Shown: positions 1 through 56,795 of the stretch, in pieces
Layout: each line of letters opens with the position of its first letter
Numbering within the stretch: position 1 is the first letter of the stretch
Assembly: GCA_937903135.1 (NCBI GenBank)
Contig: CALDAH010000011.1
Location: 1 to 56,795 of the forward strand
Reading direction: 5' to 3'
Length of the DNA stretch: 56,795 nt
Source: an uncultured Alphaproteobacteria bacterium
GTDB taxonomy: Bacteria > Pseudomonadota > Alphaproteobacteria > Rs-D84
The notes under the pieces: model-generated
What the model was told of the DNA's origin: nothing
The model's database searches: none
What the model saw: only the letters and a program-made list of their open reading frames with translations
Translations under genes and position numbers: made by a program

Positions 1-24
1 TAAAAAAGCGGCAAAAACGCCGCA
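1..24 (-). terminator. Candidate rho-independent terminator downstream of the J-domain gene
   Basis: GC stem gcggc (8-12) / gccgc (19-23). The A-run at 2-7 on the + strand gives a U-run on the - strand. Confidence 0.35.
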
Positions 25-94
25 TTTACTTAATAATAATTATAACATATTTTACATTAAAAATCAATGGGTAAAACAGTGTCTGTGATAATGT

Positions 95-598
95 TTATTT
101 ACGGCCAAAATGTTTTTTAAGGATATCGTATGAGGCAGATATGCGCGCAAATTCACTGGCGGCGTTTTCTTTGTTCGCGGCGGTATCCGGGTGATGTTTT
201 TTTGCCAATGCGCGGTATTTTATCCCAACGTCGCGCCATGATGCGGTGATCGGCAGATTGAATATTTTCAGCGCAGACGTAACGTTCGCAGGCAGTGCGC
301 CGCGTGCAGGGCGTCGGTCAAATGTTGCCCGGCCGCTGATAAAATCATTTATAAATTTTGCATAATCCGCGGCATCGTTATTTGCCTGTTCTTTGTCCTT
401 TAATGGTGTGCCAAATGTATCGCGTTCCCATTCCTCTTCTATTTCATCCGGGGACATGTCAGCGTAGTAGTTCCAATTTTTATTATATTCGGCCGCGTGA
501 TCACGACAGAAAAACCAGTAGTCTTTTAATTCACGCGATTTCGGGGCGCGACAAGTGCCCGCCTTGGTGCAGCCGGGATGATCACATTTTTTTATCAT
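95..598 (-). CDS. J-domain (DnaJ-like) protein with an N-terminal Cys-rich segment
   Basis: C-terminal J-domain motif KYRALAKKHHPD. N-terminus is CDHPGC...C...FC..H. 167-aa ORF. Confidence 0.75.
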   Translation of the reverse strand: MIKKCDHPGCTKAGTCRAPKSRELKDYWFFCRDHAAEYNKNWNYYADMSPDEIEEEWERDTFGTPLKDKEQANNDAADYAKFINDFISGRATFDRRPARGALPANVTSALKIFNLPITASWRDVGIKYRALAKKHHPDTAANKENAASEFARISASYDILKKHFGRK

Positions 599-1460
599 TT
601 TTTATTATCCGTTTTTTTGCTAATGGGTGATGTTCTTCTATTGTTCGCCGCAGATGCGCAGATGTTACGTGCGTATATATCTGCGTGGTTGCAATATCCT
701 CGTGCCCAAGCATGGATTGAATCGCACGCAGGTTTGCACCCCCCGATAATAGGTGCGATGCAAACGAGTGACGCAGAACATGCGGGCTGACGCGTTCGGT
801 ATCAATTCCGGCCAAAAGCGCACACTTTTTTAAATTTTTAAAAAACGCGTCCCGGGTTATATGGCCCGCGGAACTGTTTGATGGGAATACATATTTTGAA
901 TCTGTTTTCCCGCGACAATCCATCCAGCGGGTAATTGCACGCTGGGCCGCTTCGTGCATTGGGACAATTCTTTCTTTTGCGCCTTTGCCGTGAATTAGTA
1001 AACGATTTTTTAATATCGCGGTTGTCGGCAGTTCGCATAGTTCCGATACGCGCAGCCCGGATGCATATAACAGTTCAATCATTGCACGCAGGCGAATAGA
1101 TGTTTTTATATCACCGGCCGATGATATTAGCAGATCAATCTCGTCCGTCGAGAGAAGCTTTGGCAGTGCCTGGTCGCGCTTTGGGTTATCAATCCCGATG
1201 GCGGGGTTGTGGCTGATAATCTTTTCCGTTAGTAAAAATTTATAATATCCGCGTATGGCACTGATTTTACGCGACAGGGATGATGAAACAACCGGGATGG
1301 ACGATAGATATTTTGCTAAATCGTCCGTTTTCGCATGCAGCAGACCATGCGGTAATGCCGCATCCGCCGCGGATAAATCCGACGCATATGCCGCAAGGGT
1401 TTTTTCACTGCGGCCCTTTTCCGCCGATAGGGCCTCTAAAAACAAATCTATATAATTCAT
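582..1460 (-). CDS. xerD: Tyrosine site-specific recombinase, XerC/XerD family (most like XerD)
   Basis: C-terminal HVLRHSFASHLL...LGHEDIATTQIYTHV and N-terminal SAEKGRSEKTLAAYASDL. Housekeeping context, with no att-like repeats seen. Confidence 0.8.
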   Translation of the reverse strand: MNYIDLFLEALSAEKGRSEKTLAAYASDLSAADAALPHGLLHAKTDDLAKYLSSIPVVSSSLSRKISAIRGYYKFLLTEKIISHNPAIGIDNPKRDQALPKLLSTDEIDLLISSAGDIKTSIRLRAMIELLYASGLRVSELCELPTTAILKNRLLIHGKGAKERIVPMHEAAQRAITRWMDCRGKTDSKYVFPSNSSAGHITRDAFFKNLKKCALLAGIDTERVSPHVLRHSFASHLLSGGANLRAIQSMLGHEDIATTQIYTHVTSAHLRRTIEEHHPLAKKRIIKNDKKM

Positions 1461-1591
1461 GGGAACAATACGATTTCTGTAACATGCTGCGCCGGTGGAA
1501 ATGATACTATCATTAATATTACCGTTATCGCAATTACGCTTATAATAATTATATTCCGGATACGAGGGTTCTTTTTCCGATGCAGTGGCAT
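1457..1591 (-). CDS. Small 44-aa single-TM protein, translationally coupled to xerD (ATGA overlap)
   Basis: Hand-translated as MPLHRKKNPRIRNIIIISVIAITVILMIVSFPPAQHVTEIVLFP. AAGGA lies upstream and the TGA overlaps the xerD ATG. It is below the ORF-track size cutoff. Confidence 0.35.
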   Translation of the reverse strand: MPLHRKKNPRIRNIIIISVIAITVILMIVSFPPAQHVTEIVLFP

Positions 1592-1607
1592 GATTATTCC
1601 TTTTGGT

Positions 1608-2678
1608 TTATATCGTATCAAAACTGGTTATAAATGTTCCCGCGGCTGCAATTATAATTAATGACGGTGCAACAATTGCCAGTAGCGGCGGCAGTGTTCC
1701 CGTCGCCCCCATGGCGTTGAACATATTTACCAAAAAGTATACAGCAAAACACGTAATTATTCCCAATGCAAATTTTATCCCAAAGCTATAGTTTCGGCGT
1801 TGACGCGTCTGGGAAAACGCAACGCCAAGGGTTGCCATCGCAATCATCGTTAGCGGTAAAAACAGCAGTGTCCAGAACTGAACCAGATGCCCGCGAACCG
1901 GGACGCCAATAGATTCCATTCGTTTAATAAATTCCGGTAAATCCCAAAATGAAATCTGATCCGGTTGCAGATAGCGATCCAATACAGTCTGGGGATTTAA
2001 TCGGGTTTGAATATGCCACGGGCCGGGCCGCATTACGCCACTGGAATTCCATACCTGCGCCGAATCCGTACCAAGTCCCGCGTCGGATAATGTAACTGTT
2101 CGGGCCTCTATGCGTTCGGTAAGCTTAAACTCGGCATCTTGGATAAAAATTGTTGCGTTTTCAAAATCCAGTCCCGCGGCCGATTTATGCATAGCGTTCG
2201 CCATCATCGTTATATAACCGTTATCCGATGATTCACGCAGCCATATCGCGTCGTCTACCAGCTGCAGATGATCCGTTGTGATATTCTGGGTGCTAAGATT
2301 AACCGAATACGGGTTTATTACAGTCGTCGCAAAAATACCGATCAGGGCCGCACTGATTAAAAACGGTCGTGCGGACTGATACGGCGACAGCCCGGCACTG
2401 GCGACAATAATATTCTCGCTGGATTTGGTAAGGTTATATGACGCCAGAAGTGTCCCCATAAACACAGCCATTGGTAGAAATAGCGGCATATATTCCAATA
2501 ACCGCATCCATGAATCCATAATTGCGGCCATCGCGGTTGGGTTTGACGGTAAACGTTCTACAAATGTTACCGCCATTATTATTCCGCATACGACTAATAA
2601 AACCAGTCCTACGCCGGAAAAAAATCGCCGCATTAAAAATCGGGTTAAAATATTTAATCTAAACATATTATTGGCCAT
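1608..2678 (-). CDS. LPS export ABC permease, LptF/LptG (YjgP/YjgQ) family
   Basis: 356 aa. N-terminal LTRFLMRRFF, multiple TM segments flanking a large central soluble domain, typical size. Confidence 0.7.
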   Translation of the reverse strand: MANNMFRLNILTRFLMRRFFSGVGLVLLVVCGIIMAVTFVERLPSNPTAMAAIMDSWMRLLEYMPLFLPMAVFMGTLLASYNLTKSSENIIVASAGLSPYQSARPFLISAALIGIFATTVINPYSVNLSTQNITTDHLQLVDDAIWLRESSDNGYITMMANAMHKSAAGLDFENATIFIQDAEFKLTERIEARTVTLSDAGLGTDSAQVWNSSGVMRPGPWHIQTRLNPQTVLDRYLQPDQISFWDLPEFIKRMESIGVPVRGHLVQFWTLLFLPLTMIAMATLGVAFSQTRQRRNYSFGIKFALGIITCFAVYFLVNMFNAMGATGTLPPLLAIVAPSLIIIAAAGTFITSFDTI

Positions 2679-2722
2679 TATATAGTATATATAAATAAAA
2701 GTATATATTGTTCATTTGGTAA

Positions 2723-2750
2723 TTGCAAAATTAAAATGAATGCTTATAAT
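2723..2750 (+). promoter_or_regulatory. Sigma70-like promoter candidate for greA
   Basis: TTGCAA (2723-2728), 16-nt spacer, TATAAT (2745-2750), 28 nt before the greA ATG. Confidence 0.45.
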
Positions 2751-2778
2751 TTCACCAAATAATCAATAGGATAAGGAT

Positions 2779-3246
2779 ATGGAAAAGAAACCAATTTCAC
2801 GGGCCGGATTTGATAAACTGATCGAGGAGCTGAAAGATCTAAAAGAAGTTCAGCGCCCGGATATATTAAAGACTGTACAGTGGGCACGATCCTTAGGGGA
2901 TTTATCGGAAAATGCAGATTATAGCGCGGCCCGTGAACGTCAGCGTCAGATTGATAAACGAATTCAGTTCATAGAAGGGGTTATTGAAAACGCGGCCGTA
3001 ATTGATATTGACAGCCTTAGCGGGGATCGCGTTGTTTTCGGGGCACTTGTTACCGCCGAAGACGAGGATGGAAATAAAATGCAATGTCGTATTTTATCCG
3101 ATATTGAATCAGACGGGAAAACGGTTATATCGTGCACATCCCCCGTCGGACGCGCCATGATCGGGCGATGCGTTGGGGATACGTGTATGGTTAAATTACC
3201 CGGCGGCGAAAAAGAATACGAAATCTTAGAAGTTAAATTTAAATAG
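2779..3246 (+). CDS. greA: Transcription elongation factor GreA
   Basis: 155 aa with LGDLSENADYSAARERQ and a C-terminal GreA/B domain. Confidence 0.93.
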   Translation: MEKKPISRAGFDKLIEELKDLKEVQRPDILKTVQWARSLGDLSENADYSAARERQRQIDKRIQFIEGVIENAAVIDIDSLSGDRVVFGALVTAEDEDGNKMQCRILSDIESDGKTVISCTSPVGRAMIGRCVGDTCMVKLPGGEKEYEILEVKFK

Positions 3247-5034
3247 TTGTTACCGATGGCAGTTCGCGTTTTACCAGAATTTTTAATTAATCAAATTGCC
3301 GCCGGCGAGGTAGTAGAACGCCCGGCAAGTGTCGTAAAGGAACTGGTTGAAAACGCACTGGATGCCGGCGCAGATCAGATTGTAATTGATGTTACCGACG
3401 GTGGGCGGACACGTATATCTGTTATGGATAATGGGCGCGGTATGTCGCGCGATGATCTGTCGCGGGCGGTTCTGCGACATGCGACGTCTAAATTACCGGA
3501 TGATGATTTATTAAATATTAATTTTATGGGATTTCGCGGCGAAGCGTTACCATCAATCGCAAGTGTATCGGATATGACAATTGATACATGCAACGGGGCC
3601 GATCCGCATGGATGGGTGCTGGACGCAAATACCGGTGATATTCGCCCATCCGCCTGGGAGGCGGGAACACGCATTCGCGTGGAAAATCTGTTCGCGAAAA
3701 CCCCGGCACGGTTAAAGTTTTTACGTGGCGATCGGGCCGAGATGATGTTTGTATTAGATGTTGTTAAACGGCTGGCGATGGCGCGTCCGGATGTCGGGTT
3801 TGTTTTAAACAATAAATGGCGTTTCCCAAAAGATGATGATATGGCCGCACGTATCGCGGCAGTTATGGGAACAGATGTATCGGGGCGAATGATTGAAATC
3901 GCCGCAACATCATCGTCCGGATCGGATTTAGCGTTGCACGGATTTATATCCGAACCGACGCTGCGTCGTGCATCGTCTGTGGATCAGTATTTATTTGTAA
4001 ACGGTCGCCCGGTAAAGGATAAGGTTTTGGTCGGTGCGCTGCGGGCGGCATATATGGATGTTATGCATGCGCGTGAATTCCCGCTGTGCGCACTGTATCT
4101 TACGCTGGATCCGCGTAATGTAGATGTAAATGTTTCCCCGGCCAAGACCGAGGTGCATTTTCTTGAACCGTCGCATGTTCGGGCGTTTATTATTAAATCA
4201 TTGCGTGATGCGTTGGCAAAAACGATTGTGGCGACGGCGGCCGTGCCGGTGTCCGCGCCGCGTATGCCGTATGTTGCACCGGATGTTGCCCCGCGGCCGC
4301 AGGCGATAAATTTTAATATCCCGCCGGCCCGGGTTTCCGATCGCCCGGGAAATGCTTTTAATTCTGTATTCGCATCATTTACATCCCAGGCGGCCGCGCC
4401 AACTGTTGCGCCGGCCCGGGCGCATGATAACGCGGACGTATCTATGGGGGACGCGCCGTCTGCGTCGGCGATGCCACTTGGGCGCGTAATTGGCCAGATT
4501 GGAAATAAATATATTTTATCGGCCGCGGGTGAAAATCTGGTAATCACGGATCAGCATGCGGCGCATGAACGTATTACATATGAACGGCTGCGTGCGCATA
4601 GTATTAAGGTTCAGCCGCTGCTATCGCCGATTGTAATTCAGATGCGCGCAGAAGATGTTGCCGCCGTTTTAACCGTCGCGAACGATATGAAATCGGCCGG
4701 GCTGGCGATTGATGCGTTCGGCGATGATGCAATTGCGATTTTTGAAAAACCGGCCGACTGGGATCTGAACTGGGCGGATATGTTTCATGCCATCGCCGAC
4801 GAGGTGCGCTGCCATGGGCATTCGTCACAGTTGGCCGAACGGCTGCATTTGAAATTAGCAAACTATGCATGTCATCATTCGGTTCGCGCCGGCCAGAAAC
4901 TGGATATCGCCGGGATGGATGCATTACTGCGTGATATTGAACGAACACAGCGCGGCGGCGAATGTAATCATGGTCGGCCGGTGTATAAATTTATTCCGAT
5001 AACGGAACTAGACGGCTGGTTCGAACGGATTTAA
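3247..5034 (+). CDS. mutL: DNA mismatch repair protein MutL
   Basis: N-terminal NQIAAGEVVERPASVVKELVENALDAG (GHKL ATPase). C-terminal QHAAHERI and CNHGRP motifs. TTG start at 3247, or ATG at 3256. Confidence 0.93.
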   Translation: MLPMAVRVLPEFLINQIAAGEVVERPASVVKELVENALDAGADQIVIDVTDGGRTRISVMDNGRGMSRDDLSRAVLRHATSKLPDDDLLNINFMGFRGEALPSIASVSDMTIDTCNGADPHGWVLDANTGDIRPSAWEAGTRIRVENLFAKTPARLKFLRGDRAEMMFVLDVVKRLAMARPDVGFVLNNKWRFPKDDDMAARIAAVMGTDVSGRMIEIAATSSSGSDLALHGFISEPTLRRASSVDQYLFVNGRPVKDKVLVGALRAAYMDVMHAREFPLCALYLTLDPRNVDVNVSPAKTEVHFLEPSHVRAFIIKSLRDALAKTIVATAAVPVSAPRMPYVAPDVAPRPQAINFNIPPARVSDRPGNAFNSVFASFTSQAAAPTVAPARAHDNADVSMGDAPSASAMPLGRVIGQIGNKYILSAAGENLVITDQHAAHERITYERLRAHSIKVQPLLSPIVIQMRAEDVAAVLTVANDMKSAGLAIDAFGDDAIAIFEKPADWDLNWADMFHAIADEVRCHGHSSQLAERLHLKLANYACHHSVRAGQKLDIAGMDALLRDIERTQRGGECNHGRPVYKFIPITELDGWFERI

Positions 5035-5118
5035 TTTTCCCTGTCATTCTGTGTTTTTTGCCTTTACACTTGGCGGTTTTTTTACTATTGTAAAACCATA
5101 ATAAACAAGGAGAAAATT

Positions 5119-5421
5119 ATGGAACAGGCAGCAGTTGTTGTTGATAATGCAGTTAGCGCAGCACCTAAAAACGATTGGTGGGGAATGCTGTTATACTGTT
5201 TGGTTGTATTTGGAATTATATATATTTTCATGGTTCGTCCGAATAAAAAACGCATGGCGGAATATCAGAAAATGATTGATTCCATGCAGGTTGGAAATCG
5301 CGTAATGGCCGGCGGTATATATGGCGTTATTAAAAAAATTAACGATAAAACCATTGATGTTGAAATCGCCAAAGGCGTTGTAGTTGAGGTTAATAAAAAC
5401 GCCGTCGCAACAGTTGAATAA
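5119..5421 (+). CDS. yajC: Preprotein translocase subunit YajC
   Basis: 100 aa, one TM segment, VGNRVMAGGIYGVIKKI motif. GGAG lies upstream and secDF follows. Confidence 0.9.
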   Translation: MEQAAVVVDNAVSAAPKNDWWGMLLYCLVVFGIIYIFMVRPNKKRMAEYQKMIDSMQVGNRVMAGGIYGVIKKINDKTIDVEIAKGVVVEVNKNAVATVE

Positions 5422-5434
5422 AAGGGTATGTGGT

Positions 5435-6988
5435 ATGTTTAAAAAACTGGGAATAATTTTTGTCGCAGTATTTTGTGTTTTGTTGGCTGTCCCAACGATG
5501 CTGCCGGGGATGGCATCGCATTTTCCGTCATGGATTCAGCCGATCCCGCTGGGCCTGGATTTAAAGGGCGGGGCACAGTTGTTATTAGAGGTTGATACCG
5601 ATACAATGCTGCGTGAAAAATCTGCGCAGTTATACGAAGAAACGCGCAGTGCATTAATTGATCGCGGACGCGGTGTTATTCGTTTTTCATCACTGCGTAA
5701 TGCCGATGGTGTTGTATCGTTCGTTGTTCGCGACCCGGACGAGGTGTCAAGCGCCCGCGGTCGGTTAAAAAGTGTTTTGGGCAATACGGTTGATATAACC
5801 GCGGATGGTGAAACGATAACATTGTCGTATTCGGAAAAACAAAAACAGGAAATGGTATCAGATGCGCTGGCGCGCAGTATTGAAATTGTTCGCCGTCGTA
5901 TTGATGCTCTTGGGACAAAAGAACCATCTATTCAGACCCAGGGCGGGAAATATATCCTGGTTCAGCTGCCGGGCGTTGATAACCCTGAGCATATAAAAGA
6001 ACTTATCGGACAGACGGCAAAAATGACATTTCATTTGGTAAATGAAAACGTCAGTGCCGACCAGATGGCCGCGGGGCGTGCGCCGGCCGGGACTGTATTT
6101 ATGCCGTTTATGGATGCGCCGGATCAAAAAATCCCGGTTTATTCACGCATAGAAGTATCTGGGGAATCGTTAAAAGACTCGCAGGCGTCATACGATCAAA
6201 ATAATATGCCGGTTGTTACAACCGCATTTGATGCAACCGGTGCGCGCCGTTTTGCAAAGCTTACGACCGAACACGTTGGTGAACGCTTTGCGATCGTTCT
6301 GGACGGCAAGGTTTTATCGGCCCCGTCTATTCGTGAACCGATCCCGGGGGGCAAGGGCCAGATATCCGGCGGATTTACGCTGCAGGGCGCAAAAGATTTG
6401 GCAGTTTTACTGCGCAGCGGCGCGTTGCCGGCCCCGTTGCAGGTAATAGAAGAACGGACCGTCGGTGCCGGTCTGGGGGCGGATACAATCGCGTCGGGTA
6501 AAATCGGATCTGCGGTTGGCGTATTGTTCGTTATTATTTTCATGATATTTATGTACCGCGGATTTGGTGTAATCGCCGATATCGTTTTGCTGGTAAATTT
6601 AGCGATGATTATCGGTATATCCGCGTTATTCGGGGCGACGCTGACGCTGCCCGGGATTGCGGGTATCGTGTTAACGCTGGGGATGGCGGTGGATGCGAAT
6701 ATTTTACCGTTTGAACGTATTCGCGACGAAGTGCGCGCCGGCGTTCCGACACTGCGCGCGGTAAATCTGGGCTTTGCCCGGTCAACAAAAACCGTATTGG
6801 ATGGGAATTTAACAAATCTTATCTGTTCGTTGATTTTGTTCCAATTTGGTGCCGGTCCAATTCGCGGGTTTGCTGTAACGCTGTCTATTGGTGTTGTAAC
6901 AACGCTGTTTACGTGTCTGCTGCTGTCAAAGGTTTTAATTGACTGGTATATGAACGGAAAAAATAAAAAAATTGGTTATATTAAATAA
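5435..6988 (+). CDS. secD: Protein translocase subunit SecD
   Basis: LGLDLKGG motif, large periplasmic domain and C-terminal 6-TM block. Start moved to the ATG at 5435 (MFKKLGIIF) to remove the overlap with yajC. Confidence 0.92.
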   Translation: MFKKLGIIFVAVFCVLLAVPTMLPGMASHFPSWIQPIPLGLDLKGGAQLLLEVDTDTMLREKSAQLYEETRSALIDRGRGVIRFSSLRNADGVVSFVVRDPDEVSSARGRLKSVLGNTVDITADGETITLSYSEKQKQEMVSDALARSIEIVRRRIDALGTKEPSIQTQGGKYILVQLPGVDNPEHIKELIGQTAKMTFHLVNENVSADQMAAGRAPAGTVFMPFMDAPDQKIPVYSRIEVSGESLKDSQASYDQNNMPVVTTAFDATGARRFAKLTTEHVGERFAIVLDGKVLSAPSIREPIPGGKGQISGGFTLQGAKDLAVLLRSGALPAPLQVIEERTVGAGLGADTIASGKIGSAVGVLFVIIFMIFMYRGFGVIADIVLLVNLAMIIGISALFGATLTLPGIAGIVLTLGMAVDANILPFERIRDEVRAGVPTLRAVNLGFARSTKTVLDGNLTNLICSLILFQFGAGPIRGFAVTLSIGVVTTLFTCLLLSKVLIDWYMNGKNKKIGYIK

Positions 6989-7007
6989 AGATGCAAAGGG
7001 GATATAA

Positions 7008-7871
7008 ATGAAACTGCATTTTATGAAATACCGTAAACTGTCATACTGGATATCCGGTATATTGGTGGCACTGTCTATTGTGTCGCTGGCAACGCGCGGA
7101 TTAAACTATGGTATTGACTTTGCCGGTGGAATCTCAATGGAGGTTACGCCCGTATCCGCCGACTATACAATTGACAAGATGCGTTCCGCATTGGCGCAAT
7201 TTAGCCCGGAACTGCAGTCGGTTGATGGAAATGCGATATTAATTCGCGTCGGACTGCCAAAGGGCGCAAGTGATACCGAACAAAATACACGCGTTCGCGA
7301 GATAAAGGATATCCTGGGCAATAACGTTGAATATTCCCAGGTTCAAATCGTCGGCCCAAAAATCGGTGGCGAGCTGGTTCGTGGCGGTATTTTAGCTATT
7401 CTGGTATCGTTCGTTTTGATGAGTGTTTATATCTGGATTCGTTATCGCGGTGGCTATGCGGTCGGGTCGTTCGTTTCGCTGGTTTTGGACTTTATTTTAA
7501 TTTTCGGATTCTTTTCCGTTGTCGGGCTGGAATTTAACCAAACGTCTATTGCGGTAATATTGATGGGTATCGGATACTCTATTAACGACAAGGTTGTAAA
7601 CTATGACCGTATTGATGAAAATATTAAAAAGTATCACAAAATGCCTATGAGTGATTTAATAGACCTGTCAATTAATGAAATGCTGCATCGTACGGTTATG
7701 ACCAGTGTTTCAACAATTTTAGCTATGGTCGGGTTATATATGTTCGGGGGCGCACTGCTGCAGGATTTTGCAATTGCGATGACGTTCTCTATTGTAATGG
7801 GGACACTTACAAGTATTTATATCTCGAACGTTATTTTGTATCACTTTAACCTGCGCGATACGAAATATTAA
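7008..7871 (+). CDS. secF: Protein translocase subunit SecF
   Basis: 287 aa with GIDFAGG motif and SecD/F TM block, immediately downstream of secD. Confidence 0.92.
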   Translation: MKLHFMKYRKLSYWISGILVALSIVSLATRGLNYGIDFAGGISMEVTPVSADYTIDKMRSALAQFSPELQSVDGNAILIRVGLPKGASDTEQNTRVREIKDILGNNVEYSQVQIVGPKIGGELVRGGILAILVSFVLMSVYIWIRYRGGYAVGSFVSLVLDFILIFGFFSVVGLEFNQTSIAVILMGIGYSINDKVVNYDRIDENIKKYHKMPMSDLIDLSINEMLHRTVMTSVSTILAMVGLYMFGGALLQDFAIAMTFSIVMGTLTSIYISNVILYHFNLRDTKY

Positions 7872-7905
7872 TAATCACGCCGCCATAAAGAACGGGGGGA
7901 TTAAT

Positions 7906-9414
7906 ATGATCGGATTAAAAAAAATATTTATATCTATATTGTTCTGTATGGCGGCCAGTATGGCATACGGGGAAAGCTTGTTTTATGAAGACGAGCCTGT
8001 TCGTGACGGTATAAACGTATTTAATGTATCCGATACATTTGCGGATATTTATGAAAAGCTGGCGGGCGTAAATTGGGGCGGGAAAAATATTAACATCGCC
8101 ATAGAAAGCCTGGAAAAGCTAAACCCGAATGCCCACGTCGCGGCGACGGATGAACGGGTTGTTCTGGTCTGGGGGGATTCAATTATTGCGAACTATCCGC
8201 GTCCGGCGTTTGCCGATTGGAAAGGCTTTGGCGAGATTACAACGGCGCTGCTGTTAAAGCTGCGTGAATACGATCCGGCCCTGCGCGGCCTTAGCGAAAG
8301 CGAGCTGTATCAGAACGTGGTTTCTGTATTAATGCAGGGGATAGATGAAAACGGTCGCTATATTTTCTCGCGTCAGGCCGAGACCAGCGAAGACGGCCGT
8401 ATTTTAACAACGGTTGGTATTACAGGCGCACGTGACGGGCGGGGAAATTTTCGCGTTCATGGCATTTTCAAGGGCGCACCCGCCGACGTGGCCGGCATTC
8501 ATCCCGGGGATATAATTTCCACGATTAACGGCCGGGCGGTATCTAAAATATCGGATTGGGAATTAGAATCTGTTTTATCCGGCTATAACTCTGGGACATC
8601 TAAAATAAAACTATTAACGCCGTCGGGCGATCGTGATGTTGTTTTGCGCCGGGCGACGGTCGTTTTGGCCGATACAGATGTTATTCATCGCAGCAACCCT
8701 GATACCGGCGGGATATTAGAAATTGTCGTTCATAATATATCCGATAACGCCGTCGGAATTATTAACGAAGCGTTGGCGAAATACGATTCCCTGTCGGGGA
8801 TTATATTGGATCTGCGCGCGACAACCGGTGATGACGAACGGGCGGCGGCAAAAATGGCCGGGCTGTTTATCGGGCCAATGCCTGCAATGCGAATTGTTGA
8901 AACTGCCCGCGACGAGGTAGAGGTTGTCCCCGGCGGTGCGGCGGTAACAGATGCGCCAATGGTTGTTTTAATGTCCAATATGACCCGCGGCACGGCCGAG
9001 GCTTTGGCCGGCGCAATTTATGAAAACGAACGCGGCGTGTTGGTCGGAACGCCTACGGCCGGGGCGGCGCGTATTGCATCGCGGATTGATTTAAATAACG
9101 GTGGTGCGTTGGAATTGCTTAACAAATCAATTAAAACGGGGAAGGGGCGCGCTATTGACGGACGCGGAATTTTCCCGATTGTATGTCTGTCGAATATCCG
9201 AACCGAACAGCAGAGGGATGTATTCTTTTTAAATGTTATAAATAATAATTTTAATGCCCAGGATTTTAACAAAGACGAAGATATCGCCCCGGATGTTATT
9301 CGTCGTGGTTGCCCTACGATTACCAGTGGCGCAGACGAAGACGCCGTGGCCGCAGCTGTGGCGGTAAAGATTTTAACGGATAAAAAGGTTTATAATAACC
9401 TTGTTGCGCAATAG
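7906..9414 (+). CDS. S41 (C-terminal processing peptidase) family protein with a PDZ domain; catalytic dyad apparently substituted
   Basis: Signal peptide. PDZ-like FKGAPADVAGIHPGDIISTINGRAV. S41 core LMSNMTRGTAEALAGAI...LVGTPTAGAARI. Confidence 0.75.
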   Translation: MIGLKKIFISILFCMAASMAYGESLFYEDEPVRDGINVFNVSDTFADIYEKLAGVNWGGKNINIAIESLEKLNPNAHVAATDERVVLVWGDSIIANYPRPAFADWKGFGEITTALLLKLREYDPALRGLSESELYQNVVSVLMQGIDENGRYIFSRQAETSEDGRILTTVGITGARDGRGNFRVHGIFKGAPADVAGIHPGDIISTINGRAVSKISDWELESVLSGYNSGTSKIKLLTPSGDRDVVLRRATVVLADTDVIHRSNPDTGGILEIVVHNISDNAVGIINEALAKYDSLSGIILDLRATTGDDERAAAKMAGLFIGPMPAMRIVETARDEVEVVPGGAAVTDAPMVVLMSNMTRGTAEALAGAIYENERGVLVGTPTAGAARIASRIDLNNGGALELLNKSIKTGKGRAIDGRGIFPIVCLSNIRTEQQRDVFFLNVINNNFNAQDFNKDEDIAPDVIRRGCPTITSGADEDAVAAAVAVKILTDKKVYNNLVAQ

Positions 9415-9436
9415 TTAAATATAAGGGGCGGGCATA

Positions 9437-10129
9437 ATGTTTTTAACACCTGATAATAAAATTAGATGGAAGCTGTTGGGAATATCAACAATATTTGTCG
9501 TTCTGATTATATTGGCGGGTGTGTTATGGTTTGATAAACCGCTGTTCTTGTTTATTCGTGGTTTTTATAGTGTTAAATTTTCGCTTTTCGGTGAGATTTT
9601 TTCATATAAAAATTGGTTACTGGTATCCGCTTTTATATCTGTGATGTTTTATCTGAAAAAAACACTAGATTCAGGGGACAATTTCAAAAAAATAACAAAA
9701 CGCTTTGCAATTGGTGCTTTTTTAGAAGATTTTCTGCAAAAAACAAAGACTAGTTATGCGTTTTTTATATTTTGCTCTGTCTTTTTCGCGTGTGCGGTAA
9801 TCGGTGTGTTAAAGGTGCTTATTGGGCGCGCCCGGCCAGTGTTATTCGAGGCACTGGATATCACGGGATTTTATCCGCCGTCGTTTGACTGGGTATTTAA
9901 TTCCATGCCATCGGGCCATGCCACGGCAACGTTTGCGGGACTGGTTATGCTGGGGCTGTTGATGCCGCGGGCAAAACCGTTTACGTGGACGTTGGCAACC
10001 GTGGTTGGATTGTCCCGGGTTGTGGCCGGGGCGCATTGGCCGACGGATGTTATTTTAGGGGCATTTGTCGGAATGGTCGCCGCAGATTTAACCAAGGCAT
10101 TTTTAAAATCACGATATCTAAGGTTTTAA
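9437..10129 (+). CDS. PAP2-family membrane phosphatase
   Basis: KVLIGRARP, PSGHATATFAG and SRVVAGAHWPTDV, the three PAP2 motifs. Multi-TM. Confidence 0.82.
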   Translation: MFLTPDNKIRWKLLGISTIFVVLIILAGVLWFDKPLFLFIRGFYSVKFSLFGEIFSYKNWLLVSAFISVMFYLKKTLDSGDNFKKITKRFAIGAFLEDFLQKTKTSYAFFIFCSVFFACAVIGVLKVLIGRARPVLFEALDITGFYPPSFDWVFNSMPSGHATATFAGLVMLGLLMPRAKPFTWTLATVVGLSRVVAGAHWPTDVILGAFVGMVAADLTKAFLKSRYLRF

Positions 10130-10136
10130 AACATTG

Positions 10137-10159
10137 GCATCCCGGGGGATGCTTTTTTT
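10137..10159 (+). terminator. Rho-independent terminator after the PAP2 gene
   Basis: gcatcc/ggatgc stem followed by T7 (10153-10159). Confidence 0.6.
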
Positions 10160-10187
10160 ATTAATTTGAACTTTTTTCCGACCTGAA

Positions 10188-10200
10188 TTTATGATATAAT
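10188..10200 (+). promoter_or_regulatory. Copy 1 of the recurrent 13-mer TTTATGATATAAT (extended -10-like)
   Basis: Exact 13-mer containing TGnTATAAT, 24 nt upstream of the ATG at 10224. Identical copies at 27627 and 37860. Confidence 0.4.
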
Positions 10201-10223
10201 TTTTTCAAAAGGAGTTATTTATA

Positions 10224-11474
10224 ATGAAAAAGCAGATGTCTTTGTTTATTTGGGCGGCGGCATTATTTGGTATGAATCCGGTATTCGCTGCTACGAATAT
10301 TGGCCCGCGTGCCGCATCCAGTGTTGATTTAACAAACGGACCTGCGACACGTACGCGCACAAATGTAAATTATAAGAAGTATGAAACACGTACCTCTTCT
10401 AAAACATATGATGTTCGCGATGGACGTAATCTGTATTATACAGAACCGGCAAAGCGCAGTACATTATACAAAGAATACGATGCCGGCAGAACAGGGGCGG
10501 CAGCAAAAACATCTGTGCGGACAACACGTACAGAAACCGCACGCCGCGAATTAAAACGTAAATATTATCTGGCACACCCGTTCTTTCAGCCGTTAAAGGG
10601 TAAATTCGGTTCGGTTACCGATTTGTCATATACGATGAATTCATATGATTTTTCAAACAAACCGATTGCTGTGGATATTGACGGAACGCAATATTCTTTC
10701 TTTGGCGGTGACGGAAAATGGGATATGAAGCAGTTCGCGATAAAAGAAGATTTTAGCTATGGTATTACCGATACGATCGCTGTTTTGGGAATGCTGAAAT
10801 ACGACTCGTCTGATTATAAATTTAAATGGGACGTCGGCGCAGATGATAAAATGGACGATAACGGTTTAAATCTGTTCGGTATCGGGGCGCAGTGGCGTTT
10901 TATGGATAACGAAAAATGGATCGCGACATTATCCGGATATTTCCAGCATCAAAAAGATATATCTAATAACTATATCTTGGATTTAAAGGGCGGGTATAAG
11001 ATTTCGTCATCAACGATTTACGGTGTTGCGCGCGGCTGGTATGTTGACTTTGATGGTAATACATACGGAAACGGCGTTGAAGGGAATGACGTAAACGGAA
11101 ATGCCGGGCAGTTATATCTGGCGTATAAAACAAATACAAGCGATGCGTTTTATATAGAAGGTGGCGTCGGGGTATTTAGTGTTCTTGACGAGGATTGGAC
11201 ATTAAACCTAGAGGCGGTATTGGGTCATTATGACTGGCATCAGCAGGCATCTATTAAGGGTGCAATCGGATGGCAGCCGAATGAATGGTTCGCATTAAAC
11301 CTGTATGCAAAGACCGCGTTCTATGACAGTGCAAATGATAAAACATTAGATTTGTACTGGAAAGGTACGACCGATAACGGTATAAGATTGGATTATTTAA
11401 CCAAAATTGGCGATGCTAAGTTGGATAATTATTCTGAAACAACCGTTGGCGTCCAGGCAATATTTTATTTCTAG
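10224..11474 (+). CDS. Putative outer-membrane beta-barrel protein, family unknown
   Basis: Signal peptide (VFA-AT), alternating aromatic/Gly-rich beta-strand pattern, C-terminal ...GVQAIFYF. Confidence 0.55.
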   Translation: MKKQMSLFIWAAALFGMNPVFAATNIGPRAASSVDLTNGPATRTRTNVNYKKYETRTSSKTYDVRDGRNLYYTEPAKRSTLYKEYDAGRTGAAAKTSVRTTRTETARRELKRKYYLAHPFFQPLKGKFGSVTDLSYTMNSYDFSNKPIAVDIDGTQYSFFGGDGKWDMKQFAIKEDFSYGITDTIAVLGMLKYDSSDYKFKWDVGADDKMDDNGLNLFGIGAQWRFMDNEKWIATLSGYFQHQKDISNNYILDLKGGYKISSSTIYGVARGWYVDFDGNTYGNGVEGNDVNGNAGQLYLAYKTNTSDAFYIEGGVGVFSVLDEDWTLNLEAVLGHYDWHQQASIKGAIGWQPNEWFALNLYAKTAFYDSANDKTLDLYWKGTTDNGIRLDYLTKIGDAKLDNYSETTVGVQAIFYF

Positions 11475-11583
11475 TCAAATATTTATATAATTCCGGTTTC
11501 GGGGACGAGGCCGGAATTATGCACGCCTGTTTTTTTTAGACCAGGTCATTTTTATATAAAATAAATCCAGGGGGGATTATTCA

Positions 11584-12309
11584 ATGCGTAAGATTATAGC
11601 ATTAGGGGTGTTTTCATTAATTGCAATTTTTGGAACAGGTATTGCTCGCGCCGATGATATGTTGGCCCGTGATACATCTGATCCGATGTATATGCTGGGG
11701 ATTGAAGAGATTTTGTCCGAAACGAATCTGACGTATTGGGATAAAGTTCTGCGTTTAGGGCAAAGTATTTCATATGGTTTAAATAACCGTTTAACGGTTC
11801 ATGGAAATCTGCATTATCAAAATGATTTTGACGGTGACGAAGATGGTTTTTCCAGCTTTGATATCGGGGGCGTATATCGTATGGGAACAGGCGATGATAA
11901 TGCTGCGCGTATAATGTATGACGTTTTATTTGGATTTAAATTCGGCGGCAGTTCACATGTTCGCACCCCATGGTTCGCGGATTCAACGTATTATGCCGGG
12001 TTGCGTTTTGGTCGCCAATGGGCGGGAATGACGTTGGCAGGAACGATTAAATCCAGTTGGATTTTTGATGATCATCGCGGTATGTCATATATTGATTTTA
12101 TCCCCGAGGCGTATTTTCGTCTGAACCCAGATTGGCGTATCGGGGCAGGTGTAATTATACGCAAGGCGACAAATCCGGATTACGATCAGGAATGGTTGAA
12201 TTTTAAATTAATTCGTCAGTATGGCCGTACGCAGTATATCGGACATTTGGATTATGAATTCGAAAGTGAAGATGTTCAGATCGGCGCAAAGGTCAATATA
12301 TTATTTTAG
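11584..12309 (+). CDS. Putative small outer-membrane beta-barrel protein
   Basis: Signal peptide (ARA-DD) and C-terminal ...GAKVNILF. 241 aa. Confidence 0.5.
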   Translation: MRKIIALGVFSLIAIFGTGIARADDMLARDTSDPMYMLGIEEILSETNLTYWDKVLRLGQSISYGLNNRLTVHGNLHYQNDFDGDEDGFSSFDIGGVYRMGTGDDNAARIMYDVLFGFKFGGSSHVRTPWFADSTYYAGLRFGRQWAGMTLAGTIKSSWIFDDHRGMSYIDFIPEAYFRLNPDWRIGAGVIIRKATNPDYDQEWLNFKLIRQYGRTQYIGHLDYEFESEDVQIGAKVNILF

Positions 12310-12318
12310 TTTTATTAA

Positions 12319-12346
12319 ATACCCGCGATCCTGCGGGTATTTTTTT
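12319..12346. terminator. Bidirectional rho-independent terminator (OMP gene / rarA)
   Basis: 8-bp stem atacccgc/gcgggtat, 6-nt loop, then T7. Lies between convergent stop codons. Confidence 0.7.
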
Positions 12347-12349
12347 ATC

Positions 12350-13630
12350 CTAATTTTTTTTATTTATTTTTTCACGCATCGCATCCCAATAGTCCAGTCG
12401 TTTTTTTATCTCGCGTTCGAAGCCGCGTTCAACGGGATAGTAAAATTTTTGCCGTGCCATTGCGTCGGGAAAACAATTTTGGCCGCTAAATCCTGATGCC
12501 GTATCCGGGTCGTATATATAATCGCGCCCATAGCCTAGGTCCTTCATCATTTTTGTCGGGGCGTTTAGGATATTTTTAGGCGGCATTAAACTGCCGTTTT
12601 CCCGCGCGGCCCGCCATGCCGCCCCCTGGGCGCGGTAGTTCCCGATGCTTTTCGGGGCCGTCCCTAGGTATATTACCAATTCCGTCAGGGCGATGTCACC
12701 CTCGGGGCTGCCCATCCGTTCGTATAATTGCCACGCGGCCAGGGCAATCTGCATTGCGTTCGGATCGGCCAGGCCGATATCTTCCATCGCGAATCGCGCC
12801 AGGCGACGAAATAGGTAGCGCGGATCTTGGCCGGATAAAATCATTCGCGCCGTCCAGTACAGGGCCGCATCTGTATCCGATGCGCGCAGTGATTTATGAA
12901 CCGCAGATATTAGGTTATAGTGTTCATCCCCGTTTTTATCGGACATCGGCGCGCGTTTTTGAATAACGTTATCCAATTCGTCGGGCGATAAATCGTTTTT
13001 AAATTTTGCCGAGATTAGGTATTCAACCGTATTTAATAAAAATCGCGCGTCGCCATCTGCGATCTGCGATAAATGAACGCGCCCGGCCGCGTCCAACGGC
13101 AGGCGGGTTTTTAAAAACTCTTCGGCCCGGGATATAAGTGTATTTAAATCCTCGGTTGACAACGGCTGAAGCACGCCAATATGACAGCGCGATAGTAACG
13201 CGTTGTTTAGATTAAAGCTTGGGTTTTCGGTTGTCGCGCCGATAAATACAACCGTCCCATCCTCAAGATACGGGAGCAGGGTATCCTGCTGGGTTTTATT
13301 AAAGCGATGAATTTCATCAATAAATAAAAGTGTCCCGCGGCCAATCTGACTGTTCATGCGCGCGGCATCCATTGCCTTTTTTATATCGGCGGTCCCGGAA
13401 AATACGGCCGACATCGGCATAAATTCCATATCAACTGAATTTGCCAATGCCCGGGCAATCGTTGTTTTCCCACATCCTGGCGGCCCCCATAAAATTAAAT
13501 TAGACAGCTTACCGTTATCAACCATACGCCGAACCAGGCCGTTTTCGCCCAATAGCGTACGTTGACCTACGATATCATCAATAGTATTCGGACGCATTTT
13601 ATCAGCAAGAGGTCGGCTGTCGGTTTTCAT
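12350..13630 (-). CDS. rarA: Replication-associated recombination protein A (AAA+ ATPase RarA/MgsA)
   Basis: Walker [14 protein letters not shown] and Walker [12 protein letters not shown], plus a MgsA C-terminal domain. Confidence 0.93.
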
Positions 13631-13706
13631 TTTTATTTTACTTTTGTTTTATTTGCAATTTATTATGTGGTATAATAATTGTATTACATAAACATGGGAT
13701 TAGCAA

Positions 13707-14084
13707 TTGGTAAATAGTGATAAAAATTCTGAGTTTGCGTTGGCGGTTGCGAACCTGGCTGCGGCGGCAATGGCGGCAAATCCGGGAATGGATATGGCCA
13801 CGGCCGTGGCTGCGGCGCGCGAAACATTACGCGGCGCAACCGTTAGTCCGCGGCAGATTGAACAATCGGTCCTCCCGGATAAAATTCAATGCCTGGAGGA
13901 TGGTACGTGGCATATTATGCTGCGCCGGTATATTAAACGTAAATTCAATATGACCCCGGAACAGTATCGTCAGAAATGGGGACTGCCAAATAATTACCCG
14001 TTCGTTGCGCCGAACTATACCCAGCGGCGTTCTAAGATTGCGAAAAAGACCGGGCTGGGTAAAACAAAATCAGGGGAAAAATAA
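13707..14084 (+). CDS. Ros/MucR-family transcriptional regulator lacking the canonical zinc ligands
   Basis: MTPEQYRQKWGLPNNYPFVAPNYTQRRSKIAKKTGLG is the Ros/MucR signature. TTG start. Confidence 0.8.
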   Translation: MVNSDKNSEFALAVANLAAAAMAANPGMDMATAVAAARETLRGATVSPRQIEQSVLPDKIQCLEDGTWHIMLRRYIKRKFNMTPEQYRQKWGLPNNYPFVAPNYTQRRSKIAKKTGLGKTKSGEK

Positions 14085-15895
14085 TGGCTGATAAAATAAC
14101 AACAGCCGAAAGGTTGGGGAAAAAATTAGATGCCGGGGCAGATATATTTAAAGATGCACGGTTAAAGCTTTTAGATATTCATACAATATCTGGGCCGAAA
14201 AATACTCTGAAAATCAGCGCGGTTGTGTTATTTTGGCTGGCGCAAAATTCCATAAAAGTATTTAACAAAGCATTTGTTAATAATTCTTTGCTGCGAATAA
14301 TGGAACGCGGTACGGAAAAACTGTTCAGCGATAAAGATATAAATATCGCGGGCAAGATCATAAAAAATAACCCATGGATATTATCATACCTTGCATACTT
14401 TATGATGATCGGCAGTATTTTGTCCGCCGCCGATCGTAATCGGGCGGATAGCAATGATGGGGGGGGTAAAAAAATCGCGCAAACCGAAAACACCCGCAGG
14501 GCAGAGCCGAATACCGAGACATTAGCAAAGGATATATTTTCGCATTCCGCGGCCCGTAAAACCGCCGATGTATCGCTGGATAGATACTGGCCCGATATCG
14601 TTATCGGATTAACTGAACTGGAAACATATTACCCCGAGCCGCGGCGCAATCCGGGTGAAAAACGCTATACATCTGGTCTGGGGCTGACGTGGACATACAA
14701 ATACAATAACAGCGGCGCGCTGCGTCAAACCCCGAACGGGGAAGATACACCGGCCCGGGGTATGGATGACAATTTTGAACAGCTGCGTCGGCATTTAATC
14801 GCTGAAACATTTCCACGTCTGGTCCGTGTTACGGCCGGTCGGGAAAATATAACGGATCGGGCGGCAATTGCGCTGGTATACGCGGGATATCAACGATTGG
14901 CGGATATGGATCGTATTGCTGAAAAAATTAATAACGCCAAAAATGACCAACAAATCGCGGACGCTTTTATGGACGTTGGTAATATGAATTCCAAGTGGCT
15001 GAAAGGGACATTAAAACGTCGCTGGATATGTGCTGCATATGCTATCGGTGCGATAACATCAGACGATCTGTTGAATATGAATCGTGATGCATTCTCGGCT
15101 GTGGATATAAATACTATTATCCGCCACGGGCATTTCCTATTGGGGCCCGAGACTGTAAAATACGTACTCTCGCGCAGGAACTCTAATAATACTGTATCGG
15201 ATTTTCTAAATGGCTTTGAAACGGGGCGCGGTATTCTGGCGGCGGTCGGCGTTGATAAAGCAGCGCATGATTCGTCGGTCGCGATGGCCACAGATGTAAA
15301 TATTGAAAAATCAATGGTGTTCTGTAATCGCGCTGACCGGTCGCTGGCAAAAAAGAATTATACCAGGGCAATAGATTTGTTTAAACAGGCAATTGACCAT
15401 GACCCGGATAATATAGAGGCATATAGCAGCCTGGCGTTGGCATATAATAAACTTGGTGATCAAAAATCCGATATTAAATTTTACGAACAAGCTATCGTGG
15501 CCGTTGCGGGATGTAATCAGCGGATGAACGACAATAAAGAATTATTGCTAGACTATGATATAAAGGCCGCGTCGTATTATAACGCCGGCCGTGCCCGCGA
15601 GAAAATTGCAAATATTTACGAACTGCAGGGCAAAAAAGATTTAGCCCAAGAAAACATGCGGCTGGCGCTGAATAACTATAAAACCGCATTGGAAAATTGC
15701 CGGCAGGGGAACGGGGGCGCCGCGCGAATTGATCTATATAGCCGGTTAATTAAGAAGTTAGAGAATAAGCTAAAAAACAAAACCGTGGCATATGAATCAG
15801 GGGCGATTAAGATTAATAATATTCAAAAACAGCGCGAGGCTGATATCTATGGATTACCATTTAACGGAAATATTATACCAGGGGGACGTTTATGA
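14084..15895 (+). CDS. Membrane-anchored protein with a T4-lysozyme-like (GH24-like) central region and C-terminal TPR repeats
   Basis: TM segment PWILSYLAYFMMIGSILSAA. By-eye similarity to T4L: ELETYY...YTSGLGLT, ITDRAAIALVYAGYQ, NSKWLKGTLKRR. TPR: YTRAIDLFKQAIDHDPDNIEAYSSLALAYNKLGD. The start overlaps the mucR stop (TAATG). Confidence 0.5.
   Translation: MADKITTAERLGKKLDAGADIFKDARLKLLDIHTISGPKNTLKISAVVLFWLAQNSIKVFNKAFVNNSLLRIMERGTEKLFSDKDINIAGKIIKNNPWILSYLAYFMMIGSILSAADRNRADSNDGGGKKIAQTENTRRAEPNTETLAKDIFSHSAARKTADVSLDRYWPDIVIGLTELETYYPEPRRNPGEKRYTSGLGLTWTYKYNNSGALRQTPNGEDTPARGMDDNFEQLRRHLIAETFPRLVRVTAGRENITDRAAIALVYAGYQRLADMDRIAEKINNAKNDQQIADAFMDVGNMNSKWLKGTLKRRWICAAYAIGAITSDDLLNMNRDAFSAVDINTIIRHGHFLLGPETVKYVLSRRNSNNTVSDFLNGFETGRGILAAVGVDKAAHDSSVAMATDVNIEKSMVFCNRADRSLAKKNYTRAIDLFKQAIDHDPDNIEAYSSLALAYNKLGDQKSDIKFYEQAIVAVAGCNQRMNDNKELLLDYDIKAASYYNAGRAREKIANIYELQGKKDLAQENMRLALNNYKTALENCRQGNGGAARIDLYSRLIKKLENKLKNKTVAYESGAIKINNIQKQREADIYGLPFNGNIIPGGRL
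14459..14466 (+). repeat. G8 homopolymer, followed by A7, inside the 603-aa ORF
   Basis: Counted directly: gg+gggggg at 14459-14466, t, then a7 at 14468-14474. Encodes DGGGKK. Confidence 0.9.
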
Positions 15896-17838
15896 AAGTT
15901 TATGTAAATTATAACGATAAGCGTTGGAAAAAATATAAAATTGATTTTGAAAAAATCGCCTCTATGGCTGTATCCGCTGCATACAGCGAATCCGAGGTGT
16001 CGGTTATATTAACAAATGACGCAGAAATTCATCAGCTTAATAAACAATATCGTAATATTGACCGACCAACGAATGTTTTATCATTTGAGCTCGGCGATGA
16101 TATTTTATTAGGGGATATTTATATATCACTTGATACCGTTATGCGCGAGGCAGCAGATGCAAAAATATCTGTATCCGATCATACGGCGCATATGCTGGCA
16201 CATGGCATGCTGCATCTGCAGGGGTATGATCATTTAAATGACAAAGATGCACGTGTTATGGAATCGCGCGAGATAAAGATATTAAAAAAAATGGGTATTA
16301 AAAATCCCTATGCGGGTGAAAAAAAATCTCTGATCCGATATGCGGCATATTTTTTATGCGGTGCGATCGCTGCGTTGGGGTTTGCGCCGTTTTATATATG
16401 GCCTGCGACCCTTATCGCAATTGCGGCGGCGTATTGGATGACCGTATCCGATACCGATAGCGCGGGAATCGCAAAGACCGCATGGCGCGTATTCCCGTTC
16501 GGTGCAGCATATGCGATTGCGATGTTTTGGTGGGCATTAAATTCAATATATGTTGTCCCAGAGCTTGCCGCGCAGTTTGCTATATGGACGATTCCTGCGA
16601 TCGCCGCGATTGGTATTGCCGGTGGGATTATATTCGCCGCGCCATTTGTTGCCGTCGGCTGCGTTAAAACAACAGCGTATGCGCGCCCGATTATTTTTGC
16701 CGCCGCGTGGATGGTTGTTCTGTGGATGCGTGAATGGGTATTTACCGGTTTCCCATGGAATCCGATTGCAAATATTGCAATGCCGTGGCAGGGATTGGCA
16801 AATTCTATGTCGTTATGGGGGGCATTGGGATTAACGTTTATAATTATCGGATTTATCGCCGCCGGGGTTGAGGTTTTGCGTAATAAAAAATGCGCTATGT
16901 GCTGGATTATATGGGCTGCGTTCGTTTTGATGGGCGGCGTCGGCATCATCGCCGGAGAGAGAAATATTCACATCGCATCCGCCGGCGACCCGTCACCTGT
17001 GGTGCGAATTATTCAGCCCGCCCGTGCGCAGTCGGATAAAATATCATACTCGCGCAGTGATGCCCAACGCCGGGCCGAGGAAAATGTTCGCGATCTGTTA
17101 TCAATCGCCGTGGACCGGGGCGGGGAAACACCGGATTTAATTGTATACCCCGAAACTACGTACCCGTTTGTTGTTATCCCCGGGGATGATATGCCGTTTT
17201 CCAAAATACTCGGGACGAATGTAATTTTGGGGGCGACGACATATTCAGATAATAAAATATATAACTCTATGATTGTTGCTGACAAAGACGGCGTTATTCA
17301 GAAAATATATAGTAAATCACATCTTGTCCCGTTCGGGGAATATGGGCCGTTAGGTTTTTTACCGTCGCCGGCGAATCTCGCGCGCGGGGCAGGGGCGGAT
17401 ATAATAACAATTAACGCGCCCGGGGGGAATTTTATTTTTTCACCCGCGATTTGTTACGAGATTATTTTTTCAGATTCACTTATCCCGCGCAATAGCACCG
17501 CACCGGCGGCAATAATAAATATAACCAACGATACATGGTTTGGGAAAACCCCCGGGACATATCAGCATTTAGATATGGTTCGCAGATATGCAATTGAATC
17601 CGGTATGCCGATAATTCGCGCTAACTATTCCGGGATCAGTGCGTTTGTTGCGGCGGATGGGAAAATTTTATCGTCACTGCCGATCGGCGTTCGCGGAATT
17701 ATTGACGGGCGTGTATTCGGGGCGCATAAAACAATTTATCGCACCATAGGGCGCGACGGCTGGGTAATAATATTTTTACTGTTTTCATGTGTTACGGTAA
17801 TATTAATAAATCACCGTTCGCATCAGAACAAAGATTAA
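15892..17838 (+). CDS. Fused endoribonuclease YbeY (aa 1-140) and apolipoprotein N-acyltransferase Lnt (aa ~146-648)
   Basis: YbeY: HGMLHLQGYDH and the end ...MGIKNPY. Lnt: LVYPETTYP (E), YSKSHLVPFGEY (K), AICYEIIF (C) and 8 TM-like segments. No stop codon between them. ATGA overlap with the upstream ORF. Confidence 0.85.
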   Translation: MKVYVNYNDKRWKKYKIDFEKIASMAVSAAYSESEVSVILTNDAEIHQLNKQYRNIDRPTNVLSFELGDDILLGDIYISLDTVMREAADAKISVSDHTAHMLAHGMLHLQGYDHLNDKDARVMESREIKILKKMGIKNPYAGEKKSLIRYAAYFLCGAIAALGFAPFYIWPATLIAIAAAYWMTVSDTDSAGIAKTAWRVFPFGAAYAIAMFWWALNSIYVVPELAAQFAIWTIPAIAAIGIAGGIIFAAPFVAVGCVKTTAYARPIIFAAAWMVVLWMREWVFTGFPWNPIANIAMPWQGLANSMSLWGALGLTFIIIGFIAAGVEVLRNKKCAMCWIIWAAFVLMGGVGIIAGERNIHIASAGDPSPVVRIIQPARAQSDKISYSRSDAQRRAEENVRDLLSIAVDRGGETPDLIVYPETTYPFVVIPGDDMPFSKILGTNVILGATTYSDNKIYNSMIVADKDGVIQKIYSKSHLVPFGEYGPLGFLPSPANLARGAGADIITINAPGGNFIFSPAICYEIIFSDSLIPRNSTAPAAIINITNDTWFGKTPGTYQHLDMVRRYAIESGMPIIRANYSGISAFVAADGKILSSLPIGVRGIIDGRVFGAHKTIYRTIGRDGWVIIFLLFSCVTVILINHRSHQNKD

Positions 17839-18041
17839 GAATTTTTTATATTTTTTAAAATCCATACGCGAATTGCCGATGATAGATTGGTATCCGGGGA
17901 ACGCGCGGAATCTATCTCGCGGATGACATCGGCGACGGCGCGATGATTTTCCGCGCATATGCGTTTAAGCTCGGATAAAAATTCATCTTCGAGTGATATG
18001 CTGGTCTGGTGACCGGATAAAGATACAGATATTTTTTTCAT
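17835..18041 (-). CDS. Ribbon-helix-helix protein (RHH_4-like)
   Basis: 68 aa. GHQTSISLEDEFLSELKRICAENHRAVADVIREID...NLSSAIRVWIL matches the alphaproteobacterial RHH pattern. Confidence 0.6.
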   Translation of the reverse strand: MKKISVSLSGHQTSISLEDEFLSELKRICAENHRAVADVIREIDSARSPDTNLSSAIRVWILKNIKNS

Positions 18042-18042
18042 A

Positions 18043-18477
18043 TTAAAACTTTCCCCCCATCAGGCAATCTGTTATCGCCCGATACGGATCGTCGTATTTT
18101 CGTAATATGCGAAGTGTCGTGTTATCCAGCATATAGCATGTCCCCGTTGCATCAAATGCGAACCAAAATAAATCATTTTGTCCGAATATTGATTTCCCGC
18201 GCAGATCATTAATTCCCGCGATTTCATTATTTATCTCAAAAATTCCGGGGACGGGGTATGTGCGATTCTGATTCCATTCGCCCGGACCGAATATATAGCC
18301 CGAGTCCAGATTAATCCCAGATGTGCGCGAATATAGATTTGCCATAAACGTTGGAATTGTTGCCGCACGAATTTGCTGCAGTGCGCTGCTGGCCAATATA
18401 ATATCACGATCGGCCGCGGGCGGTGCAAATTCTGCGCCACGTGATTTTATTCCGGATAATAATTCGTCTAGGGTCAT
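18043..18477 (-). CDS. SUKH/SMI1-KNR4-like protein (immunity-protein fold), tentative
   Basis: 144 aa. IPTFMANLYSRTSGINL ... IFGQNDLFWFAFDATGTCYMLD ... resembles the SUKH pattern by eye. Confidence 0.4.
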   Translation of the reverse strand: MTLDELLSGIKSRGAEFAPPAADRDIILASSALQQIRAATIPTFMANLYSRTSGINLDSGYIFGPGEWNQNRTYPVPGIFEINNEIAGINDLRGKSIFGQNDLFWFAFDATGTCYMLDNTTLRILRKYDDPYRAITDCLMGGKF

Positions 18478-18492
18478 TTATTTTTTTCCATT

Positions 18493-18999
18493 TTATTCCA
18501 TACCGCGATCTGATGCGATCTGGGCCGCCATCTGGGTAAGGCGATCCTCGGTCGCGTTACCGCCATCGCCACCGTTGGCGGTATGGGCCGGGACATATAT
18601 TTTTTTTACAGGGTCGGGCAGCCATATAGTTTCGGCCCCGGATTGATTAATAATAAATCTGTCCATGTTATGCGAATGCGGAAACGTTCGGCACATAAAC
18701 ATGTTGGATATTTCCAATTGCCCGCCCATCGTTAATGGTACGCGCAATCGCAACGACAGATTTTCCGCCAGGCCGCGCCCTGTGATAATATTCATAAAAC
18801 TATCCTGCGATAGATTAAGAAACGCCAGGCTTTCAATTGAATCGGTAAGTGATTTTAAAAAATCACGCGTTAGTTCTTTGTATTTGGGAAACCAATCCGC
18901 CGCGATACAGGCCGGCCCGGGGCGATATTCGACCAAAGGCATGTCATTCATCCCGAGGTCTGATATCATTTTTTCGGCCATACTTTTGGTTAGTTGCAT
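18493..18999 (-). CDS. Hypothetical 168-aa protein
   Basis: ORF of typical local codon usage. Its start overlaps the upstream stop (TAATG). No family recognised. Confidence 0.5.
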   Translation of the reverse strand: MQLTKSMAEKMISDLGMNDMPLVEYRPGPACIAADWFPKYKELTRDFLKSLTDSIESLAFLNLSQDSFMNIITGRGLAENLSLRLRVPLTMGGQLEISNMFMCRTFPHSHNMDRFIINQSGAETIWLPDPVKKIYVPAHTANGGDGGNATEDRLTQMAAQIASDRGME

Positions 19000-19952
19000 T
19001 AAAATTTCCCTACGTAGTCAATAACTGTGCTGATGTATGCTGAATATGCATCAAAGTTCGCAACCCCATCTGCCGGCAGGGCAGGATTCGGATGGGCAGA
19101 TATATAATCCCGTAAATCGGATATTGTGTTGAACATTAATATATCTTCAAATTCAGATGTCGCAGCATCCGGGGCGTTTATAACAAAACCGTTTATCCCG
19201 ATTTGAATATCATCAAGGGTATCTGAAAATATCTGGGATAATGTATCAATTGCCATTCGCATATCGGTTGTCGCAATTCCGACGCTGCCGATCCATAATA
19301 CCTCGTCTGTGCCGATTGCAAATACGGACGGGCGCACACCTTTTATATTAGGGGTGGGTTTTATAATATATCCTGCGGATTTAAATATCTCGGTAATCTC
19401 TGCGTCCATTGCGGTCGTGTTTGGGGCATCGCCCACCGCGGTCCGGACGACGGGTGCCGTGGCCGATGGGGCGGGCGTGTTTGTCGCGGCCATATAATTA
19501 TTTTGATGCGTCGGGATATTTAGATGGGGCGGGCGTTTAATCTGGGGTCGTGTATTTGGGTATAGCGGCGCGGCGACCGGTTTTTCCGTATCGCCCGGTA
19601 ATATATCAACCGTTGATGCATCGCGATCGGGTGCGTCGGGCGTTGTGGTATGCGCGGATGATTTATTTTTTTTCCATTTTTTATAATTAAAAACGGATAA
19701 ACGCAATCGGCGTGCCCGCGGCATTAATAACATATAAAGCCCCGCGATCGTTATAATTACCGATATGACGATAAAAATATAAAACGACGATTTTATCGGT
19801 GTATTTGACGCCTGAAGATATGATAAGTATTCCCAGTGCTGGGCCGAAAATATATTAAAGCCAAAGTATGTATTAAATAGAAAACTTATCCCCAGGGTCG
19901 CCGCCAGCAACCATAGAACGCCAATTAAAATATAATCAATTCTGTTTCTCAT
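18999..19952 (-). CDS. Hypothetical membrane protein: 2 TM segments, Pro/Thr/Ala-rich linker, C-terminal globular domain
   Basis: TM segments ILIGVLWLLAATLGISFLF and FYIFIVISVIITIAGLYMLL, then a low-complexity linker. C-terminal ~150 aa unassigned. Confidence 0.55.
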   Translation of the reverse strand: MRNRIDYILIGVLWLLAATLGISFLFNTYFGFNIFSAQHWEYLSYLQASNTPIKSSFYIFIVISVIITIAGLYMLLMPRARRLRLSVFNYKKWKKNKSSAHTTTPDAPDRDASTVDILPGDTEKPVAAPLYPNTRPQIKRPPHLNIPTHQNNYMAATNTPAPSATAPVVRTAVGDAPNTTAMDAEITEIFKSAGYIIKPTPNIKGVRPSVFAIGTDEVLWIGSVGIATTDMRMAIDTLSQIFSDTLDDIQIGINGFVINAPDAATSEFEDILMFNTISDLRDYISAHPNPALPADGVANFDAYSAYISTVIDYVGKF

Positions 19953-19995
19953 TTGTCTTTGATTGTATCATATTTATGATAAAGTAAAAAGTGGA

Positions 19996-20658
19996 ATGAT
20001 TACATCTGATTTAATTTTTGATGATTTTACAAATTTATTATGCGCATGGGTGTCCGCAGATGCCGCCGGCGCAGATTTAGCAAAGGTTGCCGAGCATGCG
20101 ATAGCCGATAAAATGCCGTTGATTTCGGTTGCGCCGGGGGCACTCGGGACGATTTGGCCGTGGCTGGAAAAAGAACCGGTTAAGATTATGGCACGTTTTT
20201 ATTATACACCACCAGAGATGGATATATCAGAACTGGCGCGGACAATAAACGCCGCATTTAAAAATGGCGCAGACGGGGCACAGATATTTTTATCTGTAAA
20301 AGATTTAGATGGATTTGTCGGGGATATTAAATCTATTCGTGATGATTTATTTTTTAATAGATATTTATCTGTTGGTATTGATATCGGGGAAATTGCTGCG
20401 TGTGACTGGGAACGGATATTTATGTCATTACGGGAAATTCGCGCGTCATCGGTTATATTCGCTTTGACTCGGGATGCGGGGGATAAATCCGATTTTGTCG
20501 GGCGAATTTACGGAATGCTGGATGCGTTTGATAAAAAATTTACAGGTGATGTGCATTTCGTGTTGGGGAAAAATTTTGAACGGTCAAACCAGACACTGCG
20601 TTTAATTCATAAAATGCAGCCGGGGTTGGCCAATGGTGCGCGATTTTTTATTGGTTAA
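19996..20658 (+). CDS. Hypothetical protein
   Basis: ORF 19963..20658. I prefer the ATG at 19996 (MITSDL...). No family recognised. Confidence 0.45.
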   Translation: MITSDLIFDDFTNLLCAWVSADAAGADLAKVAEHAIADKMPLISVAPGALGTIWPWLEKEPVKIMARFYYTPPEMDISELARTINAAFKNGADGAQIFLSVKDLDGFVGDIKSIRDDLFFNRYLSVGIDIGEIAACDWERIFMSLREIRASSVIFALTRDAGDKSDFVGRIYGMLDAFDKKFTGDVHFVLGKNFERSNQTLRLIHKMQPGLANGARFFIG

Positions 20659-20684
20659 TAAATCTTTTAAAGGGAACGGTATAG

Positions 20685-21302
20685 ATGAAGAAATTATTTT
20701 TATTTTATATTTTAATCGCCGCCCCGTGCGAACTGTTCGCCATGGCAGATTATGACACGCCGGTATACGGTCGGCCGACGCTATACGGGGAATATGAAAT
20801 ATCGGCCGATGATGTGCGTTGCGCCGGTGATATGTACGGCAGCGGTTCATCGCGGGTTAAGCCTGTCCGTATAACAGCGCCGGTTGCCAAAACACCGGCG
20901 GCAAAGCATCCGATAAAGCCCCAGGGGGCGGTTAAAAAGAAGTCCAAATCCAATATAAAAAAAGAAAAGGGTGGGGCGAAAAAATCTGGGGATAAAAAAA
21001 TAGTCGCCCCGGAAAAGGCCGCGGTAGCGGATAATGCGCCCGTAATGGTTGCGAATACTGTGCCAGATACAGAAATAAAAGAAAAAACAGAAAAGACCCA
21101 AGCTCATTTGCCTGTGATTCCGGATGCAGATATGCCCGCGGTTAACGAGAATGCAAAAAACATCGCAGATGCGGCATTAATGCGCATAGATATTGATTCA
21201 TACTGCACGCAGCGGGGCAGTTTTTCCGGCGGGAATTTCCCTGCGGGTATTATTGTTATGCCGGGGCGTCCTGATTTAATGAGCTGCGGCGATAAAAAAT
21301 AA
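20685..21302 (+). CDS. Secreted Lys/Ala-rich hypothetical protein
   Basis: Signal peptide (LFA-MA) and a low-complexity KKxK region. Cys-containing C-terminus. Confidence 0.45.
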   Translation: MKKLFLFYILIAAPCELFAMADYDTPVYGRPTLYGEYEISADDVRCAGDMYGSGSSRVKPVRITAPVAKTPAAKHPIKPQGAVKKKSKSNIKKEKGGAKKSGDKKIVAPEKAAVADNAPVMVANTVPDTEIKEKTEKTQAHLPVIPDADMPAVNENAKNIADAALMRIDIDSYCTQRGSFSGGNFPAGIIVMPGRPDLMSCGDKK

Positions 21303-21304
21303 AA

Positions 21305-21946
21305 TTAGTTTTTATTGCGCAGGATTAAATATTTAGGGGCAGCCGTTTCCGCCATATTCTTTGACTGATACCGGGTTTTGATTACCGCGATGTCAGGTAT
21401 TTCAGCGCACAGGTTCGTTTCGGGTATCTGATTTACAATCCAGTCAAAGTATTCCCAATGGTCTGTGCCGATAATTATCTCGCCGTTCGGGCGCAGTGCG
21501 CGGCCGATTATATTTAAAAATTCGCTATGGAGCAGGCGGCGTTTTTCATGACGCGCCTTTGGCCAGGGGTCGGGGTGCAGAACCCATATTTGATTAAACT
21601 TTAAATCACTGTCGCGCAGTAAATCGCGAACGTCGTCGGGCCATATATATATGTTTTTATATTCGGCGCGCACGGTATTATCCGATTCGGATGTAATCGC
21701 CGATAGTAATGCTGCAACGCCGTTCATAAACGGTTCGGCCCCGATAATTTCCGCATCAGGGCGTTCGGCGGCCAGCGCACGCAGGTGTTCCCCCGCACCA
21801 AAGCCGATTTCCAGTATTAAATCGCCATTGTTTTTAATATTTCGCGGCAAGAGGCCCGGCAACGTATTGGCGATTAGCTGCTGCTTACGGGTAGATAATT
21901 TTTTGCCATGACGGCGACCAAAAGTTCTTATTTCTTGTTTTTCCAT
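21305..21946 (-). CDS. trmB: tRNA (guanine46-N7)-methyltransferase TrmB
   Basis: LEIGFGAGEHL (SAM site) and HPDPWPKARHEKRRL. Start set at MEKQEIRTFGRRHGK (21946) to avoid overlapping gltX. Confidence 0.88.
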   Translation of the reverse strand: MEKQEIRTFGRRHGKKLSTRKQQLIANTLPGLLPRNIKNNGDLILEIGFGAGEHLRALAAERPDAEIIGAEPFMNGVAALLSAITSESDNTVRAEYKNIYIWPDDVRDLLRDSDLKFNQIWVLHPDPWPKARHEKRRLLHSEFLNIIGRALRPNGEIIIGTDHWEYFDWIVNQIPETNLCAEIPDIAVIKTRYQSKNMAETAAPKYLILRNKN

Positions 21947-21992
21947 ATAATTAGTATAAAATTCCAAATATAAGAAAACAAGGTTAAATAAC

Positions 21993-23570
21993 ATGAGACA
22001 GGGTTTTAGTTCAAATTTTATTAATCAGCTATTAGGGGGCGCACCAAAATATACTATCGCAGAGCTGGAAGAAAAATTCCCGCCGCGCGCGCTGCCCGAC
22101 GGGGCGTTCGTTACGCGATTTGCGCCAAGTCCGACCGGGTATATGCATATCGGCGGTCTGTATGGCGCGTTGATTGATTCTAAGCTGGCGCAGCAGACTG
22201 GCGGCGTGTTTATGCTGCGAATCGAGGATACAGATACCCGGCGCGAGGTTAAAGATGCGGTTGATATTATTGTTGCTTCGCTGAATCAATTCGGGTTGCC
22301 GTATAATAATGATCCTGAATATGGGCCGTATTATCAGTCCCAGCGCAGGGATATTTATCACAGTGTTGCGGCGGATCTGTTGGCGCGTGGTATGGCGTAC
22401 CCGTGTTTTTTAACGCCCGATGATATGGCCGAAATTCGCGAAAAACAAAAATCCGCCGGATTCCCGACGGGGATTTATGGTGAATTTGCCCGTGATCGCG
22501 ATATTAGCGAAGATGAAGCCTGGGCGCGCTTAAACGCAGGCCAGGTTGCGACAATTCGCCTGTATTCCACAGGCAATCCCGAAAAGCGCATTTTCTGTAA
22601 GGATGCCGTTCGTGGTTCAATCGGTTTCCCTGAAAATAACGAAGATCTGGTTTTAATTAAGTCAAATGATGGGCTGCCGACGTATCATTTCGCGCATTTA
22701 TGTGATGATCATTTTATGCGCACGACCCATGTTATTCGTGGCGAGGAATGGCTGCCATCACTGCCGCTGCATATGCAGCTGTTCCGTATGATGGACTGGG
22801 CCGCGCCAATATATATTCATACGTCAACGATTGATAAAATTGATGCCAATACCGGAAAACAGCGAAAGCTATCTAAACGGCACGACCCAGAGGCAAATGT
22901 TGCATTCTTTTTAGCGGATGGATGGCCGACGGAATCTGTTTTGGAATATTTATTTAATATCGCCGCCGCCGGGTACGAGGAAGCAAAACAAAAGGGCCAG
23001 GTTAAAAATATCTGGGATTATGAAATGCGCCCGAAAAAGATTCCAATGTCCGGGGCGTTGTTTGATATGAAAAAACTGGAATGGTGGGCGCGTGAGTTTA
23101 TCGGTTCGCTGCCGGTCCCGGAATTGGTTGCGCGTGTCGTTAATTGGGCGAATGAATACGGTGATGAAAATCATAAAAATCAGGTGTCCGATATTGACTA
23201 TCTAACGGCGGCGCTGTCAATTGAACGCGATAATCCAAAGCGTGTTCGCAAAGACTTTATTACATGGCGTCAAACGTTAAACGAGATCGCGTATTTCTGG
23301 GATGCGTTATATGTTGCGAACAGCGAATATGAATTTAATCGCGATGTGCTGAAAATGTTCCTGGATAGATATAACCCGGCCGATGACAAAGACACATGGT
23401 GGGGGAAAATTGTTGCGATCGCAGGGGAACTGGGGATTAAAAACGGTGACGCGGCGATGAGTTTGCGCGTGGCGGTCACGGGTCGGACAAATACGCCTGA
23501 TCTATATTCGCTAATGCATGTTATGGGGCACGGGCGCGTTGTTTCACGTATAAAGGATATATTAAAATGA
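21993..23570 (+). CDS. gltX: Glutamate--tRNA ligase
   Basis: FAPSPTGYMHIGG (HIGH) and KLSKRH (KMSKS). 525 aa. Confidence 0.9.
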   Translation: MRQGFSSNFINQLLGGAPKYTIAELEEKFPPRALPDGAFVTRFAPSPTGYMHIGGLYGALIDSKLAQQTGGVFMLRIEDTDTRREVKDAVDIIVASLNQFGLPYNNDPEYGPYYQSQRRDIYHSVAADLLARGMAYPCFLTPDDMAEIREKQKSAGFPTGIYGEFARDRDISEDEAWARLNAGQVATIRLYSTGNPEKRIFCKDAVRGSIGFPENNEDLVLIKSNDGLPTYHFAHLCDDHFMRTTHVIRGEEWLPSLPLHMQLFRMMDWAAPIYIHTSTIDKIDANTGKQRKLSKRHDPEANVAFFLADGWPTESVLEYLFNIAAAGYEEAKQKGQVKNIWDYEMRPKKIPMSGALFDMKKLEWWAREFIGSLPVPELVARVVNWANEYGDENHKNQVSDIDYLTAALSIERDNPKRVRKDFITWRQTLNEIAYFWDALYVANSEYEFNRDVLKMFLDRYNPADDKDTWWGKIVAIAGELGIKNGDAAMSLRVAVTGRTNTPDLYSLMHVMGHGRVVSRIKDILK

Positions 23571-24313
23571 CCAAAAATAAAAAGGCTGTAAAAACAAAGC
23601 TAAAGGCTGTAAAGAAAGACACGCATGCGAACAGATTGCTGCGCGCATTACGGGCGACGGGGCTGTTTCGCTGGGAACGGCCATCAACCAAATCCGAAGA
23701 GGTGTTAAATATCCTTACCCATGGTATTGGGATCGGACTGGCGATGGCGGGGCTGACGCTGCTGGAGGTGTTTGCGGCATTCAAAGGCGATGCGTGGGCA
23801 ATTGTATCGTGTGCGATATTCGGGGTTACAATGTTTACGTTGTATTTCGGATCAACAATGTGTCACGCAACAATCGGGCAAAAATGCGAATGTTTTTTTG
23901 AGGTATGGGACAGCGTTGCAATATATGCATTAATCGCCGGAACATATACGCCGTTTTTATTGGTAAATCTGCGCGGGGGACTGGGGTGGACGGTTTTTGG
24001 AATCCTTTGGGCGATTGTAATATTTGGCGCGGTAATGAAAATACGCAACCCAAAACAGCAGCCGCGATGGATGGTATTGCTGTATCTGATTATGGGATGG
24101 ACGCTGCTGTTTATATTGCCGGCAATGGTTCGTAATATTCCGGCCCGCGGTATGTGGTTTATTTTAGCAGGTGGGCTGTCATATTCACTCGGGGTGATAT
24201 TTTATCTATGGCGGAAAATGAAATTTTCACATACGATATGGCATCTGTTTGTAATCGGGGGAAGTGTGTGTTTCTTCTTTGCGGTGCTGTTCGGATGTAT
24301 AATTGATTTTTAA
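23567..24313 (+). CDS. Hemolysin III / PAQR family membrane protein with a Lys-rich N-terminal extension
   Basis: 7-TM pattern with NILTHGIGIGLA and HLFVIGGS motifs. ATGA overlap with gltX. Confidence 0.85.
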   Translation: MTKNKKAVKTKLKAVKKDTHANRLLRALRATGLFRWERPSTKSEEVLNILTHGIGIGLAMAGLTLLEVFAAFKGDAWAIVSCAIFGVTMFTLYFGSTMCHATIGQKCECFFEVWDSVAIYALIAGTYTPFLLVNLRGGLGWTVFGILWAIVIFGAVMKIRNPKQQPRWMVLLYLIMGWTLLFILPAMVRNIPARGMWFILAGGLSYSLGVIFYLWRKMKFSHTIWHLFVIGGSVCFFFAVLFGCIIDF

Positions 24314-24318
24314 AAAAC

Positions 24319-24343
24319 GCCGGCAATTTGCCGGCATTTTTTT
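24319..24343. terminator. Bidirectional rho-independent terminator
   Basis: Stem gccggca/tgccggc flanked by A6 and T7, between convergent stop codons. Confidence 0.75.
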
Positions 24344-25202
24344 ATGATTCATCCATGCCCAGGGTTTTCAATTTATCCGTAAGCGATATATTATCCAACG
24401 CTTCGGCGATGCAGAGAATGGGGCGATGACGTTTATCCCAATAGTTATATTTTGCCATATAGCCGGTTTCTAAGATAAAATGATTTGATCGTATGCGGTA
24501 TGCACCGTCGCATACACATATTTTTTCGTATTCAAATTTATCCTTTGTGCCGTCGTGTTCAAAAAATACAAAATCTATTTCTTTGCCGGGATATATTTTT
24601 TTCATAATTTCTGCGCCCTGGATAACATCGGCGTCGGATACCGGCGCGTCCATCAGGTTTCGTTGATCACCCAGGCGGTGCGCCCAGCATATTAATATCC
24701 GATCCGATTGGTCAATTGCGCGCAATAGACGTTCAGAACGACGATTTATTATCTGTTTAGCCGTCGGGAAAAACAGTTCCCATGATGTATTATTTGGGAA
24801 TAAATGCGAAAAACGAATTCGGGTTCGTGTGTTTAGCATATCCTGATGCAGATAATGGTCGGCAACATATGTGCGGCGGACAATAAAATCTTCGTAATTA
24901 AAGAAGTCATGGAATTTAGTAGCGATGGCATTTATTTTTTCCAAAAATCTGGTATCGCGCCATATATTCGTTTCTTCCCAGTTAACGGGCAGTTCGCCAT
25001 CGGTCCAGTCAATTGGCGACGACATAAGACGCAGGTTATGGGCTTGTAAAATTGTGCTGACAGGGCATGCCGCGCCGATTGCAAAAACCAGATCGTATTT
25101 ATCAAAACGCCCCGGACGCAATATCGCGTTGTTTGTTTGTTTGTTTGTTTGTTTGTTTGTTTGTTTGTTTGTTTGTTGCTGCCCAATCGTTTTTTGCCGC
25201 AT
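24342..25202 (-). CDS. DUF1796-like (putative papain-like) protein: body of a candidate phase-variable gene
   Basis: 286-aa ORF. YDLVFAIGAACPVSTILQAHNLRLMSSPIDW resembles the DUF1796 N-terminal motif (from memory, not searched). Contains the TNKQ repeat near its N-terminus. Confidence 0.6.
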   Translation of the reverse strand: MRQKTIGQQQTNKQTNKQTNKQTNNAILRPGRFDKYDLVFAIGAACPVSTILQAHNLRLMSSPIDWTDGELPVNWEETNIWRDTRFLEKINAIATKFHDFFNYEDFIVRRTYVADHYLHQDMLNTRTRIRFSHLFPNNTSWELFFPTAKQIINRRSERLLRAIDQSDRILICWAHRLGDQRNLMDAPVSDADVIQGAEIMKKIYPGKEIDFVFFEHDGTKDKFEYEKICVCDGAYRIRSNHFILETGYMAKYNYWDKRHRPILCIAEALDNISLTDKLKTLGMDES

Positions 25203-25347
25203 AGTATTTTTTCCATAATTTGCGTTTGGTCAGCCTTTTGGATATCGGGTTTGTATAATCCATAATCGCACGGCGAACACGGGCACGTTTTTCACGCGAC
25301 GGGAAAAATCCCGCCGCAATATTTGCAATAATTTTCTTTGTACGCAT
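25102..25347 (-). CDS. 5' segment of the same gene, currently out of frame with the body across the tetranucleotide tract
   Basis: ATG at 25347 gives MRTKKIIANIAAGFFPSREKRARVRR..., reads through the repeat as TNKQ and stops at 25102. Removing 4 nt joins it to frame 24342..25202. Confidence 0.55.
   Translation of the reverse strand: MRTKKIIANIAAGFFPSREKRARVRRAIMDYTNPISKRLTKRKLWKKYYAAKNDWAATNKQTNKQTNKQTNKQRDIASGAF
25129..25177. repeat. Perfect tetranucleotide microsatellite, 12.25 units (TTGT/GTTT on the + strand, AAAC/CAAA on the coding strand)
   Basis: Counted base by base. G occurs every 4th position from 25131 to 25175, and periodicity breaks at 25128 and 25178. Confidence 0.97.
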
Positions 25348-25438
25348 AGATATTCTATTGTTTTTATTAGTTTTATGTAATGCTTAAAAGTATAGCAGGC
25401 ATGTTATAAAAAATCAATGTAAATGTAGTATGCAACCC

Positions 25439-25467
25439 TTGATTTTTACAAATATAAGTATTAGAAT
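25439..25467 (+). promoter_or_regulatory. Sigma70-like promoter candidate for the thrS leader
   Basis: TTGATT (25439-25444), 17-nt spacer, TAGAAT (25462-25467). Confidence 0.35.
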
Positions 25468-25476
25468 ATAATAAAT

Positions 25477-25533
25477 ATGAAAAAATTTAGTTCTGTTTTC
25501 TTTACAACAACTACAACCCCTCTGGGGGTGTAA
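25477..25533 (+). CDS. Candidate Thr-rich leader peptide (18 aa) upstream of thrS
   Basis: Hand-translated as MKKFSSVFFTTTTTPLGV*, with five consecutive Thr codons at 25504-25518. Lies 84 nt upstream of thrS. Confidence 0.5.
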   Translation: MKKFSSVFFTTTTTPLGV

Positions 25534-25616
25534 TTTCTATTTGCGGATTTCGCCGCGCAGTGCAATAATTAAACAAACAATTAATTTTTTATATATTTAA
25601 AATAAGGGTTTTTATT

Positions 25617-27350
25617 ATGTCATATCCTATTGAAACGATTCGTCATTCGCTGGCCCACGTTATGGCCGCCGCTGTTCAGAAATTGTATCCGGACGTAAAG
25701 TTTGCGGGCGGACCGGCAATTGAAAACGGTTTTTACTATGATTTTGATACAGAACATCGTTTTTCAGAAGATGATTTTGAAAAAATTGAAAAAGAGATGC
25801 GTGCGCTAATTAAATCAGATGGTAAATTCGCCCAGCGTAACGTTTCCGTCGCCGAAGCGATGGAGGTTTTTGCAGATCAGCCGTATAAAATGGAATGGCT
25901 GCGGGAATACGATGCCGCAGGTGATGCGCTGTCTGTATACGCGTTTCGTGATTTTACCGATTTATGTCGCGGCCCGCATGTCGCATCGTCCAAAGATCTG
26001 CCGCGTGATGGATTTAAAATTCGTACCGTCGCCGGTGCATACTGGAAAGGTGATGCGAAAAATAAAATGCTGCAGCGTATTTATGTTGATGCATTCGCAT
26101 CCAGGGAAGAATTAGATGAATTCTTAAAAATGCAAGAAGAGGCCGCCGCCCGCGATAACCGTAAGCTCGGGCGCGATATGGATTTATTCCATTTTGAACC
26201 GGAATATGCGCCGGGGGCTGTATTTTGGCATGACAAAGGGTATAAAATTTATCGCCGTTTGATTGAATATATTCGTCATCGTCAGGAACTGGCCAGGTAT
26301 CAGGAAATATCTACGCCGGCCGTAATGGATAGATGTTTATGGGAACGCAGCGGCCACTGGGCAAAATATGGCGAACATAACTATTCCGGTAAAACCCAGG
26401 ATGGAAAAACGTTCTGTGTTAAACCGATGTCGTGCCCGGGCGGAATGCTGGTATTCGGGCAGGGGATAAAATCATATAAGGATTTGCCGCTGTATCTGGC
26501 CGAATTCGGGAAAGTTAATCGCTATGAGGCGGCAGGCGGCCTGTCGGGGATAATGCGTGTACGCGAGTTTACCCAGGACGATGCCCATATTTTCTGTACC
26601 GAGGATCAGCTGGAAGAAGAGGTTGTAAAAATCCTGCGCTTTATTAAAGATATTTATAATAAATTCGGATTTGAAAAAATTTCTATGAAGCTGGCAACGC
26701 GCAAAGAATCAGAGTTCCGTATCGGTTCAGATGAAATCTGGGATCGTGCCGAAGGGGCACTGCGTCATGCGCTGGATGCAAACGGAATTGAATATGAAAT
26801 CGCCCCGGGTGATGCTGCGTTCTATGGCCCGAAAATTGATAATTATTTAAAAGATTCCATGGGACGTATATGGCAGTGCGGAACAGTTCAGCTGGATATG
26901 AATCTGCCGGAACGATTTGATCTGTCGTATATCGGCGAAGACGGGGAAAAGCATCGTCCGATTATGTTGCACCGTGCAATGCTGGGATCAATTGAACGAT
27001 TTATGGGAATATTACTGGAATCAACGGGGGGAAATCTGCCGTTGTGGTTAAGTCCAGAGCCCGTCGTTGTAACGCCGATTTCGGAAAAGTATAAAGACTA
27101 TGCGTTGGATGTCGTCGGAAAACTGCGCGCCGCAGGTGTTTATGCACGCGCCGATCTGCGTGACGAGAAGGTAAACTATAAAATCCGTGAGCTGTCATTG
27201 GCAAAAACACCGATTATCGCCGTTGTTGGTGAAAAAGAAATGGCCGATAATACCGTAACTCTGCGTCGCCTGGCCGGGGCAGACCAAGAAACGGTCGTGC
27301 TGGACGATTTTGTCGAACAGATGAAAAACGCCGTAAAGTTACCGGAATAA
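25617..27350 (+). CDS. thrS: Threonine--tRNA ligase without the N-terminal TGS domain
   Basis: Begins at the editing-domain motif RHSLAHVMAAAVQKLYP. Has DLCRGPH, class II core motifs and an anticodon-binding C-terminus. 577 aa. Confidence 0.92.
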   Translation: MSYPIETIRHSLAHVMAAAVQKLYPDVKFAGGPAIENGFYYDFDTEHRFSEDDFEKIEKEMRALIKSDGKFAQRNVSVAEAMEVFADQPYKMEWLREYDAAGDALSVYAFRDFTDLCRGPHVASSKDLPRDGFKIRTVAGAYWKGDAKNKMLQRIYVDAFASREELDEFLKMQEEAAARDNRKLGRDMDLFHFEPEYAPGAVFWHDKGYKIYRRLIEYIRHRQELARYQEISTPAVMDRCLWERSGHWAKYGEHNYSGKTQDGKTFCVKPMSCPGGMLVFGQGIKSYKDLPLYLAEFGKVNRYEAAGGLSGIMRVREFTQDDAHIFCTEDQLEEEVVKILRFIKDIYNKFGFEKISMKLATRKESEFRIGSDEIWDRAEGALRHALDANGIEYEIAPGDAAFYGPKIDNYLKDSMGRIWQCGTVQLDMNLPERFDLSYIGEDGEKHRPIMLHRAMLGSIERFMGILLESTGGNLPLWLSPEPVVVTPISEKYKDYALDVVGKLRAAGVYARADLRDEKVNYKIRELSLAKTPIIAVVGEKEMADNTVTLRRLAGADQETVVLDDFVEQMKNAVKLPE

Positions 27351-27355
27351 TTACC

Positions 27356-27397
27356 ATAACGATGGCATCGGTTTAAAACGATGCCATCGTTATTTAT
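27356..27397 (+). terminator. Terminator hairpin after thrS
   Basis: Perfect 15-bp stem ataacgatggcatcg/cgatgccatcgttat with an 8-nt loop. The U-tract (ttat) is weak. Confidence 0.65.
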
Positions 27398-27417
27398 ATA
27401 AGGAAAGGAAATATAAT

Positions 27418-27561
27418 ATGAAAAAAATATTTTTATTATTATCTGTTATCGCAGTTTCATTCGGTTTATCCGCATGCGCACAAAAGTGCGAGGTTGAACC
27501 GATCGTAGAACAAAATCATAAGCTGATCGTTCCACCAAATTTCGGACAGATGCCAAAATAA
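27418..27561 (+). CDS. Small lipoprotein (47 aa)
   Basis: Hand-translated as MKKIFLLLSVIAVSFGLSACAQKCEVEPIVEQNHKLIVPPNFGQMPK. Lipobox LSAC, with AGGAAAGGAA upstream. Confidence 0.55.
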   Translation: MKKIFLLLSVIAVSFGLSACAQKCEVEPIVEQNHKLIVPPNFGQMPK

Positions 27562-27610
27562 TTTGGGAAAATAATCTGTATAATTTTATACGTTTTATTT
27601 TAGATAGTCT

Positions 27611-27639
27611 TTGTTATGGGAATATTTTTATGATATAAT
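27611..27639 (+). promoter_or_regulatory. Promoter candidate containing copy 2 of TTTATGATATAAT
   Basis: TTGTTA (27611-27616), 17-nt spacer including TG, TATAAT (27634-27639). The 13-mer is at 27627-27639. Confidence 0.45.
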
Positions 27640-27668
27640 ATATCTAACAAAGAATAGGGGGAATCCAC

Positions 27669-28445
27669 ATGAATGACGATAACTTGGATTTATTAGATTT
27701 AGATGACAGCGCATCTATGGATGCATTACCGGATGCTGCGCCATTTGCCGCACCACGCCCGAAAAAGCCGTGGCTGCTGCTAACCGTTGGTTTAATCGTT
27801 ATTATATTAGCAACGTATGTTATTATTCGTGCCATCGGCAGTGATTCATCATCATCAATTGATATTGATTTAGATGCCCCGGCCGTTGTCGTGGATTCTG
27901 TGGATGCGCCGGTTGTCGCACCGTCTGTTGCGGGTGTGCCGGCGACGGAAAATACTGCGCCGGTCGTTGTTGCGCCACAACAACAACCGGTTGTAACGCC
28001 CGCCGCACCTGTGGCGCAGCCACAACGGGTAACCGCGCCAACCGCGGGTGTCCCCCAGCGCGAGGTTCAGGACCGAAAAGAGGTTACATTTAACCCGGAT
28101 AAACCGGCGGCCGAAAAACCGGTGGTAAAGCCTGCTGCGAAAAAAGCACCGGCAAAATCCGCCGTGAAAAAAACTGTTAAGAAAACACAGGCCGCGCCAA
28201 AGTCTGCGTGGTATGTTCAGTTCGGATCATACAGCACGCGCGCGTTGGCCGAAAACGCGGAACGTCAGATTCGCGCAGGGCACAGTAATTTGTTTGCCGG
28301 AAAACAATTTGTAATTTTGGCGGCGCAGCTGCCGAACGGGACAACGACATATCGTCTGCGTATCGGTTTCGCAACGTCAAATGAAGCAAACGGTTTTTGC
28401 CGGAATGCAAAATCTGATGGCGTTGATTGCTATGTTGCAAAATAA
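27669..28445 (+). CDS. SPOR-domain (septal peptidoglycan-binding) membrane protein
   Basis: TM segment, Pro/Ala/Val-rich linker and C-terminal WYVQFGSYSTRALAENA...YRLRIGF...A..C. Confidence 0.7.
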   Translation: MNDDNLDLLDLDDSASMDALPDAAPFAAPRPKKPWLLLTVGLIVIILATYVIIRAIGSDSSSSIDIDLDAPAVVVDSVDAPVVAPSVAGVPATENTAPVVVAPQQQPVVTPAAPVAQPQRVTAPTAGVPQREVQDRKEVTFNPDKPAAEKPVVKPAAKKAPAKSAVKKTVKKTQAAPKSAWYVQFGSYSTRALAENAERQIRAGHSNLFAGKQFVILAAQLPNGTTTYRLRIGFATSNEANGFCRNAKSDGVDCYVAK

Positions 28446-28461
28446 GACAAGAGGATAAAAA

Positions 28462-28794
28462 ATGTTTGGACGTTTTGGCTGGGCCGAAATACTGGTAATC
28501 GTTGTATTGGTCGTAATTTTATTCGGGCATAATAAAATCCCGGGAATGATGAAGAATTTAGCCGACGGGGTAAATATCTTTAAAAAAGAATTAAAAACGA
28601 CAAATAAAAACGTAAACTCCGCGGATGCGAAAAAAGCGAACGGGAATAATACGGTTAAAAACGTAAACAAGTCGCAGAGTGTAAAAAAATCACAGCCGAA
28701 AAAAAATACGGCAGCGACAAAAAATATGGCAGCGAAAAAAAATACTGCGCCAAAGACCGCAGCACGTGTGCGTCAGAAAACGGCCAAGAAATAA
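28462..28794 (+). CDS. tatA: Twin-arginine translocase TatA/E-type subunit with a long Lys-rich tail
   Basis: MFGRFGWAEILVIVVLVVILFGHNKIPGMMKNLADGV. Confidence 0.85.
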   Translation: MFGRFGWAEILVIVVLVVILFGHNKIPGMMKNLADGVNIFKKELKTTNKNVNSADAKKANGNNTVKNVNKSQSVKKSQPKKNTAATKNMAAKKNTAPKTAARVRQKTAKK

Positions 28795-28811
28795 TAATCG
28801 CTTGAATTAAA

Positions 28812-28844
28812 AACCGGGTAATAATTTTATGCCCGGTTTTTTTA
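28812..28844 (+). terminator. Rho-independent terminator after tatA
   Basis: Stem aaccggg/cccggtt followed by a T-run. Confidence 0.6.
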
Positions 28845-28868
28845 TATATTTATATAAACGAAGTAATA

Positions 28869-28897
28869 AAAAAGCACCAGATTATGGTGCTTTTTTA
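28869..28897 (-). terminator. Rho-independent terminator after dksA (bidirectional form)
   Basis: Stem agcacca/tggtgct flanked by A6 and T6. Confidence 0.65.
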
Positions 28898-28898
28898 T

Positions 28899-29333
28899 TT
28901 AATCGTTTTTACGGCTTTCGTATTCTTCCTGTTCTTCGACGGTCATTGTCGCCAATGGTCGCGCCATCATTCGGTTCAGGCCGATTTCGTCACCCGATAC
29001 AACGCTGTAACCGTATGTACCGTTTTCCATTCGTTCCAATGCTGCATTAATTTTTCGCAACAGGTTATTATCACGCTGGGACATATGCAGATTCATCTGA
29101 ATATCCTGTTCAAATGTTGCGTTGTCCATGGTGTCGCCGACACCCGCGCTTTGGTTTTTTTCAACCAAACGAACCGCGCTAAGTACAGAATCGCTGTCCT
29201 GTACCAGCTCTTCTTTCTGGGTGTTTAGCAGCTGATAAAAATACGCCAATTGTTCCGGGCACATATACGGCTCGGACTTTTTCGGGGTATATTTTGCTGG
29301 TAATTCCAGAGTTTTATAATTTACCTTAGCCAT
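28899..29333 (-). CDS. dksA: RNA polymerase-binding factor DksA, Cys-less (zinc-independent type)
   Basis: Coiled-coil region with the DxxDxA-type tip (GDTMDNATFEQD). C-terminal GTYGYSVVSGDEIGLNRMMARPLATMTVEEQ. Confidence 0.8.
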   Translation of the reverse strand: MAKVNYKTLELPAKYTPKKSEPYMCPEQLAYFYQLLNTQKEELVQDSDSVLSAVRLVEKNQSAGVGDTMDNATFEQDIQMNLHMSQRDNNLLRKINAALERMENGTYGYSVVSGDEIGLNRMMARPLATMTVEEQEEYESRKND

Positions 29334-29337
29334 CGTT

Positions 29338-29658
29338 TTAGGCCCTCTGTATTTCCATAATCCAATCGGTAAGTGTTTCTTCGTCCATCAGACCGCTGCG
29401 TGCTTCGATCAATTCGCCGTTTTTGAATGCCAAAACACTTGGGATTCCGCGTATTCCGTATTTTGCCGCAGTCCGACGATTTGATTCGTCAATTTCAAAT
29501 TTTACAAAGTTTACACCGGAAATCTTTTCTGATGTTGCCTCAAATATCGGGCCAAACATACGACATGGACCACACCAAGACGCCCAGAAATCAACGAATG
29601 TAATGCCGTCTTTTACTAAGTCTGTAAAATTTGAATCATTTGCATGTTTCAAAGCCAT
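29338..29658 (-). CDS. trxA: Thioredoxin
   Basis: WASWCGPCRMFGP. Start set at MALKHAND, which has GGAG 7 nt upstream. 106 aa. Confidence 0.92.
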   Translation of the reverse strand: MALKHANDSNFTDLVKDGITFVDFWASWCGPCRMFGPIFEATSEKISGVNFVKFEIDESNRRTAAKYGIRGIPSVLAFKNGELIEARSGLMDEETLTDWIMEIQRA

Positions 29659-29731
29659 CTTTTTCTCCTTTCTGTTTGATATTTGGCATGAGTGTATTAT
29701 AATCATCATAAAAAGCAAGAGAAATCATAAA

Positions 29732-30835
29732 ATGAATAAAATCATATACTTAGATGCGGCCGCAACAGCGTTAAAACCGCAAAGCGTTATTAGTGCAGAA
29801 TCTGATTTTTTACAAAACAAATACGCTAATGCCGGCCGGGGAATTTGCCCGCGTGCCGCCGCCGTGGATAGTATGGTATCGGCCGCCCGGGGGCATGTCG
29901 CAAAATTTATCGGTGCACGTGATGATAATATCGTTTTTACATCCGGGGCAACAGATGCACTTAATCGCGTGGTAAATATTATAATGCGCAGTCGCAAAAA
30001 TCGCCCGATGCGCATCGCGGTATCTGATCTGGATCATCACAGTGCCCGTATGCCATGGATGGTGGCCGCGGGGACTGAAATTATTGTAATTCCATTGAAC
30101 GAAAATTTTGATATTGATATATCCCAGATTCCGGCCGCAGATGTAATTGTTATTACCGCGATGTCTAATGTTTTTGGCCGGCCACAGAACGTCGGTGATA
30201 TAATTCGCGCTGCACGAAAAAAGAACCCCAATGTTATAAGTATTGTTGATGCCGCGCAATATATTGCACATTTGCCAATTAATATCGGCGATTGGGATTG
30301 TGACTTTATGTGTTTTTCCGGTCATAAAATCGGCAGTGATACGGGCATCGGGGTTATGTATATAAAAAATCCAGGTGATTTTTCCCCCGATAAATTCGGC
30401 GGCGGTATGGTAAATAAAATCACAGATAACAACGAATTGATATATAATATCGCCCCGGAAAGGTTTGAGGCCGGAACACTGCCATTAACCCAGATCGCCG
30501 GATTACCGCATGCGATTGACGCGTGTCGGTCGTGGAATTGCGGCGGGGAATTAATCGGGCATCTCTATAATCAGATGTTAAAAATCCCGCGCGTAAATTT
30601 ATTATCCGCCCCGGGGGCATCGCTAATAACCTTTACGATTGATAATATGCATGTATTGGATTTCGGGGCAATAATGGGGGCGCATAATGTTTGCCTGCGT
30701 GTTGGCAATATGTGTGCAACGTGGGCGCATCGTGCGCTGGGGGTATCGGGCAGTGCGCGTATATCCGCAGGGCCGTGGAATACCATTGATGAAATGAATA
30801 CAGTTGCAGATATTATAAAGGATGTGGTGAAATAA
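29732..30835 (+). CDS. sufS: Cysteine desulfurase, SufS/CsdA-like class V aminotransferase (short, 367 aa)
   Basis: IYLDAAATALKP, PLP-lysine motif FSGHK and active-site RVGNMCATW. Start set at the ATG at 29732. Confidence 0.78.
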   Translation: MNKIIYLDAAATALKPQSVISAESDFLQNKYANAGRGICPRAAAVDSMVSAARGHVAKFIGARDDNIVFTSGATDALNRVVNIIMRSRKNRPMRIAVSDLDHHSARMPWMVAAGTEIIVIPLNENFDIDISQIPAADVIVITAMSNVFGRPQNVGDIIRAARKKNPNVISIVDAAQYIAHLPINIGDWDCDFMCFSGHKIGSDTGIGVMYIKNPGDFSPDKFGGGMVNKITDNNELIYNIAPERFEAGTLPLTQIAGLPHAIDACRSWNCGGELIGHLYNQMLKIPRVNLLSAPGASLITFTIDNMHVLDFGAIMGAHNVCLRVGNMCATWAHRALGVSGSARISAGPWNTIDEMNTVADIIKDVVK

Positions 30836-30837
30836 TA

Positions 30838-31152
30838 ATGACGGTTAAAAAAGAAAATATCATAGATGCATTAAAAACTGTATACGACCCAGAGATTCCG
30901 GTAAATATCTGGGATTTAGGATTGATATATGATATCGCAATTAGCGATGATCTGGTCGTAATTACAATGACATTTACCAGTCCGACGTGCCCGATGATGG
31001 AAGAATTATTGGCCCAGGTAAAAGATTCGGTTTCCGCGGTCGCACATCCTGTGCCGGTGCGTGTGGATTTAGTATGGTCGCCGGCATGGGATCTGTCGCG
31101 AATGTCGGATGCTGCGCGACTGGATCTGGATTTAACAGAACAGGGGTGGTAG
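30838..31152 (+). CDS. DUF59 / SufT-like Fe-S assembly protein
   Basis: ALKTVYDPEIPVNIWDLGLIYDI...TFTSPTCPM. Confidence 0.78.
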   Translation: MTVKKENIIDALKTVYDPEIPVNIWDLGLIYDIAISDDLVVITMTFTSPTCPMMEELLAQVKDSVSAVAHPVPVRVDLVWSPAWDLSRMSDAARLDLDLTEQGW

Positions 31153-31153
31153 C

Positions 31154-31516
31154 GTGAAATATAGCGAGATAAAGGATATGCTGGGGATGGTATCAGATCC
31201 CGTCGGGCGATTAGAAATGGTGATGGATATCGGTGCACAGATGCCTGATGTGCCGGAAAACGCCGACTGCAGCGAGATTAATGGCTGCGCATCTGAGGTG
31301 TTTATATGCCGCGTGGGAAATAATTTTTACGGCAGGGCCGATTCGGCACTGGTCCGTGGAATCGTGGCAATTATTACCGCAATGGTTGACGGGCGAACCC
31401 CGGATGAGATTCGTAAAATGGATTTATCGGCCGAGTTTGCAACGCTTAACCTAAACCTTGGGGCGGGGCGATTATCGGGGGTGAATTCTATGATTCGTTT
31501 TTTACATAATTTATGA
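31154..31516 (+). CDS. sufE: SufE-like sulfur acceptor
   Basis: INGCASEVFI (GC-S-V motif) and the size. GTG start 2 nt after the DUF59 stop. Confidence 0.68.
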   Translation: MKYSEIKDMLGMVSDPVGRLEMVMDIGAQMPDVPENADCSEINGCASEVFICRVGNNFYGRADSALVRGIVAIITAMVDGRTPDEIRKMDLSAEFATLNLNLGAGRLSGVNSMIRFLHNL

Positions 31517-31557
31517 TAAAATGTGATCGTTATTAGGTAATGAATCGGATTTAAATT

Positions 31558-31845
31558 ATGAACGAAGACGAAAAAATGATTCAAATCGGCCTGTGGTCAT
31601 TCGGGGCGGTAATATTATTAACTGTTGGCCTGCAGGTATGCTATCGTACACAGATTCGTACATTGAAACACGTCCGGGCCGAGATTGTTAATACACAAAA
31701 GGAAATCGCCGTCGCCGTTACAAAATTCGAGGGATATAAACGGCCAGAGGTTTTACGTAATCTGGTCGCCGGGGTAATCCCCCGGGCCGAGGCAATCGGT
31801 TACCATAAATCGGTTAGTATTGATGCATTACCGGATAGGAAATAA
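31558..31845 (+). CDS. ftsL: FtsL-like cell division protein
   Basis: 95 aa, single TM then a coiled region. Lies immediately upstream of ftsI and overlaps it (TAATG). Confidence 0.5.
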   Translation: MNEDEKMIQIGLWSFGAVILLTVGLQVCYRTQIRTLKHVRAEIVNTQKEIAVAVTKFEGYKRPEVLRNLVAGVIPRAEAIGYHKSVSIDALPDRK

Positions 31846-33479
31846 TGTTCGAGGTTGGCAAGGATATTTTTAAAAACGGATTTACCGGCGGACGCGGGGC
31901 AACGCCCGGGCGCGGACGGTTGCGAATCGTTTATATGGTTTTTTTAAGTTTGTTTGCGTTATTTGCGATTCGCACGTTGTATTTCGGAATTCAGGGGACA
32001 AATCAATCACGCGGCACATGGGGCAAGGGCGAATGGAGTGCAACCCGCGCCGATATTGTTGATAGAAATGGTGATATTTTAGCTAAAAATATAATCTCGG
32101 GACATATTATGTTGCGCCCGGGGCATATTAAACCGGCCAAGCGTGATGCCGTTGCCGCCGTTATTCATCAGGCGATGCCATATGAGTATTCTTTGTCGGA
32201 TGCACTGAAACTGGTAAATTCATCACGGCGATTTATATACCTTAAAAAACACGCAAGTGATAAACAGCGAGAGATTGTTAAGAAGGCAAAACTGCAGGGG
32301 TTAGAGGTTGAGGATAATCAAATCCGTAAATACCCGCGCCGGCGTCAATTCGCACATACCGTTGGATTTGTCGGAAATGAAAACAACGGACTCGAGGGGG
32401 CGGAACGCACATACGATCAATATCTGCGTGAAAACAAAGAGCCACTTTATCTGTCGCTGGATTCACGCGTTCAGGCGGTGTTTTATGAACAGCTGGCCAT
32501 CGCAATGCAGAAATATCAGGCCAAGGGCGCGATGGGGATGCTGATGAATTCACGAACAGGGGAAATGATCGCGATGGTATCGCTGCCGGATTTTGACCCG
32601 GAAAATATCAAGGCAGACTCGGTCGCGAATCGTATGTTTCGCCCGTTGCGCGGCGTATATGAAATGGGGTCTATATTTAAAATATTTAATACCGCGATGG
32701 CATTAGAGAACGGAATTACAAAAGAATACCCCGTTACTAAACCATATCAGATTTTAGATAAAAACGGACGGGTTGCCGCACGTATTAGCGATATTCGCAG
32801 CTTTAAACCACCGCGCCCGAATTTATCCGTAGAAGAGATTATGCTGCATTCGTGCAACGTTGGCAGTGCGCAGATTGCCCTGGATCTGCCGGATAATGCC
32901 CAGAAAGAATTTTTCCATCGCATTCATATGGACGAAGCGTTAAAGCTGGATTTCGGGCGAACGGAACGGACGCTGATGCCGATTAAATGGGGGCCGGTTG
33001 AACGGGCGACGGTATCGTTCGGTCACGGAATTTCGGTTACGCCAATGCATCTGTTGCTGGCCGTAAATGCAATGACAAATGGTGGAATATATATATACCC
33101 GACGTTACAGAAGCGCAGTGTCGGGGCAGTTCGCGGCGAACGTGTTTTATCGGATGAAATATCCGCAAAACTGCGCAGCGTAATGGTGCGCATCGCCGAA
33201 GAAACAAGTGGCCGCAAGGCACGCGTTGCCGGTATTGAAATCGGCGGAAAAACAGCAACCGCTGAAAAACGAAACGCCGACGGGTCAATTGATCGTAAAC
33301 GTAATTTAACCGCATTCGCAGGAATTTTCCCGGCCAATGCACCGCAGTATACTATTTTGGTTATATTGGATGAACCACACGGGACCGAGGAATCATGGGG
33401 CTGGCGTACGGCCGCATGGAATGCTGTGCCGACAACGGGAAAAATTCTTGATAGTATACTGCCGTTGCTATTTGAATAA
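31845..33479 (+). CDS. ftsI: Peptidoglycan D,D-transpeptidase FtsI (PBP3)
   Basis: SIFK (SxxK), SCN (SxN) and KTAT (KTG-like) motifs. N-terminal TM and dimerisation domain. Confidence 0.88.
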   Translation: MFEVGKDIFKNGFTGGRGATPGRGRLRIVYMVFLSLFALFAIRTLYFGIQGTNQSRGTWGKGEWSATRADIVDRNGDILAKNIISGHIMLRPGHIKPAKRDAVAAVIHQAMPYEYSLSDALKLVNSSRRFIYLKKHASDKQREIVKKAKLQGLEVEDNQIRKYPRRRQFAHTVGFVGNENNGLEGAERTYDQYLRENKEPLYLSLDSRVQAVFYEQLAIAMQKYQAKGAMGMLMNSRTGEMIAMVSLPDFDPENIKADSVANRMFRPLRGVYEMGSIFKIFNTAMALENGITKEYPVTKPYQILDKNGRVAARISDIRSFKPPRPNLSVEEIMLHSCNVGSAQIALDLPDNAQKEFFHRIHMDEALKLDFGRTERTLMPIKWGPVERATVSFGHGISVTPMHLLLAVNAMTNGGIYIYPTLQKRSVGAVRGERVLSDEISAKLRSVMVRIAEETSGRKARVAGIEIGGKTATAEKRNADGSIDRKRNLTAFAGIFPANAPQYTILVILDEPHGTEESWGWRTAAWNAVPTTGKILDSILPLLFE

Positions 33480-33521
33480 ATTTTTATTATAATTATATAG
33501 ATAATAAAAAAAGAGTATAGC

Positions 33522-35279
33522 GTGAGAAAGATAGTAGATAAATCCATGCTGGGTCGGGCATGGGTGTTGGCATACGAAGATGAAGATAATCAGAAGCTGT
33601 CACATAATTTAGTAAATAAGATATTGGCAAGTCGCGGAATATCTGGTGACGATGAAATTAAAAGATTTTTAAACCCGAGTATAAAGGAATATATGCCGAA
33701 CCCATCGGTATTAACCGATATGGATTCCGGTGCACGTATTATCGCAGACCATATAATCGCAGGCAATAAAATTGCGATTTACGGTGACTATGACGTTGAT
33801 GGTATTACATCTACGGCGATTTTTGTTAAATATCTGCGTTCAATTGGATGTGATGTTATTTGGCATTTACCAACGCGCGAAGGCGAAGGGTATGGGCTGA
33901 ATATGGCCGCCGTGGATTATATCGCCGACAGTGGGGCACAGTTAATTATAACCGTTGACTGTGGTATTAGCGGCGCGGCCGAGGTTGCACACGCCAGATC
34001 CCGCGGCATGGACGTTGTCGTAACCGATCACCATTCCCCGGATGCCGTATTGCCGGACGCGGCGGCGGTTATTAATCCAAAACGTGCCGACGATACATCC
34101 GGGTTGTCGTATATGGCCGGCGTTGGCGTGGCATTTTTAACCCTGGTCGCGGTTAATCGCGAATTAAAATCCCGTGCAACAGATCCGGTTATTCATAACG
34201 CGCTTGAGAAAATAAATCTATTAAATTATATGGATCTGGTCGCCCTGGGGACGATTTGCGATACGATGCCACTAATCGGTTTAAATCGCGCGTTTGTTGT
34301 AACGGGGCTAAAGGTTATGGGAATGCGCCATAACATGGGACTCGGCGTTTTAATGGATGTTGCCGCGATAAAGAAACCGTCTGTGTATGCGGCGGGTTTT
34401 GCGATCGGTCCGCGATTAAACGCGGCCGGGCGTTTGGATTCGGCCGGGCCAGCGTTGGATTTGTTATTAACGGATAACCCGTTAATTGCCCACGATTTGG
34501 CGACGCGTTTGCATAAAATGAACCAGGAAAGAATTGATATTCAAAACGCGATAATGCTGCGTGCCAGCGAAATGGCCGAAGAATATTGCAGTGCCGGTCG
34601 GTGCAGTTTGTTCGTATGCGGTGAAAACTGGCATGGCGGGGTAATGGGAATAATTGCCGGTCGTTTAAAGGATAAATATAATTTACCATCATGCGTGGCG
34701 ACAAAATCTGATGGTGTAATTAACGGTTCGGGCCGATCTATACCGGGGGTGGATTTAGGGCGAATTATTCACGATGCACTGGCCGCGGGTATTATATCCG
34801 AGGGCGGGGGGCATGCCGCGGCCGCTGGTTTTTCATTGCCTGCGACCGAAGAAGCGGCGTTCGCAGAATTCTTAGAACGTGGTGTTGCGGCCCAGTTGAA
34901 CGGGCAGATCCCAAGATGCGAGATTATGGTTGATGCCGAAATGGACGCGGGCGGGGCAAATATGAAAATTATAAAAGAGCTTAGCGCGATCGGGCCATTC
35001 GGCCAAGGGAATCCTGAGCCTGTATTGGTTCTGCACGGGGCAACGTTGCGATATGCTGCGCCGATGGGGGGCGGGGCACATCTGCGCGGGTCGGTTCATA
35101 CCAGTGCCGGAACGCAGCTGGCGTTTGTCGGGTTTAATTTAGTCGGCACGCCCGTCGGTGATTTTTTACTGGACGATGCGAATGCAAATACTAAAATAAC
35201 AATGCTGGGCAGATTAAAAGAAAATGAATATAACGGGCGGGTAACTGCACAGTTCTTTTTAGAAGACATAGCGGTATAA
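33522..35279 (+). CDS. recJ: Single-stranded-DNA-specific exonuclease RecJ
   Basis: IYGDYDVDGITS, VTDHH and GGHAAAAG (DHH/DHHA1). GTG start. Confidence 0.92.
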   Translation: MRKIVDKSMLGRAWVLAYEDEDNQKLSHNLVNKILASRGISGDDEIKRFLNPSIKEYMPNPSVLTDMDSGARIIADHIIAGNKIAIYGDYDVDGITSTAIFVKYLRSIGCDVIWHLPTREGEGYGLNMAAVDYIADSGAQLIITVDCGISGAAEVAHARSRGMDVVVTDHHSPDAVLPDAAAVINPKRADDTSGLSYMAGVGVAFLTLVAVNRELKSRATDPVIHNALEKINLLNYMDLVALGTICDTMPLIGLNRAFVVTGLKVMGMRHNMGLGVLMDVAAIKKPSVYAAGFAIGPRLNAAGRLDSAGPALDLLLTDNPLIAHDLATRLHKMNQERIDIQNAIMLRASEMAEEYCSAGRCSLFVCGENWHGGVMGIIAGRLKDKYNLPSCVATKSDGVINGSGRSIPGVDLGRIIHDALAAGIISEGGGHAAAAGFSLPATEEAAFAEFLERGVAAQLNGQIPRCEIMVDAEMDAGGANMKIIKELSAIGPFGQGNPEPVLVLHGATLRYAAPMGGGAHLRGSVHTSAGTQLAFVGFNLVGTPVGDFLLDDANANTKITMLGRLKENEYNGRVTAQFFLEDIAV

Positions 35280-35284
35280 TCAAA

Positions 35285-36244
35285 ATGGATGAACAGGTAA
35301 AAATTTTTATTGAAAAAATCAAAGGTGCTAATTCCATTGCGATTATGGGACATAAAAACCCGGATGGGGATTCACTGTGTTCGGCGTTGGCGTTGGCCCG
35401 GTTAATTGAATTAAATTTTAACAAACGGCCGGTTTGCGTATACGACGGAAATGTCCCGGATTTCTTGGACGGTGTGCCACTGCGTGGATATATGCATTAT
35501 TATGAACGGGTTAATCTGGCGGATTCATATGATTTGGTTATTATCGTGGACTATGGGACGGCGAACCAGATCGGCGGGCCGGAGATTATAGCTAAAAGTG
35601 CGAAGTACGTTATTGAAATTGATCATCACCGTAATGAGAACCCTATTGGGGCGCAGCTTTGTATTAATGATTTGTCAGCCGTCGCAACGGGGCAGATCGT
35701 TTATGAAATAATTGCCGCGGGAAAACTTACCTATGACTTAGATATTGCAAATCTGCTGATGATATCGCTGATTACCGATACCGGGCAGTTTCGTTTTGTT
35801 CAATCCGGGCGACCAATGCGCATCGCGGCAGATTTAATTGATTTCGGCGTAAATATTCGCGAGCTGATTAGTGAACTGGGTGTAAAAAATCGTAAAACAC
35901 TGCAGGTCGAAGCGCGTGCTGTGGCAAATGCTGAATTTTTATATAAAAATCACTTGGCGTTGGCAATTATTCCGCATTCGGATTATAAGTTCTTAGATGG
36001 CAAGGGGGATACCGCCATGCGATTGCTGGCCCAGGTTCGTGATGTTGAATGTGTTGTGTTATTAAAACAACAAAAACAAAATCAAATCGGTATATCAATT
36101 CGCAGCCGTATTCAGCCAATTGGTCATATCGCCAGTGCGCTGGGCGGGGGCGGCCATCCGTGCGCGGCCGGGGCATTGGTATACGATAGTATTGAAAATG
36201 TTCGTATGCGAATAATTGAATTATTCAGGGGGGAGTTTAAATGA
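35285..36244 (+). CDS. nrnA: DHH/DHHA1 phosphoesterase, NrnA-like oligoribonuclease / pAp phosphatase
   Basis: GHKNPDGDSLCSALAL, EIDHH and GGGGHPCAAGA. Confidence 0.75.
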   Translation: MDEQVKIFIEKIKGANSIAIMGHKNPDGDSLCSALALARLIELNFNKRPVCVYDGNVPDFLDGVPLRGYMHYYERVNLADSYDLVIIVDYGTANQIGGPEIIAKSAKYVIEIDHHRNENPIGAQLCINDLSAVATGQIVYEIIAAGKLTYDLDIANLLMISLITDTGQFRFVQSGRPMRIAADLIDFGVNIRELISELGVKNRKTLQVEARAVANAEFLYKNHLALAIIPHSDYKFLDGKGDTAMRLLAQVRDVECVVLLKQQKQNQIGISIRSRIQPIGHIASALGGGGHPCAAGALVYDSIENVRMRIIELFRGEFK

Positions 36245-36855
36245 AAAAGATTATATCTTTTATAATTGCGATATTTATATCAGGGCCGCTGTTTGCGGCG
36301 GTTGACAGCACGTTGGTTGACGCGGCGGAAAAATATTTAAATTCTGTAACAGGGCTATCGGGTGAATTTACCCAGACGGCCAACGGAAAGCAGGAATCGG
36401 GGACATTCGCGATGCTGCGTCCCGGTCGTGTGCGTCTGGACTATAAACGTATGCCGATACAGTTAATATCGGACGGCAAGGATTTGTATTTTTTTGATAA
36501 ATCCCTGGATCAGATAACGACTGTGCCGATTACCAGTACGCCGGCGGGAATTTTAATCAGAAAAAATATAGATTTGCATAACGCTGATATCGCCGTGACC
36601 GATACCGAATCGGGGGCGGATACATTCGCGTTAAAAATGAATCTGCGTGGCCAGGAAGGGCTGGGGAATATGACAGTTGTTTTTGATAAAAAACCGGTTA
36701 AGCTAAATTCATGGACCGTGGTAGATGCCGCCGGGACAAAGACGGATGTGGCGTTTCGTGGGCTGAAAACAAAAACTAATTTTGATAAAAATTATTTTCA
36801 AATCTCGCGTCATAAAACGGTTAGCACCGGCGGCGGGGACGATTTTTATGATTAA
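36241..36855 (+). CDS. lolA: LolA-like outer-membrane lipoprotein carrier
   Basis: Signal peptide, then LSGEFTQ...GTFAMLRPGRVRLDY...LISDGKDLYFFD. Confidence 0.6.
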   Translation: MKKIISFIIAIFISGPLFAAVDSTLVDAAEKYLNSVTGLSGEFTQTANGKQESGTFAMLRPGRVRLDYKRMPIQLISDGKDLYFFDKSLDQITTVPITSTPAGILIRKNIDLHNADIAVTDTESGADTFALKMNLRGQEGLGNMTVVFDKKPVKLNSWTVVDAAGTKTDVAFRGLKTKTNFDKNYFQISRHKTVSTGGGDDFYD

Positions 36856-36857
36856 AG

Positions 36858-37136
36858 ATGTTCGGAATTAGTTGGGCAGAATTTTTAGTAATTTTATTAG
36901 TAGGCGTAGTCGTAATACCGGCGCGTATGTGGCCGGATGTCGCAAAAATTTTAGCCAGGGCCGTTAAATTTATCCGGGCCATTATCTGGAAAATTACCGA
37001 CGCATCCGAAAAAATCAAAGAACAGATAGAACTCGAGCAGCCAATTGACGATTTAATACGGTCCACGCGGGACGATATATTAAACGAGATTTCAACGCCA
37101 CGGCGCAGATCAAAACAGAAAAGGCCGAAAAAATGA
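36858..37136 (+). CDS. tatB: Twin-arginine translocase subunit TatB
   Basis: MFGISWAEFLVILLVGVVVIPARMWPDVAKILARAV. Precedes and overlaps tatC. Confidence 0.75.
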   Translation: MFGISWAEFLVILLVGVVVIPARMWPDVAKILARAVKFIRAIIWKITDASEKIKEQIELEQPIDDLIRSTRDDILNEISTPRRRSKQKRPKK

Positions 37137-37843
37137 AGCAGATGACATTAATGCAGCACTTTTCTGAACTGCGTCGTCGTATCTTATGGACATTGCTAAT
37201 TTTTCTGATCGCATTTGTCGCGGGGTGGTATATATCGCCCGCGCTGCAGGAATTTTTAACCGCGCCCCTGTTGGCGGTATGGGACGAGGGAACGCTGCTA
37301 TATACGGGGCTAACCGATGGGTTGGTAATTCGTTTATCGCTTGCGGCGTTGTTCGCGCTGTTGATTACAATGCCGGCGGCGTTGTGGCATATATGGGCAT
37401 TTGTCGCGCCCGGGTTGCGGGCAGGGGAACGTAATTTTATTTGGCCAATTTTGGTTATGTCCCCCGTTTTATTTTTAACCGGTGCAGGTTTTGCATTTTA
37501 TGTTTTATTCCCATTTGCATTCAGGTTCTTTATTGAATTAAACCAGTCTGCGCCCGTTCCGGCCGTGTTACTGCCCGCCAGTCGTGATTATTTACGGTTT
37601 GCAATCGGCCTGTTAAAGGTTTTTGGAATCGCGTTTCAGCTGCCGCTGGTATTGGTTTTATTAAATCGGATTGGTCTATTGCCGCGCAGGCAGGTCGTAA
37701 AAATGCGTCGCTATGCAATTGTTTTTATTGTAATTATTGCCGCCGTTTTAACGCCCCCGGATGTTGTATCCCAGATTTTATTAGCCGTCCCAATGTGGGT
37801 TTTATTCGAGGCGAGTATATTATTTATGACCCGCGAGGAATAG
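37133..37843 (+). CDS. tatC: Twin-arginine translocase subunit TatC
   Basis: MTLMQHFSELRRRIL and a 6-TM TatC pattern. Confidence 0.92.
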   Translation: MKQMTLMQHFSELRRRILWTLLIFLIAFVAGWYISPALQEFLTAPLLAVWDEGTLLYTGLTDGLVIRLSLAALFALLITMPAALWHIWAFVAPGLRAGERNFIWPILVMSPVLFLTGAGFAFYVLFPFAFRFFIELNQSAPVPAVLLPASRDYLRFAIGLLKVFGIAFQLPLVLVLLNRIGLLPRRQVVKMRRYAIVFIVIIAAVLTPPDVVSQILLAVPMWVLFEASILFMTREE

Positions 37844-37859
37844 TTTATTTTAATCTGAT

Positions 37860-37872
37860 TTTATGATATAAT
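37860..37872 (+). promoter_or_regulatory. Copy 3 of the recurrent 13-mer TTTATGATATAAT
   Basis: Exact 13-mer ending 2 nt before the TTG at 37874 (in-frame GTG at 37880) of the LysM/M23 gene. Confidence 0.35.
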
Positions 37873-37873
37873 T

Positions 37874-39298
37874 TTGAATGTGAGAAAATTCATTATATGT
37901 TTTTTCGGCATAGGCGTATTTGCCATAACGGCATGCGATTTACAGCCAAAAATATTATCACTGCCAGATTCGGTCGGTGAATTTATTTCCGCGCGTTACC
38001 CGGCACTGTTGGCAGATCCCGATACCCAGCCCGAGATTTATAATTCCGCCGCCGCGGACTATGGCGTTTATGCATCACCGGAATTATACGGCGCGCCCGA
38101 TAATGACGATTATGTTTTATATTCAGATGTTAAGGACTATACGCCGCCTGCGGATGCCGCGGGCGCAGGTGAATATGGCGACCCGACCAGTTCCACCGAT
38201 GCGGCGGCGACGGATAATACGCAATCAGATGTTGCGATTAACGACACGCCCCTGGCAGCAGAGTATGCAAGTGATAATGACTATCTAAATGTACCGATGT
38301 ACGGCGGCGGAACAGTTACAAATAATACAGAGGTAACGGTCGCGGCCGGTGATACGCTTTATTCGTTGGCCAAACGTTATAATACAACCGTGGATGATTT
38401 AGCAAAAATGAATAATCTATCCGCGCCGTATTCTTTGTCCGTTGGCCAAAAAATAAAAGTAGGGCAGCAGACCAAAATCATCCCGCCCCAGACGGTAACT
38501 GTTGCCCGCCGGGATTCCAGCGCGGCCCATGCCGCGGTGCGCGTTAAACTAACCGATATAACGGTTGCGCCCGGTGATACGCTGTATTCTATATCGCGAA
38601 AATATTCTGTTCCTGTAAATGATTTGGCGGTTATGAATAAATTGGCGACGCCGTTTACGTTGTCGGTCGGGCAAAAGCTGAAAGTGCCCGATTTATCCGC
38701 CCCGTCGGTCGCCGCGCCCCGTCGCGACCAGCGCCCGGCGTCTGTGGCGCGGCCCGCGTCGGGTGCGTCGGGGCGCGTAAATGCTGCAACGCAGACTGTG
38801 CCGGCGAAGCAACCGACGGCGACAAAACCGGTTTCGGGCAAGGGCGTCGCCACAACAACCGTGAAAAAAGCCAATAAACCCGCCCCGGCCAAGAAGCCTG
38901 CGGTAATCAGTGCGCGGTCGTCATCAAAATTCTCGTGGCCGGTGCGCGGCACGATACTGTCGCATTACGGGGCAAAATCGGGTGGATTGTTTAATGACGG
39001 TATAAACATCGCCGCCACGCGGGGAACAGCGGTAAAGGCCGCCGAAAACGGTGTCGTTGCGTATGCCGGGAACGAGGTTAAGGGGATGGGAAATCTGATT
39101 ATAATTCAGCATTCGGGCGGATGGATGACGGTTTATGCGCATATGGATTCTATGACCGTTCGTCGCGGGGCAAAAGTTTCGGTCGGATCAAAAATCGGGA
39201 CGGTGGGTGCAACCGGTAAGGTGGATCGGCCACAGCTGCATTTTGAAATACGCAAGGGGACAAAGGCGTATAACCCGTCGTCGTATTTAAAAAAGTAA
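37874..39298 (+). CDS. LysM (x2) + M23 peptidase lipoprotein (NlpD-like)
   Basis: Lipobox ITAC. Two LysM repeats (V/TVA.GDTLYS.A/S.KY...V.DLA.MN.L...L.VGQK.KV). M23 core NLIIIQHSGGWMTVYAHM. The start is uncertain (TTG 37874 or GTG 37880). Confidence 0.88.
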   Translation: MNVRKFIICFFGIGVFAITACDLQPKILSLPDSVGEFISARYPALLADPDTQPEIYNSAAADYGVYASPELYGAPDNDDYVLYSDVKDYTPPADAAGAGEYGDPTSSTDAAATDNTQSDVAINDTPLAAEYASDNDYLNVPMYGGGTVTNNTEVTVAAGDTLYSLAKRYNTTVDDLAKMNNLSAPYSLSVGQKIKVGQQTKIIPPQTVTVARRDSSAAHAAVRVKLTDITVAPGDTLYSISRKYSVPVNDLAVMNKLATPFTLSVGQKLKVPDLSAPSVAAPRRDQRPASVARPASGASGRVNAATQTVPAKQPTATKPVSGKGVATTTVKKANKPAPAKKPAVISARSSSKFSWPVRGTILSHYGAKSGGLFNDGINIAATRGTAVKAAENGVVAYAGNEVKGMGNLIIIQHSGGWMTVYAHMDSMTVRRGAKVSVGSKIGTVGATGKVDRPQLHFEIRKGTKAYNPSSYLKK

Positions 39299-39358
39299 TT
39301 TATTTATAAAAAACCTTAATCGGGCGCGTGATTTGCCGGGCAGGGAATTAATAAATAC

Positions 39359-39386
39359 TTGCAAACGGCCGGAAAAGGTATATAAT
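39359..39386 (+). promoter_or_regulatory. Sigma70-like promoter candidate for tRNA-Lys
   Basis: TTGCAA (39359-39364), 16-nt spacer, TATAAT (39381-39386), 30 nt before the tRNA 5' end. Confidence 0.5.
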
Positions 39387-39416
39387 CGTTACGTTTTCTA
39401 CCCGCGTGGTGGATAT

Positions 39417-39492
39417 GGATGCGTAGCTCAGTTGGTAGAGCAACTGACTCTTAATCAGTGGGTCCAGGGTTCGAGTCCCTGCGCGTCCACCA
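39417..39492 (+). tRNA. tRNA-Lys (anticodon CUU), CCA encoded
   Basis: Cloverleaf folded by hand: acceptor GGATGCG/CGCGTCC, D arm GCTC..GAGC, anticodon arm ACTGA-CTCTTAA-TCAGT, T arm CAGGG-TTCGAGT-CCCTG. Confidence 0.93.
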
Positions 39493-39500
39493 AAAATTTA

Positions 39501-39526
39501 AACCACCCGGGCGGGTGGTTTTTTAT
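39501..39526. terminator. Bidirectional terminator (tRNA-Lys / SDR gene)
   Basis: Stem aaccacccg/cgggtggtt followed by T6 and preceded by an A-run. Confidence 0.7.
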
Positions 39527-39532
39527 ATCCGA

Positions 39533-40420
39533 TTACATTGTGTGGTCGCCGCCGGTGACCCCGTATATTTCGGCCGTGGTATAGCTGGATTCATCCGATG
39601 CAAGTAAAACGTATACCCCGGCAAGCTCTGCCGGTTGTCCGGCCCGACCGATCGGGGTATCCATTCCGAATCTGGGGATTGTATTTGTTGCCCGGCCGCC
39701 CGCTACCTGCAGGGCGGTCCATATCGGGCCGGGGGCAACGCCGTTTACGCGTATCCCCTTTGGGGCCAGCTGTTTTGCCAATGCTTTGGTAAATGCCATA
39801 ATCGCAGCTTTGCTGGCGGCATAGTCCAATAGGCTTTTGCCCGGCTGGTATGCCTGAATTGATGTCGTTGTTATAATTGATGCCCCCGGGGTTAGTATAG
39901 GCATTGCCGCGCGAGTCATCCAAAACATAGAAAACAGATTTATTGCAAATGTTTTCTCGAGCTGTTCGGTATCCAGGGTTTCTATGTCGTCGCTGTATTG
40001 CTGATATCCAGCGTTTAGAACCAAAATATCTATGCCGCCCATTAATTTTGCCGCGCTGGTAATAAGTTTTTTACAAAACGATTCACGTGATATATCGCCC
40101 GGGATTAGGAATGCGCGCTGTCCGGCGGATTCTATTAGCCCGCGGACTTCGTCGGCATCGGATTGTTCCGCCGGCAGGTATGATATTGCCACGTCTGCAC
40201 CTTCGCGCGCAAATGCAATTGCCACGGCGCGGCCAATTCCCGAATCGCCCCCGGTTATTAATGCCCTGCGGCCGGCCAGGCGATTATGCCCGATATATGT
40301 ATCTTCGCCGCAATCGGGTTTTGGGGTCATATCACCATCCAGACCGGGGTATTTCTGATGCTGGGGTGGGTATTTTTTATGATAGTATTTTGTCGTCGGG
40401 TTAATATTTGGTTTTTTCAT
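39533..40420 (-). CDS. SDR-family oxidoreductase (YghA/YdaD general-stress type)
   Basis: [15 protein letters not shown] (TGxxxGxG), NAG, and YAASKAA (YxxxK). Confidence 0.88.
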
Positions 40421-40621
40421 ATTTATATCTCTTGTTAATAATTATCCGATTCGAATTGTATATACCCCGCAGTTTCCTGGCCATAGGATTAAAAAACAGT
40501 TTATTCGTTTAATGGTGTGCAAGCGGAATCCATACCTATGCAAAGATTGAAAATGCTTTGATAGAATAAAATCGGTGACATGAAAACTTATATATAACCA
40601 AAAACTAAAAAAGGAGAAGAA

Positions 40622-41233
40622 ATGAAAAAAATAGTTGTATCAACACTGGCTGTGTTGATGGCATGCCCTGCATTTGCAGCGATGGGAGATAACGGTGGCA
40701 GCAGCTGGCAGTTATGGGGATTAGATCCGTATATCGGCCTGCGTGGTGGTGCGTCATATAACAACCTGAACTATAAATACAATGGTCATAAAGAATCTAT
40801 GACTGATGTAATCTTTCAGGGTCGTGCCGCGTTGGGTTTAGAAGTATGTGATACAGTCCGTTCTGAAATTGAATATTCATATTTTAGCAAGGCGAAAGAT
40901 CACGCAGACTTCGGCGATGCCGGCAGAATTGATGTAAAATCAAAAATGCAGACATTGTTGTTTAATACATATATGGAATTCGGTGGATACCAGGTTGTTC
41001 GTCCGTTCGTCGGCGTTGGTGCGGGTGTTGCCTTTACCGATGTTGAACGCAAAGGTGATTTGATTGGTAAACACAGCGATGATAAAACCCGTTTTTCAGC
41101 AATGGGAACAGTGGGTGTAACATTTGATATGGATTATTTCGCGGTTGATTTAGCGGCCCGTTATAACTATATCGACATTCAATCTGGCCTGCATAACTTT
41201 GGCGGTGATCTGGGTATCAGATTCATGTTCTAA
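40622..41233 (+). CDS. Small outer-membrane beta-barrel protein (OmpA-like 8-strand / Opa-type)
   Basis: Signal peptide (AFA-AM), alternating beta-strand pattern, C-terminal GGDLGIRFMF. Confidence 0.65.
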   Translation: MKKIVVSTLAVLMACPAFAAMGDNGGSSWQLWGLDPYIGLRGGASYNNLNYKYNGHKESMTDVIFQGRAALGLEVCDTVRSEIEYSYFSKAKDHADFGDAGRIDVKSKMQTLLFNTYMEFGGYQVVRPFVGVGAGVAFTDVERKGDLIGKHSDDKTRFSAMGTVGVTFDMDYFAVDLAARYNYIDIQSGLHNFGGDLGIRFMF

Positions 41234-41247
41234 TAGGTGTTGGGCAA

Positions 41248-41280
41248 ATAAACCCGCCGCAGGGCGGGTTTATTATTTTA
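41248..41280 (+). terminator. Rho-independent terminator
   Basis: 11-bp stem ataaacccgcc/ggcgggtttat with a 4-nt loop, then a T-rich tail. Confidence 0.7.
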
Positions 41281-41337
41281 TAAATATTGTGCGGCGATTC
41301 GTTGTGCGAATAATTTAAATACAAAAACGAATCGGTT

Positions 41338-41368
41338 TAAAAAAATCCCCGCGATAATCGCGGGGGAA
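41338..41368 (-). terminator. Rho-independent terminator for the Dps-like gene
   Basis: 9-bp stem tccccgcga/tcgcgggga. The A-run on the + strand gives a U-run on the - strand. Confidence 0.7.
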
Positions 41369-41371
41369 TTT

Positions 41372-41728
41372 TTATGCTAATTTGGCCAGGGCAAGTTTCC
41401 CTAGGAAGCCTTCTTCTATGGCGCTTAGCAGTGATGCTATCCCTTCGTTGATATCGTCATCGTCCTGAATTTCTTCGAGATGGGTAATTATCGATTCGCA
41501 TGATTTTACTAAATCACGGTTTACGAGTTTCGGATTTAATAAATCTGCCTTGAATATTTTTTTATTATCGTCGGCCATGAAATAGCTTTCGGCGATACTG
41601 TCAACCCAGGTGTCTATGTTTTCAGTTAGGCGGTCAAACAATAAATGCGGGGCGTATTGATTCGTGCTCCAGTGATTGATTTTACAGGCGTATTTAAACG
41701 CAATTAAGTGCTGCATTAGTTCGTACAT
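41372..41728 (-). CDS. Short Dps-like ferritin-fold protein (118 aa), tentative
   Basis: INHWSTNQYAPHLLFDRL...DSIAES resembles the Dps HW...H...D-x3-E ferroxidase pattern. Start set at MYELMQ, which has GGAG upstream. Confidence 0.45.
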   Translation of the reverse strand: MYELMQHLIAFKYACKINHWSTNQYAPHLLFDRLTENIDTWVDSIAESYFMADDNKKIFKADLLNPKLVNRDLVKSCESIITHLEEIQDDDDINEGIASLLSAIEEGFLGKLALAKLA

Positions 41729-41787
41729 GCTTTTCTCCTTTTGGTAAAATAAGCATATCACAGTGTTAAATTTCATGATAGCAGATA

Positions 41788-41837
41788 GAATCCCTATGCG
41801 TTCTATGCGCATGATTTCTGCGGATTCCTAGGGATTC
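41788..41837. promoter_or_regulatory. Inverted repeat in a divergent promoter region (candidate operator)
   Basis: gaatcccta (41788-41796) and tagggattc (41829-41837) are perfect reverse complements. An extra GGATTC lies at 41822-41827 and the palindrome atgcgcat lies between them. Confidence 0.4.
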
Positions 41838-41907
41838 AAACCTGACGAAAATTGTAAAAAAATATTATAGAATGTATTTCGTAACCAAAAGGAAAAAGGA
41901 GACCTTT

Positions 41908-42432
41908 ATGAAAAACTTAATGAAAAAAATGTTCTTGTTATCATCCATCTTAGGGGTGGCTGTTGTATTGTCCGGATGTGCCGGTTGCGGACATAAAAAA
42001 GTAAAAGAAAAACCAGTTGCCGAGGCTGTAGTATTCTATCAGACATATGAAAACGCAGACGTTAGCCGCGTTCAGGCAAAAATGTATACACACAGCAGCC
42101 GTGGCGGTGAATCCAGAATGGGTCATATTAAATTCTATGAAACAGATGCTGGCCTGAAAATGGAAGTTGATTTGAAAGATCTGCGCCCGGGCGTAACATA
42201 TACAACACGCTTGTATCAGTGCGGCAGCTGCAATAACAACAGCACATGCTGCGATAAATATAGCATGAACGTTGATTTACCACAGCTGCGTATTAACCAG
42301 CCGGGCAGACTGGAAGAATCATTTATCATCCGTGGTTTAACCGCTGCACAGTTAAATAACGCAAAGATTTATCTGGAACGCGATGGCGGCTATAAAGCGG
42401 CATGGGGAACACTGGAAAAAACGATGTTCTAA
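41908..42432 (+). CDS. Lipoprotein with a degenerate Cu,Zn-superoxide-dismutase (SodC)-like fold lacking the His ligands
   Basis: Lipobox LSGC. GHIKFYETDAGLKMEVDLKDLRPG-VTYTTRLYQCGSC aligns by eye with SodC G.V.ITETDKGLEF..DLK.LPPG-EHGFHIHAKGSC. DLPQLRIN aligns with DLPALVVN. Confidence 0.55.
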   Translation: MKNLMKKMFLLSSILGVAVVLSGCAGCGHKKVKEKPVAEAVVFYQTYENADVSRVQAKMYTHSSRGGESRMGHIKFYETDAGLKMEVDLKDLRPGVTYTTRLYQCGSCNNNSTCCDKYSMNVDLPQLRINQPGRLEESFIIRGLTAAQLNNAKIYLERDGGYKAAWGTLEKTMF

Positions 42433-42462
42433 GATAAAAAATTAATCGGCAAAAATACAAAA

Positions 42463-42497
42463 AAACACCCCTGGGGACGCCCGGGGTGTTTTTTTAT
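42463..42497 (+). terminator. Rho-independent terminator
   Basis: Stem acacccc/ggggtgt followed by T7. Confidence 0.65.
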
Positions 42498-42567
42498 AAA
42501 ATTTAAATTTTCCCCTTTAAGAAAATATTCTTATATGCTAATAATTTTTTCATGGGGGAAAAAGGGG

Positions 42568-44109
42568 ATGAGAATAACAGTTTTATTAACGTTTATTTTC
42601 ATTTGCTTATGTTCTGTTTGTCATACTGCAGCAAATGCTGCCGGTGTTATTACAATAACGAATGATACCGTTGTGAATTCAGATGTAAATTTGTATGCAA
42701 AAAGAATTGATGTTACAAAATCTGTCTGGATTACAAATATGGGCGTAATTGATTCAAGTTTTTATATCGCAGATAATGTTAATCTCTATATTCAAAATAG
42801 TGGAATTATTAATGGTGAATTTTACCTGGGCGATGGTGCAACAATAACTCAGGTAATATCGTCCCGGGATGATATAACATATATAGATACCGATGCGCCA
42901 TGTGATATTTTGATATATAACGCGACTCTTACACTCGGGGAAATTACAAGTATAGGGTCAGGGCATATCTCTGTTCAAAATTCACAGATTATTTTAGACG
43001 GCCCACGCGGGCAGGTACTGCGAAAGTTCAGAATGGCAATGCCCGAGATTGAACTATTAGGGGACGTAAGTATTATTTTACCCGATGAGTTTAAATTTGG
43101 ATCTGCGCCAATTTTGTATAATGTTTCAACCAGCGGCGATTTACATATTCATACCGTTAGCAATAATCCGCTGTTTACCATAACGTCAGAGTTAATTGAC
43201 GGAAATCTTTATCTAAAATATATTCGTGAAACGGACTATGGTAAGATTTTAAAAAATAATTCAGGGAAATTTTTAAATAATCTGCGGGAAATCTCGTCCG
43301 GTGACCCTTTGATAACAGCTCTTGATTCCGCGCCGGATATGGATGCGCTGAATAAAATAATGTCCCGGTCGGTCAGGCTTAATCCGATCAATCTAATGCG
43401 GCCGATTCGCGCAATTAATCAGTATATGATATCAGGGATGCGTTTGCCGGATGCCGGGGCGAATATATCATCGTTTTATTTGCTGGAAAACGATTTTTAC
43501 GGATATGGTATGATTGCGTCCGGGGCAACGACAATAGATGATCGCTGGAATATTTCATTTGCAGGTTATGTCCATGCAATTGAATACAGTGATGATATTA
43601 ATGATTTCGCGGCACTGTCATATGGCGGTCGGTTCACATCAGATTACCGGTTAAATAATATTTATTCCATCCGTTCCGTCGCGGTAGCAACGTTTAGTAA
43701 GTTCAGATCCGGTATGGTACTGGACGGGGACGGGACGGCATACAACCCGTCGGGCCGGTCGGCGTATGCTGTATCGGATATTCGTGCGCGATTATATAAT
43801 GATAATCATATAAACGTCGGATCGTATTTCGGTATTGGTGCGGACTGGGCACAGGTTTTATCCGACGCGGATTTAGATATAACCGGTCGCGCGGGCATAG
43901 AGGCGATGTTTAACACAGAAATTGACGGCGTTCGTTATAACTATGAACTGCGCGGTGGCGTCGGAACAAATATGGACATAGATGCAACCGCGGCAATATC
44001 GTTTAAATCTGCGATGGATAATATCGGCGGGGATTTCGCGTTAAGCTATATCCGATATGATAATATCAACGCTGTAATCGCCAGAATTGGATTTACGATT
44101 AATTTTTAA
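42568..44109 (+). CDS. Autotransporter-like outer-membrane protein
   Basis: Signal peptide. N-terminal repetitive beta-helix-like region (ITNDTVVNSDVNLY..., IQNSGIINGEFYLG) and a C-terminal barrel ending IGFTINF. Start set at MRITVLL. Confidence 0.5.
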   Translation: MRITVLLTFIFICLCSVCHTAANAAGVITITNDTVVNSDVNLYAKRIDVTKSVWITNMGVIDSSFYIADNVNLYIQNSGIINGEFYLGDGATITQVISSRDDITYIDTDAPCDILIYNATLTLGEITSIGSGHISVQNSQIILDGPRGQVLRKFRMAMPEIELLGDVSIILPDEFKFGSAPILYNVSTSGDLHIHTVSNNPLFTITSELIDGNLYLKYIRETDYGKILKNNSGKFLNNLREISSGDPLITALDSAPDMDALNKIMSRSVRLNPINLMRPIRAINQYMISGMRLPDAGANISSFYLLENDFYGYGMIASGATTIDDRWNISFAGYVHAIEYSDDINDFAALSYGGRFTSDYRLNNIYSIRSVAVATFSKFRSGMVLDGDGTAYNPSGRSAYAVSDIRARLYNDNHINVGSYFGIGADWAQVLSDADLDITGRAGIEAMFNTEIDGVRYNYELRGGVGTNMDIDATAAISFKSAMDNIGGDFALSYIRYDNINAVIARIGFTINF

Positions 44110-45408
44110 CTATTTTACCAATTCCCCGCGCAACGACGCTTTGTTCGCGGCGGTTATGCGAATATCGGCCAATACTGGGGCGTCGTCGTGTGCCGGAACG
44201 ATGCATTGCTGCATATATGGGGTGCGATAAACCAGATGGTTGCCGGTTTTATCCGCACCTTCGCACAGGCATGTCATCGTTTTACCAATACACGATTCGT
44301 TAAATTCACGCTGTATGTCATTTAAAAACGCATCCAGCGCGGCCAGGCGCTGCGCCTTGACCGATTCCGGTATCTGATCTTTCATCAGTGCGGCGGCGGT
44401 ATGTGGACGCGGTGAATATTTAAATGAATAAGAATTAATATAGCGAACGCGGCGAACGATATCCATCGTCTGATTAAAATCTGAATCGGTTTCGCCCGGG
44501 AATCCAACGATAAAGTCACTGGATATCTGAATATCTGGTCGGGCGGCCTTTAATTTGTCAACTATATCTATATATAGATCCAGAGAATAGGGGCGGTTCA
44601 TTCTTGTCAATACATCGGGCGATCCGCTTTGTATAGGCAGATTAAGAAACGGGAGTAATTTTTCCTCTGATTTAAATAAATCAATTAAATCGTCCGTCAT
44701 TTCGGTCGGATAGCTGGATGTAAATCTTATCCGTTGAATTTCAGGCAACTGTGCCGCTTCACGGATTAAATGGGACAGGCGATATACCGTCCCGTTCGGG
44801 GCGGTATATTTATAACCGTTAACGTTTTGCCCCAGAAAGCATATCTCTATTGCGCCGGTTCGTGCGGCATGTTCGCAATCGCGAATAACATCGCTAAATG
44901 GCCGGGACAGTTCACGGCCGCGTGTATACGGAACAATGCAATATGTACAGCAGTGATTACAGCCTTCCTGGATTGGAATATATGCAACGGCCGGGGATTT
45001 TTCCATCTGCGGCAGTTCATCAAATTTTTCCAGCCCCCCAAGGTCAATATTTAATAACCGTGCGTCGGGGTTATTTAATATCTCGGGCAGTTTATGATAG
45101 CTTTGCGGCCCTAATACAAAATTTAATTCCGGTATCCGGCGAAATGCGGTTGCGCCGGCCTCGCGCGCGACGCAGCCGACGATTCCGAACATCGCGTTGG
45201 GACGTTTCGCACGGCGTACACGCCCAAGGGCCGAAAAAACCTTATTAGTGGCCTTTTCGCGAACCGCACATGTATTCAGAATTATTAAATCCGCATCAGG
45301 GATTTTATCCGTTGCCTGCCAGCCATGTGATTCCAGCATAGCAGCGATTCGCTGTCCGTCGTATACATTCATCTGACAGCCAAATGTTTGAATAAAGAAT
45401 TTTTTCAT
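44110..45408 (-). CDS. miaB: tRNA-i6A37 methylthiotransferase MiaB
   Basis: FIQTFGCQMNVYD, the radical-SAM motif CNHCCTYC, and a TRAM C-terminus. Confidence 0.92.
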   Translation of the reverse strand: MKKFFIQTFGCQMNVYDGQRIAAMLESHGWQATDKIPDADLIILNTCAVREKATNKVFSALGRVRRAKRPNAMFGIVGCVAREAGATAFRRIPELNFVLGPQSYHKLPEILNNPDARLLNIDLGGLEKFDELPQMEKSPAVAYIPIQEGCNHCCTYCIVPYTRGRELSRPFSDVIRDCEHAARTGAIEICFLGQNVNGYKYTAPNGTVYRLSHLIREAAQLPEIQRIRFTSSYPTEMTDDLIDLFKSEEKLLPFLNLPIQSGSPDVLTRMNRPYSLDLYIDIVDKLKAARPDIQISSDFIVGFPGETDSDFNQTMDIVRRVRYINSYSFKYSPRPHTAAALMKDQIPESVKAQRLAALDAFLNDIQREFNESCIGKTMTCLCEGADKTGNHLVYRTPYMQQCIVPAHDDAPVLADIRITAANKASLRGELVK

Positions 45409-45431
45409 GTCGTTTTTATCTGTCTTAGCGG

Positions 45432-46958
45432 TTACCCAAGTTTTTTACGCAGTATTTCGTTTACAACGGCCGGGTTTGCCTTTCCGCCGGTCGCTTTCAT
45501 TACATTACCGACAAAGAATCCAAGCAGTCCTGTTTTCCCGCCACGGTATTGTTCAACCTGGGCCGGGTTTGCTGCGATAACGTCGTTTACCGCCTGTTCA
45601 ATTGCGCCGGTATCTGTGATTTGCTGCATTCCAAATTTTTCTGCGATTTCACGCGGTGTGCCGTTTTCGCCGTCAAGCATTTTAATAAATATTTCCTTGG
45701 CCTGTTTCCCGTTTACGGTATTCTGGGCGATCATATCAACCAATTCTGCTAAATCCCCAGGGCGGATAATACGCGGCCCGTTATCAGATTGTGATTGCGG
45801 TTCAGAATTTTTTTCATCCCAGTTTTCAGGGTGGGCGAATAGTTCGGAAATCATCCAGTTTGCAATCGGCTTTGCCCGGGCAATAACCCCGCCAACGGCC
45901 GCGTCGAACCATGCAGATATATCCGTATTTTCGGTAAGTCGCGCCGCATCATATTCATTTAATCCCCATTCGCCAATATAACGCGCACGTGTTGCTGCCG
46001 GCAGTTCGGGCATCGTACGACGAATGCGTTCAATTGTTTCGTCACTGATTTCCAACGGCAATAAATCCGGATCTGGGAAATAGCGATAATCCAGCGCGTC
46101 TTCTTTGCTGCGCATAACAGATGTTGTCCCATCACCTTGGTTATAGCGCATGGTATCCTGGGAAACTGTTCCGCCGTTTTCATATATTTCTATTTGACGG
46201 CGTGCCTCGTATTCAATTGCGGATTTAATAAATTTAAACGATACCATGTTTTTGGTTTCGGTGCGTGTGCGAAATTCTGTGCTGCCGACGGGGCGAACGG
46301 ATACATTTACATCCGCGCGCATTGAACCTTCTTCCATATTTGCCTTGGATACGCCCAGGGCGCGTGCGATTTCGCGTATCTCGCGCAGGTAGCGTTCAGC
46401 TTCGTCCGGGGATGATATATATGAATTATTTTCCGGATTTTTAACATCTAAAAATGTTACGATTTCCAACAGTGCAACGCCGGTACGGTTATAGTCCGCA
46501 AATGATTTCGTCGGGTGCATATCGTGTTTTAGTTTCCCGGCATCCTGTTCTAAATGGGCGCGTTCAATAAATATTTTTTTAGGGTTTCCATCATCGCCGA
46601 TAATTTCAACCCAGCCGCGCCCTACGACCGGCGGTTGATCGGCAGGTTGTGAAATCTGATATCCCTGCGGCAGGTCAGGGTAGAAATATTGTTTACGGGC
46701 AAAACGGCTGTGACGCGTTATATCAGCGTTTATCCCCAGGCCGAACTTAATCGCCTGTTCAACGCAGTACTCGTTTAAAACCGGCAGCATCCCCGGCATC
46801 GCGCAGTCAACCATAGATACCTGAGTATTCGGGGCAATCGTAGGGTTATAGTCGGCCGATGCACCGCTGAATAATTTGCTCTCGGATAATACCTCTATAT
46901 GGGTTTCCAGGCCAATAACTAATTCCCAGTCTGTTGTTTTTCCCTTAATTGTAAACAT
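45432..46958 (-). CDS. gatB: Asp/Glu-tRNA amidotransferase subunit B
   Basis: WELVIGLETHIEV, FDYNRTGVALLEIV-type motifs and a YqeY-like C-terminus. Start set at MFTIKG (46958). Confidence 0.92.
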   Translation of the reverse strand: MFTIKGKTTDWELVIGLETHIEVLSESKLFSGASADYNPTIAPNTQVSMVDCAMPGMLPVLNEYCVEQAIKFGLGINADITRHSRFARKQYFYPDLPQGYQISQPADQPPVVGRGWVEIIGDDGNPKKIFIERAHLEQDAGKLKHDMHPTKSFADYNRTGVALLEIVTFLDVKNPENNSYISSPDEAERYLREIREIARALGVSKANMEEGSMRADVNVSVRPVGSTEFRTRTETKNMVSFKFIKSAIEYEARRQIEIYENGGTVSQDTMRYNQGDGTTSVMRSKEDALDYRYFPDPDLLPLEISDETIERIRRTMPELPAATRARYIGEWGLNEYDAARLTENTDISAWFDAAVGGVIARAKPIANWMISELFAHPENWDEKNSEPQSQSDNGPRIIRPGDLAELVDMIAQNTVNGKQAKEIFIKMLDGENGTPREIAEKFGMQQITDTGAIEQAVNDVIAANPAQVEQYRGGKTGLLGFFVGNVMKATGGKANPAVVNEILRKKLG

Positions 46959-46971
46959 TTTTTCTTTTTCC

Positions 46972-47000
46972 TTGCTTTTTTTCTTTTGGTATCTTATTAT
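46972..47000 (+). promoter_or_regulatory. Promoter candidate for tRNA-Phe
   Basis: TTGCTT (46972-46977), 17-nt spacer, TATTAT (46995-47000), 12 nt before the tRNA 5' end. Confidence 0.35.
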
Positions 47001-47012
47001 TGCTTTCGCGTT

Positions 47013-47088
47013 GGCTAGGTAGCTCAGTCGGTAGAGCAAGGGACTGAAAATCCCTGTGTCGGCGGTTCGATTCCGTCCCTAGCCACCA
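47013..47088 (+). tRNA. tRNA-Phe (anticodon GAA), CCA encoded
   Basis: Hand-folded: acceptor GGCTAGG/CCTAGCC, D arm GCTC..GAGC, anticodon arm AGGGA-CTGAAAA-TCCCT, T arm GGCGG-TTCGATT-CCGTC. Followed by a T7 run. Confidence 0.93.
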
Positions 47089-47187
47089 GTTTTTTTATAT
47101 ATTTCGCGTTTTTTCTCATATTCTTTTAATTACTGTTAATATGCTTTTGCGTTATATATTCCGAATCGAAATCGGGGGTAATATTTA

Positions 47188-48654
47188 CTATTCCCCCATA
47201 ACTGTTGTTGGGCGGTTATCTATGCCTGCGAACTGTTCAATGTGTTTTGCCAGCTGCAGAACACGCATATCTGAAAACATCGGGCCGACAACCTGAATCC
47301 CAAGTGGCAGATTATTTGACGCCAGTCCCGCCGGAACACTGCATGCCGGGATACCGGCCAGGTTCATTGCAACGGTAAATAAATCCAATGCATAATATTC
47401 CAGTGGCGATAAATCCGAATCCAGCGGCAGGGCAGTTCCCGCACTGGACGGGCATAGTATTAAATCACACTGTTCAAATGCGCGATTAAAGCTATCGGCG
47501 ATCATTCGGCGTACGCGGGCCGCCTGCATAAAATATACATCATACGATTCACTCGACAGTACGGCCGTGCCGATAATCATACGGCGTTTTACCTCGTCCC
47601 CGAATCCGGCGGCGCGTGTTTTCTTATACGTATCAATCAGGTCACTGCCATCTATGCGCAGGCCATATTTCATCCCATCATAACGCGCCAGGTTTGACGA
47701 TGCCTCGGCCGGGGCAATAATATAATACGCGGCCAGGGCATCTAGGATATTCGGGATAGATATTTCAACTATTTCAGCGCCAATAGATTTTAAATCCGCG
47801 ATTCGTTTTGCAAATATATTTTTCATATCATCAGATATTTCAACATCTGCAAATTCACGAATAATTCCAACGCGTAATTTTTTCCCGTCCCCTAATATTG
47901 GTGAAAGTGCTGTATGCGCATGAAATTCAGCGTTTGCGCTGGTTGAATCCTTTTCGTCATGCCCGGCCATCGCAGATAATAATAACGCCGCATCGTCAAC
48001 CGTGCGCGCAATTGGGCCGGGGGTATCCAGACTGGATGCAAATGCGACACAACCCCACCGAGAGCAGAGACCATATGTAGGTTTCATCCCGACCAGTCCC
48101 GTTATTGCCGACGGGAATCGTATTGATCCGCCGGTATCGGTCCCTGTGCCGCCCATTGCTAAACCCGATGCGATCGCAGATGTTGCACCGCCAGATGACC
48201 CGCCCGCGGTTAAGCGTTTTTCACGCTGCCATGGATTGATTGGTGCACCGAAATAGCTGGTTTTGCTGAATGTGCCCATCGCAAATTCATCCAGATTGGT
48301 TTTACCCAATAAAACAGTCCCGCTGTTAATAAATTTTTGTGATACGGTTGATTCATATTCCGGAATAAAGTTTTCCAGCATCCGTGATGCCGCCGTGGTG
48401 CGAATGCCACGTGTTGCAAATAAATCCTTCATCCCGATTGGAATACCGTCCAGGGGTAATGCATTGTTCGCTGCATATCTGGCATCCGCCGCCGCCGCAT
48501 CGGCCATGGCCCGTTCGGGCGTTACGGTGATATAGCAATTTAAATCTGCGCCGTATTTTTCAATCCGGTCCAGGTGCGTGCGCGTAAGTTCCGTCGCACT
48601 AATCTCGCGCGATTTTAGTTTTTCCAATGCCTGTGTAATTGTAAGATTTATCAT
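47188..48654 (-). CDS. gatA: Glu-tRNA(Gln) amidotransferase subunit A
   Basis: Amidase signature GGSSGGATSAIASG and the catalytic-lysine motif GMKD (IGMKDLF). 488 aa. Confidence 0.93.
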   Translation of the reverse strand: MINLTITQALEKLKSREISATELTRTHLDRIEKYGADLNCYITVTPERAMADAAAADARYAANNALPLDGIPIGMKDLFATRGIRTTAASRMLENFIPEYESTVSQKFINSGTVLLGKTNLDEFAMGTFSKTSYFGAPINPWQREKRLTAGGSSGGATSAIASGLAMGGTGTDTGGSIRFPSAITGLVGMKPTYGLCSRWGCVAFASSLDTPGPIARTVDDAALLLSAMAGHDEKDSTSANAEFHAHTALSPILGDGKKLRVGIIREFADVEISDDMKNIFAKRIADLKSIGAEIVEISIPNILDALAAYYIIAPAEASSNLARYDGMKYGLRIDGSDLIDTYKKTRAAGFGDEVKRRMIIGTAVLSSESYDVYFMQAARVRRMIADSFNRAFEQCDLILCPSSAGTALPLDSDLSPLEYYALDLFTVAMNLAGIPACSVPAGLASNNLPLGIQVVGPMFSDMRVLQLAKHIEQFAGIDNRPTTVMGE

Positions 48655-48687
48655 TGCGGTAACTGCTTTTATGGTTATTTATTAATA

Positions 48688-49272
48688 CTAACGAGACAAT
48701 ACTGATTTATGAAATAATTTCATCTTTGACTGATGCTGTTTATATTTACGTAAATATTTAGCTTCCAAATCATATTGCTGTTTGCCGCGCGCATCAATTA
48801 GCAAATTCGCATCAGCATGTATTTTATTGATCAGTCTATTTAATGAATTGACGTCTAGGTAATATATTTTTCTTTTATCAAATTCTAAATGAATATACGG
48901 GATAATATCCGGATTATTCATAATACGTTTAATATTCGCAGATGTATCCGTTTTCATTTTATCTAACCGGTTCATGACCGCAGCGGGGTGTAGTTTTTTA
49001 CCAGGACGCGCGATATAATTTAGCAATAAAAAGCATACTGCCATTTTTGCCTGAGCTTTATATAAGCAGCGAGTATCCTGATGTAATAATTCTACCAAAT
49101 TTAATATATACATCGCTTCGTTGCAGGCCTCGCCGTCATTTGTTGTATCAAATTCAGGCTGCAGATAAGAATCTCTTTTTATTTGATCGGCTTTATTTGT
49201 AAGATAGCTTTCCAGCTCTTGTGTTTCTTTCTGTAATGATTCCAGTTGTTTAGATAGTTTCTTTTTATTCAT
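48688..49272 (-). CDS. AT-rich gene of unknown function (194 aa) inserted between gatC and gatA
   Basis: Intact ORF with an N-terminal coiled-coil-like segment. Visibly lower GC than its neighbours. 29-nt and 33-nt gaps to gatC and gatA. Confidence 0.55.
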   Translation of the reverse strand: MNKKKLSKQLESLQKETQELESYLTNKADQIKRDSYLQPEFDTTNDGEACNEAMYILNLVELLHQDTRCLYKAQAKMAVCFLLLNYIARPGKKLHPAAVMNRLDKMKTDTSANIKRIMNNPDIIPYIHLEFDKRKIYYLDVNSLNRLINKIHADANLLIDARGKQQYDLEAKYLRKYKQHQSKMKLFHKSVLSR

Positions 49273-49301
49273 GATTTAAATCCTGTTTAATATTATTTCT
49301 A

Positions 49302-49595
49302 TTATTCATCCATAACCTTTGGTACGGCAAAATATCCGCGACTGACCCCGGATTTATCCGGCGCATTTGCTAAAACCAAATCGCGCATATTGCCATCGGT
49401 TACAGAATCAACACGTTTAGGTAATTTGTGTTCAGATGGATTTAATAAAGGCGTTACGCCATTTGTATTGATTTTCTGTAATTTATCTAACCATTCAATT
49501 ACCGAGTCAATATTCATTCGCGAGAGCTGTTCATCTGAAATCTCTATTCGTATTAGATCTGCGAATTTCTGTAATTGTTGCTTGCTAAACGCCAT
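49302..49595 (-). CDS. gatC: Asp/Glu-tRNA amidotransferase subunit C
   Basis: 97 aa with a LIRIEISDEQL... pattern and the C-terminal motif FAVPKV (GYFAVPKVMDE). Confidence 0.88.
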   Translation of the reverse strand: MAFSKQQLQKFADLIRIEISDEQLSRMNIDSVIEWLDKLQKINTNGVTPLLNPSEHKLPKRVDSVTDGNMRDLVLANAPDKSGVSRGYFAVPKVMDE

Positions 49596-49632
49596 TTTGA
49601 ATCCTATTATTTAAACGTAAGGAAATTATATA

Positions 49633-50091
49633 ATGATTTTATCAGATTTCAAGGCTTTTCCGCGCACAGGGCGCATATTAGGGGTTGACTGGGGCGCACG
49701 TCGGACGGGGCTGGCGGTGTCGGATGAAACGCGCGCGTTTGTTTTTACCCGTCCTGCGATCGTGTCGCCACGTGGTAAATCCGGTGTGATCGCCGATCGA
49801 ATTGCCGCAATCGCCCGGGACGAGGCGGTTGTTGGCATTATTATTGGTATGCCCATGCATTCGGATGGTACGGCGTCCGATACCGCGATCGCCGTTCGTG
49901 ATATGGCCCAGCGCTTATCCGATCTGATGGATATTCCAATTGCGTTTATTGATGAAACATTAACCAGTTTCGCCGCCCAGGAAGATATCGGCCGCGCACG
50001 AATTTCGGATATAAAACAGCGGCTTGATTCCGAATCCGCGCGTGTTATATTGGAAAATGCAATCGCGATTTTAAAACGAACTAATAAATAA
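49633..50091 (+). CDS. ruvX: RuvX/YqgF Holliday-junction-resolvase-like nuclease (pre-16S rRNA processing)
   Basis: ILGVDWGARRTGLAVSD and GMPMHSDGTAS. Confidence 0.88.
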   Translation: MILSDFKAFPRTGRILGVDWGARRTGLAVSDETRAFVFTRPAIVSPRGKSGVIADRIAAIARDEAVVGIIIGMPMHSDGTASDTAIAVRDMAQRLSDLMDIPIAFIDETLTSFAAQEDIGRARISDIKQRLDSESARVILENAIAILKRTNK

Positions 50092-50130
50092 AAATGCCGG
50101 AAATCGTGCGCATAGCACGATTTTTTATTT

Positions 50131-51174
50131 TTATTCTTCGCGTTTATCGGGAATATTCCCGTCCGCGGATAATAATACCGCGATCCAGCGCGTGGAATCA
50201 AATTGCGCCGTGATTATAAATGTCGCAACCAATAACGGGACACTGAAAAACATCCCGGCGATGCCCCATATCATTCCCCAGAATACAAGGTTAATAAGTA
50301 TCGCGAGTGTGGATAGGTTCAGCGTTTTCCCGGTAAGCTTCGGCTCTAAGATATTGCCAAATAAAATCTGCAGGCCGATTAATCCCGCCGCCGTAAGTAT
50401 CGGCAGATGCAGCCCGGGGGCAATAGCCAGGGCGTATATTATCGGCAGGCCGCATGCAACAATTGCCCCAATCGTCGGGATATAGCTGGTTATAAATACT
50501 ATAAATGCCCATACGCCGGCAAATTCAAGCCCGATTATCTGCAGCCAGAAATATGACAATATACCGGTAATTGCCGAAAGCAGTGTTTTCATAAACAGAT
50601 ATTTTTTCATATTATCGTCAATGCTGCCGATGATATATTGCATTTTCTTAGATTGTTTTTTATTCGGGAAAAGTGCCGCAAATTTTTTATGAAACGTACT
50701 TTGTTCAATAAACATAAACAGCAGATATACAAATATCATACCAACAGATGTTGCAAAACCGGCCGCCGATGTCCCAACGTTTTTTGCAATCTGGGTAATA
50801 TTCGGCAATAGCTCGGAATCAAAGTGCAGGCCAATTGCGTTGGATAGATAATTGCCAAGTTCAATTAGTTTATGCTGAATATCGGGCAGGGCCGCGAGCA
50901 ATTCTGAGAACATCGGTCGAACCTGGGTCGCGAATAAATACATAATCGCACCGAGTGTTGCGGCGGCAAAAATATTTGATGCCCAGTTAAATACATGTGA
51001 CCATTTAACATCACGCCGACCGACGGGTTTTTTAAACGGCATAACTTTGCGATAGTATGCAGATATCGCGTTTATTAAATACCAAAAGAATGTCGCGACA
51101 AGCAGCGGTATTAAAATAGACCGCCCAAGCCATAGAAAAAAGATAAATCCTGCAAATAAAATTAAACCGTTCAT
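50131..51174 (-). CDS. AI-2E family (PerM/YhhT) transporter
   Basis: 347 aa, ~8 TM segments, YIPTIGA and GFFSVPLL-type motifs. Confidence 0.8.
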   Translation of the reverse strand: MNGLILFAGFIFFLWLGRSILIPLLVATFFWYLINAISAYYRKVMPFKKPVGRRDVKWSHVFNWASNIFAAATLGAIMYLFATQVRPMFSELLAALPDIQHKLIELGNYLSNAIGLHFDSELLPNITQIAKNVGTSAAGFATSVGMIFVYLLFMFIEQSTFHKKFAALFPNKKQSKKMQYIIGSIDDNMKKYLFMKTLLSAITGILSYFWLQIIGLEFAGVWAFIVFITSYIPTIGAIVACGLPIIYALAIAPGLHLPILTAAGLIGLQILFGNILEPKLTGKTLNLSTLAILINLVFWGMIWGIAGMFFSVPLLVATFIITAQFDSTRWIAVLLSADGNIPDKREE

Positions 51175-51196
51175 AAAATCACCTTTGTGCAGTAAA

Positions 51197-51883
51197 TCAT
51201 GCGCATAGCGCGTTTTTTATATGTCCAGATTCCAGTTCTATTTTATCGGTTATTTTAACCGCTTCTTTAAACTTTTCCTGATGACTGATTATTATAAATG
51301 TTGTATCGGGCATTGATGCGATTGTTGTTGCGATTAATTGCTGGGTTTCGCCATCCGCCCCGGAATCAGGTTCGTCCAATATCGCCAGCAGTGGTCGCGT
51401 CATTAGCAGGCGCAAAAGCATTAATCGTTTGCGTTCACCGCCGGAAAAACCGACGTTAATACTGCGGTTAAGCCATTCTTTGGGTATGTTAAGGCGGCTT
51501 CGTGCATCTTCTATGCGGGTTAGAAATTCCCCCATGGATAAATCACGGCCCGTTTGAAAATGGTGGTGCGCCGCGGCCGAATGCTTTAAAAAGCTAAGCA
51601 CGGTAAGACCGGGGATTTCGGGGACGTTTTGCGCGCCCAAAAATATTCCGATTAATGCACGCGTGGTTGCGTTTTCATTTGTTATATTGCGACCGTTAAA
51701 TATAATTTCCCCGCCGTTAATAATATATTCCGGATTCCCGGCGATCGTCTGGGCCAGTGTGGATTTCCCCGATCCATTATGACCCGATAGCAAATAACGC
51801 GCCCGAGCCGGTATATGAATGTTTATATCGGTTAGCAAAATTTTATCGCCCATAGAGACGGATAAATTTTTTATATCTAGCAT
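51197..51883 (-). CDS. sufC: Fe-S cluster assembly ATPase SufC
   Basis: Walker A GHNGSGKST, signature FSGGERKR, Walker B LAILDEPDSG. Confidence 0.9.
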   Translation of the reverse strand: MLDIKNLSVSMGDKILLTDINIHIPARARYLLSGHNGSGKSTLAQTIAGNPEYIINGGEIIFNGRNITNENATTRALIGIFLGAQNVPEIPGLTVLSFLKHSAAAHHHFQTGRDLSMGEFLTRIEDARSRLNIPKEWLNRSINVGFSGGERKRLMLLRLLMTRPLLAILDEPDSGADGETQQLIATTIASMPDTTFIIISHQEKFKEAVKITDKIELESGHIKNALCA

Positions 51884-52042
51884 TTTTTATCCTGTATATT
51901 TTTTTATTATATCATATTTTCCCCGGCTTGCAATTAATCGGTATTTCGCCGTGCGAATGCTGGATCGGAATCTTTGTCGAACGGGGCGCGGTAAAAAATC
52001 GGGGAGGGGGATTAAATCTTGTTCTGTTTTATAAAATAATAC

Positions 52043-53368
52043 CTAATGCGCCAATGCCATTTGGATTAATTGCTTTGATTCAACCAAAAATTCCATCGGC
52101 AGACGTGATATAATCGGGGCCGCGTTCGCGCCGATTATCAGTGCCGTTGCAGCATCGGTGCTGATCCCGCTTTGTTCTAAGAATAATAACTGTTCCGGGT
52201 CAATTGCGCCGGTCGCGGCCTCGTGACTTTGTGTGTTTTCGCCGTTGGTATGAATAATGGTCGGCAACGTATTCGCCGTCGCCCGATTCCCAATTATCCG
52301 CGTATCGCACTTGGATATGTTTTTAGAACCTTTACCGCTAAAGCTTACCAGGCTGCGAAATGTCTGATTAGAACTGTCCTGGGCAACGCCATATGATAAA
52401 ATGTTTGATATAGTATTATTGCCGATATGAATCATTTTAGTTCCGGTATCGGCCATTTGCCCGCCGCGTGTTATGGCCAGTGAGTAAAAATCACTCTGTG
52501 CGCCATCGCCGGCCAGGATCGTTGACGGGTATTTCCACGTCATCGCAGCACCGATTTCAACCTGTGTCCAATTAAGTGTCGCGTTTTTATCGCATCGGCC
52601 GCGCTTGGTTACAAAGTTTAATATCCCGCCGATATTTTTACCATCTTTTTCTTCGCCCGCGTACCAGTTTTGAACGGTTGCGTATTTAACATACGCATTG
52701 TCCATTACAATGATTTCCACAACGCCGCTGTGCAGCTGATGACGTGGCCGACGTGGGGCGCTGCAGCCCTCCATATACGACAGCTCGGCGCCGGTGTCTG
52801 CGATAATTAATGTACGTTCGAATTGACCGATTTTGGCGGTTTCTATTCTGAAATAACTTGCCAGGTCAATCGGGCATTTAGTGTTCGGGGGAACGTAAAC
52901 AAATGTTCCGTCGGAAAACACCGCCGCGTTTAGTGCGGCAAAAAAATTATCCGTGGCAGGGACAACAGAACCTAGATATTTTTTTATAATATCGGGGTGT
53001 TTTTTTACGGCCTCGGAAAACGGCAAAAATATAATACCTAGTTTTTCCAGCTCTGCGGTATATGATGTATGAACGGATTTGCTGTCAATAACGGTATCGG
53101 TTGCCATGCCAAGTAATGCGCGCTGTTCACTTTCGGGCAGTCCCATCTTTTCATATGTTTTCTGCAGATCTGAATTATCCACGGGCCGGGATTCGTTATA
53201 ATAATTCAATGAACTATAATCAATCGCAGGGTATTGAAATTCAGCCCAGTGCGGTTCGGTCATTTTTTCCCAGGCCTTAAATGCCGCCAGACGCCAATCG
53301 GTTAACCACGCAGGTTCGTCCCGGCGGGCAGATATATCACGAATAATTTTTTCGCTAAGCTCGGGCAT
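52043..53368 (-). CDS. sufB: Fe-S cluster assembly scaffold SufB
   Basis: GGILNFVTKRGRC...NWTQVEIGAAMTWKYPS...ADTGTKMIHIG.NT.S. Confidence 0.88.
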   Translation of the reverse strand: MPELSEKIIRDISARRDEPAWLTDWRLAAFKAWEKMTEPHWAEFQYPAIDYSSLNYYNESRPVDNSDLQKTYEKMGLPESEQRALLGMATDTVIDSKSVHTSYTAELEKLGIIFLPFSEAVKKHPDIIKKYLGSVVPATDNFFAALNAAVFSDGTFVYVPPNTKCPIDLASYFRIETAKIGQFERTLIIADTGAELSYMEGCSAPRRPRHQLHSGVVEIIVMDNAYVKYATVQNWYAGEEKDGKNIGGILNFVTKRGRCDKNATLNWTQVEIGAAMTWKYPSTILAGDGAQSDFYSLAITRGGQMADTGTKMIHIGNNTISNILSYGVAQDSSNQTFRSLVSFSGKGSKNISKCDTRIIGNRATANTLPTIIHTNGENTQSHEAATGAIDPEQLLFLEQSGISTDAATALIIGANAAPIISRLPMEFLVESKQLIQMALAH

Positions 53369-53374
53369 TGTTTA

Positions 53375-53914
53375 TCAGTCCTGGGTTGCGAGTTGGCGTG
53401 CCTGGGCAAAAAATGTTAATGATTGCCCGAGCAGCCCGTCTGTAAATGTTGCGGCCAATATACCGTCCGGTTCGGTCGTTGTTATGTGCTGAAGCAGTGT
53501 ATCGGCGCGTTTCATATAGTTATCTATGTTTCGGGCGACCTCTGAGTCTAGTTTTATGCCGCGGCGCAGCTTTTCCAGAACAAAAGGATTTTTGGCATAT
53601 TCGTCCATAATCCCGCCCAGTGCGCGCCACAGCGGGTGTTCGGCCGTATTTCGCGGCATTATATCAACCGATGCCATAATCGGAATTAGGTTCTGTAATA
53701 AATCCTGGTATATCATTTCGGCGTTTTCGGCAACTGCGTTTGTTGCGGTCTTGTTTTTTAAAATGGCTTGAATCTTTACGATCAGATTATATTGATGGGT
53801 TAGTGTTTTTTGCATATCACGTATGCGTGCGCTGGTCTGGATTGTTAAAATAACAGCTGCGATGCTGGCAAAAACACTGATGCAAATTCCGACTAAAATC
53901 AACATATTTTGCAT
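53375..53914 (-). CDS. Hypothetical membrane-anchored protein, first gene of the sufBC transcription unit
   Basis: N-terminal TM segment LILVGICISVFASIAAVILTI. Ends 6 nt before the sufB start. No family recognised. Confidence 0.5.
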   Translation of the reverse strand: MQNMLILVGICISVFASIAAVILTIQTSARIRDMQKTLTHQYNLIVKIQAILKNKTATNAVAENAEMIYQDLLQNLIPIMASVDIMPRNTAEHPLWRALGGIMDEYAKNPFVLEKLRRGIKLDSEVARNIDNYMKRADTLLQHITTTEPDGILAATFTDGLLGQSLTFFAQARQLATQD

Positions 53915-54029
53915 AATATACCCTTCGTTTAGTTTTTTATTTCGCCCCCAGTATAACATCTTTTGCCGATTCGTGCGATTTTATCTTAAACGATAGTAAA
54001 ATTTGGTTGATTTAAGTATGTTTTAGCTC

Positions 54030-54058
54030 TTGCACAGATTCGGTCAAGTTGTTATAAT
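54030..54058 (+). promoter_or_regulatory. Sigma70-like promoter candidate for the pilus genes
   Basis: TTGCAC (54030-54035), 17-nt spacer, TATAAT (54053-54058), 41 nt before the ATG at 54100. Confidence 0.45.
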
Positions 54059-54099
54059 AATACATTATATAATAAGAATATCAGGAAAGGAATGCTTAT

Positions 54100-55032
54100 A
54101 TGTTTCGCAAGATTCTAATTATTGCAATGTTTGCAACCGCGGCTGGGTATTGTTTCGCAGCTCAAAATCTGCCCCAGGTCGTAACGTCCGAGGTTTTTTA
54201 TACCGAGGATAAAACAGTAAACGAAAATCAATACGATACAGCGCAAGTATATGACACAACCGCCTGGCAGGAAATAGAAGTCCCCGCATGGCCAATCGCA
54301 GGGTCCGACGCCGACGTTGAGGTTGCATGCGAAGACGGCGCGTGTTCAAAGAATAAGCAGTCTGATAATATCCGTATTGTATCAAAAATTGGATCGGATC
54401 TGGTTGTTGAAAATAATTTTAATTTAGGGGCGCGTGGTGAATTCGGCGGCTGGTCCGGCGGGGCGAATATGCTGCACGGGACCCAGATCCCGGTCGGTTT
54501 TGACGATGAATGCAACAGCGGGTCCGAGATGCCACTGCTGCACCGCGAGGTATTAGAAGACGACGGCGGAAACGTTTTAACGGTATCGCGCAGTAATCGT
54601 CGTGATTGTGCAAAGTATTCAGACGGCTATGCCGCGTATTTGGCGAAAAACGGCGCAACCGCCGCAGAGCAGGCCGCAGCAATTGCAAACACATCCACCG
54701 GGGATACCACGGTTATAAGCGAAGAGATCAGCGTTGATATATCCGCCGATGCCGAAGCACCGGCCGCCATGACAGATCAGGTTCGTTCATGGGTCGTGGC
54801 CAGCGGTCAGACGTTGCGTGATGTCCTGCAGGCGTGGTGCAACAAAGAAGGCTGGGATATGGTCTGGGCAACGTCACGTGAATATCCGATTGAGGCCAGC
54901 GCGGTATTTAAAGGCCGGTTCGTAGATGTCGCATCGGCGTTGGTACGTAATTTCGGTCGGGCAACACCAATCCCGTATGCAAAGTTTTATAAGGGAAATC
55001 GTGTATTGGTAATTTCCACAAACGAAGAATAA
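54100..55032 (+). CDS. PilL / TcpQ-family type IVb pilus biogenesis protein
   Basis: Signal peptide. C-terminal WVVASGQTLRDVLQAWCNKEGWDMVWATSREYPIEASAVFKGRFVDVASALV matches the TcpQ/PilL C-terminal pattern by eye. Confidence 0.6.
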   Translation: MFRKILIIAMFATAAGYCFAAQNLPQVVTSEVFYTEDKTVNENQYDTAQVYDTTAWQEIEVPAWPIAGSDADVEVACEDGACSKNKQSDNIRIVSKIGSDLVVENNFNLGARGEFGGWSGGANMLHGTQIPVGFDDECNSGSEMPLLHREVLEDDGGNVLTVSRSNRRDCAKYSDGYAAYLAKNGATAAEQAAAIANTSTGDTTVISEEISVDISADAEAPAAMTDQVRSWVVASGQTLRDVLQAWCNKEGWDMVWATSREYPIEASAVFKGRFVDVASALVRNFGRATPIPYAKFYKGNRVLVISTNEE

Positions 55033-55063
55033 AAATTAAATTCAGGCGCCGTAGGAGAAATAG

Positions 55064-56692
55064 ATGATAAACCCAATTAAATTTTTCATAACATGCAGTA
55101 TTGCCTGTGCAATGCTATCGGGATGCACTAATCGTGACTCGGCCAAGGTTGCCGGATCAGTTGATCAGGATTTTATTAACGCATACGATGCATTTGAAAT
55201 GGCAAAAAATCCCCGCGCCAAGGTTGCAACCGGTGACACCGTATCCATGTCCGAAGGTGTATGGCTGGGAAATAAATCCACTGTTTTGGCGCATCGTAAT
55301 AATCTGCCGGCGCAATTTGAAACAGATACAGGTATTACAATTCTATTAAACGATCCGGTATCACTGCAGGTATTTGCAAATGACATTACGGCCATTACAG
55401 GAATCCCGGTTAAGATCGACAGTCAGGTTAACGCAGAAAAGTTAAAAAAGACTGTGAATATCGCATATACGGGGAAACTATCGGGACTGCTATCCCAGGT
55501 CGCAACGGATCTAGATTTGCTGTGGTATTATGATAAATCTGCGATTGTGTTTTATGAAACCGAAACGAAAACATTTACATTATATGCCCTAGGGACGGAT
55601 ATTTCATACCAAACCGCGGTTCAGACCGATGACGGTAATCAGGTATCTCTGGAGTCTACGTTAAAAGAATGGGACGAGGTTGAAAGTGCAATATCTGCAA
55701 TCATAGGCAAGGCGGATAATGCTGATTTTACCGTATCGCGCAGCCTTGGGACGATTACGGTTACCGCACCGCCATCTGTTTTGGCGCGCGTTGGCGAATA
55801 TATTGGAAAGCAAAATAAACGTTTATCCCAACTGGTTACAATTGACGTAAAGGTATTACAGGTATCAATATCTAATAACTCTGCGTTTGGTTTAAACCTG
55901 GCGGCGGCAATTAATTCATCGTCCGGGTTAAACTTGGTCGCGAATCCTAAAAATAACTTAGCGTCAACCGAGGCCAGTTCAATGAACATCGCTGTTCTGT
56001 CGAATGCTGTATCTGCGATGACCGGGGCGACGCATATTGAAAACGGGAACGTTGTTGACGGCGCATATACCCAGGACCAGATCGCACACGGTTCATTATC
56101 CGGGGCCGCGGGCAGTAACGCATTGATTCAGGCACTGGCCAAGCAGGGTAAGGTATCGCTGGTTACAAACGTCGGTGTAACGACACGTAATAATCGTGTT
56201 GCGCCGGTTAATAATACACGTACAACCGGGTATATTAAACGTTTTGAATCACGTAACTTTACAACCGTTGAATCCAGTACCGTTGATCAGGATGACCTGG
56301 AAACCGGGTTTTCTATGCAGCTGCTGCCGAATGTATTAGAAAACGGTAAGATATTGCTGCTGTTTAGAATGTCCGTTCGTGAATTATTAAAAATGTCCAC
56401 CCAGACCATCGGCGAGGTAACACTGCAGCTGCCCGAGGTAGAAGAACGCAGCTTTATGCAAGAGGTTATTATGGAATCCGGCCAGATGTTAGTTGTATCC
56501 GGGTTTGAAAAACAAAATAATAGCGATATTCGCTATGGCCTTGGTGATCCGGACTTTATGGCGTTGTCGGGATCGCGTGAAACCAATGCAACGCGTGATG
56601 TTTTGGTTGTGATTTTAACCCCACAGGTTTTAATCAGCCCGTTGGATGTTGAACGTTCAATTCAACAGCACTGGGGTGCACCGCTGAATTAG
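55064..56692 (+). CDS. Secretin lipoprotein, PilN/BfpB/TcpC type (type IVb pilus)
   Basis: Lipobox LSGC. The C-terminal secretin domain is GKVSLVTNVGVTTRNNRVAPVN...FSMQLLPNVLENGKILL...MLVVSGFE...VLVVILTPQVL. Confidence 0.75.
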   Translation: MINPIKFFITCSIACAMLSGCTNRDSAKVAGSVDQDFINAYDAFEMAKNPRAKVATGDTVSMSEGVWLGNKSTVLAHRNNLPAQFETDTGITILLNDPVSLQVFANDITAITGIPVKIDSQVNAEKLKKTVNIAYTGKLSGLLSQVATDLDLLWYYDKSAIVFYETETKTFTLYALGTDISYQTAVQTDDGNQVSLESTLKEWDEVESAISAIIGKADNADFTVSRSLGTITVTAPPSVLARVGEYIGKQNKRLSQLVTIDVKVLQVSISNNSAFGLNLAAAINSSSGLNLVANPKNNLASTEASSMNIAVLSNAVSAMTGATHIENGNVVDGAYTQDQIAHGSLSGAAGSNALIQALAKQGKVSLVTNVGVTTRNNRVAPVNNTRTTGYIKRFESRNFTTVESSTVDQDDLETGFSMQLLPNVLENGKILLLFRMSVRELLKMSTQTIGEVTLQLPEVEERSFMQEVIMESGQMLVVSGFEKQNNSDIRYGLGDPDFMALSGSRETNATRDVLVVILTPQVLISPLDVERSIQQHWGAPLN

Positions 56693-56701
56693 CTTTAAAA
56701 T

Positions 56702-56730
56702 ATGCCAGGGAATCCCTGGCATTTTTTTTA
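56702..56730 (+). terminator. Rho-independent terminator after the secretin gene
   Basis: 9-bp stem atgccaggg/ccctggcat with a 3-nt loop, then T8. Confidence 0.75.
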
Positions 56731-56795
56731 TTTTATATCAGGCAATTGCCGGCCAATTAAATAATTGCGTAAATCCAATAAATCCTATATAATCT

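Follow-up and report, generated by a model that had tools for sequence, protein, structure and literature searches.

Does the perfect tetranucleotide tract inside a protein-coding gene of an uncultured gut alphaproteobacterium switch that gene between two states, or is it debris in a gene that is being lost? The gene lies on the minus strand at positions 24342–25347 of a stretch of 56,795 nucleotides (the window, by which we mean the whole stretch of DNA that was analysed), and its in-frame form is predicted to encode a protein of about 333 aa from the DUF1796 superfamily, as judged from frame simulation and from the homologues of the fused translation. The first-pass annotation of the window had read the tract as a site of slipped-strand frameshifting, and this reading gains support from homologues that are in frame, from unit differences between strains, and from a poly-C tract at the same place in a sister species. 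We consider it likely that ACAA units are gained and lost by strand slippage and that this switches the gene between a full-length and a truncated form, with the window in the OFF state.

Repeat tract, reading frames and genomic slot

The proposed slippage site is an (ACAA)12 tract at 25129–25177 on the minus strand (TTGT x12.25 on the plus strand), which encodes a (TNKQ)n peptide and is located 171 nt from the ATG at 25347. It is perfect, as had been claimed, both in the raw sequence and according to Tandem Repeats Finder (period 4, 12.2 copies, 100% matches, score 98), and the same program found no second array like it within the 56.8-kb window; besides this locus, one G8 tract was noted in the 57 kb, at 14459. 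For a 20-nt probe, (TTGT)5, 0.00 occurrences are expected on the basis of 100 dinucleotide-preserving shuffles. The locus has the features by which SSR contingency genes are recognised, namely an uninterrupted repeat beyond chance expectation that lies inside an ORF and near its 5′ end. All tract lengths given here were counted on consensus contigs, and an exact 25-mer spanning the left tract junction had 0 matches in genome contigs and 0 in metagenome contigs.

Across the tract, all three minus-strand frames are open, and at 12 units the conserved N-terminus and the body of the protein are in different frames. Translation from ATG 25347 gives an 81-aa ORF (25102–25347, minus strand) that stops at 25102 and contains the conserved basic amphipathic N-terminus KKIIANIAAGFFPSREKRARVRR together with the K52/W55 motif. 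The internal ATG at 25202 opens a 286-aa ORF of the ORF list (24342–25202, minus strand) that carries the body down to 24342, and the first ~25 residues of which are out-of-frame tract and upstream sequence. The two starts are spaced by 145 nt (25347 − 25202), which is 1 mod 3. Re-analysis of the ORFs reproduced both of them, their offset and the three open frames as first described. Slipped-strand mispairing in replication would add or remove 4-nt units of (ACAA)n; counts of 2 mod 3 (5, 8, 11, 14) would yield the full-length protein (ON), and at other counts translation would run on beyond the tract for only 24 nt or for about 200 nt (OFF). With its 12 units, the window would accordingly represent an OFF state, from which the frame would be restored by losing one unit or gaining two. 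Simulation of counts from 7 to 17 gave a single ORF at 8, 11, 14 and 17 units (329, 333, 337 and 341 aa, respectively) and products truncated at 77–85 aa or 131–143 aa at the remaining counts from 7 to 16, i.e., the gain or loss of units toggles the predicted product between full-length and truncated. Since the simulated counts behave as predicted, the frame arithmetic of the first-pass annotation was correct, including its expectation of a fused product of ~333 aa after the loss of one unit or the gain of two (333 aa at 11 units, 337 aa at 14).

A clear Shine-Dalgarno sequence is absent from both ATG 25347 and ATG 25202, as it is from about half of the genes in the window. Two other ways of reading the tract were considered and set aside: a gene on the plus strand, where the ORF at 24925–25218 is a repeat-derived, unsupported frame of 97 aa, and programmed ribosomal frameshifting or transcriptional slippage, for which there is no homopolymer or canonical slippery heptamer and against which the strains differ in the length of the DNA itself.

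Which of the two starts belongs to the real gene is indicated by its relatives. With the fused 333-aa translation as a query, 17 homologous proteins were retrieved, the best of which (P0001, 325 aa) is 97% identical, in frame, with 100% of the query covered, and is a natural ON allele; the other 16 are 37–45% identical. In the alignment, the homologues share a layout of a KKFIANxxxxFIPxRxxRHxVRR module, a variable spacer, a KYxxxKxxW motif and then the body, and the module is fused in frame in every homologue without an N-terminal truncation. The near-invariant residues K52 and W55 are encoded upstream of the tract in the frame of ATG 25347, and relative to all homologues the tract itself is an insertion of ≤11 aa. 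Because the N-terminal segment is in frame in the homologues, the full-length form can be taken as the real gene, and the 286-aa ORF, which reads the K52/W55 stretch out of frame, as an accident of the present tract length rather than the ancestral gene. Judged from this alignment, in which the N-terminal segment precedes the linker in frame, ATG 25347 is the true start, as had been supposed, and the in-frame form is the ancestral functional gene.

The gene stands alone among housekeeping genes, outside any operon, in a variable slot that is bounded on the left by hlyIII (23567–24313, plus strand; Pfam HlyIII on the identical protein of a closely related contig, L001) and on the right by thrS (25617–27350, plus strand; Pfam tRNA_SAD, tRNA-synt_2b and HGTP_anticodon on orthologues). 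It had been described as an AT-rich singleton between these two genes; it is indeed alone between them, but it is only mildly richer in AT than its flanks (42–43% versus 46–48% GC). The gene and the divergently transcribed thrS are separated by an AT-rich spacer (25348–25616; 25% GC) that contains promoter-like sites for the minus-strand gene at 25417–25389 and 25381–25352. At the opposite end, a GC-rich hairpin between T/A runs, GCCGGCAATTTGCCGGC (24319–24335), is likely a bidirectional terminator common to the gene and the convergent hlyIII.

Relatives of the gene are encoded in nine GTDB species representatives, all of which are uncultured gut or rumen Alphaproteobacteria. The arrangement gltX-hlyIII-[X]-thrS is kept in seven of the nine species (L002–L008), with one or two copies in slot X and in either orientation, and the identity to the window proteins across these seven species is 86–89% for ThrS, 75–86% for HlyIII and 71–77% for GltX versus 38–43% for X. 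By this comparison, the hlyIII–thrS slot holds a fast-diverging gene in uncultured gut Alphaproteobacteria. The neighbours of the non-syntenic homologues (L009, L010) are efflux, TruB, MutS and PagL genes, and no glycan clusters were found there.

Tract length within the species and in a sister species

P0001 is encoded on L001, a Logan contig from sample SRR15067463, which differs from window positions 19963–26504 by eight substitutions in 6514 bp and by one 28-bp (7-unit) indel: with its 5 units L001 is in frame, and with 12 the window is out of frame. Four of the eight substitutions fall between 25229 and 25473, that is, in the 5′ coding part and promoter region, and two of the eight are intergenic (25397 and 25473). 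The first-pass annotation had pointed to a comparison of unit numbers with related strains, and the lengths do differ (12 versus 5) between genomes that are nearly identical, with 8 SNPs in 6.5 kb. Over the body of the gene (24342–25128), the ON strain matches the OFF window at 100% identity, which speaks against neutral decay, i.e., the explanation that the mutable tract sits in a dispensable gene under loss and that the frameshift is a pseudogenising lesion. We regard this as unlikely, although the window is OFF, the gene is in no operon, and genome reduction is known from related gut Alphaproteobacteria of Rs-D84 (PMC12306168).

Additional strains were reached only through an exact look-up of the HlyIII protein, since exact look-ups of the 286-aa ORF, the 81-aa ORF and ThrS of the window returned no record; a related-locus search of metagenome contigs with P0001 found nothing. 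The five contigs obtained in this way (L033–L037) come from other samples, are 99.76–99.88% identical to the window, and all end inside the tract after 29–30 nt of repeat. Such breaks fit a repeat longer than the k-mer of the assembler, which we take to be k=31 for Logan, so that each of these tracts would contain ~8 units or more. Long tracts are thus probably usual in this species, and the 5-unit allele is a short in-frame variant that is presumably more stable; the tract lengths actually resolved in the species are two, 5 and 12.

In the syntenic orthologue of the sister species (L002, P0002 cluster), a poly-C run occupies the linker position that (ACAA)n has in the window, and the 90%-identity cluster of P0002 comprises proteins of 278, 282, 292, 304, 323 and 324 aa. 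Among 22 contigs from many samples, the run is C7 in eight, C8 in five, C9 in seven and C10 in two; C8 is the sole in-frame length, and 17 of the 22 contigs are OFF. For the OFF forms, gene callers picked differing ad hoc starts, which gave products of 278, 282 or 292 aa. A preponderance of OFF contigs is what one would expect of a decaying gene, yet the 276-aa body is intact, and often identical, in every OFF variant of the sister species. Nine contigs, moreover, share a haplotype, without a single SNP in 960 bp of coding sequence and flanks, and carry C8 (L026–L028), C9 (L012, L014, L016, L017) or C10 (L029, L031), so that ON and OFF lengths occur together on one SNP-free background, again a point against decay. 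The poly-C run of the sister species demonstrably changes more quickly than substitutions accumulate. Homologue clusters free of SSRs, which served as a control, are uniform in length: 15 listed of 94 members are all 315 aa, and other such clusters are uniform at 309, 305 or 324 aa among the members listed. In the other homologues no SSR was found at the thresholds used, and no repeat-encoded peptides.

By their sequence, ACAA and poly-C are unrelated repeats that arose independently at one linker position. Two unrelated repeats at a single position in orthologues, one of them hypermutable, constitute the strongest support for a switch over debris, and the tracts are still perfect, whereas decaying SSRs gather interruptions. 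On this reading, switching would be frequent and reversible within a population.

A different kind of switch would result if the out-of-frame states used ATG 25202 to make a 286-aa enzyme without the N-terminal anchor, in which case localisation or partner binding, rather than presence of the protein, would be toggled. At 12 units ATG 25202 is indeed in the frame of a complete body, and three frames are open across the tract; such an isoform is nevertheless very unlikely because the product would lose conserved residues (K52, W55 and most of the predicted helix 34–66) and because the OFF forms of the sister species have no equivalent conserved internal start. In addition, ATG 25202 is internal to the 81-aa ORF, which is itself translated, lacks a good Shine-Dalgarno sequence and would serve just one of the two OFF frames. 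It is very unlikely that the real tract is in frame (e.g., at 11 units) and the count of 12 an artefact of assembly or consensus: the assembly of repeats is error-prone (here a repeat of 48 nt) and five de Bruijn contigs break exactly at the (ACAA)n tract, but the tract is perfect with clean and unique flanks, the 5-unit tract is spanned unambiguously in L001 and marks a real length difference, the OFF lengths of the poly-C orthologue are present in contigs of 36–76x coverage (per contig names), and the locus would be length-variable even were the window ON.

The protein and its possible role

If the tract is a frameshift switch between full-length and truncated forms, as we favour, the ON product would be a protein of ~333 aa in which a short, basic and amphipathic stretch at the N-terminus is followed by a long helix, then by a flexible linker and last by an alpha/beta body of divergent DUF1796 type. 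An AF2 model built from the alignment (pLDDT 86, pTM 0.82) predicts helices at residues 2–12, 18–31 and 34–66, and the sole segment with pLDDT <50 is residues 67–72, which are encoded by the tract. In the model, the tract residues form the end of the long helix 34–66 and a disordered linker before the alpha/beta body, and since the tract encodes a linker, in-frame changes of length should be tolerated. A reading of the sequence revealed neither a signal peptide-like segment nor a hydrophobic stretch of transmembrane length.

The direct match of the protein to PF08795 (DUF1796) covers residues 86–117 with 16 bits (E 0.011) and does not reach the gathering threshold of 23 bits. A search with the family profile, however, found 1490 proteins at E≤1e-3 and 714 at E≤1e-10, and 19 of the 20 distant matches that were scanned, all long, multi-domain relatives with profile E-values of about 1e-66 to 1e-22, score 34–85 bits on PF08795. 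The earlier label “DUF1796-like” holds at the level of the profile, where 19 of 20 relatives pass, but not for the direct match, which falls below the threshold; on these scores the protein is in the DUF1796 superfamily, not in the curated PF08795 family. PF08795 is annotated as a “putative papain-like cysteine peptidase”; proteins of the window clade are extended by helices at the N-terminus and have further elements at the C-terminus. In our alignment, C93 (a Cys that begins a helix), H180, H263, H288 and several Asp/Asn residues are invariant or nearly so. Literature and PDB searches returned no PF08795 member with demonstrated activity or a solved structure, and literature searches for DUF1796 and PF08795 nothing functional. 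Foldseek of the AF2 model against the PDB gave no structural match, papain-like or other, at E≤0.001 and no TM-score above 0.16, so that no function could be assigned from the fold. PDB searches with the single sequence and with the family profile yielded nothing meaningful, and scans of the protein against NCBIfam, PADLOC and PHROGs no matches.

The first-pass annotation had also suggested a search against glycosyltransferase models; this failed to bear out such an identity, with no match at E≤1 to the Pfam or NCBIfam models. A possible link to surface glycans comes from the distant relatives, as eight of the 20 long ones are fused to polysaccharide-synthesis or modification domains, namely Glycos_transf_1/GT4 (two), Glycos_transf_2, WbsX, DUF4422, Glyphos_transf (TagF-like), RgpF and Acyl_transf_3. 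From these domain fusions, a role in the synthesis or modification of surface glycans may reasonably be inferred. The basic FIPxRxxRxxxR module is N-terminal in this clade and C-terminal in ~13 distant DUF1796 proteins, which suggests a portable peptide that may bind the membrane or a partner. The product would be an enzyme of the cytoplasm, associated with the membrane, that makes or alters surface polysaccharide, and a mixture of ON and OFF cells would present varied surfaces to phage, to host immunity or to a partner organism.

Known contingency loci and the meaning of the slot

Tetranucleotide tracts are found in a set of Haemophilus influenzae genes, i.e., lic1A, lic2A and lic3A (CAAT), lgtC (GACA), lex2A (GCAA) and mod (AGTC), with equivalents in Moraxella and Neisseria. 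Like these genes, the window gene has a perfect tetranucleotide tract in the 5′ part of the ORF, the units of which shift the frame; its unit count varies among strains that are closely related, the repeat types differ between orthologues of related species, and surface-glycan biosynthesis is its likely target. The details on contingency genes of Haemophilus, Moraxella and Neisseria derive in part from De Bolle et al. 2000, as cited in PMC11868660. Unlike the Haemophilus genes, the window gene has ACAA as its unit and encodes a DUF1796 protein with no recognised glycosyltransferase, choline kinase or methyltransferase; it comes from an uncultured gut alphaproteobacterium rather than a gamma- or betaproteobacterial mucosal pathogen, and it is a lone gene amid housekeeping genes, not part of an LOS locus. 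It does not belong to the LOS glycosyltransferase families (lic2A, lgtC, lex2A and others), and the likeness is one of mechanism.

In Campylobacter jejuni, poly-G/C tracts of 8–10 nt are located 5′ in genes for the modification of capsule, LOS and flagellar glycans, isolates are commonly mixed for ON and OFF, and phasomes of several loci have been documented. The C7–C10 tract of the sister-species orthologue resembles those of the C. jejuni poly-G genes, as do the stand-alone character and the poorly defined families of the genes concerned. There is no sequence relationship, however, and the C. jejuni genes lie in glycan loci. Against the several loci of a phasome, the 57-kb window shows one locus plus the G8 tract.

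A closer precedent in taxonomic terms is the badE adhesin of Bartonella, a mononucleotide SSR contingency gene for which switching was shown experimentally in animal passage (PMC11466379). Bartonella likewise belongs to the host-associated Alphaproteobacteria and has an intragenic SSR that frameshifts the gene ON or OFF, also among natural isolates (PMC11466379), and the poly-C run of the sister species is a mononucleotide repeat as well. The Bartonella gene encodes a trimeric autotransporter adhesin with a mononucleotide repeat, in contrast to the tetranucleotide tract in a cytoplasmic-type enzyme of the window, for which the evidence is comparative. The first-pass annotation knew of no described phase variation of this kind in a host-associated alphaproteobacterium; given that SSR contingency has already been reported in Bartonella (PMC11466379), that claim narrows to this clade, repeat type and protein family, for which the finding is new.

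SSR phase variation has been documented almost entirely in cultured pathogens, and here it would concern what appears to be a textbook-type contingency gene in an uncultured gut alphaproteobacterial lineage. According to a 2025 review, which treats the matter as an open question, phase variation is seemingly restricted to pathogens, perhaps as a result of database or sampling bias (PMC11868660). Relatives in the order Rs-D84 are gut bacteria with reduced genomes that may depend on a partner (PMC12306168). For a locus of this type, the ON/OFF ratios of a population can be read directly from existing metagenomic reads, and automated annotation splits or truncates the gene, as seen in the sister species where it was called with 278, 282, 292, 304 or 323–324 aa. 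The locus also flags DUF1796 as a family on which fluctuating selection acts, probably by way of surface glycans. More tentatively, and with slightly less than even confidence, we propose that the slot serves for bet-hedging, as a dedicated locus by which a gut symbiont, non-pathogenic and possibly dependent on a partner, varies its cell surface, and that it has independently come under SSR control in different species. If so, it would be the first such locus in this clade to be recognised purely from metagenomes, it would provide the first functional handle on DUF1796, and the evolution of a contingency locus could be traced across hosts from public reads.

Repeat tracts in the linker of the DUF1796-like gene

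The syntenic orthologue in the sister species carries a poly-C tract (2532–2539 in L002; also in L011–L031) in the same linker that holds the tetranucleotide tract in the window. Across 22 contigs of the sister species the length of this tract ranges from C7 to C10, and a single SNP-free haplotype carries C8, C9 and C10 alike. The lengths at which gene callers annotated the orthologue (278–324 aa) vary with the length of the poly-C tract.

Within the species of the window itself, the 3′ ends of five Logan contigs, each from a different sample (L033–L037), all stop inside the tetranucleotide tract at about window position 25157, with 29–30 nt of repeat sequence present before the contig ends. 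Looking for contigs that break off inside repeats in this way might be an inexpensive means of finding long SSRs in k-mer assemblies. Four of the eight substitutions that distinguish the window from L001, a near-identical 6.5-kb contig of the same species, are clustered in about 250 bp (window 25229–25473) spanning the promoter and the 5′ coding part of the gene; two of these are adjacent and non-synonymous (LT to RI).

Other repeats and a composite ORF in the window

At window 14459–14473, G8 is directly followed by T and A7 (GGGGGGGGTAAAAAAA). This G8 run, the only G/C homopolymer of at least 8 nt in the whole window, sits about 375 nt past the start of a 603-aa TPR-repeat ORF (14084–15895) and is in frame at present; the ORF could be a second SSR-variable gene. 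A 648-aa ORF (15892–17838) combines a YbeY endoribonuclease domain (residues 15–134) with the apolipoprotein N-acyltransferase domains LNT_N and CN_hydrolase, and is either the product of a gene fusion or a pair of neighbouring genes that the mechanical ORF list ran together. A tandem repeat with an 18-nt unit (CGAAAAAAAATACGGCAG x2.7) occurs at 28697–28745, in a region of roughly 1 kb (28446–29422) that follows a SPOR-domain gene and contains no ORF of at least 150 aa and no Rfam or tRNA match.

The basic motif and the hlyIII–thrS slot

The N-terminus of the window protein is made up of a basic motif. In distant DUF1796 proteins (P0049, P0054, P0061, P0069, P0089, P0093, P0098, P0109, P0119, P0123, P0125, P0134 and P0147) this motif, a hydrophobic stretch followed by FIPxKxxRxKLR, is located at the extreme C-terminus, and from these sequences it appears to be a short movable module.

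In the slot between hlyIII and thrS, the DUF1796-like gene is present once or twice and can point either way: there is a single copy in the window (24342–25347, minus strand) and two at each of two related-species loci, L004 (5005–5919 and 6001–6939) and L008 (2451–3326, minus strand, and 3871–4803, plus strand). Since the slot copies are only about 40% identical to one another, versus 72–89% for the flanking genes, and vary in copy number and orientation, sequence comparison suggests that the slot is an old gene cassette that is diversifying or recombining.
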